Positions 1-64,000 of a stretch of 64,000 nt of DNA are shown piece by piece. A model generated the notes under the pieces. It was not told where the DNA came from and searched no databases. It was given only the letters and a program-made list of their open reading frames with translations. Position 1 is the stretch's first letter, and each line of letters begins with the position of its first letter. The stretch comes from Squalus acanthias (Eukaryota). The translations under genes were made by a program, and so were the position numbers. The DNA is taken from the NCBI GenBank assembly GCA_030390025.1, contig CM059427.1, positions 71,052,001 to 71,116,000 on the forward strand, given 5' to 3'.

Positions 1-328
1 CACTGAGCCCCCCCTTTGGTCTTATCCAGCAGCTGGGACCGTATCTATTCCTTATCTTGTTTTGCAGACCCTTCACTGCACACTGTCTTTTTGCGAGTTC
101 TGCAGAAATTGAATTTAACCATTTCAAATTAACCCTTTCAGTTACAATGCCCAAAGTTGAATGTTGAGGACTTTATTGTTATCTTATGGTCACACGTACA
201 GCCCAAGGGGCAGTGGTTTACATTATAGCCTATTCCCTTGTCAGTGAGGACAGCATTTGATTTGGTGCCTCAGGGCTTAGAGGTAGATAAATCACAGGCA
301 ATGTGCTGGCCAAAGAGTGATTGAGTTC

Positions 329-535
329 AACAACAATAACAACTTGCATTTATATAGCACCTTTAATGTAGTAAAACGTCCCAAGGCACTTAACAGGAAT
401 GTTATCAAACAAAATTTGACACCGAGCCACATAAGGCGATATTAGGACCGGTGAGAGGCAAGTTTTAAGGAGCGTCTTAAAAGAGGAGAGAGAGGCGGAC
501 ATGTTTAGAGAGAGAATTCCAGAGCTTAGGGTCTA
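329..535 (-). mobile_element. L2-clade LINE 3' end fragment
   Basis: Reverse complement of the 3' end of the L2 copy at 3045-3902 (aacaacttgcatttatatagcacctttaatgtagtaaaacgtcccaaggc...). Confidence 0.85.
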
Positions 536-1317
536 CTTCTACACCTGTATGTTCCAAAGAGGAATGTCTTGTAAGAGATACCGACCTGGGCAGAAAGAGT
601 TGGTTTTATATTACTGTTGAATAAAGGAGATAAAGAGCCAAAGTCCATTGTGCAGAACACCATCAAGTTTTAAAACAGATGACACAAAGCTTAGGCATTG
701 AAAAACCTGTAGAATGTAGAAAGAAATAAGAGGTAAAAAGTTCCACAGTTTTAAATTCCTGGGAAAGAATGAGTTAAATAGGAACGTGTAGTATGGTGCA
801 TTTGGAGCTGAGAAGGAACAACAAAAGATTCAGAGGGACCTTGGTTGTAGCCGTATTGACAAAATAGGTTATGACAGAGAGAGATGTGAGAGGATAGAGG
901 TGAGCAAGGGATTATCTTTCAGATGACTAGCTTTTTCCTATCCTGGAGTGTGACAGATGCTGGGGGAGCCTCGCCAGATATGGGAGCTGTATTAAAGCCT
1001 TTGATGTACTTGGATATTATAGAAGGTTTAAGAGTTGTTCCGAGGAACTAAAGTGTTTGGCATGAAATAGGAAATTGAACTGCCTGGAGGCAGATATAGC
1101 AATGGAGGAGATATGCGAATTCCATTTGAGGCCAGAGGAGCTGGGAGGTCAAAAATGTCAATAGAAAAAGGGTTAAGAGTAAAGTCTTCAAAGGTAAGAG
1201 GTAGCCATTGGATTTGCCAAAGATATGAAGAAACTGTGGCTTTGAAGAAGTGACAGAAGATTTAAAATGCCCTTCCCAGTGTGATCTCCTCCTTGGCATC
1301 ACAAGCATTTAACGATG

Positions 1318-1478
1318 TAAAACAAAATAGATTGGGAAAGCGTAGCAGCTCAGTTAGCATCGAAAAGATTCTGATAAAGGGTCCCACTTCTAATGTTAAA
1401 CTGTCTTTGAAACAATGACCTGTTCAATTGCAGATTTTCTGGGCTTATTTAAGAGCTCCAGCATTTGCATTTTTTTTG
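1318..1478. mobile_element. Old, decayed Penelope-like pLTR remnant with a broken hammerhead core
   Basis: ctgataaagggtccc...tgttaaactgtc...ctccagcatttgcatttt resembles the common shark PLE 3' repeat (CTGAnGAAGGGTC..GAAACGTTAAC); the GAAA motif is lost. Confidence 0.45.
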
Positions 1479-1529
1479 TCCCTGGGTAGTTTTCCCCCTT
1501 CGTCTCCACACGTTTACACTGGATATGGT

Positions 1530-2420
1530 TTAATTTGTGGTGACCTTCCTGCTATACCTCAATTAAATGACCATTCTTCATATGTGAGCCCAGATGGTGA
1601 GCATCGGCAGGCTATCTGATCATAGAATCACCACAGAAGGAGGCCATTCGGCCCATCGTGTCTGTGCCGGCTCGTGAAAATAGCTATCCAATTAGTCCCA
1701 CTTCCCTGCTCTTTCCCCATAGTCCTGCAAATTTATCCTTTTCTAGTATTTATCCAATTCACTTTTGAAAGTTACTATTGAATCTGCTTCCATCACATTT
1801 TCAGGCAGTGCATTCAGATTACAACAACAAGTTGCATAAAAAAAATTCTTCATTACCCCCCCTGAATTTATTGCCAATTATCTTAAATCTGTGTCCTCTG
1901 GTTACCGACCCTCCTGCCAGTGAAAACAGCTTCTCCCCATCGACTCTATCAAAACCCCTCATAATTTTGAACACCTCTATCAAATCTCCTTTTAACCTTC
2001 TCTGCTTTAAGGACAACAATCCCAACATCTCAAGTCTCTTCACATAACTGAACTCCCTCATCCCTGGTACTATTTTGGTAAATCTCCTCTGCATTCTCTC
2101 CAAGGCCTTGACATCCTTCCTGAAATGTGGTGTCCAGAATTGGACACAATACATTAGCTGCGGCAAAACCCATGTCGAAACCCAATCCTATCATTACCTG
2201 ATGCCCACTTTCCAGCAATGAGCAGTTTGAACACTTGTAATAGTTTTCCTTCTCAGCTCAGGGACATTAAGCCCAGCCACTGTCCCAAGTGAGAACATCT
2301 AACTTAGCACATACTGGAGTCAAACCTTGTCTGTATGGCTCAATGCTACACCAAGCAGAGCATTCCAGATCACGAAAACAAGTGCATAAACTTGCCTTTA
2401 TTGAATGAGCTATCCGTTTA
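1530..2420 (-). mobile_element. Ancient tRNA-derived SINE (AmnSINE2-like), split by a CR1 insertion at 1620-2160
   Basis: gaccattcttcatatgtgagcccagatggtgag ... ctaacttagcacatactgg...tctgtatggctcaatgctacacc; homologous to copies at 7585, 23665, 38195, 44170, 53680. Confidence 0.6.
1620..2160 (-). mobile_element. CR1/HER1 LINE, 5'-truncated
   Basis: ORF 1819-2166 YCVQFWTPHFRKDVKALERMQRRFTK...RGHRFKI is the CR1 ORF2 C-terminus; catagaatca tail. Confidence 0.95.
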
Positions 2421-2457
2421 GGTATGGCACCCCCACACCAAAACAGATAGCTTTTTT

Positions 2458-2846
2458 AAAATTCTTTCACAGGATGTGGATAACGCCAGCAAGGCCAGCA
2501 TTTATTGCCCTTGAGAAGGTGGTGATGAGCAGCCTTCTTGAATACAAATGAATGGTTTGCTAGGCCATTTCAGAGGGCAGTTAAGAGTCAACCACATTGC
2601 TGTGGGTCTGGAGTCACACATAGGTCAGACCATGTGAGGACTGCAGATTTCCTTCCCGAAAGGGCACTATTGACAACAACGGTAGTTTCATGGTCACCAC
2701 TATGATACTAGCTTTTTATTCCCAATTTTATAATTAAATTTAAATTCCCAGCTGCCATGGTGGGATTTGAACTCATTTCTCCAGATTATTAGTCGAGGCC
2801 TCTGGATTACCAGTCCAGTAACATAACCACTCTGCTACCGTACCCC
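2458..2846 (-). mobile_element. tRNA-derived SINE (probable MetaSINE-type central domain) whose tail is shared with the LINE at 38562
   Basis: Minus strand begins GGGGTACGGTAGCAGAGTGG (A box) with GAGTTCAAATCCC (B box); central GTGACTCCAGACCCACAGCAATGTGG; tail GGGCAATAAATGCTGGCCTTGC. Confidence 0.75.
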
Positions 2847-3044
2847 TTGTTCAGTAAAGGCTCTGCTTGGTGTAGCAGGGCGGGGGTGGGGTGCGGGTTT
2901 GAGGTAAATTGTGTAACATTGCACTCCCGATGCAGAACCTCATGTGACTGCTGCATATATTGGGAATTCAGGCACCAAGCTCAATGTGCCGCACGCGATT
3001 TTAATCAAGCAGGCTGCGAATCGGGTGCACAACCCATGTTTGGT

Positions 3045-3902
3045 GAAATAGATGTTATGTTGGAGATGTTTGGAGACCGAAACCATTGTTTTCGGTCGCC
3101 GCCATAAACTCCGTTCCGTAGCCATTGACTCCATCCCTCTCCCTAACATCTGTCTGAGGCTGACCCACACTGTTTGCAACCTTGGTGTCATATTTGACCC
3201 TGAAATGAGCTGCCGACCGTATATCGACGGCATAACTAAGACTGCCTATTTCCACCTCCGTAACATCGCTGCTCTCCGCCCTTGCCTCAGCTCATCCGCT
3301 ACTGAAACCCTCATCCATGCCTTTGTTACCTCTAGACCTGACTATTCCAACGCACTTCTGGCTGGCCTCCCACATTCTACCCTACATAAACTTGAGGTCA
3401 TCCAAAACTCGGCTGCCCGTGTCCTAACTCGCACCAAGTCCCGTTCGCCCATCACCCCTGTGCTCGCTGACCTACATTGGCTCCCGGTTAAGCAACGCCT
3501 CGATTTCAAAATTCTCATCCTTGTTTTCAAATCCCTCAATGGCCTCGCCCCTCCCTATCTCTGTAATCTCCTTCAGTCCCACAACCCCCCCGAGATAATC
3601 TGGGCTCCTCTAATTCTGCCCTCTTGAGCATCCCTGATTATAATCGCTCAACCATCAGTGGCTGTGCCTTCTGTTGCCTAGGCCCTAAGCTCTGGAATTC
3701 CCTGCCTAAACCTTTCTGCCTCGCTACCTCTTTTTCCACCTTTAAGACGCTCCTTAAAACCTACCTCTTTGAGCAAGCTTTTGGTCACCTGCCCTAATTT
3801 CTCCTTATATGGCTCGGTGTCATTTTTTTGTCTTATAATACTCCTGTGAAGTGCCTTGGGACGTTTTACTATGCTAAAGGGGTGATATAAAGACAAGTTG
3901 TT
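3045..3902 (+). mobile_element. L2-clade LINE, 5'-truncated (ORF2 C-terminal part plus 3' UTR)
   Basis: ORF 3052-3627 KTAYFHLRNIA...IHAFVTSRPDYSNALLAG...LHWLPVKQRLDFKIL is typical of L2. Confidence 0.95.
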
Positions 3903-3911
3903 TTTTTTTCT

Positions 3912-4505
3912 ATTCATTCATTCTCAGGATGTCAGCTTCTCTGCCAAGACCGGCATTTATTGCCCATCCTTAGCTTCCCTGCTTAGCAGTTTCATACAAC
4001 CACTAGGCCACTTCAGAGTCAATCACGTTGGTGTGGGTCTGGAGTCACATATCGGCCAGACTGGGTAAGGGCAGCAGGTTTCCATCCCTAAAAGAAAGAA
4101 AGCCTTGCATTTATATAGCGCCTTTCATGACCACCGGACGAACAAAAGCACTTTACAGCCAATGAAGTACTTTTGGAGTGTAGTCACTGTTGTAATGTAG
4201 GAAACGCGGCAGCCAATTTGCGCACAGCAAGCTCCCACAAACAGCAATGTGATAATGACCAGATAATCTGGTTTTGTATGTTGATTGAGGGACATTAAAG
4301 GACATTAGTGAACCAGTTGTGTATTGACGAAAATCTGACAGCTTCATGGTCACTTTTACTGATCCCAGCTTTTTATTCCCAGATTTTTTTTAAACTGAAT
4401 TCGAATTCTCAAACTGCCACGGTGGGATTTAAACTTACATTCCCTGGATTATTAGTTCAGGCCATTGGATTACCAGTGGAGTACCAGAACCACTACACAG
4501 CAGTA
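3912..4505 (-). mobile_element. Second copy of the MetaSINE-like element, interrupted by a Deu-SINE fragment
   Basis: Homologous to 2458-2846 (gtgggtctggagtcacatat...; ggacattagtgaaccag...gggatttaaac). Confidence 0.75.
4093..4293 (-). mobile_element. SacSINE1-type Deu-SINE, 3' half
   Basis: aagaaagaaagccttgcatttatatagcgcc...gcagccaatttgcgcacagcaagctcccacaaacagc. Confidence 0.9.
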
Positions 4506-4894
4506 GCCAGTTAATTTAAGTAGTTTGGAAATCCACAGAGTTCAATGGGTAAACTGATAATTAAGAAACACACTTTTAGAAATGGAAAGCTTTATCACCA
4601 CATTTTGTGCAGGCTGCAGCCTGAGACGTGATAGATGGCGTCTTCTCATTCCTGCGCTCGTCTAGGTTACTGCATTAACGGACAACAGCCTTTGTTCTGT
4701 TGCCTACTGGGGTCCTTCACTGAAGACAGCAGCTTGCTGAGATAGATTACAAAGCCCTGGGATGTAAGGATGGCGGCGGGAAGACTGGAAGGTGAGGAGG
4801 AGTAATATCATTTTGTAAAAAAGGTCATAAGCACGACCCGAGGAATTATAATAGGAAAGGACAGTAATAGTTCTAATTGGGCAGCCGGCACTCG

Positions 4895-5224
4895 TGGAAT
4901 CCCCGAGGGGTTGGTCCTGGGAACTCTGTTGTTTAGAAGATTTATTAATGATCCTGATGGTGGTATTTTCTGTAGAATGCGTCCAAATAATGTGGGAGAG
5001 CAAAGTGTTCAAGCAGAGGGATATTGTTCAAAGAACTCTACAGTAACTGGACCTGTGAGTGACAAATTGGATTTGATATTACAAAATGTAAAATAATGGA
5101 GATTGATACTAAAATAGCAAATATGAATGAACATTGATGGGCATAATATTAAATAAAATTAAGCAATATAAGAATTGGGTATGATAGCTAATCAAGTAAA
5201 AGTGTCCTCACACTGAAAGGCAAT
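4895..5224 (+). mobile_element. Old CR1 RT fragment; continues at about 7545 after the Harbinger-type insertion
   Basis: VLGTLLFRRFINDPD resembles CR1 GSVLGPLLF..INDLD; downstream gagaatgttagga resembles the RMLG motif. Confidence 0.65.
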
Positions 5225-5988
5225 AGGCTGAATTTTCCGGGGTGGTAGTGGGCGCGATCGGCGGCGGGTCGGGTGGGAAAGTTGTTATTTTTGACAGCGG
5301 GTCGGGAACCTGCTGTCATCTCGCTCCCACGCGCCTTTTCCCCAGGCGCGTCTGTCATCGCGGAGGCAACCCAACCGGCAGCGGCAGGTGACCCAATTGA
5401 AATGATTATCAGGTAGTTTACAGGCACTTAAGAACTTTTTTTCACTTACTTTTTAAATTTCCCTGAATGGCCACGGGATTCACACAGCTCGGGAACCACA
5501 TCTGTCAACCTGAGGCGGGAGTTCCGTGACCATTGCTCCAGCTGATTACTTGACAGCATGATAAACAAACCAAAATAAAAACATGTTGATTACATCAGCT
5601 AACAGATTGTTGGAGATTCTGTTCGACTTGAAAAGCTGCTGGTAAATGTTCATTCAGAAATTCCTGAAGGGATGTGAATTCTGAAGGCTCCTCTCATACC
5701 CTGGATGGTGAGGGAAATACTTTTTTCACTGGCCATTTTCACATGTTGCCTTCCAACTCAACAGTAATTGCAGTGAATTGATCTGCACTGTAAAAAATGA
5801 CATATACCATTTAAATAAATGTTTGTGTTGTTTCTGGTCAGTTTTTCTCACAGTATACTGTGATTGTCCAGTTACACATTAAATCAAGTCATCAACCATA
5901 ACAATTTAATTCTCATCACTCATTCTACTGGTTCAATTTGCTTTCAGTCCCTGAATATGACTAATTTAATTTTTCAATCTGAGACTTT

Positions 5989-6146
5989 GGGGTGAATTTC
6001 TGTGGAGGTTCTCTCACTTGTCCATTGTTAACTTCAGTGGAAGAGCTGCAGAAATCCCAGAAACGCATTATAAGCACCACTTACACTGTTTGTCAGGGTT
6101 TCCACAGCTCTTCTGCTGAACTTGCATAAGATTGTAAATCCACCCC
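5989..6146. mobile_element. Hairpin MITE (Harbinger-type)
   Basis: TIR ggggtgaattt / aaatccacccc, internal inverted arms ttcagtggaagagctg / cagctcttctgctgaa, TSD TTT. Confidence 0.7.
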
Positions 6147-6326
6147 TTTAAAATTACATTTAAAATCTGCTTATTTTTATATATTACCTATACACACACA
6201 CATTTTATTTGTACCAGTTACTGATACAAAAGTCTATAGATTTGTGACTAAACCACCAATAACTTCCCAATTAACATACTTTTTAAATATGTTCTTGATC
6301 ATATTTGTAGATGATGTCATATTACT

Positions 6327-7222
6327 TAGAATCATAGAATGGTTACAGCACAGAAGGAGGCCATTTGGCCCGTCGAGCCCGTGCTGGCTCTCTGCAAGAG
6401 CACTTCAGCTAGTCCCATCCCCCGCCCTTTCCCCGTAGCCCTGAAAATGTCTTTCCTTCAGATACTTATCCAATTCCCTTTGGAAAGCCGTGAATGAATC
6501 TGCCTCTACCACCCTTTCAGGCAGTGCATTCCAGATCCTAACCACTCGCTGCGTAAAAAAGTTTTTTCTTACATCGCCTTTGGTTCTTTTGCCAATCACC
6601 TTAAATCTGTGTCCTTTGCTTCTCGACCCTTCTGCCAATAGGAACAGTTTCCCTCTATCTACTCTGTCCAGACCCCTCATGATTTTGAACACTCGATCAA
6701 ATCTCCTCTTAATCTTTTCTGCTCTAAGGAGAACAACCCCAGCTTCTCCAGTCTGTCAATGTAACTGAAGTCCCTCATTCCTGGAATCATTCTCGTAAAT
6801 CTTTTCTGCACCCTCTCTAAGGCCTTCACATCCTTCCTAAAGTGTAGTGCCCAGAATTGGACACAGTACTCCAGTTGGGGTCGAACCAGTGTTTTATACA
6901 GGTTCATCATAATTTCCACACTTTTGTATTCTATACCTCTATTTATGAAGCCCAGGATCCCGTAAGCCTTTTTTAACTGCTTTCTGAACCTGCCCTGCCA
7001 CCTTCAACAATTTGTGCACACATACCCCCAGGTCTCTCTGTTCGTGCACCCCCTTCAGGATTGTGCCATTTTGTTTATATGTCCTCTCCTCATTCTACCA
7101 AAATGTATCACTTCATAATTTTCTGCATTAAATTTCATCTGCCACGTGTCCACTCATTTCACCAGCCTGTCTATGACTCTCCTCACTGTTCACTATACTT
7201 CCAAGTTTTGTGTCATCTGCAA
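6327..7222 (-). mobile_element. CR1/HER1 LINE, 5'-truncated
   Basis: ORFs 6677-6919 and 6405-6692 ([27 protein letters not shown]); the fragment begins at the ADDTKL motif; agaatcatagaat tail. Confidence 0.95.
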
Positions 7223-7761
7223 TGATATTTAAATATTTATTTGTCACTCGTATATAACATATTATATTATTGTAAAGTAAAGATTCAACACCCACTTTGT
7301 TAGATTAAACGTCAAATGTAATGTGGCCAGGGTCCCTTTAAGGATCCCGGCTTAAAACGCGTCATGAATGACACCACCAGACCCGCTCCATCTAATTGGG
7401 CTGGGTAACGCACTAGGTGGTCTTAATAGGCCTCATTAAGGTAAGTTCATTTACAACAGCGGGATGGAGCCAGCAGCGGGGTCGGGACCCGCCATGGACA
7501 CCGCCCGCTCCGGACCTGCCCAGGTAGTCAAAATTCCGGCCAATGATTGTCAGCTGAAGAGAATGTTAGGATATCCAAGCTACTATTCCCTCCAATTTTA
7601 TTCTGTCCTCTTCTGAAGATTCTGCTCAGACTGGGTTACAATTCCAGGGTTGGCAGCAACCTCCTGTTTCTGGCCCAAGTAGACATTTTTTATGTGAGAG
7701 CCTAGATGGTGAATTTCAGCAGATGATTCAGGGAGGTGAAGGCCAATCCAATCTTTCCTTA

Positions 7762-8251
7762 CAACGAAGGTTCACTAGATTGATTCCTGGGATGAGAGGG
7801 CTGTCCTATAATGAGAGATTGTGTAGAATGGCCCTATACTCTCTGGAGTTTAGAAGAATGAGAGGTGATCTCATTGAAACTTACAAGATTCTGAAGGGGA
7901 ATGACATGGTAGATGCTGAGAGGTTGTTTCCCCTGGCTGGAGTGTCTCGAACTCGAGGGCGCAGTCTCAGGATAAGGGGTAGGCCATTTAAGACTGAGAT
8001 GAGGAGGAATTTCTTCATTCAGCGGGTTGTGAATCTTTGGAATTCTCTGCCCCAGAGGGCTGTGAATGCTGAGTCTTTGAGTCTATTCAAGGCTGAGATA
8101 GATAGATTTTTGGACTCTAGGGGAATCAAGGGATATGGAGATTGGGCAGGAAAGTGGAGTTGAAGTCGATGATCAGCCATGATCTTATTGATTGGCGGAG
8201 CAGGCTCGAGGGACCGTATGGCCTCCTCCTGCTCTTATTTCTTATGTTCTT
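7762..8251 (+). mobile_element. CR1 LINE 3' fragment
   Basis: ORF QRRFTRLIPGMRGLSYNERL...NLWNSLPQRAV; ttcttatgttctta tail. Confidence 0.95.
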
Positions 8252-8356
8252 ACCCAGTGTCTATACACTTGCGTCTTCTGTACGATGAACCCTGGCTAAT
8301 TATGTTATTGACAGGTCGCACAACACCAGGTTATAGTCCAACAGTTTTATTTGAAA

Positions 8357-8398
8357 TCACAAGCTTTCGGAGCTATCGATTGCTCCTTCCTCAGGTGA
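8357..8398 (-). ncRNA. Minimal type-I hammerhead ribozyme motif (inverted copy)
   Basis: Exact reverse complement of 8555-8596. Confidence 0.8.
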
Positions 8399-8554
8399 AG
8401 TAAATTAGATACAGAATCGCCAAAGCATATATAGATAGAAAACAAAGCATGTGTACCTTACATGTGTACCTTACACTAGTGGTCTGCAATTGTAAGGTAC
8501 ACATGCTTTGTTCTCTATCTATATATGCTTTGGCGATTCTGTATCTAATTTACT

Positions 8555-8596
8555 TCACCTGAGGAAGGAGCAATCGATAGCTCCGAAAGCTTGTGA
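8555..8596 (+). ncRNA. Minimal type-I hammerhead ribozyme motif
   Basis: UCAC-CUGAGGA-A-GGAGC(AAUCGAUA)GCUCC-GAA-AGCU-U/GUGA: CUGANGA and GAAA core, 5-bp stem II, 4-bp stem I, palindromic stem III. Confidence 0.8.
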
Positions 8597-9253
8597 TTTC
8601 AAATAAAACTGTTGGACTATAACCTGGTGTTGTGCGACCTCTCAATTTTGTCCACCCCAGTCCAACACCGGCATCTCCGCATCATAATTATGTTATCCCT
8701 AACTGCCCTAGCCCAGAAGCACTTGGGTTAGTTATGCCACCTTTATTGTTGCCACCCTAACTGGGATCATCTCAGTTGTCACAAACTAAAGATCAAACCT
8801 GGCAACGTGCCTGCGCCAACCTTCCCCTGCACAGACCTGCTCTTCTCTCTGACGCTTGGGGTTGATTTCCGCTCTATTATCAGAGCTGACTGTCTTTCAC
8901 CTCTGCTTTCTAGCTGGCTGGTTTTGAGATGCCAACTTTTTGATGCCATTGATTAGCGTTTATTTGATTTCTAGCTTGGCATTCATAAAATTGGAAACTG
9001 CCACAAAGTATTCTGAGCGAAAAAAAGCAGGAATCGTACTCCCTTTTTAAAATTTTACCCTGGTTCATGTGGAACTTCCTGTAGCATTACTTATAGGCGA
9101 CTGTCAGTCAAGATTAGCAAGTGATCAACTTTGGACAACAGAAGCTGTCAAACTACCTGACCCAAGGAACAAACTGCAGCAACTTTTCAAGGACAGCAAC
9201 TTTTTTTTTGTTTGCTCTCTTTACTACAAGTTAATTTGGGACAATTTTTTAAA

Positions 9254-9856
9254 AATTCATTCTCGGGATATGGGCGTCGCTGGCATTTATTGCCGATCCC
9301 TAGTTGCCCTTGAGAAGGTGGCCTTCTTCTTGAACTGCTGCAGTCCATGTGGTGAAGGTACTCCCACAGTGCTGTTAGGTAGGATTTTTCCAGGTTTTTG
9401 ACCCAGTGATGATGAAGGAACGGCGATATATTTCCAAGTCAGTATGGTGTGTAACTTGGAGGGGAACTTGGAGATGGTGGTGTTCCCATGCGCCTGCTGC
9501 CCTTGTCCTTCTAGGTGGTAGAGGTCGCGAGTTTGGGAGGTGCTGCCGAAGAATTGCTGGCGAGTTGCTGCAATGTATCTTGTAGATGGTACACACTGCA
9601 GCCATGGTGTGCTGGTGGTGGAGGGAGTGGATGTTTAAATTGGTGGATGGGCTGTCGATCAAGCTTTGTCCTGCATGGTGTTGAGACTCATGACTGTTGT
9701 TGCAGCTGCACCCGTGAGGGCAAGTGGAGACAATTTCATCACACTCTTGACCTGTAGGTGGTGGAGAGGCTTTGGGGAGTCTGGAAGTGAGCCACTCGCC
9801 GCAGAATACCCAGCCTCTGACCTGCTCTAGTAGCTAGAGTAATAATGTGGCTATAT
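9254..9856 (-). mobile_element. Second CR1-group LINE family (Crack/Daphne/L2B-like), 3' fragment
   Basis: LNIHSLHH...AAVCTIYKIHCSNSP and ATRAGQRLGILRRV; homologous to 38562-39952. Confidence 0.85.
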
Positions 9857-10496
9857 TTTTGTTGACATAATACCGTTTCTAAATGTGATCTTTCCAATTG
9901 TGAGTCACGTGCACCAGACCTTGCCTCCTGCGAAAAACATGAACAGCAAACTGAGTCTGTCACGAGCTGGATGGAGTTCACTGTCCTGTTAAACCTAATG
10001 TGGTTGCTTTGATTCACGGACTTTATAAATGATATATACACTACATAACCCAATGCCATTCATGTATTTTTAAACAACTTTTAGGATGGATCATGCAGTT
10101 GTATCAGTGTAATGTAGTTATATTGTACAAGGATTTAAATTACTGATAGTGATACCACTTGAAACAATATAAGGACATAGGACTGTACAAGACCAGAAAA
10201 GGCCATTGCATCTGGCTGGTTCCAAACACTACAGAATTCAATCATCTCCTACCCCTCAGTCAATTCTACCACCAAGATAAAACAAGCTCCCTTTGGAATT
10301 TGCTGACACTATCTACCTCCACTGTCTCCCTGGATATCTTTAGAGTGCAGAAGGAGGCCATTCGGCCCATTGTGCCTGTGCCAGCTCTTTGAAAGAGCTA
10401 TCCAACTCCCCCGTTCTTTCTCCACACCTTCGACGTACAATACATTTTTAAATTAAGACCCTGGAAGGCTAAACCTAACAATGCAGCACACTTTTT

Positions 10497-11449
10497 AGAA
10501 ACATAGAAACATTAAAAAAAATAGGAGCAGGAGTAGGCCATTCGGCCCTTCGAGCCTGCTCCGCCATTCATGGCTGATCCTCTATCTCAATACCATATTC
10601 CCACTCTTTCCCCATACTTCTTCACGCCTTTTGCATCTAGAAATCTATCTATCTCCTTCTTAAATATATTCAGTGACTTGGCCTCCACAGCCTTCTGTGG
10701 TAGAGAATTCCACAGGTTCACCACCCTCTGTGTGAAGAAATTTCTCCTCATCTCAGTCCTAAATGTCCTACCCTGTATCCTGAGACTGTGACCCCCTCGT
10801 TCTAGACCCCCCAGCCAGGGGAAACATCCTCCCTGCATCCAGTCTGTCTAGCCCTGTCAGAATTTTATATATTTCAATGAGATCCCCTCTCATTCTTCTG
10901 AACTCTAGTGAATACAGGTCGAGTCGACCCAATCTCTCCTCATACGACAGTCCTGCCATCGCAGGAATCAGTCTGGTGAACCTTCACTGCACTCCCTCTA
11001 TGGCAAGTATATCCTTTCTTAGGTAAGGAGACCAAAACTGTACACAGTACTCCAGGTGTGGTCTCACCAAGGCCCTGTATAACTGCAGTAAGACATCCTT
11101 GCTCCTGTACTCAATGAAATGAAGGCCAACATACCATTTGCCTTCCTAACTGCTTGCTGCACCTGCATATTTGCTTTCAGTGACTGGTGTATAAGGACAC
11201 CCAGGTCCCTTTATACATCAACATTTCCCAGTTTACCACCATTTAAATAATACTTTGCCTTTCTGTTTTTCTTACCAAAGTGGATAACTTCACATTTATC
11301 CACGTTATACTGCATCTGCCATGTTTTTGCCCACTCACTCAACTTGTCTAACTTGCCTTGAAGCCACTTTGCATCCTCCTCACAACTCACAATCCCACCT
11401 AGTTTTGTGTCGTCAGCAAACTTGGAAATATTACATTTGGTTCCCTCAT
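10497..11449 (-). mobile_element. CR1 LINE (young CATAGAAA-tail subfamily)
   Basis: KCNISKFADDTKLGG...WQMQYNVDKCEVIHFG; RRNFFTQRVVNLWNSLP; agaaacatagaaac tail. Confidence 0.95.
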
Positions 11450-12700
11450 TTCCCCTTCCCCCCATTTCTTTCCCCCTTCCTCTCCCCCGGGTTCCTCCTC
11501 TCTCACCCTCTGACTTACCGCAGTCCGGTCCCCACTAGAGTACTTCAGCTAGATTGTCTGGTGGGTGTTATTTTAACAATGGAGTTTCAATCAGCTTAAA
11601 ATAAATGGGCGAATACCCGCATTAAAATAATGTTCATCTGAAAATCGAGGTTCTTTTCTTTTGTGAAAGTTTTGGCAGTTAATTTTATTTCTTGATGTTT
11701 CAGCAGTCATGAATGTTGATATGCAGTGCTTTGTCTGAAAGCTGTGATAAAATTGGCAAGCTAATTTTCTCTTCTGCCTCTTGGTGATTCAGATGCCGAC
11801 ATGTTTGCTGAAAAGAGCTGCTTAAGACAAAGTAATAGGTCCATTTGTTACAGGATGAATTGGATAAGTACAGATGAGGGAGGCTATTCAGCACATCTTA
11901 GCTTATCTATCCAGGGGGAAAGAAAAACTTGCAGTCCCACCGTCATATCGTCCAACTGGATCTTGAAGATCCAAGATTTATCCTTCACTACCCTATACTG
12001 ATCCAAATCTTGCTCACTCTTTGCATGAAGCTCTTCCTGACCTAAATTGACCTTTATCCTCTACTCTTTTGACCTGCTCTCTTGATTTATGTTGAAATAG
12101 TGCCCCTGATTTACCGTGTGCTTATGATTTATTATTTTATTTACTTCTGTAATATCCCACTCAGTCACCCCCTCTTAAGGCTAAAGAGCCCTAAAGTCCT
12201 CAGTCATAACCCAATCCTCTGACACCTGAGGGGCGATTGAACCACCCCGCCCGATACATGCAAGTCGGGGTCCTATGATGTCATTGGGGCTTCTCCTTTG
12301 TGCCTGCAACTTGAAGTATGATGATGTAAATTCAGAAAGGTGAAAGTGTTTACAGTAATAATGAGTTATTTGGCCGTGCATCAATCATTTTTGAGAAGAG
12401 AAATTGGAATGATAAGTGTCAATTCTTATTTATCTTCCACAAATTCACTAATTGGACCTTAGGAACCCAAGAAGTTTTCAAAGCAAGCCTCTGTAGCTAT
12501 TGATGAATTAGCAACAGGAATGAGAGCCTTACTTCTAACCTGTGATGCTGCCCATAAAGAGGATAATATCTGGAGAGGAGAGTTATTAAGAAAATTGGAA
12601 ATTAGGCAAGCATCGTTTTTTACTTTCCCTGTCCTACAGAGTGGGTGATCGGCAGATGGCTAAATCTTGGTATAATATGTAACTTTACTTGAACTAAATT

Positions 12701-12968
12701 TGGTGCGATTTTAACCCTACTCGTTCAGCAGAAACCTGGTGGGTGGGCAGTTAAAATCGCCCTGGCTCTTACCTGTCCGAAAGCCGCCATGATCGCAACA
12801 TCTGCAATTTTAACCTGCTCTCCTGAGCAGGCAGCAAGGACATGCGCCTGGAGTCAACAGGGTCCTTCTTTACATGTGCATGTTGCGGCCCGATGACATC
12901 ATTGAGACCCGACTGCAATTTTAACTCATGCCTGAGCGGGGAATCCACCTGCAGTTAAAATCGGCGCC
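12701..12968. mobile_element. MITE (Harbinger-type)
   Basis: TIR ggtgcgattttaac / gttaaaatcggcgcc; internal repeats gcaattttaac and gttaaaatcg; flanks att / ata. Confidence 0.65.
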
Positions 12969-14066
12969 ATAACAACAACAATATAATACAATATAAATAT
13001 TTTGCATAGAGCTATATAATTTAAAATCTTGTGAATGACATGCACGCCCTGTCCAAAAAAACCTTACATCCTGTAACACTTTTTATGTCAATGTTTACAT
13101 TGAACTATAGATATAGTGGGATTCGATTAGTAAACATTTTATAATGGGAAAACCGTATCTAAACATATTGTTATACTGATTTATTGCACAATCAATTAAA
13201 TCAATCTAAATGCTTCTTGAAAAACTTATCGGCCACCAGTTCATAAGTCCACAATCGAGTTTTAACCAAAATAAAAAAATGAGTAGGTTACATATTTCAG
13301 AATAATATGAAATTTACCCTTCATTGATTTTTTTTTTCCTTTTAAGGCCTTAGCCTGTCTCTCAAACCTGGGCTCAACTGAATCTTTCTACCTCACAGAC
13401 ATTGGAGAGAGCTTTCCAAAACACTTCTGAGCATGTGAGGTATGCAGAATTTCCCAGCGTGCCATCTGTGCACATACAGGAGTTGAAGGGCGGAAGAGTA
13501 AATCCCCTCATCTGTCAGGATGGGAGGATTTCTTTGCTTTTCCCAAAATCCTTGAAAAGAAACGAGAGAATGAATTCTCACATCTTTATTTCAGTTAAAC
13601 GATGACATTTATGAAGAAATTCTATTTTCTACTAAGAACTGTTCAGACAAAGAACGCTGTGGTCAGCAGTATCTGTGATTGTGCTTCATTTGTTGCTGAC
13701 TTCAAAAGAAAATAAAAATAGTATGTTTTACCTTATACTGTATCAATCAGCAAACTAATTGTGTACTCAGGAATAAACAGGCTATGTTTGGGCTCCGGGC
13801 ACACCCCCAGCCCTAGATTTTCCAACCATTAATTTAAAGAAGTGGAAAAAAAATACTCTTAAATGCTTTGAGGCAAGAAATACAGACAGGAGCTGGCTGA
13901 CAATGGGGAAAGTGGTACGTGAGGACATGATGCACACTCCTGTTCTTTCTCCGACTCGCCATGAGTAATGACACAGGAGATCTGCTGGTATAACATTTTT
14001 GAGACTTCCTGTTTGTCTCACTTATTTCCCCTCTTGTCACAATTTAGTAATGTTTTTGTGACATTG

Positions 14067-14099
14067 GTAACGTCTAAAGTGTAACGTCTAAAGTGTAAC
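14067..14099. repeat. 14-bp tandem duplication
   Basis: gtaacgtctaaagt x2 plus gtaac. Confidence 0.9.
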
Positions 14100-14575
14100 A
14101 GTAGCACCTATGACTTCAATAGTAACACTATAACACTTGCTATTCCATCCTCCCACCACAAGTGGCGCTGTGGAATGTCTTCTTGACATTTTGGCCTGTT
14201 ACAACAAACAAAGCTGAACTATTTTGAACAAGGCCACAGGAGATTCATTAGTAATATATTAAAAGCCTGCTCCCATTGAGTCGCTAGGCTATCCTTGTTC
14301 TTTAATTGCACCTAAATTTCTCTCAACCATCTATTTCAGCCTTTCCTTAAATTTTAACTTTGGTCATCAACGCTATCACATCTGTCTCTTCTGGGCTACT
14401 TTTAACTTGGTTCAACACTCCTTTAAATTTTAACTTTAGTCTTTGTTCTTTCTTTTTCCCCACTCCTGGGCTTCAGTAGTGCTTCTCCCCTTCTCACAAC
14501 ACTTCTTACTTTGGTTCAACAAAAACTTCTGTCTAGCTCATGTCGCTAGCTTATCTGCACAGCAACCTTGTGCAA

Positions 14576-15002
14576 AAGAAAGACTTGCATTTCGATAGCG
14601 CCTTTCACAACGTCAGTCCCAAAGCGCTTTACAGCTAATGAGGCACTTTTCGAAGTGTAGTCATTGTTGTAAAGTAGGAAATGTGGCAGCCAATTTGCGC
14701 ACAGCAAGGCCCCCTCAAACAGCAATGTGCTAATGACCAGATAATCCATTTTAGTGATGTTGGTTGAGGGATAAATATTAGCCAGGACACCGGGGAGAAC
14801 TTCCCTGCTCTTCTTTGAATAGTGCAGATCTTTTATATTCCACCCGAGAGGGCAGACGGGGCCTCGGTATAATGCCTCATCCAAAATACAGCACCTCTGA
14901 CAGTACAGCACTCCCTCAGTACTGCACTGGAGTGTCAGCCTAGATTTTGTGCTCAAGTCTCTGGAATGGGACTTGAACTACCACTGAGCTAAGGTTTACA
15001 CC
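14576..15002 (-). mobile_element. SacSINE1-type Deu-SINE
   Basis: Nearly full length; gggacttgaac (B box, reverse complement) and Deu-domain gcagccaatttgcgcacagc. Confidence 0.9.
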
Positions 15003-15413
15003 TAAATGTTATCATCAGTTAAAAGCAGCTAGACCTAGGTCTCAATGTTAAATTTTATTTAATAATAAGTATGGAAAAATATGGGTTTAACAGGAATTTC
15101 GACTAGTACGACAAAGCATCTTTATAGGTGAGGAGACACTGGCGGCAGAGCTGCAAGACCCTGACGCTGTTGAAATTCAAGGTGACATGTTTGGTCTTTT
15201 GCCAGCAGCATGAAGGAACCACTGCTCCCAGTTTCTAAGACCGCTCTCCCAGTGATACCAGGATCCCCCTTAAAGTACTGCTGGACCCAGTAATCCCATC
15301 TGAGTACTGCCAGGCTTCAGGCACCCTTCCCAGAGCATCTGAATCCCATGGCTGCCCCCAGCGTAGATTAGTGTCCATGATGAAACTTGGCATGACACCC
15401 CTGTGCTTATGAC

Positions 15414-15576
15414 CAATGTTCTCTTCAAGCTGCGCGGCTGCGCAGCGCTCCAGGGGTCCCGGGCAGGCGGTGAGCCGGCTTTTAAATTGAAAAAAACGCA
15501 CATGTGCGGACAGTTGAATGGGCCGCGCGGCTGTTAAAGGGGCCGCGCGGCCCCCTAAAATTTACGGGGAACATTG
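15414..15576. mobile_element. hAT-type MITE
   Basis: TIR caatgttctcttcaa / tttacggggaacattg; degenerate 8-bp TSD cttatgac / cttgtaac; repeated gccgcgcggc subterminal motifs. Confidence 0.75.
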
Positions 15577-16256
15577 CTTGTAACCCCACCCCCCACCCTG
15601 ACTCACCATGAGCAACACCATGAGAGCTGTCCTAGTGTGTGCAATAAACATACTGCAATCTATTTGTAGTGATCACAGCTTGTAACGATCAAGCGGATGA
15701 ACAAGTCAGAGCCCATTTGCCAAAATCCATTTACAATAAAACGGCATTTGTCCATTAATTGTGTTCATTAGTACAAGTTGGTTGTACTGATCAGTTTGTT
15801 TTGAGGGAAAGGTGCCGTTTCTGGGTAAGATGGTAGCAGTCTTAAGATGCCCTGTTGGACAGCTGTCAAAGCAAAAGCCAACTCTTTGACCAGTGCCATA
15901 GAATATTTTTTTATTGGGCAAGATAGTTTTGATTCTAAGCAATCTGGCATGGATCCATTTTTTTTTTTGCTTGCTGTGCCAGGTTTGATGGTCCTGTCAT
16001 GCTTGAATCTGATTCTTGCTGACATAGAGTTTGGCGCAGATTTTGCTTGTTTGGCTTGGCATACATCCTTCATTTACTCCCATTCCTTGCCCATTTGCTG
16101 TTCCTCAGCAACATTATCTGTAAGCATGCAGTTAGCTTCTGTATGTGTGCTAATGACACCCGACTCTAACACTTCACCACCGTTCTTGACTCCACAACTA
16201 CTGTTCTGTTTGTTCAACATTAAGATGAGCCAGAAGGTTCTAGAGCTTAATATTGG

Positions 16257-16795
16257 CAACAACAGCTTGCATTTATATATCGCCTTTAACATTGTAAATC
16301 GTCCCGAGGCGCTTCACAGGAGCGATTATCAAACCGAATTTGACACCGAGTGACATAAGAAGACATTAGGACAGGTGACCAAAAGCTTGGTCAAAGAGGT
16401 AGGTTTGAAGTCGCGTCTCAAAGGAGGTGAGAGAGGTTTAGAGAGAGAACTGCAGAGCTTAGGGCCTAGGTAGCTGAAGGAACGGCCGCCAATGGTGGAG
16501 TGATAAAAAATTGGGTGTGCGCAAGAGGCCAGAATTGGAGGAACACAGAGATCACGGAGGGTTGTAGGGCTGGAGGAGTTTGCAGAGATAGGGAGAGGCA
16601 GCATTTGAAAACAAGGATGAGAAATTTAAAATTGAGGTTTTGTAGCCAATATCAGTCAGCGAGCACAGGGACTTGGTGCGAGTTATGATACGGGCAGCAG
16701 AGTTTTGGATGTGCTCAATTTTATGGAGGGTCCAAGGTGGGAGGCCAGCCAGGAGAGCACTGGAATAGTCAAGTCTAGAGTTAACAAAGGCATGA
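16257..16795 (-). mobile_element. L2 LINE 3' fragment
   Basis: Homologous to 3045-3902, with internal deletions. Confidence 0.9.
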
Positions 16796-17679
16796 ATTTG
16801 GCAAGGCCAAAGTCAAACCTGTACGGTAGAAGGGGTAAGGAGCTACACAATGTTAAGGACCTGGGAAACAATGAGATGGAGTGACTGACAGTGTCTGGAA
16901 TCTTGGTTTCAACACAAAGGAGGAATTTGTCTGGTAACTCAGGAGGAATGAGAGGAAATTTCAGTGAAGCAATGCCTGCAGCAATATCGAGAAGATCGAG
17001 AGAGAGAGAAATAAAAATCATTGCAATGGGGAGAGAAAGGTTGGAGGGTCGATGTGAGTGAAGGATCACCTATCAGACCGCAACTTTTCAAGGAAGCCTC
17101 TTATTTACAACAAACTCTATTTTGTTCCGACCCTGTGGGTTCCTTGCTTCTAGTTATAGACTGAAACTATTATATCCTGTGCCCTTTGGAGATCAGCAGC
17201 AACATCATTAAAGCTATGTCATTAGCTTCAGTGTAACAATTGTAGCCTGTTCTCCGAGCAAATATTGCACCACAATTGTTAATGATTATCCAAACACTAA
17301 AATTGGATTGCTGCCTGAAATTCTCTTGGAGGGATGTGTTGTAATGTAGTGGATTTTTTTGTTTCAGATGTATGTTCGATGTGTAGATTTTACAGTGCCA
17401 TTTAACAATTGGATTATATGAAAATTCATTGTCTTGGATGTATTATAAATCAGAAATTCACTCATGGCTTGAAGAATTTTTCAAAGAGCCAATAGGTTTA
17501 GATTAATTTCTGAAACGTTAGTTCTGAAAGCCTTCGTCATTCCCAAGTGAATTGTCTTAACTGGTAATTTACTGCCTGATTACTTTACATGGAAGGTAAA
17601 TGTTCCAAGCTATGTTCCTTCTATATGCTGTTAAATTATTAAATAGGATGTTCGTATTAATAATTTTTTTTAAAGTTAT

Positions 17680-17912
17680 TTTTCCCTCCTCTCCTTATGG
17701 TTGCTGAGGTTTGGTTCCAATGGAGCCATCAATCTTCTTGCACCTGGTGGCTGATCCTCAGATGTAAGCCTCAGTGAGACAGTGAGTGTCAATAGGTGGC
17801 TGGACCAAATGCTGTCCTCCCCAGGTGGCCACACAAGTGCAATCAGGAGCGGGCATCCCCGCCGCCTTCGTTCCCTACCCAGTCGCCCACCCTGAGCCCA
17901 GCTGTGCCCCAC
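17680..17912 (-). mobile_element. AmnSINE2-like SINE fragment
   Basis: gacagtgagtgtc...caatcaggagcgggcatccc...ttccctaccca matches the other copies. Confidence 0.5.
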
Positions 17913-18301
17913 ATAAAGCTAGGCTGACACTCCATGCAGTGCTGAGGGAGTGCTGCACTGTCGCAGGTGCCGTCTTTCAGATGAGACATTAAACCGAGGC
18001 CCCGTCTGCTCTCTCAGGTGGACGTAAAAGATCCCATGGCACTATTTCGAAGAAGAGCAGGGGAGTTCTCCCCAGTGTCCTTGCCGATATTTATCCCTCA
18101 ATCAACATAACAAAAACAGATTATCTGGTCATTATCACATTGCTGTTTGTGGGAGCTTGCTGTGCGCAAATTGGCTGCCACGTTTCCCACATTACAACAG
18201 TGACTACACTCCAAAAAAAAGTACTTCATTGGCTGTAAAGCGCTTTGAGATGTCCGGTGGTCGTGAAAGGCGCTATATAAATGTAAGTCTTTCTTTCTTT
18301 T
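17913..18301 (+). mobile_element. SacSINE1-type Deu-SINE (5'-truncated)
   Basis: ctaggctgacactcc...taaaagatcccatggcactatttcgaagaagagc...ctttctttc. Confidence 0.92.
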
Positions 18302-18484
18302 AAGGGGATCCCATAGTGGATGTCAGTGTTTCTAGTCCCCCGTTTGCACGGGAGAGGAGCCAAAAATTCACTTCTTCTCGGGCAGTGTAAATCGTCCCAT
18401 AATGCCCTGTGGGCTAATTCTTCTGCACATGCACAGAAGAGGTATCTCACGATGCATTTAGGTGAGCTCAGCCAGCTAATCACA

Positions 18485-19090
18485 GGAATCGATGTATTTA
18501 AGGGGAAGCAAGATAAACACCTGAGGGAGAAAGGAACAGTAGGATATGCTGATAGGCTCAGATGAAGTAGGGTGGGAGGAGGCTCGTGTGGAGCATAAAC
18601 CCCGGCGTGGACCAGTCGGGCCAAATGGCCTGTTTTTGTGTTGTAAATTCTATGTAATGTATTCCTCTGGTGGGGGGAGTCCAGAACAAGGGGGCATAAC
18701 CTTAAAATTAGAGGTAGGCCGTTCAAAGCTGATGTCTGGAAACATTTCTTCACACAAAAGATAGTGGAAATCTGTAACTCTATCCCCCAAAAAGCTGTTG
18801 AGGCTAGGTCAATTGAAGATTTCAAAAGTGCGATCGATAGATTTTTGTTAGACAAGGGTATTAAGGGATCCTGAGCCAAGACAGGCAGATGAAGTTATGA
18901 TACAGATCGGCCATGATCCAATTGAAAGATGGAACAGGCTCGGCGCTGAATGGCCGACTCCTGTTCCGAGGTTGCTTTCTATGTTCCTATCAGCATATCC
19001 TTCTATTCCTTTCTTCCTCATGTACTTATCTAGCTTTATGCATCTATGCTAATTGCCTCAACCACTCCAGCTGGTAGCGAGTTCCACAGG
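18485..19090 (+). mobile_element. Cluster of CR1 3' ends (two on +, one inverted at about 18985-19090)
   Basis: tttaaggggaagcaagataaacacctgagggagaaagg; aaacatttcttcacacaaa; inverted cagcatatccttctattcctttc. Confidence 0.85.
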
Positions 19091-19127
19091 GATCAGCTAC
19101 GTTCTGCGCAGAGCAGGTATCAAGTCT

Positions 19128-19582
19128 GGGGCCGTGGCTCAGTTGTTAGTACTATCGCCTCTGAGTCAGAAGGTTGTGGGTTCAAGTCCCACTCCAGAAA
19201 TTTGAGCACAAAAATCTAGGCTGACACTCCAGTGCAGTAGTCAGGGAGTGCGGCACTGTTGGAGGTGCTGTCTTTCAGGTGAGATGTTATACCAAGGCCC
19301 TGTCTGCCCTTGCAGGTGGATGTAAAAGATCCCATGGCACTATTTCAAAGAAGAGCAAGGGACCTATCTGGTGTCCTGGCCAATATATAGCCCTCAATCA
19401 ACATCACTAAAAGAGATTATCTGGTCATTATCACATTGCTGTTTGTGGGAGCTTGCTGCGTGCATATTGGCTGCTGTGTTTCCTACATTACAATAGTAAA
19501 AAATATTTCATGGGTTGTAAAGCACTTTTAGTTGTCCTGAGGTCATGAAAGGCGCTGTATAAATGCAAGTCTTTCTTTCTTT
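19128..19582 (+). mobile_element. SacSINE1-type Deu-SINE, full length
   Basis: gccgtggctcagttgttagt (A box), gggttcaagtccc (B box), Deu domain, ctttctttc tail. Confidence 0.92.
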
Positions 19583-19589
19583 TGAACGC

Positions 19590-20998
19590 TGTAATGATGG
19601 ATCCAAGGGTCCAGTGCGGTGCAGCATTTGATAGGCGGCATGAAGCGGCCACTCTGTGTTGTGCAAAAAAATAGCCTGGTGGCGGAAACGCCGGTGACCA
19701 ACAATCAGCTGAGTTGGTAGGGAGGGAAGGTCGGAACCAGCAGGGGTGCTTCTCTAGAATGTGAGCTCAGGAAAGGAAAGTATAAAAGGGAAAGCAGTGT
19801 AGGCAAAGAGGTGAGTTTGTAACTAATAGTTTTCAGAAAATCAGAGACCCAGGGGATACTAGGGAGACAACAAATGGAAGACAAAAGGTGAGCGCAGGAA
19901 AGAAAGGAAGACTTGTGCCTTTCACAACCTCAGTGTGTCCCAAATTACCTTAACATCCAATGAAGTACTTTTTAAGTGTAGTCACTGTTGTAGTGTAGGA
20001 AACACGGCAGCCAATTTGTACACAGCAAAGTCCCAGAAACAGAAATGTGACAATGACAGATAATCTGTTTTAGTGATGTTGGTTGAGGGATAAATATATG
20101 ACCAGGACAATTTTCAGTTTCTTCGAAGTAGTGCCATGGGATCTTTCAAGTCCACTGAGAGCACAGACAGGGCCTTGGTTTAACGTCTCATCTGAAAGAC
20201 GGCAGCTCTGATGGTATAGCTCTCCCTCAGTACTGCACTGGGAGTGTCAGCCTAGATTATGTGCTTGAGTCTCTGGAGTGGGACTTGAACCCACAACCTT
20301 CTGACTCAGTGGCGAGAAAGACGGGCTGACAGGAACACAGGAACCAGGGAGAGTTAGTGGAGGAAGTGATGCACGTGCCAACATAGGACATGTACTTAGA
20401 ATGATGGTAAAGGGAGAAGAGAGAGACGAAGACTACACATGACAGTGGCCTGGAGCCAGGACTGGTCAGCTGAGGCCACGATGTCAGAGAGGGAGAGGGA
20501 GTGCAAGAAAGTGTCAGAGATCGAGAGTCAGAACTGGACCTGGGATGAGCCAGAAAAAGCAAAGGCAGAGATTCCTGAGTGCTGGAGAGCCTGAACCATG
20601 AGCGCAGAGAAGCTTGATTCTGCATGAGGAAAGAGAGAGATAGAGCCCTAAGAAAAGCTTAGAGACAAAGAGAGAGAGGCCCAGAGAAAAATGGTCTTAG
20701 AAGCAGCTCAGAAGGACCTGCAGTGACCCCCAAGAAAGCCTGTTAGAACATCCCTACGAGAACGTGGTCATGTTTGAAACTGACAGCCAGGTCTAGTGAT
20801 TGCTTTATTGGACAGTCGGTTATTTGGGAAGCATTCAGGTGCATAAAGGAGGTTTGAGCAAAGATACTGCAGGATACTGAACCATGTAGAACTTTGTAAA
20901 TTGTAAGGATGTATGATATTTTGCAAAATAAGCTGTACTTGCTTGGCATGCTTGAACTCTAACTGTCATTTAATTAAGGTAATCTGGAGCCTCTTACA
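19590..20998 (+). mobile_element. Candidate older solo LTR, interrupted by a Deu-SINE
   Basis: TGTAATGA...TCTTACA termini, TATAAAAG at 19781, GAG/GTGAGT at about 19810; no clear TSD. Confidence 0.45.
19898..20315 (-). mobile_element. SacSINE1-type Deu-SINE
   Basis: ggacttgaacccacaaccttctgactcag head (reverse complement), Deu domain. Confidence 0.9.
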
Positions 20999-21429
20999 GG
21001 CCATCTATTAAAGTTATTGCTCTCCAACATCGCTACTGCATGGTTTTATGATTAACTATTTTGGAATGCTACTTGTCTCAGGGCAGTTAAGTGTTCCAGA
21101 AAGTTATAACCTATATGAAGGGCCAAGGCATTATTGCGGATTTTTCCATTAAAGATGTAGCAACATTGTAATAATTGTCTGCTCAAGTGAATTTGGAATT
21201 CACTCACTTCTCAACTGGAAAATTTTCTGAGTGGGATCAATAATGCAAATCTAACATCACCAAAGTTGAAATAAGTAGGAGAGAAGATGAGGCAGAATAA
21301 GAAATTGTGATTAGGTGAAGTCACGCTTGGATTTTAAAAGCCTGCAGATTGCCGGAGGTAGGAAAGGCTTTCTATTTCCTCCTCCCCCTCCACCAACCTT
21401 CCCTTCACCCCTAGCCTTTAGTTACCTAT

Positions 21430-21648
21430 ACACCAGCCATTCTCTGGACTTTTCTCCCCAAGCCCCTCCACCTCTGTGACTCCCTCTCCTTATTTAAGAC
21501 CCTCATCAAAACCCACCCCATTGACCGAACTTTTGACCACCCCTCCAAGTCACTCGTTCTTTGCCTTGGTTTCTGTTTACCTCGTGAATCTGTGAAGCCG
21601 CTTGAGAAGTTAAAGGCGCTATATAAATGCATTTGTTATTGTTGTTCA
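21430..21648 (+). mobile_element. L2 3' end, diverged
   Basis: ctctggacttttctcccc...aaaggcgctatataaatgcatttgttattgttg. Confidence 0.8.
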
Positions 21649-21772
21649 TATGACTCAATGGAATATTGAACAGAGTATTTATCATCTGAGACAGTTGTTA
21701 AGCGCACTGCACAACTGGGCAGGGGTTATAACAGCAGCGCCTGCTAGAAGTCTACAGCACCACTGTCATAGA

Positions 21773-22032
21773 AACAACAACAACTTCTCTTTATGTAGCA
21801 CCTTTTAACATAGTAAAACGTCCCAAGGCGCTTGACAGGAGCGTTATCAGACAAAATTTGACACCGAAAGACATAAGGAGCTAAAAGAACAGGCAAGCAA
21901 TAGCTTGGTCAAAGAGGTAGGTTTTAAGGAGTGCCTTAAAGGAGGAAAGAGAGGCGAGAGGTTTAGGAGGGGGGCGGGGGAGAATTCCAGAGCCTAGGGC
22001 CTAGACAGCTGAAGGCACGGTCGCCAATGGTG
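21773..22032 (-). mobile_element. L2 3' end
   Basis: aacaacaacttc...aaacgtcccaaggcgc...gctgaaggcacggtcgccaatgg. Confidence 0.9.
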
Positions 22033-23435
22033 AACAGAAATATCTCCAGCAATAGCACACACTGGTAGGTGTGTGGCAACAAGGACTCCATCAGTGCAGT
22101 GCTCTCGCTGACTCTCCACCGCATAATAACTCAGTGACATTAATGAAATCCTTCACATCAGTGGCATTCTGCAGTTTTATAGCATGTGCTTCCAGCTTTT
22201 ATAGTGCGCGACAGAAAGATAATCAGATTGTAGATGATGTGGCAATTGGTGGCTATTAAATAAAACATTAGCGCAGTGTCGTAAAGCACAGCTGTCCATG
22301 AAAATTATAAACAATTTGGTCGTATATTTCATAAATGTTTACAAGTGTGGCTTTTTCTTCATTTTACCAGCATTACTGCTGAAATTTCTATCAGAGTTAT
22401 GGCAATATTGTAATAATTGTCTGCTCAAGTGACAAATGTGGTTTGGAATTCTGTCAGTTCTAAATTGGGTAATCTTCTGAATCAGAACAATAAAGCAAAA
22501 CTATTTTCCTGTGTTTGACTGAAATGGGGTATTGTTGCACATCCACATTTTTAGCCATGGAGCCACAGATACTGTTATGAAGAGAGATCAAGGGAAGCTT
22601 AATGAGATGCAACAGAGACAATAATCCTTTCACTCTCATATTAAATGTCTACTGTGTCAGAAAAAATCCAATGTACAAGAGGTACCAAAATCCAAGCTAA
22701 TGGGCCGAGCCCCATAGCTTGACCCGAACTGAATGAGATTCTCCCCCCAGAAGCTACACTCTCGGTTACCCCCAGTCTAATTCACATGACGGGAGGTGTT
22801 AAATTACCTGCCTGGTACATGCGGCTGAGTTTTAATAAACAAGTTGAAATCCCCTGGAGAGCTGCAGGAGTTCCAATGTGAATCTCCTCCAGCACAGATT
22901 CAGGCACAATCATCGGCGCAGGTTGGAAGTTATTGGCGCAGGTCAGAATCACACTTGTTTTCATGGGAATCCTTAGACATCTGAGCCTTGGCTGCACTGG
23001 CTGTGTATTCCCCATATATGTCAATCTGCTGAGCAAATGGACCATAAGGGAGCCTGAAAAACGTCAATTAAACTGCCGCTCTCTCGACCTAATATTACAC
23101 TGATGGCATGCCGTAGGCAGCACAAATGCAGCACTCCTGCTGGTCACAGCCCACTGTAACAGGCAGACTCCAACCTCTGACGGTGCCTGTCATCCAGTTT
23201 CCCGTGGCCTCGGAGAACAGAGGTTGGAATTGGGGAGAGTGCTGACCTCCAATGGTGGCAGGCAGGCCCAGAACAAAGCGCAGAGCACCTTCTGAGGGTG
23301 TGGGCCTCTGCTCGAATACCACTCTCCCCGGGGCCTGAGCAGAAATGCAAAAATAGTGTGTGCACGATCTACTCCCTGAGTGACGTGGCATGGGTCTGAT
23401 CAATTTTTAGCATCTATGTCAGTCAAACACTGGGA

Positions 23436-23572
23436 CAGTGTCAGCTTTGTCTCAGTGGGTAGCACTCTCACATCTGAGTCAGAAGGTTGTGAGTTCAAAT
23501 CCCACTGCGAAGGCTTGAGCACAAAATCTAGGTTGACGCTCCAGTGCAGTATTGAGAGAACACTCCACTGTC
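23436..23572 (+). mobile_element. Deu-SINE 5' (tRNA head) fragment
   Basis: gtgtcagctttgtctcagtgggtagcactctc...gagttcaaatccc. Confidence 0.85.
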
Positions 23573-23664
23573 TGCATTTTGTTTTTACAATGAAAAGAAA
23601 TCTAAAAAACTGTGAGCTGGAATAAATACAGCATGGGTTCATAGTTGACCTTGGATTTTAAATC

Positions 23665-24380
23665 ATTCATTCCGTTTTTATTTTCCTTTCCAATTTTCTC
23701 CTTTCCCTCATGGCATTGACGCCTTCCAGTACAGTTGCTAAGTGGCCATTCTTCATACAAAAAGGAGAAAAAAAAGACTTGCATTTATATAGCACCTTTC
23801 ACAACCTCAGGACATCCCAAAGTGCTTTACAGCCAATGAAAAACTTTTGAAGTGTAGTCACTGTTGTAATGTAAGAAACGTGGCAGCCAATTTGTGCACA
23901 GCAAGCTCCCACAAACAACAGTGTAATAATAACCATGGGATCTTTTACATCCACCTGAGAGAGCAGACGGGGCCTCGGTTTAACATTTCATCCGAAAGAC
24001 GGCGCCTCTGACAGTGCAGCACTCCCTCAGCACTGTGCTGGAGTGTCACCTCGATTTTTGTGCTCAGGTCTCTGGAGTGAGACTGGGCCATGGCTAACAC
24101 TAAAATGTTGACAGTGAGCCCTGGCAAGCTTTTTGTCACAGGTGGCATCACAACCTCGCCTCAAACTGCCCGCAGGAAGACATCCACACGTGAACACTTC
24201 CATTAGGCTTGCTGAATAGGGATCAGGAGTACAACATTTCCTGGTGCTGAGGCGAGCTTTAGGGTCCCTGCTGCCATCCTGGCTGAGGTCAACTAACTCA
24301 GCACAGATTTGGGAATTAAATCAGGGCCTTTGTGGTCTTCATTGCTCAACTATTGAGTGGCGAAACTTGCTGAACTAATT
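23665..24380 (-). mobile_element. AmnSINE2-like SINE interrupted by a Deu-SINE
   Basis: aagtggccattcttcata | insertion | ...gatcaggag...cctggctgaggtcaactaactcagcacag. Confidence 0.6.
23762..24080 (-). mobile_element. SacSINE1-type Deu-SINE with an internal deletion
   Basis: aaagacttgcatttatatagcacc...ccatgggatcttttacatccacctgagagagcagacgggg. Confidence 0.9.
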
Positions 24381-25160
24381 TGGTAACTGGAATTTTTGAA
24401 TTGCATCTAAAAACATGCTTTACATAAGAAGTAATTTTCAAATAAAGTAACTTCCTTAGCTTGTTGTAGCATCAATAGAATCAGACCCGTCATGCAATGT
24501 AATGGTTAAGTCCTGAATTATCTAACTTAGTCCTATTGACTTCATGGTACTTCATTAACTGATGCTTCAGTGCATTCTAAAATGTTTGGACTTGAGATAG
24601 TTATGTTTTTAAGTGCAAATACACACACCCAATGGCTACCTTGACTACCCAAGCAACTTATTCTAATGCACTGTTGAACATTTAAGGAGGGTAATAGTAC
24701 TTTGCCTATATTGTAGAAAGGAATACACAGTCATTGAGAAAGGTTAGAAATGAATGAGTTCTAGTTCTTGTCTTTACGCAGTTGTGTGAACACCTCCAAA
24801 TCAGGTCCACTAATGGTTATCAGCATATCAGTCAGTCAGTTATCACGACCAGACTGATTATAGATGCCCCCAGACCTCAGCATCTAGCTGCCACCTCTGC
24901 CAACTCTAGCACTGTCTGTTTATTGCTGCTTTCTCCCTTTAGGCCTTCCCTTACACTCCCACCATCTCAGCGTAGTCCTGCCAAATCACTTTGTTGAACC
25001 AAAAATAAATGGACAGAAACAAGCGCTGTTGAATTTAAGCATTTTTGAAACTTTTTTAAAAAAAGGGCATTGATAAATTATTGGTGAATTCATACAATGT
25101 TAAAGAGTCATTATCAGATATACTGTTTTGCATCAAGCCAGTCTACTAATGATTCTGGAG

Positions 25161-26645
25161 TGTAAGATTCTCAAAATTCACAGATCCCCCAAAACTCGAA
25201 GACAAACCCTAAGGAAAAAAAGACTTTGGACTCTTTTCTAGCTATTACAGGGTGGTGAAGTGCATTGGGCCTAACCGAAGGACTTTTCGAGCAAAGACCA
25301 AGATTTTGGTATTTTTAAAACATGTCTGGGCTTGTAGGGGAGAAAAGGCTGTGAAGGAAGGTGGGTTCAACCTCTGTAAAAACAGTTTGGGTATTGGAGC
25401 TAATGGGAACTGTCTGGGGAACTGCCTGATCTCGCTGGGAGTGTAAATCGGCCCCTATCAGACATTAGCACCCTAACAATAAACCCGAGGAAAACAGTCT
25501 CCACCCCAAGCTACAGAGCCCATTAAGACATGCATAAAACAAATTACTTCGGCTTACCCTATAGAAATTACAGGCCCAACCAAGAAACCCAAAACATAAG
25601 AACGATCAAACTCCGATTAAGTGGCACATCAACGGGATGGGGCCATCCCGGAACCACTTCACACCTTAGCAAACTAGTTACCGATAACGAGCCCGCCAAA
25701 ACTAACAAAGACCGAGACCTGATTTGGCACGCAGATAAGGAACCTTCAATGAGTATAATTGAAGGCCTGTTCTCAACCTGAAAAGAAGAGGAAGGTAGAA
25801 CAAGAAGACATCAACGGAGGCATTCTCCGCAACACAGTTCTAAAAACCAACACCGTTCAGCGTTCCGTGTCCAGCCAGGAGGTCGACAGCTCGAAGGCCA
25901 GGCCATCCAACAAAGTAGGCCGACACGAGAAGAACCCAGAACGACTGCCTCAGTGACCACCGGACACCTCGCGGCAACAAGGCCCTCACGAAACAACCAA
26001 CTAAACACCAAGTATCAACAATTGGGCCACCGCGACCAAAGAAAACCAACTCGAAGAAAACCCGAAGAATCGCAAAGTTTCCACTCTACAATCTACACCT
26101 GACTTACCCCATGGTAAGATTTTCCCCTAAAAAACTCTAAACCCTACTTCTAAACTAAAGAAAGTGGGTACTCACCTGATAAATCCAATACGCACTCTAC
26201 CGCATCAGCGGACTCGCGAAGACTGACCAGATACGCATTTGAAGTCCTCTACCACGTACGGGGTACGGCAGACACCAACCGACATATAGAGTGAACCCCA
26301 AAACCGCGAACTAACCGAACTGTCAAGGATTCTGGTGAGTATCATTCCTGGTCCTCTGGAGTCCAACCTAGCTAGTGAAGTGGGATTGGGAGGGGTGAAG
26401 TATTCTTCGAATGTTATTTCCCTTGCTTGTACCGAAGTGTTCCCCACCTTTAGAATGTTAAGAGTGTTTGTGTTGTGTTTTACTTTCTTAAATAAAGATC
26501 AAAGTTCTTGCATCAAACCCAGTTGTCTGCTGCACTTTATATCACAACCCCCAAATAAGTCCAAGGTCTAGAACCAAGGGAGTGGGAGCGATTTGAACCG
26601 CTCAGAAGTCAGAGGTGAAGCTGACACAAACCACCACCCCCTACA
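25161..26645 (+). mobile_element. Solo LTR (ERV- or Gypsy-type), 1485 bp
   Basis: TGTA...TACA termini, perfect 4-bp TSD GGAG (25157-25160, 26646-26649), AATAAA at 26491, CpG-rich. Confidence 0.85.
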
Positions 26646-27474
26646 GGAGTCATTTCTTTCCTAAATCTCATTGCAAAAACATAATAATTTTTTCCCCTCC
26701 CTATTTTATTGATCTTAAATGAATCCAGTAAAGATTAGAGAAACAAACTCTTGTCTTCTCCCAATTGTTCTACCTCTCTGTCAATATTTCCTAGCACTTC
26801 AGAAGAGCGTCAGAGACAGTGGAAACGTATTTGATGGTCTGTTTGATAATTTGTGCTTTTGCTTCCAACATCTTTTGTGGTCTGAGCAAAATTCACCAGC
26901 ACAGAGAAGAGAAAAAAATACAATGGTGCAGTTACTGCTGCCATACTTCAATTATTGTCAAGTTCCAATAGGATTTTCAGAGTACGCTGATCACTTCGTA
27001 GTTTCAGGTGATAGCATCCCTTTTGTGCCTTGTTACATTTTCGCTAACCGACAACCTTTAATTGAGCAAAGAGAAGGAGGAAGGTTTTGTTTATCTGATG
27101 GTGTGAAATTAGAAGTACAATGCATGTGCAGAACTTTATTGGCACTCTGATCCCAAGACAGCGAATGCAGAGCCTTATTGACACTTTGCCCCTAGGACAG
27201 TTAATGGCTACAGTGGTTTCTTTCTCTGAACATGTAACAGTGGTAAATTGTTCCACTTCGCACTGTGGCTTGTTTATACTTCACTTATGCAGTCAATGGG
27301 ATCTGAAGTGCTTCAAATTTCTCAATTGGTTCAATTGACCGTGACTTTTCTTTGTAGTGAAATGTGGAGGGCTCTTGCAGATCACTGCAGGTGGTCAGTG
27401 GAGAAGCAGGTTTTCAAGGAAAAGGTGGGTTCTTTCTCTGCATTGATATGCTCCTCAAAGCCTTACATTTGGTA

Positions 27475-27800
27475 GACGTCCAAGGCTTCTTCGGCAGCAC
27501 CTTCCAAACCCGTGACCTCTACCACCCAGAAAGACAAGGGCAGCAGGCGCATGGGAACACCACCAACTCCAAGCTCCCCTCCAATTTACACACCATCCTG
27601 ACTTGGAAGTATATCGGCCGTTCCTTCATCGTCGCTGGGCCAAAATCCTGGAACTCCCTCCCTAACAGCACTGTGGGAGTAACTTCGCCACATGGACTGC
27701 AGCGGTTCAAGAAAGCGGCTCACCACCACCTTCTCAAGGGCAGTTAGGGATGGGTAATAAATGCTGGCCTTGCCAGCGATGCGCACATCCCGTAAAGGAA
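27475..27800 (+). mobile_element. Second CR1-group LINE, 3' end
   Basis: SWNSLPNSTVG...GLQRFKKAAHHHLLKG; aataaatgctggccttgccagcg tail. Confidence 0.9.
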
Positions 27801-27811
27801 TAAAAGAAAAG

Positions 27812-27992
27812 GAAAACATAGGAACAGGAGTAAGCCGTTCAGTCCCTCGAGCCTGTTCCGCCATTCAATTAGATCATGGCTCTGTACAACTGAAGCATCA
27901 CTTTTGAATTCCATACCTTTGAGATAAAGGCCAATATTTCATTCGCCTTTTTGATTACAATTTGTACCTGTGCACTAGCTGTTAGTGATTTT
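27812..27992 (-). mobile_element. CR1 fragments (tail plus ORF2 piece)
   Basis: aacataggaacaggag...cctcgagcctgttccgcc; ataaaggccaat...gccttt. Confidence 0.75.
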
Positions 27993-28258
27993 TTCATCCG
28001 TCAGAGCGATTCAGATGATATCATCAACCTAGAACCTTATGGGATATCAGGCGGTGAGGAAGGACCTTATGAAATTTCAAGTTGTGATGTAGGATCTCAG
28101 AATATTGGACTATTCTGCAAGGTGAAACAGAACAAATTAACATCTTTAAATTAATTATGTTATTTACTTTCTGTGTGTTGGAACTTTCATGTGCACAGTC
28201 CCTTTCACAAGAACGGTAAAGGAAGAGATTTGGGGTAAGTGTGGCATTATGTATAAAA

Positions 28259-29950
28259 ACATAAGAACATAAGAAATAGGAGCAGGAGTAGGCCATTTGA
28301 CCCCTCGAACCTGATCTGCCATTCAATAAGATCATGGCTGATCTTCGACCTCAACTCCACTTTCCTGCACTATCTCCCTATCCCTTGATTCCCTTAATAT
28401 CCAAAAATCTATCGATCTCTGTCTTGAATATAATCAACGACTGAGCCTCCACAGCCCTCTGGGGTAGAGAATTCCAAAGATTCACCACCCTCTGAGTGAA
28501 GACATTTCTCCTCATCTCAGTCCTAAATGGCCGACCTCTTATTCTGAGACTGTGAGCCCTGGTTCTAGATGCCCCAGCCAGTGGAAACATCCTTCCTGCA
28601 TCTACCCTGTCAAGCCATGTAAGAATTTTGTATGTTTCAATGAGATCACCTCTCATTCTTCTAAACTCTAGAGAATATAGGCCTAGTCTACTCAATCTCT
28701 CCTCATAGGACAATCTCCCCATCCCAGGAATCAGAATGCTGAACCTTCGTTGCACTCCCTCTATGGCAAGTATATCCTTCCTTAGGTAAGGAGACCAAAA
28801 CTGTACACAATACTCCAGGTGTGGTCTCACCAGGGCCCTATATAATTGCAGTAAGACGTCTTTACTCTTATACTCAAATCCTCTTGTAATAAAGGCCAAC
28901 ATACCATTTGCTTTCCTAATTGCTTGCTGTACCTGCTTGTTAACTTTCAGTGATTTGTGTACAAGGACACCCAGGTCCCTCTGAACATCAACATTTCCCA
29001 ATCTCTCACCATTTCAAAAATACTCTGATTTTCTATTTTTCCTACCAAAGTGGATAACTTCACATTTTTCCACATTATATTCCATTTGCCATGTTCTTGT
29101 CCATTCACTTAGCCTGTCTATAGCCCCTTGAAGCCTCTTTGCATCCTCCTCACTACTTGCATTCCCACCCAGCTTTGTGTCATCAGCAAATTTGGATATA
29201 TTACATTTGGTCCCCTCATCCAAATCATTGATATAGATTGTGAATAATTGAGGCCCAAGCACTGATCCTTGCGGTATCCCACTAGTTACAGCCTTCCAAC
29301 CCGAAAATGACCCGTTTATTCTTACTCTCTGTCCATTTTCTGTCCATTAACCAATCCTCAATTCACGCTAGTATATTACCCCCAATCCCATGAGCCCTAA
29401 TTTTGTTGAATAACCTCTTGTGTGGCACATTATCGAATGCCTTCTGAAAATCCAAATACACCACATCCACTGGTTCCCCCTTAACTATTCTGCTAGTTAC
29501 AACCTCAAAAAACTCTAAAGATTTGTCAAACATGATTTCCCTTTCATAAATCTGTGTTGACTCTGCCCAATCCTATTATTATTTTCTAAGTGCCCTGTTA
29601 CCACGTCCTTAATAATAGATTCTAGCATTTTCCCTACTACTGATGTCAGGCTAACTGGTCTGTAGTTCCCCGTTTTCTCTCTCCCTCCTTTCTTAAATAG
29701 TGGGGTTACATTTGCTACCTTCCAATCTGCAGGAACCATTCTAGAATGTATGGAATTTTGGAAGATGATAACCAATGCATCCACCATCTCTAGCCACCTC
29801 TTTTAAAACCCTAGGATGCAGGCCATCAGGTCCAGGGGATTTATCGGCTTTCAGTCCCATTAATTTCTCCAGTATTTTTTTTTACTAATACTAATTTCTT
29901 TCAGTTCCTCATTCTCGCTAGACTCTTGGTTCTCCATTATTTCCGGGAAG
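28259..29950 (-). mobile_element. CR1 LINE, longest copy, containing a frameshifted RT domain
   Basis: ORFs 29515-29787 (WKVANVTPLFKKG..NYRPVSLTS), 29014-29262 (LGPQLFTIYINDL..KFADDTKL), 28378-29001; aacataag tail. Confidence 0.97.
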
Positions 29951-30377
29951 TATAAAAAGCAAGCTCAGCCAATATCAGTTGGGGAGTCCAGAGTACAGTT
30001 GCTCTCTTTCCTTCACTTTCCCCTGTCCTTTAGCTTGTAAAGTAGAGCAAAATGTCCCAGCAAAAGGGCAGGTAACTATCCTGCTCCCAAGAACACTGGT
30101 AATACCATTTTGTAATCACCTTATAGGAGGATCGTGAGAGTAGCTGTGAGTCAACTGCACATTCAATTGTCTCTCCCTCTCTAAGGAAATGCCTTATTTC
30201 TCTTTCTCATATTCCTCTGATGATCAGGCTGAGATTGGGAACTCGCCATAGGATATGTCTGTGACAAAAGTGAAATATACTCTATCCTGTATTGTTGTTT
30301 TTCTTTCTATCATCAAACATCTGGGTCAAAAAACAGGTTAACTTACAGAAAAGGCCCCAGATTGTTTTGAAGCACAG

Positions 30378-30798
30378 TTGGGCCTATACTCATTGGAGTT
30401 TAGAAGAATGAGAGGTGATCTTATTGAAACATATAAGATACCGAGGGGGCTTGACAGGGTAGATGCAGGGAGGATGTTTCCCCTCATGGGGGAGTCTAGA
30501 ACTAGGGGGCATTGTTTCAGAATAAGGGGTCGCCCTTTTAAAACTGAGATGAGGAGGAATTTCTTCTCTCAGAGGGTTGTAAATCTGTGGAATTCTCTGC
30601 CCCAGTGAGCTGTGGAGGCTGGGTCATTGAATATATTTAAGGTGGAGATTGACAGATTTTTTAACAATGGGTTATGGGGAGCGTGCAGGGAAATGGAGCT
30701 GAGCCCAAGACCAGATCAGCCATAATCTCATTAAATGGAGGAGCAGGCTCGAGAGGCCAAATGGCCTACTCCTGCTCCTATTTCTTATGTTCTTATGT
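30378..30798 (+). mobile_element. CR1 3' fragment
   Basis: GLYSLEFRRMRGDLIETYKI...NLWNSLPQ; ttcttatg tail. Confidence 0.95.
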
Positions 30799-31246
30799 TA
30801 TCATAGATTATATCTATTCCAGACATTTGAGGGAGGAGCTAAGCCATTCAATCCAAATAGAAGCATTTTGTGGCTTTTGCTCGAACATACGTTTGATCAG
30901 CAGTTCTTTTGCACCTGGAGACCCCATATTTAAATTTCTTTTGTCCCAGTCGAATTTTGAACATAATTTCTCAGCCTATCTTGTTTCCAAAGGAGAAGTC
31001 TGTCTGAAGCTATTGGAGAGACAGAGATAGATAGGCTAAAGTGACTGGAACAGACTGCCACATTTGGTTCATAATCGGTGATCTTGCGTCCGGTCCAGTT
31101 TCACCTGCAGTTTAGTGCAACAGCTGCAACTGTTTGTTATTTTCTGTCTTCCGAGAACAATGAATTATACCTGTAACTATCGAAAATCTACAGTGTGCCA
31201 TTGCTTCTGTTCACTTATCCATTTACAGTTTAATGAATTTGTTTGA

Positions 31247-31637
31247 CATAGAAACATAGAACATAGAAACATAGGAGCAGGAGTAGGCCATTCGGCCCTT
31301 CGAGCCTGCTCCGCCATTCAATATGATCATGGCTGATCCTCTATCTCAATACCATATTCCCCCTCTCTCCCCATACCCCTTGACGCCTTTTGTGTCTAGA
31401 AATCTATCTCCTTCTTAAATATATTCAGTGACTTGGCCTCCACAGGCTTCTGTGGTGGAGAATTCCATAGATTCACCACCCTCTGAGTGAAGAAATTTCT
31501 CCTCATCTCAATCCTAAATGTCCTACCCCATATCCTGAGACTTTGACCCCTCGTTCTAGACCCCCCAGCCAGGGGAAACATCCTCCCTGCATCCAGTCTG
31601 TCTAGCCCTGTCAGAATTTTATACATTTCAATGAGAT
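31247..31637 (-). mobile_element. CR1 3' fragment (CATAGAAA-tail subfamily)
   Basis: Nearly identical to 10497-10885. Confidence 0.95.
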
Positions 31638-31904
31638 AGTTTATAACTTAAGCCATGGTCTAGAATAAAGGTAATCCCACCACCTTCCGCGGTTGCGAAA
31701 CATCACGTGAGTGTACATGATATAATCCATTAGCCAAAATACAGTCACAAGGGTTTTATGTTTGATTACTGCACTTATTACAAATTACTTACATATTGGG
31801 CAGCTTAAATGCACTCCATGGAGTAAAGGCTCATGTATGACAGTAATCTGAGATGCTTAGCTCAAAAAAATATGTGGGGAAAAGATCCAAAAATGCAACC
31901 ATGA

Positions 31905-32296
31905 CCTTGATTTTGAAATTCTTATCCTTGTGTTCAAATCACTCTGTGGTCTTGACCCTCCCTATCTCCATAACCTCTTTCTGCTCGACAACCCTCCGAG
32001 AACCCTGCGTTCCTCCAATTCTGGCCTCTTGTGCATCCCTGATTTCCTTCGCCCCTCCATTGGCGGCCGTGCCTTCAGTTGTCTAGGCTTTAAGCTCTGG
32101 AATTCCCTCCCTAAACCTCTACTACTCTACCTCTCCCTCCTCCTTTAAGACACTCCTTAAAACCTACCTCTCACCTGTCCTAATATCTCATGTGGCTCGG
32201 TTTCAAATCTTGTCTGGTTTTTTGTCCTGTGAAGCGCCTTGAGATGTTTTACTACATTAAAGGTGCTATATAAATGAAAATTGTTCTTGTTGTTGT
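31905..32296 (+). mobile_element. L2 3' fragment
   Basis: FKSLCGLDPPYL...RTLRSSNSGLL...GGRAFS...LWNSLP. Confidence 0.9.
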
Positions 32297-33009
32297 GTAC
32301 TCTGTGGCACAAAGCACTGGTGCACCAATGTGACTGGGCTGACTCACAACAGGTTACAGTGGTTTATACTTTCTGGAAAAGTGTTTGTGGTGGCTTTATA
32401 ATTTACTTTGTAAAAGTTTTAGGCAATTCGGAATAGGTTGGAGCATCATTTATAATTAACATTTCTTGGCCCCTGTTGAATAGGGAATGAAAGTTCATAG
32501 CTTCATATGACAGAATCCCTGCAGCATAAACCACTGGGACTTCTGGACAGCATAAGCAGTATCGTGGCTGGCAACCAAATTTTATAATTACCTTCATTGC
32601 AGAAATAATTAGCGAGCTCTTAGTTGTGCCTCATTTCATCTTGTGTGAGCACTGTAATAATTGCTGAATAAATATAATATTATCTTGTCAAATACGCAAA
32701 GGATACCAAATTTGTTCGGTTGGAGGGGAGGGAGGAACAGCAGAGTATGAAGGACGACAAAGAAGTGACCCGAGAAAAAATCTGCAAGTAGGTGGAATGG
32801 TGACAAGTGAGATTTAGCATGGATAAGTGGAAGGAAAAATGGATGCGATGCGTACATGATGACGGGTGTTGAAGTAACTGAAATGGAGTTGAAAGAGGTG
32901 TAAGGCTATTATTGGGCTCTGTCCTTAACCTTTCCAGTCATTATGGAGCAGCACTCAACAAAGAAAATGGAATACAGAACCACAGAGCTAAATCAGCGAT
33001 ACAAGGCGC

Positions 33010-33820
33010 TAGTAGATAGAGAAAAATTATTCCCTCTGGCGAGTGGGTCAATAACCAGAGATCATAGATTAAAAATCATCGGCAAAAGATCTAGAGGGGA
33101 GATGAGAATTTTTTTCACTCTGAGTTGTCGGGATCTGGAACGCTCTTCCTGAAAAGCTGGTGGAAGCTGATTCCATAAATAATGTGAAAAAGGAGTTGGA
33201 CAGGTACTCGAGGATGAGGAACTTACAGGGTTACGGACATAAAGTGGGGATGTGGGACTGAGCACGACTGCTCTTTCAAAGAGCCGGCACAGGCACGACG
33301 GGCCAAACGGCCTCCTTCTGTGCTGTAAATTTCTATGATTTCTTTGATCTCATGCTAAAATTGTACAGAGCTCTGGTTAGTCTACACCCAGGGATGCGGG
33401 CCTTCGGTTACGGTGAGAAGCTGGGATTGTTCTCCTTAGAGCAGAGATGGTTAAGGGGAGATTTAATAGAAGTATTCAAAATTATGAAGGGTTTGGAAAG
33501 GGAGAAACTGTTTTCACTGGCGAGAGGGTTAGTAACCAGAGGACACAGATTTAAGATAATTTGCAAAAGGGGGGGAGATGAGAAGAATTTTTTTTTACGC
33601 AGCAATTTGTTATGGCCTGGATTACACTGCCTGAAAGGGTAGTGAAAGCAGATTCAATGGTAATTTTCAAATGGGAATTGGATATATACTTGAAAAGGAT
33701 AAATTTGCAGGGCTATGGGAAAAGGAGTGTGACTAACTGGGTAGCTCTTTCAAAGAGCCGGCATAGGCACGATGGGCTGAAAGGCCTCCTTCTGTGCTGT
33801 ATAACTTTAACCTTCTATGG
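33010..33820 (+). mobile_element. Two tandem CR1 3' fragments
   Basis: DREKLFPLASGSITRDHRLK; LGLFSLEQRWLRGDLIEVFK; ctctttcaaagagccggcac tails. Confidence 0.85.
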
Positions 33821-34329
33821 GCGAGGGTATGCACTGGTAAATGGCGTACAAGTGCTTTAATTTTTTGGAGGCAAGTGTGCAGTCACCTTTTGGCTACTGT
33901 GACCATCAGTATATGCTGGCCTCAATCACCAACCTGACATAACTTCTTCTGTGCTGTGGAAGCAACAGAATCAGCAATGAGGTAGCGTGGGAGGAAAGAA
34001 GATGTGAAAATCAGGAATGGGAGAGATGCACGTGTTACAGTCATCCTTTACTGTTGAGTTCTTAGTTATTAAAGAACCCTTATGCTCTTGCTGATGCTCC
34101 AGCTCTTGTGAGACTTCTGCGTAAACTAAGAATTTAAAAGTTGACTTATATGTTGAGCACTTCTGCTCCTGGCAGCGCTCCAGTTACTGATTCTGGCGAC
34201 CAGCCTCCTGTCCTCCTCCCATTGTCAAATCCTCTCCTGCATCTTTATCCTTATGCCACAACCTTGCTCCTGCTCACCTTTCTGCTCCTCCTCCCATTGC
34301 TGAATCCGCTCCTGCTCCTCTTGCCTCAC

Positions 34330-34896
34330 CTGAAGGATTTTGATAGAGTAAATAAGGAGAAACTGTTCCCAGTGCCAGAAGAGTTGGTAGGAACATAGGA
34401 ACAGGAGTCGGCCATTTAGCCCCTCGAGCCTGTTCCACCATTCAATGAGATCATGGCTGATCTGTGACCTAACTCCATATACTTGCCTTTGCCTCATATC
34501 CCTTAGACTGTTGTTAACCAAAGGTATTATCAGTCTCCGATTTAAAATTAACAATTGACCTAGCATCAACTGCCATTTGCGGAAGAGAGTTCCAAACCAG
34601 AGGTAACCAGAGGACACAAATTTAAAGTAATTGGCAAAAGAACGAGAGGCAAGATCAGGAGAAATTTATTTACTCAGCTTGGTTGTGATCTGGAATGCAC
34701 TCCCTGAGCGGGCGGTGGAAACCGTTACAATAGTAACTTTCAAAAGTAAGTGGATAAATACTTGAAGGGTAAAATTTGCAGGGCTGTGGGTAAAGGGTAG
34801 GGGAATAGGACTAATTGGATAGCTCTTTCAAAGAGCCAGCACAGGTATGATGGGCTGAATGGCCTTCCTCTGTGCTGTATCATTCTATGATTCTAT
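34330..34896 (+). mobile_element. CR1 3' fragment with an inverted CR1 tail inserted at about 34385-34597
   Basis: gattttgatagagtaaataaggagaaactg...; inverted aggaacataggaacaggag; attctatgattctat tail. Confidence 0.85.
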
Positions 34897-35585
34897 ACCC
34901 CACTGCTCCTGCTCCCTTAACCCCACTCTCCCCACTGTCTCCACTCCTGATGGTGGATGGCTGGCTGTGGCTTGCTGGGCTTCTAGTGACTGACTGTTGG
35001 TGGTGACTGTAATGGTGCATTTTTGATCCATCATGAAGTAATATATACAATTTACAAATATATCAAAATCCACTTGAAAATGCTGGAAAACGGGCCCAGA
35101 TGAATGTTTACCCATAGTCTCTGCTTTGTGATGAAGGATTCCATGTTCCAATAACCCTCTGTGTGAAAATGTTTCTTTTAGCTTGCCCCTTTGTTCTGCT
35201 CATGGTAATCAAGACACTATGACCTCTTGTTACTGATTCACCAACCAATGAACATAGCCTTTCACTATTTACCCTTTCAAAACCTTTTGCCCTCCTGCAT
35301 TCTTCCTACGAGTTTGCCATGCCTGCTAATTTGGCAGATCACTAAATTTTAACATGATTTTGAAAACCTCTCTTAATCCCCCGAATCTACTTTGTTCCAG
35401 TCAAAAAGCCCCCGATATTTTGAGCCTTTTTTTTGTATTCTTGCTTGTATTACTTTAGTCAATTCAAATTTTACTCTTTCCATGGCTATATTATCCTTGA
35501 TGCGGAGATGCCGGTGTTGGACTGGGGTGGACAAAATTGAGAGGTCGCACAACACCAGGTTATAGTCCAACAGTTTTATTTGAAA

Positions 35586-35627
35586 TCACAAGCTTTCGGA
35601 GCTATCGATTGCCCCTTCCTCAGGTGA
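35586..35627 (-). ncRNA. Minimal type-I hammerhead ribozyme motif (stem II G-U variant)
   Basis: UCAC-CUGAGGA-A-GGGGC(AAUCGAUA)GCUCC-GAA-AGCU-U/GUGA. Confidence 0.8.
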
Positions 35628-35956
35628 AGTAAATTAGATACAGAATCGCCAAAGTATATATAGATAGAGAACAAAGCATGTGTACCTTACAATTGCAGAC
35701 CACTAAATTAAATCATCCTGACTATCTGCCGAGGTGTGATAAAGTTAATCAAGTCAGCCAGGAAGGTACCACATCAAAGACATAGCAAGATACAACTGAG
35801 ACAATGAGGTGTAGTCGCAGGGGTTCTAACGTGTCAAAAGCTGCCGTCTGTATGTAAAACGAAAAGCTTTAAAATTTTTACTTTTTTACTGGGAAAATTT
35901 TTACTTTTTTACTGGGAATCACATCTGTGAACAAGACAACGACGACTCGAGTCCGA

Positions 35957-36238
35957 TCACGTCATGTATCGTGACATAAACCCAAGATCCCGGTTGAGAC
36001 CGTCTTCATGAGTGCGGAACTTGGCTATCAGTTTCTGCTCGATGATTTTGCGTTGTCGTGTGTTTCTAAGGTTGCCTTGGAGAACGCTTACCCGCAGATC
36101 CGAGGCTGAATGTCCTTGACTGCTGAAGTGTTCCCCGACTGGGAGGTAACAATCCTGCCTGGCGATTGTTGCGCGGTGCTCGTTCATACGTTGTCTCAGT
36201 GTCTGCATGGTCTCGCCGATGTACCATGCCGCGGTGCA
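35957..36238 (-). pseudogene. Penelope GIY-YIG endonuclease C-terminal fragment
   Basis: CTAAWYIGETMQTLRQRMNEHR...PVGEHF...R...EQKLIAKFRTHEDGLNRD; open frame, 5'-truncated. Confidence 0.9.
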
Positions 36239-38194
36239 CCAGTAAAAAAGTTAAAATTTTCTCTCAACTATATTATCCTTCCCATAATGGGGTGCCCAGA
36301 ATTCATGCAATATTCCAAATAGGGCCTAACCAATGTCTTGTACGGATTCTTTATTACTTTCTTTTATACTAAATGCACCTTTGTATAAAGCCTATTTGGC
36401 TTTTTTATGATAGCACTTTGACATTTAGAAATCTGTGCATCTGCACTCCAATATTTCACTGTTCCCCACACTTTTAAGGATATTCCCATTCAAAATATAA
36501 TTCGATTCACTGTTTTCCCAATATATACTGCTTTACATTTCTCTGCATTGAACTGCAACTGCCACTCCTCTGCCCACTCCACTAATCTATTTTGTCCTCC
36601 TGCATTCTTCCGCCGAGTTTGCCATGCCTACTAATTTGGTATATCATGAAATTTTAACATAATTTTTCTTGTGCCTCTGTCCAAATTATTTATGTTAGTG
36701 GAAAACAAAAGGGGTTCCAATACAATCCATACCCAACCAATCTGGAAACCATAGGTTTAGCCCTATTCTATGATTTCTGTTCCCTCGCCACCTCCCTATC
36801 TATGTGACTATATTCCCTTTAATCCCATGTGCTACCTTCTTCATAGCAATTTTTTTTGGCACCTCATCAAATGCTTTTGAAAATCACTGCCTGCAACATC
36901 AATTACATTCCCTTTGTCTACGGTGATTGCCTCAAAACAATTCAATTAAAGTAGTCAAGAATGACATGCCCTTTTCAAACTCACGCTGTCTGTCTCTGAT
37001 TAGCCTATGCCTCTCCAGCTGTTCATTAATTTTATTGCCTACTCTCTGTGCCTGGTAACTTTTCTAATTTCAGTCCCATTTGTTTTTACACAGCTTCCGT
37101 TTGAATATCGATCTAGTAATGGCTTTCCCATATTCTCCACAGGTACTTTTATAGACCCGCTTTCACCTTCCTCTGTAATATATGAGGGTAAATACCATTC
37201 CTTCACTCTCAAATACAAGATGGCCCTTTCATCTCTAAGTGTTTCCACCACTTCTTTGCCGATCCTGTTGCTTATAAAGCAATTGTAAAAGAATTTGCTA
37301 TTTATTTTTATGTTGCTTGTCAATCTTCCAACCTGCCCTCTCGTCACCTTCCATTTTGCTTCCTTTTAATATTCCCCAGGTTTTTTTTTTGGTATTGTCC
37401 ATCCAATATTTCTCATACACCACATTTTTTTTGTTCTTACCTCTCTACCCATGTAATTTCAGCCTTTTAAATGTACCCCCCTCTAGTTGAATATGTTTAA
37501 TGTGTGTCTCATCTGCCTTATATTTAAATATTTCCCATTCCCGGTCCTTCATTTGATTTGCCACATTGCCAACCAATTAATTTGGGTTAGTTCTACTTTA
37601 ATATCACTGAAATTAAGCAATTCAACACCTTTATCTTGGACTATTTTAAAAATGTATCACTATTTCCTAAGTCCAGGTCACTTACTTATCCTGTGTTTGT
37701 TACCCGGAACCAGATCTACCACTGCAGCTTTCCTTGTTGGGCATGCAATGTATTGATTAAGGAAGCTGGATGTCTTTGACCACAAACTGTTGTCTTATCG
37801 TAATCTACTTTAGGATAGCTCAAGTACCCCCTGTTATTACGACTCTGCTACTACTGCAAGCCCCTAAGTTAGCCTACAAACATCCTCCTTCCATTCTTTC
37901 CAAATATCTGATACATAATGTACTCCCAATGTGCTATTAGATCACTTATTACTTCTCTTAAGAAAGATTGAATGTGGTAATGGAAGGAGCGTAGGCTTTT
38001 TTAGATCGATGGACTGAGTGGCATTTCCATCCATATCTAGTTTGTAATATTATGGTAATTCATTACATCTATGGACCTGCCCTAACTGGTACAAATCTTG
38101 TAAAGTCTGTTGTATAGTTACACTTCCAGCCCTGCTTGATGTCCTTGAAATATATAGGTGTATATTATAAAATACTGAAAACATTATTGGTTTT

Positions 38195-38548
38195 CCCTCT
38201 CAATTTAGCCCTTCCTTTCTTGGTGACAGTGACTCATGTTGGAGTAATGGTTCCCATCCTTTCTATGTGAACCTAGATGATGAGTCTCAGCAGCTTAATT
38301 GACCATGTGTGAATCACAGCCAAGCTCAACTCTATACTTGCCTGCTATCCACGTGCGCACACTTTGGGAAGGATCACTGGATAAACATCAGGAAAATTTA
38401 ACCTTGCTACATTTTTCCCTTCTTGGGTTTGGGGACAGTGAAGGGAATTGTAGCATCCTACGTTGCCCCCTTGGCTAAGATCAGCTAAGGTAGTGTAGAA
38501 CAGAGATCCAGCCGAGAACCTTCCTGGTCCATATGGCTGAGTACATTA
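38195..38548 (-). mobile_element. AmnSINE2-like ancient SINE, nearly complete
   Basis: gatcactggataaacatcagg...gggaattgtagcatcc...ggctaagatcagctaa...aaccttcctggtccatatggctgagtac. Confidence 0.65.
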
Positions 38549-38561
38549 CCTGAAATCCATA

Positions 38562-39952
38562 AAAAGCAGGACAAATCCAATCCTGCCAATTACCGCCCCA
38601 TCAGTCTACTCTCAATCATCAGCAAAGTGATGGAAGGTGTCATCGACAGTGCTAGCAAGCAGCACTTACTCACCAATAACCTGCTCACTGATGCCCAGTT
38701 TGGGTTCCACCAAGACCACTCGGCTCCTGACCTCATTACAGCCTTGGTCCAAACATGGACAAAGGAGCTGAATTCCAGACGAGAAGTGAGAGTGACTGCC
38801 CTTGACATCAAGGCAGCATTTGACCGAGTGTGGCATGAAGGAGCCCTAGGAAAACTGAAGTCAATGGGAATCGGAGGGAAAACTCTCCACTGGCTGGAGT
38901 CATACCTAGCACAAAGGAAGATGGTTGTGGTGATTGAAGGTCAATCATCACAGCCCCAGGACATCACTGCAGGAGTTCCTCAGGGCAGAGTCCTAGGCCC
39001 AACCATCTTCAGCTGCTTCGTCAATGAACTTCCCTCCAACATAAGGTCAGAAATGGGGATGTTCGTTGATGACGGCACAGTGTTCAGTGCCATTCACAAC
39101 TCCTCAGATAATGAAGCAGTCCATGCCCGCATGCAACAAGACCTGAACGATGTTTAGGCTTGGGATGATAAGTGGCAGGTAACATTTGCGCCACAGAAGT
39201 GCCAGGCAATGACTATCTCCAACAAGCGAGAGCCTAACCACCGCCCCCTGACATTCAATGGCATTACCATCGCCAAATCCCCCACCATCAACATCCTGGG
39301 GGTCACCATTGACCAGAAACTTAACTGGACCAGTCACATAAATATTGTGGCAACAAGAGCAGGTCAGAGGCTAGGTATTCTGTGGCGAGTGTCTCACCTC
39401 CTGACTCCCCAAAGCCTTTCTACCATCTACAAGGCACAAGTAAGGAGTGTGATGGAATACTCTCCACTTGCCTGGATGAGTGCAGCTCCAACAACACTCA
39501 AGAAGCTCGACACCATCCAGGACAAAGCAGCCCGCTTGATTGGCACCCCATCTACCACCTTAAACATTCACTCCCTCCACCACTGGCGCACTGTGGCTGC
39601 AGTGTGTACCATCTACAAGATGCACTGCAGCAACTCGCCAAGGCTTCTTTAGCAGCACCTCCCAAACCTGCAACCTCTTCCACCTAGAAGGACAAGGGCA
39701 GCAGGTGCATGGGAACACCATCACCTCCAAGTTCCCCTCCAAATCACACACCATCCTGACTTAGAAGTATATCGCCGATCCTTCATCGTCCCTGGGTCAA
39801 AATCCTGGAACTCCCTCCCTAACAGCACTGTGGGAGCACCTTCACCACACGACTGCAGCGGTTCAAGAAGGCGGCTCACCACCACCTTCTCAAGGGCAAT
39901 TAGGGATGGGCAATAAATGCTGGCCTTGCCAGCGACGCCCACATCCCCATAA
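38562..39952 (+). mobile_element. Second CR1-group LINE (Crack/Daphne/L2B-like) with RT domain
   Basis: NYRPISLLS, QFGF, LDIKAAFDRVWH, GVPQGRVLGP, FVDDGT, RSVMEYSPLAW; different 3' UTR from CR1 and L2. Confidence 0.92.
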
Positions 39953-40228
39953 ACAAAAAAAAAATCCACTGACCCTTTGGAAATAGCGGGGCATTTAAAA
40001 AAAAATTTAAACCCAAATTGTAGCAATTAGAATACGAGAACCACTTGTTTAAAGGTGAAATTTCTTGTGGGTTTTGCATGTAGCTACCTTTGCTACCTTT
40101 GTTCAGGTACCAGCTGATCTGATCCCTCAGGATGGACAATCGTGCATTGCTGTAACATCTGGAAACTGTCCTTTTGTGAAGTTTACAGACTGATAGGATA
40201 TAGATCTGTGGAGATCAGGGGTCTGTGG

Positions 40229-40630
40229 AGAAAGAAAGAAATAAAGAAAGAAAGACTTGCATTTATATAGCGCCTTTCACGACCACTGGACGTTCCAAAG
40301 CGCTTTACAGCAAATTAAGTACTATTGGAAGTGTAGTCACTGTTGCAATGCAGGAAACCCGACAGGCAATTTGCGCACAGCAAGCTCCCACAAACAGCAA
40401 TGTGATAATGACCAGATAATCTCTTTTGGTGATGTTGATTGATGGATAAATATTGGCCAGGACACCAGGGATAACTCCCCTGCTCTTCTTCGGAATAGTG
40501 CCATGGGATCTTTTACGTCCCATCCGAAAGACGGTAACTCCGACAGTGCAGCACTCGCTCAGTGCTGCACTGGAGTGTCAGCCTAGATTTTTGTGCTCAA
40601 GTCTCTGGAGTGGGACTTGAACCCACAACC
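40229..40630 (-). mobile_element. SacSINE1-type Deu-SINE
   Basis: aaagaaagacttgcatttatatagcgcc...gggacttgaacccacaacc. Confidence 0.92.
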
Positions 40631-41647
40631 AATAGGCAGCACAGTAGGCTGGAAGAGCTCCTCCACAATGACAATCTGAAATTTACTGATATGGAAATAA
40701 TCAGTGCTAGCATCAGTACAGTTGAAGAAAAGGATTGATTAGTCATTGAGTAAATTTGTTTTCGAAGGAACACTGAGATATTTAATAGATCAAGGAGCAT
40801 TTTGAGGTCAAGTTTGACAAGATCATTTATACAATTACAGTCATCCTGTGGCTCATGTAACGATAGGATTGGTCGAATGGTAAAGGACCTTAATGATGTA
40901 GCATCGCAAAAGTGCATCATGGGACTATGTTGGCTTCAGAAACCTGCTCCAAGAAACCATGGCAACAAGTGCCAAAACTTAAGTTAAATTAAAATAGAAA
41001 TTCAGAGAGGAAGAGTATAAGAGAAAGAATAGCTGACACTTTGTATTAACAGTGCACTCCTTGTGATAAGATTTATATGACTCATGGACTGGGGTCACAT
41101 CCCTAGTGATATGAATATGGTATCACACCAGTAGCTACAGGGCATTCTCTACTCATTTAAGAGCATATTCAATATGTCAATCCAGTAACAGAAATTCATT
41201 CTCATGTTAAAAAAAAACCTGGGGAGGGGGGTAAATAAGATCAAATGAATTTAATCTATGGCGCTTGAGTCTGTTATCGAAGGTTTTTGAAGTCACGCAC
41301 AGCTTCGATTGAAATTAAAATAATTTAAATTTTAAGAGGCGTCTTAACTGAATAAAAATTTCATCCTTTACCATTTTCATTAAATTGCGTAAAGATTTAT
41401 TGCCCTTCTATTTTATTAATTGAATCTAATCCTATCTCATTTCCAATGTTCTTACTTTTAAAAGTTATCCAGAGGGGGCATGAATTCAGGTAACTTAATT
41501 TGAAAGGTCATTCGATGGGCTAATGTGCTTTAAGCAGGGAGCCTGAAGTATTCTCAATTTATCTGGGAATTCAATCAAATGGTGAGGTTTTAGTGTTTTA
41601 TTTTAAATAAAAGCTTATTTTTATACATCATAAAGGTGGAAAGTGAA

Positions 41648-42555
41648 GGCCCAATTTTAACTGGGGGTGAGCAGTGTGCTTATGACTCACTGATGTGAGG
41701 CTGTGGCTATTTTAACACCCGGGCCTCATTTTAAATATACCAGGCCTGACTCAAAAGAACATAAGAAATAGGAGCAGGAGTAGGTCATTTGGCCCCTCGG
41801 GCCTGCTCCGCCATTTAATGAGATCATGGCTGATCTGATCTTGGGCTCAGCTCCATTTCCCTGCACACTCCCCATAACCCTTCACCCCCTTATTGTTCAA
41901 AAATCTGTCTATCTCCACCTTAAATATATTCAATGCCCCAGCCTCCACCCTCTTTGGGGCAGATAATTCCACAGATTTACGACCCTCTGAGAGAAGAAAT
42001 TCCTCCTCATCTCAATTTTAAATGGGCGACCCCTTATTCTGAAACTATGCCCCCTAGTTCTAGATTCCCCCATGAGGGGAAACATCTTCTCTGCATCTAC
42101 CTTGTCGAGCCCCCTCAGTATCTTATCTGTTTCAATAAGATCACCTCTCATTCTTCTAAACTCCAATGAGTATAGGCCCAATGTGCTCAACGTTTCTTCA
42201 TAAGACAACCCCTTCATCTCAGGAATCAACCTCGTGAACCTTCTCTGAACTGCCTCCAATGCAAGTATATCCCTCCTTAAATAAGGAGACCAAAATTGTA
42301 CGCAGTACTCCAGGTGTGGTCACGCAGAACTCCAGGTCAATGACGTCAGGCCAGCAAGCAGGAGTCGGGTGGGTTTGGCTGTAGGCTGCAGCCAGGTCCC
42401 GTAGGAACGTTCCCCGGCAGTCAAGTAAGTGGATCGTGGGGGGTGGGAACGAGACAGCGATGATTGGGAGAATAGGGGAGGAAGCCCAGGGCAGGGGGCG
42501 GGGGGCCCAAGGTTTCCTTCTAGGGATTGTAGGAGTACTCCTGCTAAACCTCTCT
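41648..42555. mobile_element. GC-rich MITE-like element split by a CR1 insertion
   Basis: ggcccaattttaac start resembles the other MITE TIRs; GC-rich sequence resumes after 42320; right TIR not found. Confidence 0.4.
41755..42320 (-). mobile_element. CR1 3' fragment
   Basis: EAVQRRFTRLIPEMKGLSYEE...; same subfamily as 30378-30798. Confidence 0.95.
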
Positions 42556-43831
42556 GCAAAGTAAATGAACATTGAACATTTTAGCAGTAGTTTAGAAAGC
42601 TTAAAGGATCCGAACATCTCAAGGAATAGAATATTCATCTCATCTAAATCTATGGACCGCAATTGCTGCAAGACTGCAGTCAAACTACACAGAAGGACCA
42701 TGATCGTGACTGTTCCTTGCTGACGGTATCCCTGGAAAATTCCCAATTCCAGAAGTTTAATACGCCTGACTGGTCAGTAATTAATTGGCTAATTAGCAAA
42801 TATTGCCAGCCCAGATTAGCAAAAGAACAAACCCAAGAATGAAGCATGCTGGAGAGATAAACATTTTAATAGTTGGCACAAATAAATAACTTTCTTAATT
42901 ACATTTCCAGCGAAGAATTAATAGTACAAATGGTAATGAATGTTTTTGTTTGAATTTAATCCTGGAGGAGTCATCAGCGCTAATACAGTTACTGATCGAA
43001 AAAACCGCCTCCCATTTATCTCCCATTCCTTGTAATACTCAGTGACCTATCATCTTCCCTGTGTTTTCTTGCCACTCAGGCAACTCTCATTTAGTTTGCA
43101 GTTAATTGGCTTTCTATTTCTAAACAATGAGGACAAATGGGACTACAGTTTTACATTTGCTGGGGAGAGGAGCAATCCCAATGCTTCTCTATCGATCGCC
43201 TCCTATCAATGGGGATTTTTGGGCCTTTCGTCTAATTGTGCAGGGACTGGGCCTAATCTAAAATGGTTCCACGATTAGGAAGTACATCATACAATTTTTT
43301 TAATTGCTTACATGGGCTTCATCACTGGGTTACGTCAGCATGTATCACAGCCAAGTCAATATTGGGCCAGATCCATTCGTTACACCAGCACTTGCCCATA
43401 GACTTTTCATGGGCTTTTGCACTGGAAGTTGCTGTCAGCCAACCATCGAAAAAGCACAGCGCCCTCTACAGGACATCTGGGACCTCTGTGAACAGGGCAA
43501 GCAACTGTGTATCTCCTTAACCAATCAGATTGAAGAATCAATAATGAGCAGTGCAGAATCTGAAGCAGGAAGTATCAGTTAGAATATTGAATTCAACATT
43601 AAATCAGGTACAGAAAGCAAGATAAAGAGAGGGAAAGAATGATTGGATTAAGAGAGAGAGATGAAGAGACAGGAAGAAAATGTCTCCCCCCCTCCACCAC
43701 CACAATACTTAGCAAGGGGACTGTCATGTCTTGTGGAGTATTTGATCATATCAATCTGTATCTCCACAGTCACCAATGCCAATTCCAACCATATATTCAG
43801 TTTTCTTTTTAAAGATGGGTTAACCGTATTA

Positions 43832-43960
43832 GTCTCATAGAGTCATAGAATGATACAGCACAGAAGGTGGCCATTCAGCTCACCATGCCTGTGCCGGCTC
43901 TTAAGTAGAACTATCCAATTAGTCCCACTCCCCTTAGCCCTGCAATTTTTTTCCCTTTAA
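43832..43960 (-). mobile_element. CR1/HER1 tail fragment
   Basis: catagagtcatagaatgatacagcacagaagg...ctatccaattagtcccactcc. Confidence 0.85.
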
Positions 43961-44169
43961 GTCTCAACTGCATTTTCTGGATTCAATTCAACAGAAATAA
44001 ATCACTGGGGGAATGCAAAGGGTAAGTGGAAGGTAAAAGCTGCATGAGTGAAGGCAAATGCAGCATAAGAGCCCGCTCTGCCTAGCTGTTTAATTTGTGG
44101 GACACTGTTCATGCTTCATAAACCACACAATATGTTTTTATTTTAACATTTCTGAGTTGTTTTTTTTAA

Positions 44170-44520
44170 TCCTTTTATTTGCTAATTTTTCTCCTCTTCC
44201 AAACACGTTGAATCTCGTTGCTTGGTTCAAAGGATGGCAGTGGCCAAGTGGTCCTTCGTCATGCGTGAGCCAACACAGTTAGTGTCAGAAGGCTGTTTGT
44301 GGACACAATTGCAGCCAAACATAGTCTCTTTCTCGCTCGACAAGCAGGGGTCAGTGAATAGCATTCACAACTAGGAACCCTGACTGATATTTTTACCTCT
44401 TCCCTAGCCCACGGACAATGAGGGCCACTGGAGTGTCCCCAGTGCCACCTATTCTGAGCTCAACTAACTCAACAACAATGCAGCAAAACAACCTGGGATC
44501 TTCTACCCTGTATGGTCTAA
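44170..44520 (-). mobile_element. AmnSINE2-like SINE
   Basis: caagtggtccttcgtcatgcgtgagcc...gcaggggtcagtgaatagc...tccctagccc...tcaactaactca. Confidence 0.6.
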
Positions 44521-44599
44521 AGTGAATGGCAGAGTGTCTGATGGGCTAGTGGTGCTCATTTTTCACTCTATGATACAAAGTTACCTGTGTAAGATTAAC

Positions 44600-44730
44600 G
44601 TTCCTCATTGCAACAGTGTCTGCACTTTAAAAATTATTTCACTGGCTGCAAAGCGCTTTGGGATGTCCTGAGATAATGAAAGGCACTACATAAATGCAAG
44701 TCTTTCTGTCTTTCTTTCTTTCTTTCTTTT
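44600..44730 (+). mobile_element. Deu-SINE 3' fragment
   Basis: ggctgcaaagcgctttgggatgtcctgag...aaatgcaagtctttc. Confidence 0.8.
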
Positions 44731-45689
44731 ATTCCTTTCTTTACTTTTATTTTATTCCTTTGTTTCTTCTGTTCAGTTAAAGAACAAAGCATAATGTGAA
44801 TTATAACACTGTGCTGAGGGGCTTGTATAGATCTGGACAATGTTGAAGATTCGAAGATGGTGTAACACATTTTACAAAGCATTACGAGCAGTGATTTTAT
44901 CTTGTCATTTATATACAGTTTGTTTTCAAGTTTAAAGTGCATTGCCTCGAACACGGCAATTTGGACTTGCTGCTCACAGCATTATTTATGTGGCATAATT
45001 GGCTCCCGTGACAGAATTATAGAAAATGTTTCAGAAGTAGACGACATTGAGGATAAAACAAAGTTATAAGTGCAGCTTGTATTTTCCCAGCTATTATATT
45101 TTACCAAAGAATCTTCAACTGATTACAGTCATTTCCCTGTGTGTGTGAGGAGGGAGGGGCGGATGAGTGATAACCAGGTATTTTAAGATGATGAATTGGT
45201 TGGAGAATGCAGTGGAAGTCTATTCCATTGAAATTCCCAAGCCACACAAGCTGTACTCCTGAGTAAGGTACAAGGAAAAATGTTTTTCATCTGACAGACA
45301 ATCCTTCTTTCATGTCCAGCCTCTTACCACCTTGTCTGTTTCTTTCTACTCTATTGATACCACTAGAGCAAGCACTTCTTTGAACCTTCCTCTTGTTCCT
45401 TCTAAGCTGCTATTATACCACCCTGACCACTCTTCCTTCTCCCTACATCCTTATTGTGTTGAAAGAAAGGTTCATTGCACTTGCCTACTCCAATATATTC
45501 TTTTCCAGGACCTTAGATCTGTGGAAGCCTTTAGTTCCCTCACTCTTCTCTCTGTCCTTTTACCTACAAGGTTTTAATACCCATTCTTATTATCATCTAA
45601 TTACCTCATCTTCTCTTCCGCTCTGTACAACCTTGGGAGAGTCCTGCACTGTGGACTTTGGCCCTTTACCTAGGTTTCTAATTTTATTT

Positions 45690-46133
45690 AGTGTCAGCTG
45701 TGACTCAATTGGTAGCATCCTCGCCTCTGAGTCAGAAGGTTGTGGGTTCAAGTCCCACTCCAGAGACTTGAGCACATGTCTAGGCTGACATTCCAGTGCA
45801 GTGTTGAGGGAGTGCTGCACTGTCGGAGGTGCCGCCTTTCGGATGAGACGTTAAACCGAGGCCCCGTCTGCTCTCGTAAAGGATCACAGGACACTATTTC
45901 GAAGAAGAGCAGTGGAGTTATCCCCGGTGTCCTGGCCAATATTTATCCCTCAATCAATATCACTAAAACAGATTATCTGGTCATTATCATATTGCTGTTT
46001 GTGGGAACTTGCTGTGTGCAAATTGGCTGCTGCGTTTCTTACATTACAACAGTGACTACACTTCAAAAGTAACTCATTGGCTGTAAGGCGCAGTGGTTGT
46101 GAAAGGCACTATATAAGTGCAAGTCTTTCTTTC
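45690..46133 (+). mobile_element. SacSINE1-type Deu-SINE, full length
   Basis: gtgtcagctgtgactcaattggtagc, gggttcaagtccc, Deu domain, tail. Confidence 0.92.
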
Positions 46134-47321
46134 TCAATAAAAATAAATGGAAAGCTCATGCCTGTATGTTTTGGGGAAAACTGTACAATACCTGCTTTAT
46201 AGCACATTCAACTGCTCCTGAAAACTGGTCTTTCACCAAAGAAAAATCAGTTCTTGTGTAAAACTGATGTAAAGATTTAAAATATAATTGCACAGTGTAT
46301 TACAATGAGTTTTTTTTGCCATTTTGTTTCAATGTTTTAATCGTTGAAAGGAATTGCTTGCAGAAAGACAGATCCTGCATTTCCTCAGACTTTCTGCCAC
46401 TGTGCCACCATGACATTGCCGGATGTGTGGCGAAAATCCCCTTTACACGTGTAAACAGGGCTTCCACCGGTGAATTCGCAGCAGTACGGTGACAGAAAGA
46501 GGGATATCAGCACAGAAAGAGACCATTCAGCCCATCTTGCCCTTAACATTTCTCTCCAAATGTTTATCTAATTCCTTTTCAAAATGTCTTTATGAGCTCA
46601 GCCGCTACAGCCGTTCGCCAAATCCTACAAACCCTCAACGGAAGAAAGTTCTTCCAACCTCCCCCTTCATGCTTCTTGTACTAATCCTAGCTTGAGTATG
46701 ATGGGAATACTGTGCTCATCCAAGCACCAATGGTCAAGCATCTCCAGATGGTAGGGTGGGAAGAACGGTGTAATTGAAGCTTAAAGTGCTGTTCTAGTAT
46801 TTACAGAGTACAAGATTGCCCCCAAAAATTACTTCTAACATATTCTGGCTATATTGGTAGTCCTTTGTAAATCACTTGGTCCTTATTCTTTCAGTCTGGT
46901 GAAAGATTTTGGACTTTTCAGTAACAGTTTTAAGGAAACTGAAAGGATTGGCTAGAAACTGGATTAATTACTTGCTGAAGGAGCTTAGAAGGTATCAATT
47001 TAACAAAGGAACTGTTAAACTGACCATTGACGGCAGCATGCTGGGAAGGTTGGCCAAATTCGAAAAGTGTTATTCAGACTGTCTGGAAGGCTATGGTATA
47101 GGAGGCCTTGAGAGACTGTTGGAAACCATCGTAAACACCAGGTCCTGTTTTTGTAGCAAACGATGGAAAGGTGAGAGAGGAAAGTTACTGAAAAGTTTGC
47201 TTTTGTCAGCATGAATGGTATAAGAGCAGCCATTCTAAAGTGAAGGAAGGAGACAGTCAGATGGAGTCCTCGAAGGCAGACCAGAAGAACACCAAGGAGA
47301 ACATCAACAAAGAATTTTAAT

Positions 47322-47478
47322 TTTAAATCGGAGATTGATAACTTTTTGTTAACCAAAGGTATTAAGGGATATGGGTCAAAGGCGGGTATATGGAGTTAGG
47401 TCGCGGATCAGCCATGATCTCATTGAATGGCGGAACAGGCTCGAGGGGCTGAATGGCCTCCTCCTGTTCCTATGTTCC
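47322..47478 (+). mobile_element. CR1 tail fragment (GTTCCTAT subfamily)
   Basis: tttaaatcggagattgata...ggctcgaggggctgaatggcc...cctgttcctatgttcc. Confidence 0.85.
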
Positions 47479-48609
47479 GAATTAACCTCTCAGTCTCCCG
47501 AAGCAGAGGATTTGGCCATTTGAGTTTCAAGTTGCACCACTGACTTAAAGTTTGCATGAATCTCTATCTGTCAAGCTTGTTGTATTTTAATGTTAATAAA
47601 ACCAATTGTTAGAAAAGTACTAAACCTTGGCTGATTCTTACCTCTGATTACCCTAAAGAGTAAAGAGAGTTGAAACAAAAATCCTACACTAGGCATCTTC
47701 ATGACACAAACCATTGGGATTGACCGTACAGCTACCACTGGCCAAAATGAACTGTACAAAAAAAAATGCACAAATTCTTTCCCAACTCAGTGGTGCAATT
47801 TGAAAACTACAATCTCCAATCATGGTTATAAACCACTCAAGCGTCGCTATTAAGGTTCGTGGTATTCTCTGAGTTCTTCAATAAGATTAGCACTATGCAG
47901 CCACTTCTGGGTGTCCACTGTTATAATGCAAACAAAGCACTAATTAACTCCCTCTTAAGCTGTACACTGAGCATGTTTAGATTCCGAGGATGAGTTATGT
48001 AATATGCGACTTCAGTTACATACGTGGTGTGCAGCATATTGTTTGCTGGTCACTAAACGGCTTTAGTGCATAGATTCTGGAATGCAGAATTGTGATTGGT
48101 GCTTCTAATCTGTAAACGTTGTGGTCAATTTGCTTGAATTCCGTCCAATTGATTCAAAGTCAAAAGCTAAGATCACAGGCCAAACATTTTACTATTGAGC
48201 CGACCTGGTACTGGCAGATGAGAGGCAAAGAGATCAGAAATAGATTGAAGCCAACAAATGCAAGGAGACAAATGAGGGAGTGCTAAGTGATGTGGCTTGA
48301 TTAGGATGTCAGAATGACGGATACGTAAATCCCCAAACAAGCAGTCAACTGACAGCCCAAAGCAAGATGTCTCAAAAACACTGATCAGTGTATGGGACAG
48401 AGGAACGTGCACTGAAGTGATATCAAGAGACAAGCGGAGAGACGAGTAGAGAAGGATGACAAGAAACCTTTGCACCTGTCAACGTTAGATGGCCTATTTA
48501 GCTTCATTTGTTTTCTTACTGAAAACATGGTTTATATAACAGGGCAATTACTATAGGCCAGCGTATTAATTCTGGAATTTGAAATTGAGTGGGGAAAAAA
48601 AACTTTGAT

Positions 48610-49050
48610 AAAGAAAGACTTGAATTGCTATAGCGTCTTTCATGACCTCAGGACATCCCAAAGCATTTTACAGCCAATGAAGTGCTTTCTGAAGTGTAGT
48701 CACTGTTGTAATGTAGGAAACGCAGCAGCCAATTTGTGCACAGCAAGCTCCCACAAAGAGCAACCAGAAAATCTGTTTTAGTGATGTTGGCTGAGGGATA
48801 AATATCGGAGAATTCCCCCTGCTCTTCTTTGAAATAGTGCCATGGGATCTTTTGCGTCCACCTGCGAGGGCAGACGGGGCCTCGGTTTAACGTCTCATCC
48901 GAAGGACGGCACCTCCGACAGTGCAGCGCTCCCTCAGCACTGCACTGGAGTGTCAGCCTAGCTTTATGTGCTCAAGTCCCTGGAGTGGGATTTGAACCCA
49001 CAACCTTCTGACTCAGAGGCGAGTGTGCTACCAACTGAGCCACAGCTGAC
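48610..49050 (-). mobile_element. SacSINE1-type Deu-SINE, full length
   Basis: Ends taccaactgagccacagctgac (A box, reverse complement). Confidence 0.92.
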
Positions 49051-50284
49051 ATGACACCACTTCCTATTATTGTTATGTCAAACTCCAATATTACTGGAAA
49101 ATATAGCTTACATACTGAAGGAAAAGAGTGAAAATAATGGCTTGCAATTGAAATAAAAATCAAGTTGTACTTATTATTTGGTATTAAGCACTTATTGATC
49201 TCCTATAGTATTCACCATGCTATGTAAATAATTTTTTTCCCACAAGATAAGTTCAGAATACAAAATCCCTTCAGCTCATCCTTCTAGAATACCAACCCAC
49301 CTGTCTTCTCATTACAGAATCAAGCTGTTTCTTAAATGAGTCTAATGTCAACCATCCTTCCTGGCAACCCTGTAGCTATTAATCACTCTAGACTTCTGAG
49401 TATCTATCCTCTTGCATTTAAACCTTGAACACTGGGGAAAAATCTGGTCTTTAATGTTATCAGGAGTAACAAAGCCTGCCGGTTTGCTTGTGATTGTTGT
49501 TTTTCAGGCTGTCGATTAAAATAGCGGCTATGTCTCCAGCGATGGAAGCCAGCCAGTCAAAAGGAAGAAGTACTAAGTGCCTTCTGATTGCAGTTCACGA
49601 CTGATTAAAAGGATTAAGCAACTCGATTAGTTGTGCGAAAGCGAGCTCAGGTCTTTACTAGGCATAGCTGTTACAGTATTGGACGCTGAAAAGTGAGGGG
49701 AGCAAGGTTACGGGTCAGGCACTGAAACTCCTACACACAAGGAGTCAGAGAGGGAAGCTTGACTCTTTATAAAACTGATAACCACCACCCCCCCACCCCC
49801 GCCACTTCCCTCAATCGCTTGATGCACTAAGCATGAGAGGAGATCGTCTGGCTGCTTTCTGCTAAGCTTCAGCAGGGAAGCAATGACCAGGGCAGGAGGA
49901 CATGACTGAAGTGTTATCAGGAGACAAGTGGAGAGAATAGATAGTGGGAGGTGACGAGAAGCTTTGGTGTCTGTCAGTGTTGGATATTCAACAGCTTCAT
50001 TTTATTTTTAACTGCAAGGCCTTTCTTGCAGGTCTACTTGTTCATTGTGGAATCTGAATCTGAATGGGATGCTTTTCACTGTTGTTAAGTTAAACTCGCT
50101 GTATGTTACTAAAAAAATGTAGCTAGAAAATAGTGTCAGCTAGCTCTCAATTAAAATAAATCCACAAATTTCTTAAACAATCATTTCATATAGCTTGCCT
50201 TGGAATCAATTCGCACTCGGTTTACGGTGTGTTACAGATGCTCTGCGACAGTCTACACTTAATTCAAATTATCTGATCATTTAA

Positions 50285-50918
50285 GTGGGAAAAATTGGGT
50301 TGCTTTGCGCCTCCCGGGGGGCGCTAACAGGGCGTAAAGCCCCGAGCGCCTGGGCGCCGCGCCGCTGACGCCTCATGCGAAATTCAGCGGGAGGTTAGCG
50401 GTGGCGGTAGTCGGTAGCGCCCCGCGGCACTGCGCCTCCGATGATGACGTCATCGCGTGCGCAGCGCCCCGGCCGCAAACTTCGGTCGCGCCCCCTGACC
50501 TACCGCTGGACGATATGACCGACAGGGTCAGGGTGGGGTTTTTGCGGTCGGGGCGGCGCAACTTAAAGGGCAGTTGCCTGGCGGCCATTTTTTTGGGGCT
50601 GCCTGCCAGCACCTGCCCCCTTCTGCTTCTTCATGCGGGGTGCCGGCCGTGATCCTCTTGAGTGCCGTGCTGTTTTCCCGGCACCCCGCTCCCCTGTGGT
50701 CTGCGCTAGGCCCCTCCCCTTTAATCAGGGGAGGGAGGCCTGTAATATTGCGGCGCTACGTGCCGACGCGCGTGGCGCTGTTGCGTTCAGTGCCGCGATA
50801 TTGAATGGTAGCACCCCAGGAAGGAGGGGGAGCGCTTCCAGTAGCGCCTCCTGCTTGGGGCTCTATCAATCAATTTCGGAGCACTACCTCAAAGGGGGCG
50901 TGACCTAATTTTTCCCCC
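50285..50918. mobile_element. CpG-rich MITE (Harbinger-type)
   Basis: TIR gtgggaaaaattgggt / acctaatttttccccc; flanks taa / tca; very high GC and CpG content. Confidence 0.7.
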
Positions 50919-51068
50919 TCAATGTTTTAGCAATGAAGTGCTACTTTGCTGTGTTATTTAGGTTGCTTCATTCAAATGATCGCACTGACTTTGACAGTCA
51001 CTGGCAGTGGTAGACAAATGTCACTTGCTGTGCTGAGAACCTCCTGAGGGAGATGGCGTAGCAATCAA

Positions 51069-51442
51069 TGGCTGCCAACCCTCCAGGATTGGCCTGGAGT
51101 CTCCAGGAATTAAAGATTAATCTCCAGGACACTGCCCCGAGCAACCCAGGAGAAACATCATAGGGGCAATAAAAAAAAAAAAATTTTTACATATTTTTTT
51201 GAACACTTTTGTTTTATTTGTTATAAAAAACATTAGAGATGGAAAAAATGGCTGTTGACTGGCAGTGACCAATCGGGTAATGAAGAGTCTATTCACTTTC
51301 GATTGGCGTGGGAAGGTGGTGCACTATGAGGATGGACATGTCGGGCGACCAATGGTTGGAATGTTGGGGCGGGGCGGTTAGGAGGCAAGAGGTCACATGA
51401 TGAAACCTCCAGGAATATGTCCAACCAGAGCTGGCAAGCCGA
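51069..51442. mobile_element. hAT (Blackjack-like) non-autonomous element, copy 1
   Basis: ggctgccaaccctccagga... / gctggcaagcc; homologous to 54497-54762. Confidence 0.7.
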
Positions 51443-51872
51443 CTTGACGGTGCATAACGTGCGGTAGCTAATATCACGGGCATCCTATTCCTGCGCTTGA
51501 CTGTGCCAAGTCCAGCGCTCGTGGAGCACTGAAAGCAAACGCACAAAAACCTAGAACGGGGAAAGAAAAATTTGCAGCGGCTCACCTTTAAGTAAAGACT
51601 CCAGCTTTCTCTCTGCAGCCTCTCGAGTAATGCCTTTTTGATTTGTGTGTGAGGTGAATTCATTGCACCAGCAACGTATTACTGTTGCGCTATTGGGCAC
51701 TTCCCTCCTAGGTCCTCCGTCTGTTGACTTAATTGCCCTAGCTCAGAAATTTTGGGCGTCGGTCCTTGCACTGCAAGTTCTCCATTTAGCAATGTTGTTA
51801 GTGTCAGACTGTGTACGCAAAGCAAGCTCCTGCCATTGTGGGCCACGATTGGGCAGTTGCCACTTAATTAAA

Positions 51873-52697
51873 GGGGGCGATTTTGCCAGCCCTGGTGAGG
51901 CGGATTTGGAGGCGGGACTGCTGGGAAAATGGCAGAATTTGGGGGCGGGTGCCCAACCCGCCACCATGCCATCTTGCCAGGGGGCGGGTAGCCGTCCTGT
52001 GCCGGGTCCTGTCTCCTTGGAGGCAGGAAGGGATTACAGCCACTTAACTGCCTGTTAACAGGTAGTTAACAGGCAGAAAATAGGATTATCCCCATTTTGC
52101 CCACACAAGTGCGGGCTTCCCAAAAGCTCCGAAACCCGCCAGGGTCACCGAGGCGAGTAGTGGATCTGCGGGGTCCAAAAGTGTGCTGTGGAGGTGAGTG
52201 ATGCGTGCAAGTGTGGAGAGGTGAGTATCTGAGGTAAGTGCAAAGTGTTAGTAAAAGTGTACTTACCCTTGTTTCTTCCTGCAGGCTTCAATCGGTGGGT
52301 ATGCGGAGAATCTCGCACCTCCGCGGTAGAGATGACAGATGGCCGTTGCATTCTCCAATGCAACAACCATCTAATTTCTACAAAAGAAAGAGGTTTGATG
52401 AGATCTTGAATTCAAGAACTCATCAAACTACATAGAATGTCAGTGTTTGACAGCTTCACAGAGCTGTCAAACAATGATAATTCATCTGTCAAATATATTT
52501 GACAGATGAAACGTCATACGTTGACGTTCTCTGAAACCGGCTTTCCCTTAATTGGCCTGCTAAGCCCGCTGGGTGGGTTTACCAAGGTCAATCAAGTGAA
52601 AATAGTGTGGGTTGGCCAGAAGTTGATGGAGGCGGGACTGAAACCCGACAAGTGGGAGTCCCGCCTCCAAAAGCTCCCCATTGACAAAATCCAGCCC
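51873..52697. mobile_element. MITE (Harbinger-type)
   Basis: TIR gggggcgatttt / aaaatccagccc, subterminal ttggaggcgggact / agtcccgcctccaa, TSD AAA. Confidence 0.75.
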
Positions 52698-53041
52698 AAA
52701 GTTTTATACGGACAGCAACTTTTAGACTTAGAATTTTTCCTATGTAGACCTAAACTACCCAGGGCTGATTTAGCTATCGGAGACCCCAGGATACTAGAAC
52801 ATAGGAATACAGGAACAGGAGTAGGCCATTCAGTCCCTGAAGCCTGTTCCACTATTCAATCAGTACATGGCTGATCTGTACCTGAAGAGTTGCCCAAGTG
52901 TCACCCTTTGAATTTTCCCCCGTCCCCATATTTTAAACAAAATCTACAACATCATCCACCAAAAAGTAAATGAGAGAAACACCTTCAGTAATGCCTGCCA
53001 ATAAAATCCTGGAACTTCCATTCTCAAAAAAAATTACAGTT

Positions 53042-53047
53042 TGTGTG

Positions 53048-53079
<32 letters not shown>

Positions 53080-53113
53080 TGTGTGTGTGTGCGTGCGTGC
53101 GTGCGTGTGTGTG
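53042..53113. repeat. Compound (TG)n/(TGCG)n microsatellite
   Basis: Directly visible. Confidence 0.98.
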
Positions 53114-53679
53114 AGAGAATTGGGAATTTTAAGCTTTTTTTAAGTATATTTAGAGAATCCCATAGATTTTTGGTCATTCACTTTCTAATTAACTCTTTTT
53201 GTCATTGTTGTGTAGTTTGCAGTGCATCAGTCTCCCAGGTCACAGGTTGTTGACATGGTTACTTGTAGAGAGCAAATCCGTTGGTCTAAAAATTGAGATA
53301 AATGGCGAGACAGCACTGGTGAAATTAACAGGTCTGTGTCTTCGAAAATGTTTTCACTTCTGTTTTGATAATTGTGTTGCCCTCGAGGGGAAAAGCACAT
53401 CACAAAGGCAGATGGATGCTGTCTCTCCGAATAAAACTTCAATCAAAAGTGGAGAGTCTGTATCCCAGACATTTGCATATCATGTATCGTGAGCGCTGAT
53501 GCAGAGAATAGCTCAGACATTGAGGAAGACAGCTTATGGGCAACAAAGAAAATAGATGACAATTATGTACACTGATTAGCAACCCTATTATTGTTTGGTT
53601 TGGATAAGATTATATACCTTCCAGACAGGAAGGAATACACTTTATGTGAGGATGTAACTAAAATCTATTGGGATTCCTC

Positions 53680-54310
53680 ATTTGCTCAACAAATCTATCA
53701 TTAGGCGATTCAGGCAGACCAGGTCCCAGGCTTGATCCGTGGTCTGACCTAGTCTTGTGCCTGGTCTGAGTTATCTCATCTCCATCAGGAAGCAGTATCT
53801 CAACCAAATCAGTGGTAAGGCTGTTACAGTTGACCTCAAAGACCTCGTAGTCAGGAAGGGTAAAATAGGCCAGGGTTTCTGCTCTCGATTGCTCTACAGA
53901 GCCCTCTGCTGGAAGTGCATGCATGTGGGCATTGAGCGAGGACATGAGCAAGGATATGATGTTCTTATGAGGAGGAATTTCTTCACTCAGAGGGTTGTGA
54001 ATCTTTGGAATTCCCTGCCCCACAGGGCTGTGGATGCTGAAGCGTTGAGTATATTCAAGGCTGAGATTGATAGATTTTTGGACTGTAGGGGAATCAAGGG
54101 ATAGGAGGATTGGGCAGAAAAGTGGAGCTGAGGTCAATGATCAGATCAGCCATGATCTCATTAAATGTCGGAGCAGGCTCGAGGGGCCAAATGGCCTACT
54201 CCTGCTCCTATTTCTTATGTTCTTATTTGATAATCTCGCTGGCAAACTGTCGTGGCTTACGCAAGAATAATTTACACTTTGTTGAGCTACTGCAGGGTGA
54301 CTAGTGCCTG
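53680..54310 (+). mobile_element. AmnSINE2-like SINE split by CR1
   Basis: cagaccaggtcccaggcttgatcc...aaataggccagggtttctgctc...tgctggaagtgcatg; continues after 54225. Confidence 0.6.
53967..54225 (+). mobile_element. CR1 3' fragment
   Basis: MRRNFFTQRVVNLWNSLP; ttcttatgttcttat tail. Confidence 0.93.
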
Positions 54311-54496
54311 AGGAACCATACTACCATACTAAAGCGAACAATCATTGCCTTACAGAGATGAGGGGATAAAATTGATGTTGTTGTGGGGAAAAAAAATCCA
54401 TTGGTTGCCATAATTGATAAAGCAAATGCAAGAATGTGACACGCTTATCAGTATATGCTGAGCTTGCTGTGTTAAACCATTCATTAAATGTTGGCC

Positions 54497-54762
54497 TAGG
54501 GTTGCCAACCCTCTTGGATTGTCCTGGATTCCCCAGGATTATAACTTAATCTCTTGGACACTGCTGTGAGCAAACCCGGGAGAAAAATCAGAGCAGCATA
54601 AAAAATTGTGTATTTTTTCATTTTCTTTGGCCACTGTTCTTTACTAGTTACAAAACAATTGGAGAGGGGGAAAAAAAGGTTGTTTGACTGGGGTGGAGGG
54701 GGTGAGGGTGGTTGAAGGCGGGAGGTCATGTGATGAAACCCCCAGGAATACGTCCAACCCTA
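54497..54762. mobile_element. hAT (Blackjack-like) non-autonomous element, copy 2
   Basis: TAGGGTTGCCAAC...CAACCCTA termini; degenerate 8-bp TSD tgttggcc / tgtgggct. Confidence 0.75.
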
Positions 54763-55092
54763 TGTGGGCTCCATGTATATTTCTATTGTTGCCTCCATAG
54801 ACAGCAAAGGCGCATAGCATTAAAAAATCTCCAGAAGCAGAAAAGATCACCTCAAAAAGCTTTGTTTCTTGCCTGGAGGAGGAAAAACACCAGCAATGGC
54901 AAATTGGAGATGGTTGGCACTAGCACCGACATTTTTATCCCAGCTACGTGATTTTCACACTGCTGGTCTGTACAGACCTTCTCCTGACCTTGGTCAGCCG
55001 GCAAGCATGACTTTAATGCTAGCACAAGATTCAAAACAAACACAGTTGTTCCTCCGATACCACCTGCAGTGTTTGACTATGTCATGCAGTTA

Positions 55093-56005
55093 TACAACAA
55101 CAACAACAACTTGTATTCATATAGCGCCTTTAACGTAGTAAAACCAGGATGAAAATTTTGAAATCGAGGCGTTGCTTAACCGGGAGCCAATGTAGGTCAG
55201 TGAGCACAGGGGTGATGGGTGAACGGGACTTGGTGCGAGTTAGGACACGGACAGCTGAGTTTTGGATGATTTCAAGTTTACGTAGGGTGGAATGTGGGTG
55301 GCCAGCCAGGAGTGCGTTGGAATAGTCAAGTCTAGAGGTAACAAAGGCATGGATGAGGGTTTCAGCAGCAGATGAGCTGAGGCAGGGGTGGAGACGGGCG
55401 ATGTTACGGAGGTGGAAATATGCCACGGATATGTGGTCTGAAGCTCATTTCAGGGTCAAATATGACACCAAGGTTGTGAACAGTCTGGTTCAGCCTCAGA
55501 CAGATGCTAGGGAGAGGGATGGAGTCAGTGGCTAGGGAATGGAGTTTGTGGCGGGGCCCGAAGACAATGGCTTCAGTCTTCCCAATATTTAACTGGAGAA
55601 AATTTCTGCTTATCCAGTACTGGATGTCGGACAAGCAGTATGTCAATTTAGAGACTGTGGAGGGGTCAAGAGAAGTGCTGGTGAGGTAGAGCTAGGTGTC
55701 GTCAGCATACATGTGGAAACTGACACTGTGTTTTCGGATGATGTTGCCAAGGGGCAGCATGTAGATGAGAAATAGGAGGGGGCCAAGGATAGATCCTTGG
55801 GGGACCCAGAGGTAACGATGCGGGAGCGGGAAGAGAAGCTGTTGCAGGTGATTTTCTGTCTATGATTAGATAGATAAGAATGGAACCAGGCGAGTTGGAC
55901 GATGGTGGAGAGACGTTGGAGATGGATGGAGTGGTCAACCGTGTCAAAGACTGCCGACAGGTCAAGAAGGACGAGGAGGGATAGTTTACCTTTGTCACAG
56001 TCACA
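55093..56005 (-). mobile_element. L2 LINE with RT C-terminal region and an internal 3' deletion
   Basis: YADDT motif (gtgtcgtcagcatac, reverse complement), LQLNIGKTE, AYFHLRNIARL...LHWLPV. Confidence 0.93.
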
Positions 56006-56007
56006 AA

Positions 56008-56283
56008 GTGAATTGGTAGAAGGATTAGAGGGGAGTTGAGGAGAACCTTTTTCACGCAGAGGGTGGTGGGGGTCTGGAACTCACTGCCTGAAAGGGTGGT
56101 AGAGGCAGAAACCCTCATCACATTTAACAAGTACTTGGATATACACTTGAAGTGCTGCAATCTACAAGGCTAAGGACCAAGAGCTGGAAAGTGGGTTTAG
56201 GCAGGATAGCTCCTTTTCAGTCAGCACAGACACAATGGGATGAATGGCCTCCTTCTGTGCCGTAAATTTCTATGATTCTATGA
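56008..56283 (+). mobile_element. CR1/HER1 3' fragment
   Basis: ttcacgcagagggtggtgggggtctggaactcactgcctg; ttctatgattctatga tail. Confidence 0.9.
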
Positions 56284-56520
56284 TTGGCGGCCGTGTCTTC
56301 AGCTGCCTAGGTCCTAAGCTCTGGAATTCCCTCCCTAAACCTCTCCGCCTCTCTACCTCTCTCTCCTCCTTTAAGACGTGCCTTATAACCTAACTCCATT
56401 GTCCTAATATCTTCTTATGTGGCTCGGTGTCAAATTCTGTCTGATCACGTTCCTGTGAAGCGCCTTGGGACGTTTTACTACATTAAAGATGCTACATAAA
56501 TGCACATTGTTGTTGTTGTA
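56283..56520 (+). mobile_element. L2 3' end
   Basis: attggcggccgtgtcttcagctgcctagg...ttgttgttg. Confidence 0.9.
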
Positions 56521-57175
56521 TGGCATAGTGGTTTGTGAACATGCAAAAATGCTAGCCACGGATCTAGTGTGGCTTGATAAAAGCTGCTGTCCTCAGGGTT
56601 ACATTGATGCAGTCAAGTTTATTGAATTTCAAAAAAAAGGCTGCATGTGGGAATTTGAAGAATTAAAATGTCTGCTGCACTGATATTTCATTTCAACATT
56701 CAGAATGCAAGGAATGTACTGGCACCAGTAAAATCCATGGCAGCAGACGAGACACTATTGAACTGCCCTGAGATATAATATAGAGGAGTGGATCTTTAAG
56801 TAAGCGAGTACTAATTGTAGCAGCCACTGCTTCTGCCTACTCGCTTTCTACTGAGATTTAACGATTTAGATTTAATGGGCAGAGTGATGGCAGCAAGAAA
56901 TATGGAGGAAACATATAATGGATAAAATAGCCTAAACATATATATTAGCTACAAGCTGGGTTAATTCTGTTTGGCCTTGTTAACTTATACCTCCTTGCAT
57001 ATTTATTAGAACTGCATCAATCAGAGTTTCTTAGTAAAGGGCGTACAGTTCATTTATGCTGTAAAGTACTCACTTATGTAGGGCCATGAGAATTTAACCA
57101 GCAGCAGTGCCGAGACCCATTATACCCTGTTATCTTCCAGGTTTGTGTGGGAAAGATTGAATTAAAATGCCATAA

Positions 57176-57452
57176 CGGCAGGAATAGTGGCATAGTGGTT
57201 AGCACTGTTGCCTCACAGCGCCAGGGACACGGGTTCGAATCCGTGTCTGCGTGGGTTTCCTCCGGGTGCTCCGGTTTCCTCCCACAGTCCAAAGATGTGC
57301 GGGTTAGGTTGATTTGGCTATGATAAATTGACCCTTAGTGTTAGGGGGATTAAATACATGGGGTTACGGGGATAGGGTGGGATATGTGTCGGTGCAGGCT
57401 CGATGGGCCGAAATGGCCTCTATCTGCACTGTGGGGATTCTGTGATTCTGTG
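57176..57452 (+). mobile_element. HE1-type V-SINE
   Basis: gtggcatagtggttagcactg (A box), gggttcgaatcc (B box), V domain gggtttcctccgggtgctccggtttcctcccaca, HER1-like tail gattctgtgattctgtg. Confidence 0.92.
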
Positions 57453-57544
57453 AATTCTCTGAAATGGCCTAGCAAGCCACTTAATCGTACCAAACCGCTA
57501 CACCAAAGTCAGCACTGTGGGAGTACCTTCACCACACACCTGTC

Positions 57545-58050
57545 AAATCTATGAATAGAGATCAGCCCCAAAACATAAGTAAAACTTCAAATACATTTTT
57601 AAAACAACATCACATTTTTAAAATGACTATAAATTACATAAATTAACTCTTTTAAACAAAAATTAAAATTTTTGAAAAAAATAATTAAAGTTTTTAACGG
57701 GGCTAAAAATAAACTTACCTTTCTTTAAAGTATTTTAAAATGATAAACCAGTGGAAAAATTTTTTTTTTTTTACTTTCTTAAACTATTAGCCTGCTAAAA
57801 GCAGGCCTTGTGCCTGCTTTTCTAGGCACAGCTGTTCCCGACTTACCTGGACTCAAGCACCTGTGGAAAAAAACGGATGTTTCAGCCGTACTCGCTGCCT
57901 ATCCGGTGCAGGCGCTTGACCAGTTCTGCACAGACCGGAAGTTCCGGATTCCAGCGCATGCGCAGTCCATGCGTAAAACCGGCACTTCCGTTGGCCCTAC
58001 GGGTGAGTACACAGCGCGTACACACCCGTAGGGAACGGGATTTATGGGCC
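57545..58050. mobile_element. MITE-like element remnant
   Basis: CpG-rich palindromic end (accggaagttccgg, gcgcatgcgc) finishing gatttatgggcc; left end unclear. Confidence 0.45.
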
Positions 58051-58053
58051 AAT

Positions 58054-58190
58054 ATGTTTTTGTTAGGCAAGCGTATTAAGGGTTATGGAACTAAGCTGGG
58101 TAGATGGAGGTAACATACAGATTAGCCATGATCTAATTGAATGGCGGAACTGGCTCGAGGGGGTGAATGGCCTACTCCTGTTCCTGTGAT
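58054..58190 (+). mobile_element. CR1 tail fragment
   Basis: agccatgatctaattgaatggcgg...ggctcgagggg...cctactcctgttcc. Confidence 0.85.
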
Positions 58191-58224
58191 AAAATGAGTT
58201 GTACAGGGAGTGTTTGTATGTTTA

Positions 58225-58735
58225 GTGTAAGGTCCATTGGCAGGATAGGCGCACCAACGTCAGTGTTCTTGCTCAGGCCAACATCCCCAGCATCGATGCT
58301 TTGACCACGCTCGATCAGCTCCGATGGACGGGTCACATCGTCCGCATGCCCGATACGAGACTCCCAAAATAAGCGCTCTACTCGGAGCTCCAACATGGCA
58401 AGAGAGCCCCAGGTGGGCAGAGGAAACGCTTCAAGAACACCCTCAAAGCCTCCTTGAAAAAGTGCAACATCCCCACCAACACCTGGGAATCCCTGGCCCA
58501 AGACCGTACAAAGAATACCTCTTCGCCGGGAGCGAGCGGAAGCCAAGAGCAAACAGCGGAAGGAGCGCACGTCAACCCAAGCACCCCACCCACCCGCCCC
58601 TTCAACCACCATCTGCTCCACCTGTGGCAGAGACTGTAGGTCCCGCATTGGACTCATCAGTCACCTGAGAACTCATTTTTAATGTGGAAGCAAGTCATCT
58701 TCAGTTCCGAGGGACTGCCTAAGAAGAAGAAGAGA
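58225..58735 (+). mobile_element. RTE-clade (BovB-like) LINE 3' fragment
   Basis: RWTGHIVRMPDTRLPK..LYSEL..GKR..GGQRKRFKNTLK, C-terminal CSTCGRDC.SRIGLISHLRTH zinc finger, (GAA)n tail. Confidence 0.9.
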
Positions 58736-59154
58736 AGTATGTGTGTGCATGTCAGATGTGTGCAAGCATGTGTGCATAGAACTCCTTTGTCACGAAGCTC
58801 AGTTTGAGGTGCTGCTAACAGTGTAACTCCAGTTTGCCAGTTGTATATCACAGTCGACAGACACCCATTTGAGAACAGTGGCTGCTGTCTAACTTCAGCC
58901 AAAGTAAAGCTACCCTACTGTGCCATCATTTGAACTGAGTCTGTAAGTACCACAATGTAATAATATTGAGAATTCACTGTCATCTTGGTTCAATTTGGTT
59001 TCCCTCTTTCACCATCGCCAGATCTTGACCACACAACCCAAGCAGAGTTCCTGCTCCTGATTACTCAGTACTCCTCTGTGTCCTGGAGATAACCTTTTAA
59101 GGAGGCACTATCTTTATGAAAAAGTGTTAAGCAAATTTTATTCAGGAGAGGGAG

Positions 59155-59625
59155 AAGAGAAAGAAAGAAATTGCATTAATATAGCACCTTTCATGACCTC
59201 AGGGCATCTCAAAGCACTTTACAGCCGATGAAGTATTTTTGAAGTGTAGTCACTGTTGTAATGTAGGAAACGCGGCAGCCAATTTGCACACAGCAAGCTC
59301 CCACAAACAGCAATGTGATAATGACCAGATAATCTGTTTTAGTGACATTGGTTGAGCGATAAGTATTGGCCAGGACACCGGGGAGAACTACCCTGCTCTT
59401 CTTCAAAATAATGTTGTCGGTTCTTTTACGTCGGCCTGAGAGAGCAGACGAGGCCTTGGTTTTCAACATCTCATCCGAAAGATGGCACCTCTGACAGTGC
59501 ATCCCCTCAGTACTGTAGTGGAGAGTCAGCCTGGATTATGGGCTCAAGTCTGTGGAGTGGAACTTGAACTCACGAGACCTTCTGACTCAGAGACGAGGGT
59601 GCTACCAACTGAGCCACAGTGGGAC
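59155..59625 (-). mobile_element. SacSINE1-type Deu-SINE, full length
   Basis: Tail, Deu domain and head gctaccaactgagccac. Confidence 0.92.
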
Positions 59626-60179
59626 ATCAAGAGACAGTAGACAATGCTTATCTTCCACATCGGCAAATGATAAAAGTGTGTTTCAGCACAATTCTTCATC
59701 ATTATATTGTGTATTGAGCGGAGTTTGCCAAGCAATTGTCCATGAAAAGGTGTTCCTTTAAAACGCCTATTGTGCCTTGATAGCAAATGGAACTGCTGAC
59801 ATGATCATGACTAACATTTTCCAGGAGAATAATAAATTATGGCAACTTTATAAATCATGATTTTTTTAAAATGGGATACTAAGTAACTAAAGTTTTAATG
59901 GTTTTAATGAAAGATTCATACCGCTAATACTTCTGTTTTTCATATTCTGTCATATAACACTGGCCCCATTAACCTTCCTCCATTACTGGTGTCAATAATT
60001 CAAGAGATTTTCAGACAGCTGTACTGACAGCAACTTCATGTTATCCACATTGGCACTTCCACTACGGTGGTTGTATTTGGAGAATGATGGTGTGACAGCA
60101 CTCCTACAGTCAGGCCAGTGGAGAACAGGTAGAACTTCGAGACCATGACACTCTACTCAATCCCATCTAAACTGTACTG

Positions 60180-60330
60180 TGCTTTCAGCTGCCTTGGGCC
60201 CGAAGCATTGGAATTGTCTCCATAAACCTCTCCGCCTCTCTACCTCTCTCTCCTCCTTTAAGACACTCCTTAAAACCTAATGCTTTGACCAAGCTTTTCT
60301 GTACTAATATCTCCTTAAGAGGCTTGGGAG
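60180..60330 (+). mobile_element. L2 3' fragment
   Basis: ctttcagctgccttgggcc...ctcctccttaagacactccttaaaacc. Confidence 0.8.
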
Positions 60331-60339
60331 GTTGGCCAC

Positions 60340-60498
60340 AGAGATAGATTTCTAGACACAAAAGGCATCAAGGGGTATGGGGAGAGAGCGGGAATATGGT
60401 ATTGAGATAGAGGATCGGCCATGATCATATTGAATGGCGGAGCAGGCTCGAAGGGCCGAACGGCCTACTCCTGCTCCTATTTTTCTATGTTTCTATGT
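60340..60498 (+). mobile_element. CR1 tail (CATAGAAA subfamily)
   Basis: Reverse complement of 31247-31400; ttctatgtttctatg tail. Confidence 0.9.
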
Positions 60499-61369
60499 TT
60501 TACTACAAGTGCAAGTTGCTGTTGTTGTACTGGACGGAGTATTGCAAGCAGAGGCGTCTCCTTGCAAAAGAGAGAAGGAAAATCAGAAAGGATATTACCA
60601 GGACACTGCTCTGGACCAGCTGACAACTGGCCAGAGTTGCGTTGGCAGTGCTCGAAGAACAGACCAGCTAAGTAACCACTCACTTGGCCGCAGAGACACC
60701 TGACCTCCCAAGGGCAATATGAGCAGCAAGGTCTAAGCGGGGCAGACCTTTTGTTGGAGGGTAAATACCTTCAGACTGAACAAAAAATGTAACGTGCCCT
60801 ATATCTGACTTAGGGATTGCGAGTTAATTAAATTTCAAGCCATCTCTCTCTGCCTACTATTCCCGTGTAACTCCTTCTGGATTATTAATTATTACTTTAA
60901 TGGGACAAGTATAAACTCTATACATTATTTAATAGACACAAACTGCCTTTGCATTTAGATGATCTCAGACAGGGATTTAGGCAGAACATGTAAAACTGTA
61001 CACACATTTCCCAAATAAACTCCTCACCTACTGTCCCCACACCCACTGGTGTATACTATTGGGGAGGGAAGTCAGGAGAATGATCCCCCAAAAATGTAAC
61101 ATTTTTACAATGAAAGTGGTGGGTTCTAGTATCATTATAACCAGTTTTCTATTTCTTAATTATTGGATTTTTAATCTGAGATAAAAAAAGGAAAGGTAAG
61201 TTCCATTTAGATTTATCCATTTTCATCAGATCCACCTGACTATTACTTCCCCAAAGGTTACCTCAACAGCTGCTCTTCCCGCCCCCACTCCCCGCCTTCC
61301 TGCACGGAGGCATGCCCCACCCCCCAGACTACATACCTGGGATTAAGCGACTGAGCTATGAGGTAATGG

Positions 61370-63380
61370 ATGAACTATGTCCTCTGGAGAGCAGAGGGCT
61401 AAGGGGTGATCTCAGTTGTTTAAAATAATGAAAGGAGTTCGTAGGGGAGATAGAGAATGACATTTCCAGCTACTAATTGAATCCAGAAGAAAGGGGCATA
61501 ATCTTACAAATTCAAGCTAAGCCTATTAAAAGTGAATCTAGGAAAAGGCTCCACACACAATGTGAGAATGTGGTATGCACTGTCCCAGAGGCTATAAAGG
61601 TCAATTGACCTGTTTAAAGGTGGATAGGTACTCACTTTGGAAGTAAGGGTATAGAGATATGGAGAAAAGGCAGGGTATTGGGATTAAAGATGTATAGGCA
61701 ACATTGCTAATAAAATGGACTGTAGCTTACTTATATTCCTAAAGCCAGAATGAAGCCACAGGTCAATTAGGCCACAGCTGGAATACTGTGTGCAGTTCTG
61801 GTCGCCACACTATAGGAAGGATGTGATTGCATTAGAGAGGGTGCAGAGGAGATTCACCAGGATGTTACCTGGGCTGCAGCGCTTCAGCTATGAAGAGAGA
61901 CTGGACAGGCTGGGTTGTTTTACTTAGAGCAGAGAAGGCTGAGGGGGAACCTGATAGAGGTGTACAAAATTATGAGGGGCATAGATAGGGTAGATAGAAA
62001 GGTACTTTTCCCCTTAGTAGAGGGGTCAATAACCAGGGGGTATAGTTTCAAGGTAAGGGGCAGGAGGTTTAGAGGGGATTTGAGGAAAACTTTTTCACCC
62101 AGAGGGTGGTTGGAATCTGGAACTCACTGCCTGAAAGGCTGGTAGAGGCAGGAACCCTCACAACATTCAAGAAGCATTTAGATGAGCACTTGAAACGCCA
62201 TAGCATACAAGGCTACGGACCAAGTGCTGGAAAATGGGATTAGAATAGACAGGGCTTGATGGCCGGCGCAGACACGATGAGCCGAAGGACCTCTTTCTGT
62301 GCTGTATAACTCTATGACTATGACTCTATAAGGTGCAAAGAAGATTTACAAGGACAGTGCCAGAACTGAGAGGTAATATCTATCGGGAAAGATTGAACAG
62401 GCTGGGACTCTATTCTCTAGAATAGAGAAGGTTGTGAGGTGTCCTAATTGAGGTCTTTAAAATTATGAAGGGGTTTGATAGGGTAGACTTGTGGGGGAGT
62501 CCGAAACTAGGGGCCATAAATATAAGATAGTCACTAATAAATCCAATAAAGAATTCAGGAGAAACTTCTTTACCCAACGAGTAGTGAGAATGTGGAACTT
62601 GCTGCCACATGGAGCGGTCGAGGTGAATAGCACAGATGCCTTTAAGGGAAAGCTCGATAAGTACATGAGGGAGAAAGGAAAAGAAGGAGATGCAGATAGG
62701 GTGAGATGAAGTAAGGTGGGAGGAGGCTCGTGTGGAGCATAAACACTGGCACAGACCAGTTGGGCCAAATGGCCAGTTTCTGTGCTGTACATTCTATGAT
62801 ATCTATGTGAAGGATCACTATGTTGAGGACAGAGATGGTGGCAATTTTTTTTCTTTGTTTCTATGTGTGTGATGCAATCACATAAATTATGAGGAGCATT
62901 GTCACTTCGCTTGAGCATGTCACCATTGTAACAAAAATGATGCCGAGCTCTTCTGCAGTTTCCTCATCCACTTCCTTCCTCCAAAAAATATTGTGTAGCA
63001 CTTTTTCTCCCTCCCACGTTGGCACTGACTGGTGAGATCATTCTAACAAATTTCTGCATTTTCCGTGAAAAAAAAAGTGAAAATTCTGGTGTCTGAGTCA
63101 TTTGAGACAACAAATCATTTACCTCAATTATTGCCCATGAAGAGGTACAGAGAGAAGTAAAAATAAAATAAAGTGGTTCCCAGGACAATAATTTAAGCTG
63201 TGAGGTAAAGTTAAGGAAATTATTTGTATTTCCTTTGGGAAAGAGACTTTTGATGTTTTCAAAATTATGATGGGATTTGACTGAATTGATCCAGACAAGT
63301 TGTTTGTTCCTCCAAATGGCAGGGAACACAAGTTTAAAATTAGACAGGTGGGAGGAAATAGGGAAATCAAGCAGGGTAGT
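61370..63380 (+). mobile_element. Stack of four same-orientation CR1 fragments (about 61370-61700, 61760-62330, 62331-62805, 63190-63380)
   Basis: Repeated LEQRRLRGxLIEVxKI / RGHxxK / FFxQRVV motifs with different tails and divergence. Confidence 0.88.
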
Positions 63381-63397
63381 GGAAGATATTACTAGGT

Positions 63398-63618
63398 AGT
63401 GTCAGCTGTGGCACCCTCGCCTCTGCGTCAGAAAGTTGTGCTTTCAAATCCCACTCTAAAGACTTAAACACAAAAATCTAGGCTGACGCGCCAGTGCAGT
63501 GCAGAGGGAGTGCTGCACTGTTGGAGGTGCCGTCTTTTGGATGAGACGTTAAACCGAGGCCCCGTCTGCTCTCTCAGGTGGACGTAAAAGATCCCACGGC
63601 ACTATTTCGAAGAAGAGC
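63398..63618 (+). mobile_element. Deu-SINE 5' half
   Basis: gtgtcagctgtggc...aaaagatcccacggcactatttcgaagaagagc. Confidence 0.9.
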
Positions 63619-63672
63619 AGAGTCCCAGAGAGAGTCAGAGTCCCAGAGAGAGTCAGAGTCCCAGAGAGAGTC
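63619..63672. repeat. 18-bp minisatellite x3
   Basis: agagtcccagagagagtc, three exact copies. Confidence 0.95.
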
Positions 63673-63673
63673 T

Positions 63674-64000
63674 GGGCTGGATTTTCAATGACCCGTGGAG
63701 TCGGGTTTGGAGGCGTGTGGGGGGTTAAAGTTGCAGATTCGGGGGTCCCGACCCCATCCCGACTCCATTCCGCCTCCACGCAATCTTGACAAAATCGGTC
63801 GCGGGGTTCCCGACTCCGTCCCGCCTGCAAGAGGCGGGAGAGGCCATTAAAGCCCTTAACAAGCCCTAAATTAGCTCTGTAATGCCATTTTGAAACGTTT
63901 TAGCTAGTTTAACCCTTTTCCGACGTGAAGTACGCCTGATGTGAAACACACCAGTGAAACCTGGCGGGAGCACAAGTGGATAGCTGACTATCAGCTGCAG
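63674..64000. mobile_element. Left end of a Harbinger-type MITE running off the window
   Basis: gggctggatttt TIR identical to the right TIR of 51873-52697; tttggaggcg subterminal motif. Confidence 0.65.

Follow-up and report, generated by a model that had tools for sequence, protein, structure and literature searches.

Here we characterized a palindromic insertion at positions 8297-8696 of a 64-kb stretch of shark DNA, referred to below as the window. The window is mostly repeats, with 32% masked by self-comparison alone, and the insertion lies next to an unrelated LINE-type repeat (7762-8252) that we take to be CR1-like and that has 11 other copies in the window. A host exon was not found when Pfam was run on 300 of the 483 unmasked stop-free ORFs of at least 40 aa, a screen that short or domain-free exons would escape. 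Matches among these 300 ORFs comprised four RT fragments, a Zn-ribbon (E 0.003) and a PAZ domain (E 2.7e-4). The PAZ match, at 4707-5027 on the minus strand, was judged spurious because no PDB chain matched it at E ≤ 1. The features of the locus are as follows.

7762-8252, plus strand: 3' part of a dispersed LINE-type repeat unrelated to the insertion, ending 44 nt before the target-site duplication, with an ORF remnant
8297-8308: left target-site duplication (TSD), 12 bp, AT-rich; its last 1-2 bases may belong to the element
8309-8475, minus strand: inverted, tail-less copy of the element end, the mirror of 8491-8644, with two private substitutions and a 13-nt duplication
8357-8398, minus strand: mirror minimal type-I hammerhead, identical to the plus-strand motif; C3 at 8394, predicted cut after 8361
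8397-8433, minus strand: mirror TATA-like and Inr-like motif, a predicted outward promoter
8474-8481: inversion junction, an 8-nt palindrome, CACTAGTG
8477-8684, plus strand: direct, 5'-truncated Penelope-like end of 208 nt, made up of part of the pLTR and the tail, without coding sequence
8520-8556, plus strand: TATAWAWR box followed 32 nt later by an Inr-like site, which puts the predicted start at A8552, 3 nt before stem I
8555-8596, plus strand: minimal type-I hammerhead, 42 nt; C3 at 8559, predicted cut after 8592
8646-8684, plus strand: Penelope-like element (PLE) "tail", 39 nt, AC-rich, present at one end only and unpaired with the other arm
8685-8696: right TSD, 12 bp

Anatomy of the insertion and its family

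The inverted arms at 8307-8462 and 8491-8646 are 156 nt long and 99% complementary. Their outer 2 nt overlap the TSD, leaving arms proper of 154 nt at 8309-8462 and 8491-8644. These differ at two positions, 8312 and 8440, and with the second copy of the element (35498-36267) as outgroup, both changes fall on the left, inverted arm. The TSD is a direct repeat, TAATTATGTTAT, at 8297-8308 and 8685-8696, for which the chance of a match at a fixed place is 2e-7. An earlier note on this DNA had described near-perfect inverted arms of about 155 bp bracketed by a 12-bp TSD, and the two mismatches and the TSD at both ends bear this out. The left arm extends to 8475 via a 13-nt tandem duplication at 8448-8473, which is likely the product of polymerase slippage at a 2-nt microhomology. 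The junction base C8476, read directly from the sequence, is unlike both the native upstream base and the continuation of the arm. The 39-nt tail (8646-8684) is predicted to pair back onto 8610-8628. The locus thus joins arms, TSD and tail to a hammerhead motif and, through the family, to an ORF with RT and GIY-YIG domains. Taken together, the 376-nt palindrome is very probably a Penelope-like retrotransposon of a very abundant family, inserted with its 5' end truncated, and its hammerhead motifs are predicted to be trapped in read-through RNA.

The family link comes from a second, longer copy on the minus strand.

35498-36267, minus strand: second family copy, with a 12/13-bp TSD, an inverted stub and a direct copy containing an ORF end, 3' UTR, hammerhead and tail
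35626-35662, minus strand: TATAWAWR and Inr-like motif of this copy, 3 nt before hammerhead stem I
35960-36238, minus strand: C-terminal 93 codons of a GIY-YIG endonuclease, 5'-truncated; Pfam GIY-YIG E 0.0047, below gathering

Its stretch 35498-35705 is identical to 8477-8684 of the palindrome at 206 of 208 positions, beyond which the copy runs for about 530 bases more, into the end of the GIY-YIG endonuclease. Sequence upstream of 8477 that resembles this continuation also appears in contigs of three of the four sequencing runs; because both the second copy and the contigs continue upstream, 8477 is a truncation point and not a unit boundary. The view of 8477-8684 as an invariant unit of 208 nt, bounded at the second copy by a TSD of its own, was discarded, since that copy continues upstream. 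From its 5' end, the second copy reads TSD, 7 nt of inverted tail-less end, 22 nt inverted from the 3' UTR, and then the direct copy. This inverted 5' part totals 29 nt in two pieces and is informative on the integration mechanism. A 23-nt tandem duplication (35871-35918) lies within its 3' UTR, and the unit recurs inverted at the 5' junction (36239-36261). The decayed LINE-type sequence flanking this copy holds a 77-nt direct repeat of 88% identity at 35285-35361 and 36590-36666.

Of 47 candidates, 35 are homologues of the GIY-YIG peptide. The best of these, P0001, is a shark record that is 87% identical and carries an RT upstream (RVT_1 E 5e-9, with DKG, YIDD and GIY-YIG). The second Cys of the endonuclease, YIG, R17, H21, H37, H43, E67 and N82 are invariant in all five aligned rows, while the first Cys of the CCHH motif falls beyond the truncation of the second copy and is present in the relatives only. 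The Penelope-like origin claimed from sequence in the earlier note is thereby supported, via this GIY-YIG end and its 87% identity to a shark RT and GIY-YIG protein. Both window copies also have the hallmarks of EN+ PLEs, namely an inverted tail-less end and a TSD (12 and 12/13 bp) at an AT-rich target. A CX4CxxC linker between RT and EN occurs in all four aligned relatives (P0001, P0003, P0017 and L002); the second copy starts after this motif. In the accessible text of PMC8557442, a CX2-5CxxC linker is assigned to Neptune and Nematis and denied to Penelope and Poseidon. Judged from the linker of its relatives, the family is likely a Neptune-type PLE, and a Poseidon label was set aside on the same CX4CxxC linker, absent from Poseidon.

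Both metagenome loci that carry a related hammerhead adjoin PLE-type RT or endonuclease fragments. These marine contigs (L001, 99-1050; L002, 1-1470) contain the hammerhead together with rearranged, partly inverted PLE RT and endonuclease fragments, which are likely eukaryotic carry-over. Separately, shark RefSeq isoforms of XRCC5, PPP1R12A-like, septin 5a, IQCK, CYP2C31-like and other genes contain this PLE endonuclease end (P0002, P0011, P0013, P0019, P0028-P0031 and P0034), reflecting either exonisation or annotation error.

Contigs matching the stretch numbered 14,183 in DNA run X1 and 8,872 in DNA run X5, and 132 and 111 contigs, respectively, depart at the tail end into unlike flanks. 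These counts and the divergent flanks indicate that the family is very abundant and that its 3' end is sharply defined. In all four runs the consensus of the loose letters past the tail, at 8685, opens with GAC, at low agreement, so that in tandem copies the tail may run up to the ATG of the following ORF. Divergence amounts to 2 of 154 sites between the arms and 2 of 208 between the two window copies, and on these low values the insertion is judged to be young. The alignment of one 660-nt X1 contig starts precisely at 8685, where the right TSD begins, and runs to 9240 with a single difference; 34 letters at one end and 70 at the other are left over and do not match the tail. If the 70 lie on the left and the 34 on the right, the contig would reach 26 bases into the repeat that ends at 8252 and 20 bases into the one that begins at 9255. 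These lengths fit an empty site, as alignment into the tail would be expected of a filled allele. Judged from the lengths of this one contig, the insertion is likely unfixed.

Because the insertion is compact, bounded by a TSD and terminated by inverted repeats, it could be read as a non-autonomous palindromic element in its own right, similar to a MITE or a retrozyme and mobilised as a whole. We regard this as extremely improbable, given that the centre at 8477 is a truncation point upstream of which the second copy and contigs in three of four runs continue, and that the inverted part of the second copy differs. Retrozymes are moreover described as head-to-tail tandems in the part of bioRxiv 10.64898/2026.07.22.740005 available to us; when the locus was examined as a non-LTR retrozyme, a tandem array of the unit was not found and the hammerheads lay on opposite strands. 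An assembly or read artefact, such as a fold-back chimera, would fit the fact that none of the contigs listed spans the whole insertion, but the exact TSD, the one-sided tail, the private changes on one arm and a second locus of like architecture make it hardly credible. A microRNA precursor was also rejected, as the best Rfam score was 66.8 bits against a gathering score of 139.7 and such matches reflect the perfect hairpin. A truncated Penelope-like insertion therefore stays our reading of the palindrome.

Hammerhead motifs and predicted RNA folding

On the plus strand, stem I of the hammerhead comprises 8555-8558 and 8593-8596 (4 bp, UCAC/GUGA) and stem II comprises 8567-8571 and 8580-8584 (5 bp), with the CUGAGGA core at 8559-8565, one extra A at 8566 and an 8-nt loop II at 8572-8579. 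The 3' part contains GAAA, the palindromic AGCU at 8588-8591 and a U as H17. Each strand has a single sense hammerhead, located 3' of its own antisense. These sequence features agree with the 42-nt motif in each arm and the predicted cut site after 8592 put forward in the earlier note. The sequence features of the minimal hammerhead (min-HHR) are all present, including the core CUGANGA...GAAA...UH, the extra base 9/10.1, G10.1-C11.1 and the palindromic 15.2-16.2, and the further claim of a minimal type-I hammerhead that needs a dimer is supported by the definition in the accessible text of PMC4209133. A loose hammerhead descriptor, applied to both strands across the full 64 kb, gave three matches, all of them copies of this Penelope-like family. 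The covariance search of the Infernal type that had been suggested came out negative, with no match to Rfam hammerhead models at gathering score in the window, nor at E ≤ 10 in 8200-8800 or 8530-8700; the motif call therefore rests on the descriptor and the published min-HHR definition.

All nine stem pairs are kept in the five aligned motifs, with 45 of 45 cells paired versus 22-44% when the positions were slid. This alignment contains no compensatory changes and one G-U change in five rows, three of which are near-identical, and given this lack of covariation, the conservation of stem pairs reflects youth as much as selection. In stem II of the second copy (35498-36267), an A-U pair has changed to G-U. 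Loop II carries an AUCGAU palindrome (8573-8578), which had been proposed as a second dimer contact. That proposal fared poorly, as such palindromes arise in 4.8% of random 8-nt loops and this one is absent at both related loci (L001 and L002). The contact was also rejected on geometry, because a stem-III dimer would carry its two loops II one at each end of a single coaxial stack, a placement that follows from the helix II/III stacking described in the available part of PMC4209133. The dimer that the palindrome favours is instead predicted to pair through stem II and loop II, leaving stem III unformed.

The fold of 8290-8700 has a free energy of -293.7 kcal/mol, versus -89 +/- 5 for shuffled sequences (z -41; 0 of 100 shuffles equally stable), which upholds the expectation that read-through RNA forms a long hairpin. 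In the folding model, the probability of stems I and II is 0.000 in both full strands, and likewise at all four transcript lengths per strand for stem II and all three for stem I. Forcing the ribozyme gives -219.1 kcal/mol versus -291.2 for the free fold, a penalty of 72 kcal/mol. Folds of growing prefixes, which are equilibrium modelling and not true kinetics, place hairpin nucleation 50-60 bases before the hammerhead core is made, and for the mirror pair at a distance of three bases from the growing 3' end, the pair probability exceeds 0.99 from early in the second arm. The model thus predicts that any read-through RNA locks both hammerheads into a 154-bp hairpin. RNAs started inside the arms escape the trap in the model, with stem II at probabilities of 0.90-0.99 and stem I at 0.02-0.42 for all seven starts. 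Read-through RNA would be long dsRNA and a generic ADAR/Dicer substrate, without a selected role. The ribozyme would serve the parent element, and the placement of the TATA/Inr motifs suggests that its normal role may be to trim about 41 nt from element RNA started there, either as a dimer or with the help of the element's own protein.

Several observations on the sequencing runs bear on this RNA. At 8525, an A>G change makes up 795/16,159 (5%) and 1,188/8,425 (14%) of summed depth in runs X8 and X9, versus 67/1.83 million and 0/202,987 in the DNA runs. This is one of 10 variant rows, the runs come from other individuals and the RNA status of X8 and X9 is a guess; a highly expressed variant copy would explain the enrichment as well as A-to-I editing does. 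The other A>G row, 8572, occurs in DNA runs too. Among 24 runs, none is recorded as RNA that contains the sequence. Contigs of X8 and X9 have zero cover of the unique flank at 8710-9240, and those of all four runs have zero cover of the junction at 8440-8466; such gaps are not proof of anything, and the animals may lack the insertion. A tabulation of shared contig starts or ends came out empty, but RNA ends are not visible in contigs. We also considered reading cleavage from summed depth, which drops roughly 25-fold on the 5' side of the cut site in X8 and X9 versus about 3-fold in X1. This was rejected because contig depth cannot rank parts of the element and other subfamilies align only from 8580.

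The earlier note had raised a kinetic switch, with ribozyme and hairpin as competing folds of a host transcript and cleavage thus set against processing as dsRNA. In its favour, each strand holds an intact motif, the 47-nt motif alone folds with stems I and II (-13.0 kcal/mol), and the A>G at 8525, commoner in the presumed RNA runs, hints weakly, at the level of the family, at editing of dsRNA. We nevertheless find the switch highly improbable. The antisense arm comes first on both strands, so that in the model the hairpin has already closed by the time the core is transcribed, and stems I and II, at a probability of 0.000, would have to overcome the 72 kcal/mol penalty; the two motifs lie on opposite strands and cannot dimerise in cis; and the insertion is likely unfixed with no host exon found among the ORFs screened. 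From what is available of the published accounts, the Schistosoma min-HHR monomer did not cleave and dimers cleaved little (PMC4209133), and the anole hammerhead needs its protein, with zero RNA-seq reads ending at its cut site (PMC11167929). The palindrome is likely an ordinary leftover, not a switch.

A different way out of the hairpin would be a pair of outward promoters, with the arms firing away from the centre to give two identical free-5'-hammerhead RNAs that dimerise in trans through AGCU and cleave. The TATAWAWR/Inr motif at 32-nt spacing has three matches in 64 kb, all in family arms (3/3) and nowhere else, and outward RNAs are predicted to lack antisense and to keep stem II (P 0.98). 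TATA and Inr-like motifs are also noted for a rotifer pLTR in the available part of PMC3846280. The pLTR promoter of Drosophila Penelope is able to drive downstream sequence, but it is TATA-less. The matches here count as a single independent motif, found post hoc, with 1.22 expected per window. The AGCU duplex is worth only -2.5 kcal/mol, and the stronger predicted dimer, through stem II and loop II (-25.3 versus -14.4 for two hairpins), leaves stem III unformed. Overall, we consider outward promoters quite unlikely. Slightly more doubtful still, and very unlikely in our view, is a composite in which the two-nick footprint of a dimeric PLE protein would double as a bidirectional outward unit, its antisense-free trans-dimers cleaving while read-through is silenced as a hairpin. 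If the outward unit were true, start-site choice and not folding kinetics would be the switch, at many young shark loci, and it would supply the missing in-vivo setting where dispersed minimal hammerheads meet a dimer partner. The trapped hammerhead of a truncated insertion remains the reading that we carry forward.

Integration route

In the accessible text of PMC8557442, an inverted 5'-truncated copy and a 30-40-bp tail are described as typical of PLEs, and the mechanism is called open. The consulted text of PMC3846280 reports for Pen2a_Av an inverted pLTR that is 37 bp shorter than the direct one, with a 9-10-bp TSD, and favours self-priming as the origin of the inverted pLTR. From the part of PMC11167929 available to us, the anole PLE protein is able to nick an AT-rich target on both strands and to extend each of them, with reverse transcription beginning at two sites, one on either side of the tail. 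In both window copies the inverted part stops at the tail-start base, to within +/-1, although its length differs greatly between them.

These shared ends, together with the published double nicking and two RT starts (PMC8557442, PMC3846280 and PMC11167929, each as far as available), lead us to lean towards two-ended priming from both target nicks over fold-back. The element protein would nick both strands of the AT-rich target 12 nt apart, and cDNA would be primed at both nicks, once from the end of the tail (8684) and once from its start (8645). The two short cDNAs would then join head to head via the 2-nt microhomology, making the inverted second hammerhead a by-product of PLE integration. 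The 7-base inverted stub of the second copy points the same way, as this outer end is most easily laid from a target nick; a later deletion could also leave such a stub. Fold-back self-priming is the alternative route, somewhat less likely in our view. The 8-nt junction palindrome fits it, following the account accessible in PMC3846280, but junction detail alone fails to separate fold-back from two-ended priming. No proposal of twin or two-ended priming for PLEs was found in the literature searched, which lay outside subscription reviews and supplements, where one may be in print.

The locus itself matters little, and the family is the useful part. As a young, abundant and likely polymorphic shark family, it offers many junctions at which two-ended priming and fold-back can be discriminated. 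Many perfect hairpins of 100-200 bp would also give sharks a heavy load of endogenous dsRNA, similar in kind to that from inverted Alu pairs.

Relation to known systems

In 2014, Cervera & De la Pena described pairs of min-HHRs that lie on opposite strands at a spacing of 100-700 bp (PMC4209133, available text), and the arrangement seen here is therefore already published and not new. Like the min-HHRs of that paper, as accessible, the motif is type I with a 4-bp helix I, the extra base 9/10.1 and G10.1-C11.1, and its palindromic 15.2-16.2 lacks a loop 3. As in the dual motifs described there, the two copies lie on opposite strands, here with 165 nt between the two C3 residues. Unlike the Schistosoma min-HHR in the same text, where helix II is 7-8 bp, helix II here is 5 bp; that text makes no mention of sharks.

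The insertion also resembles Pen2a_Av and other EN+ PLEs in the available parts of PMC3846280 and PMC8557442, in having a head-to-head inverted copy that is shorter by the tail. With EN+ PLEs in these sources it further shares a 30-40-bp tail at one end, a short TSD, a junction palindrome and a TATA/Inr-like motif. Set against the EN+ PLE insertions described there, it has no ORF between the arms and consists of two truncated ends only; its TSD is 12 bp versus 8-10 and its junction palindrome 8 nt versus 18-38.

Similar to PAc, a Poseidon element of Anolis carolinensis (Frangieh et al. 2024, PMC11167929, accessible text), the family has an AT-rich target, a hammerhead in the pLTR and a tail that is bounded by two ends and contains an AC-rich stem-loop. 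It departs from PAc, within the same text, in the CX4CxxC linker of its relatives, which is absent in Poseidon, and in having no ATG at stem II. Non-LTR retrozymes, reported in one cartilaginous fish in the available part of bioRxiv 10.64898/2026.07.22.740005, are likewise short, non-coding and PLE-derived with a type-I hammerhead. However, as described in that source, they carry two sense motifs per RNA in head-to-tail order, whereas the palindrome is head-to-head with one sense motif per strand. By the sequence features tested, the palindrome is thus classed as a truncated EN+ PLE insertion with a min-HHR motif.
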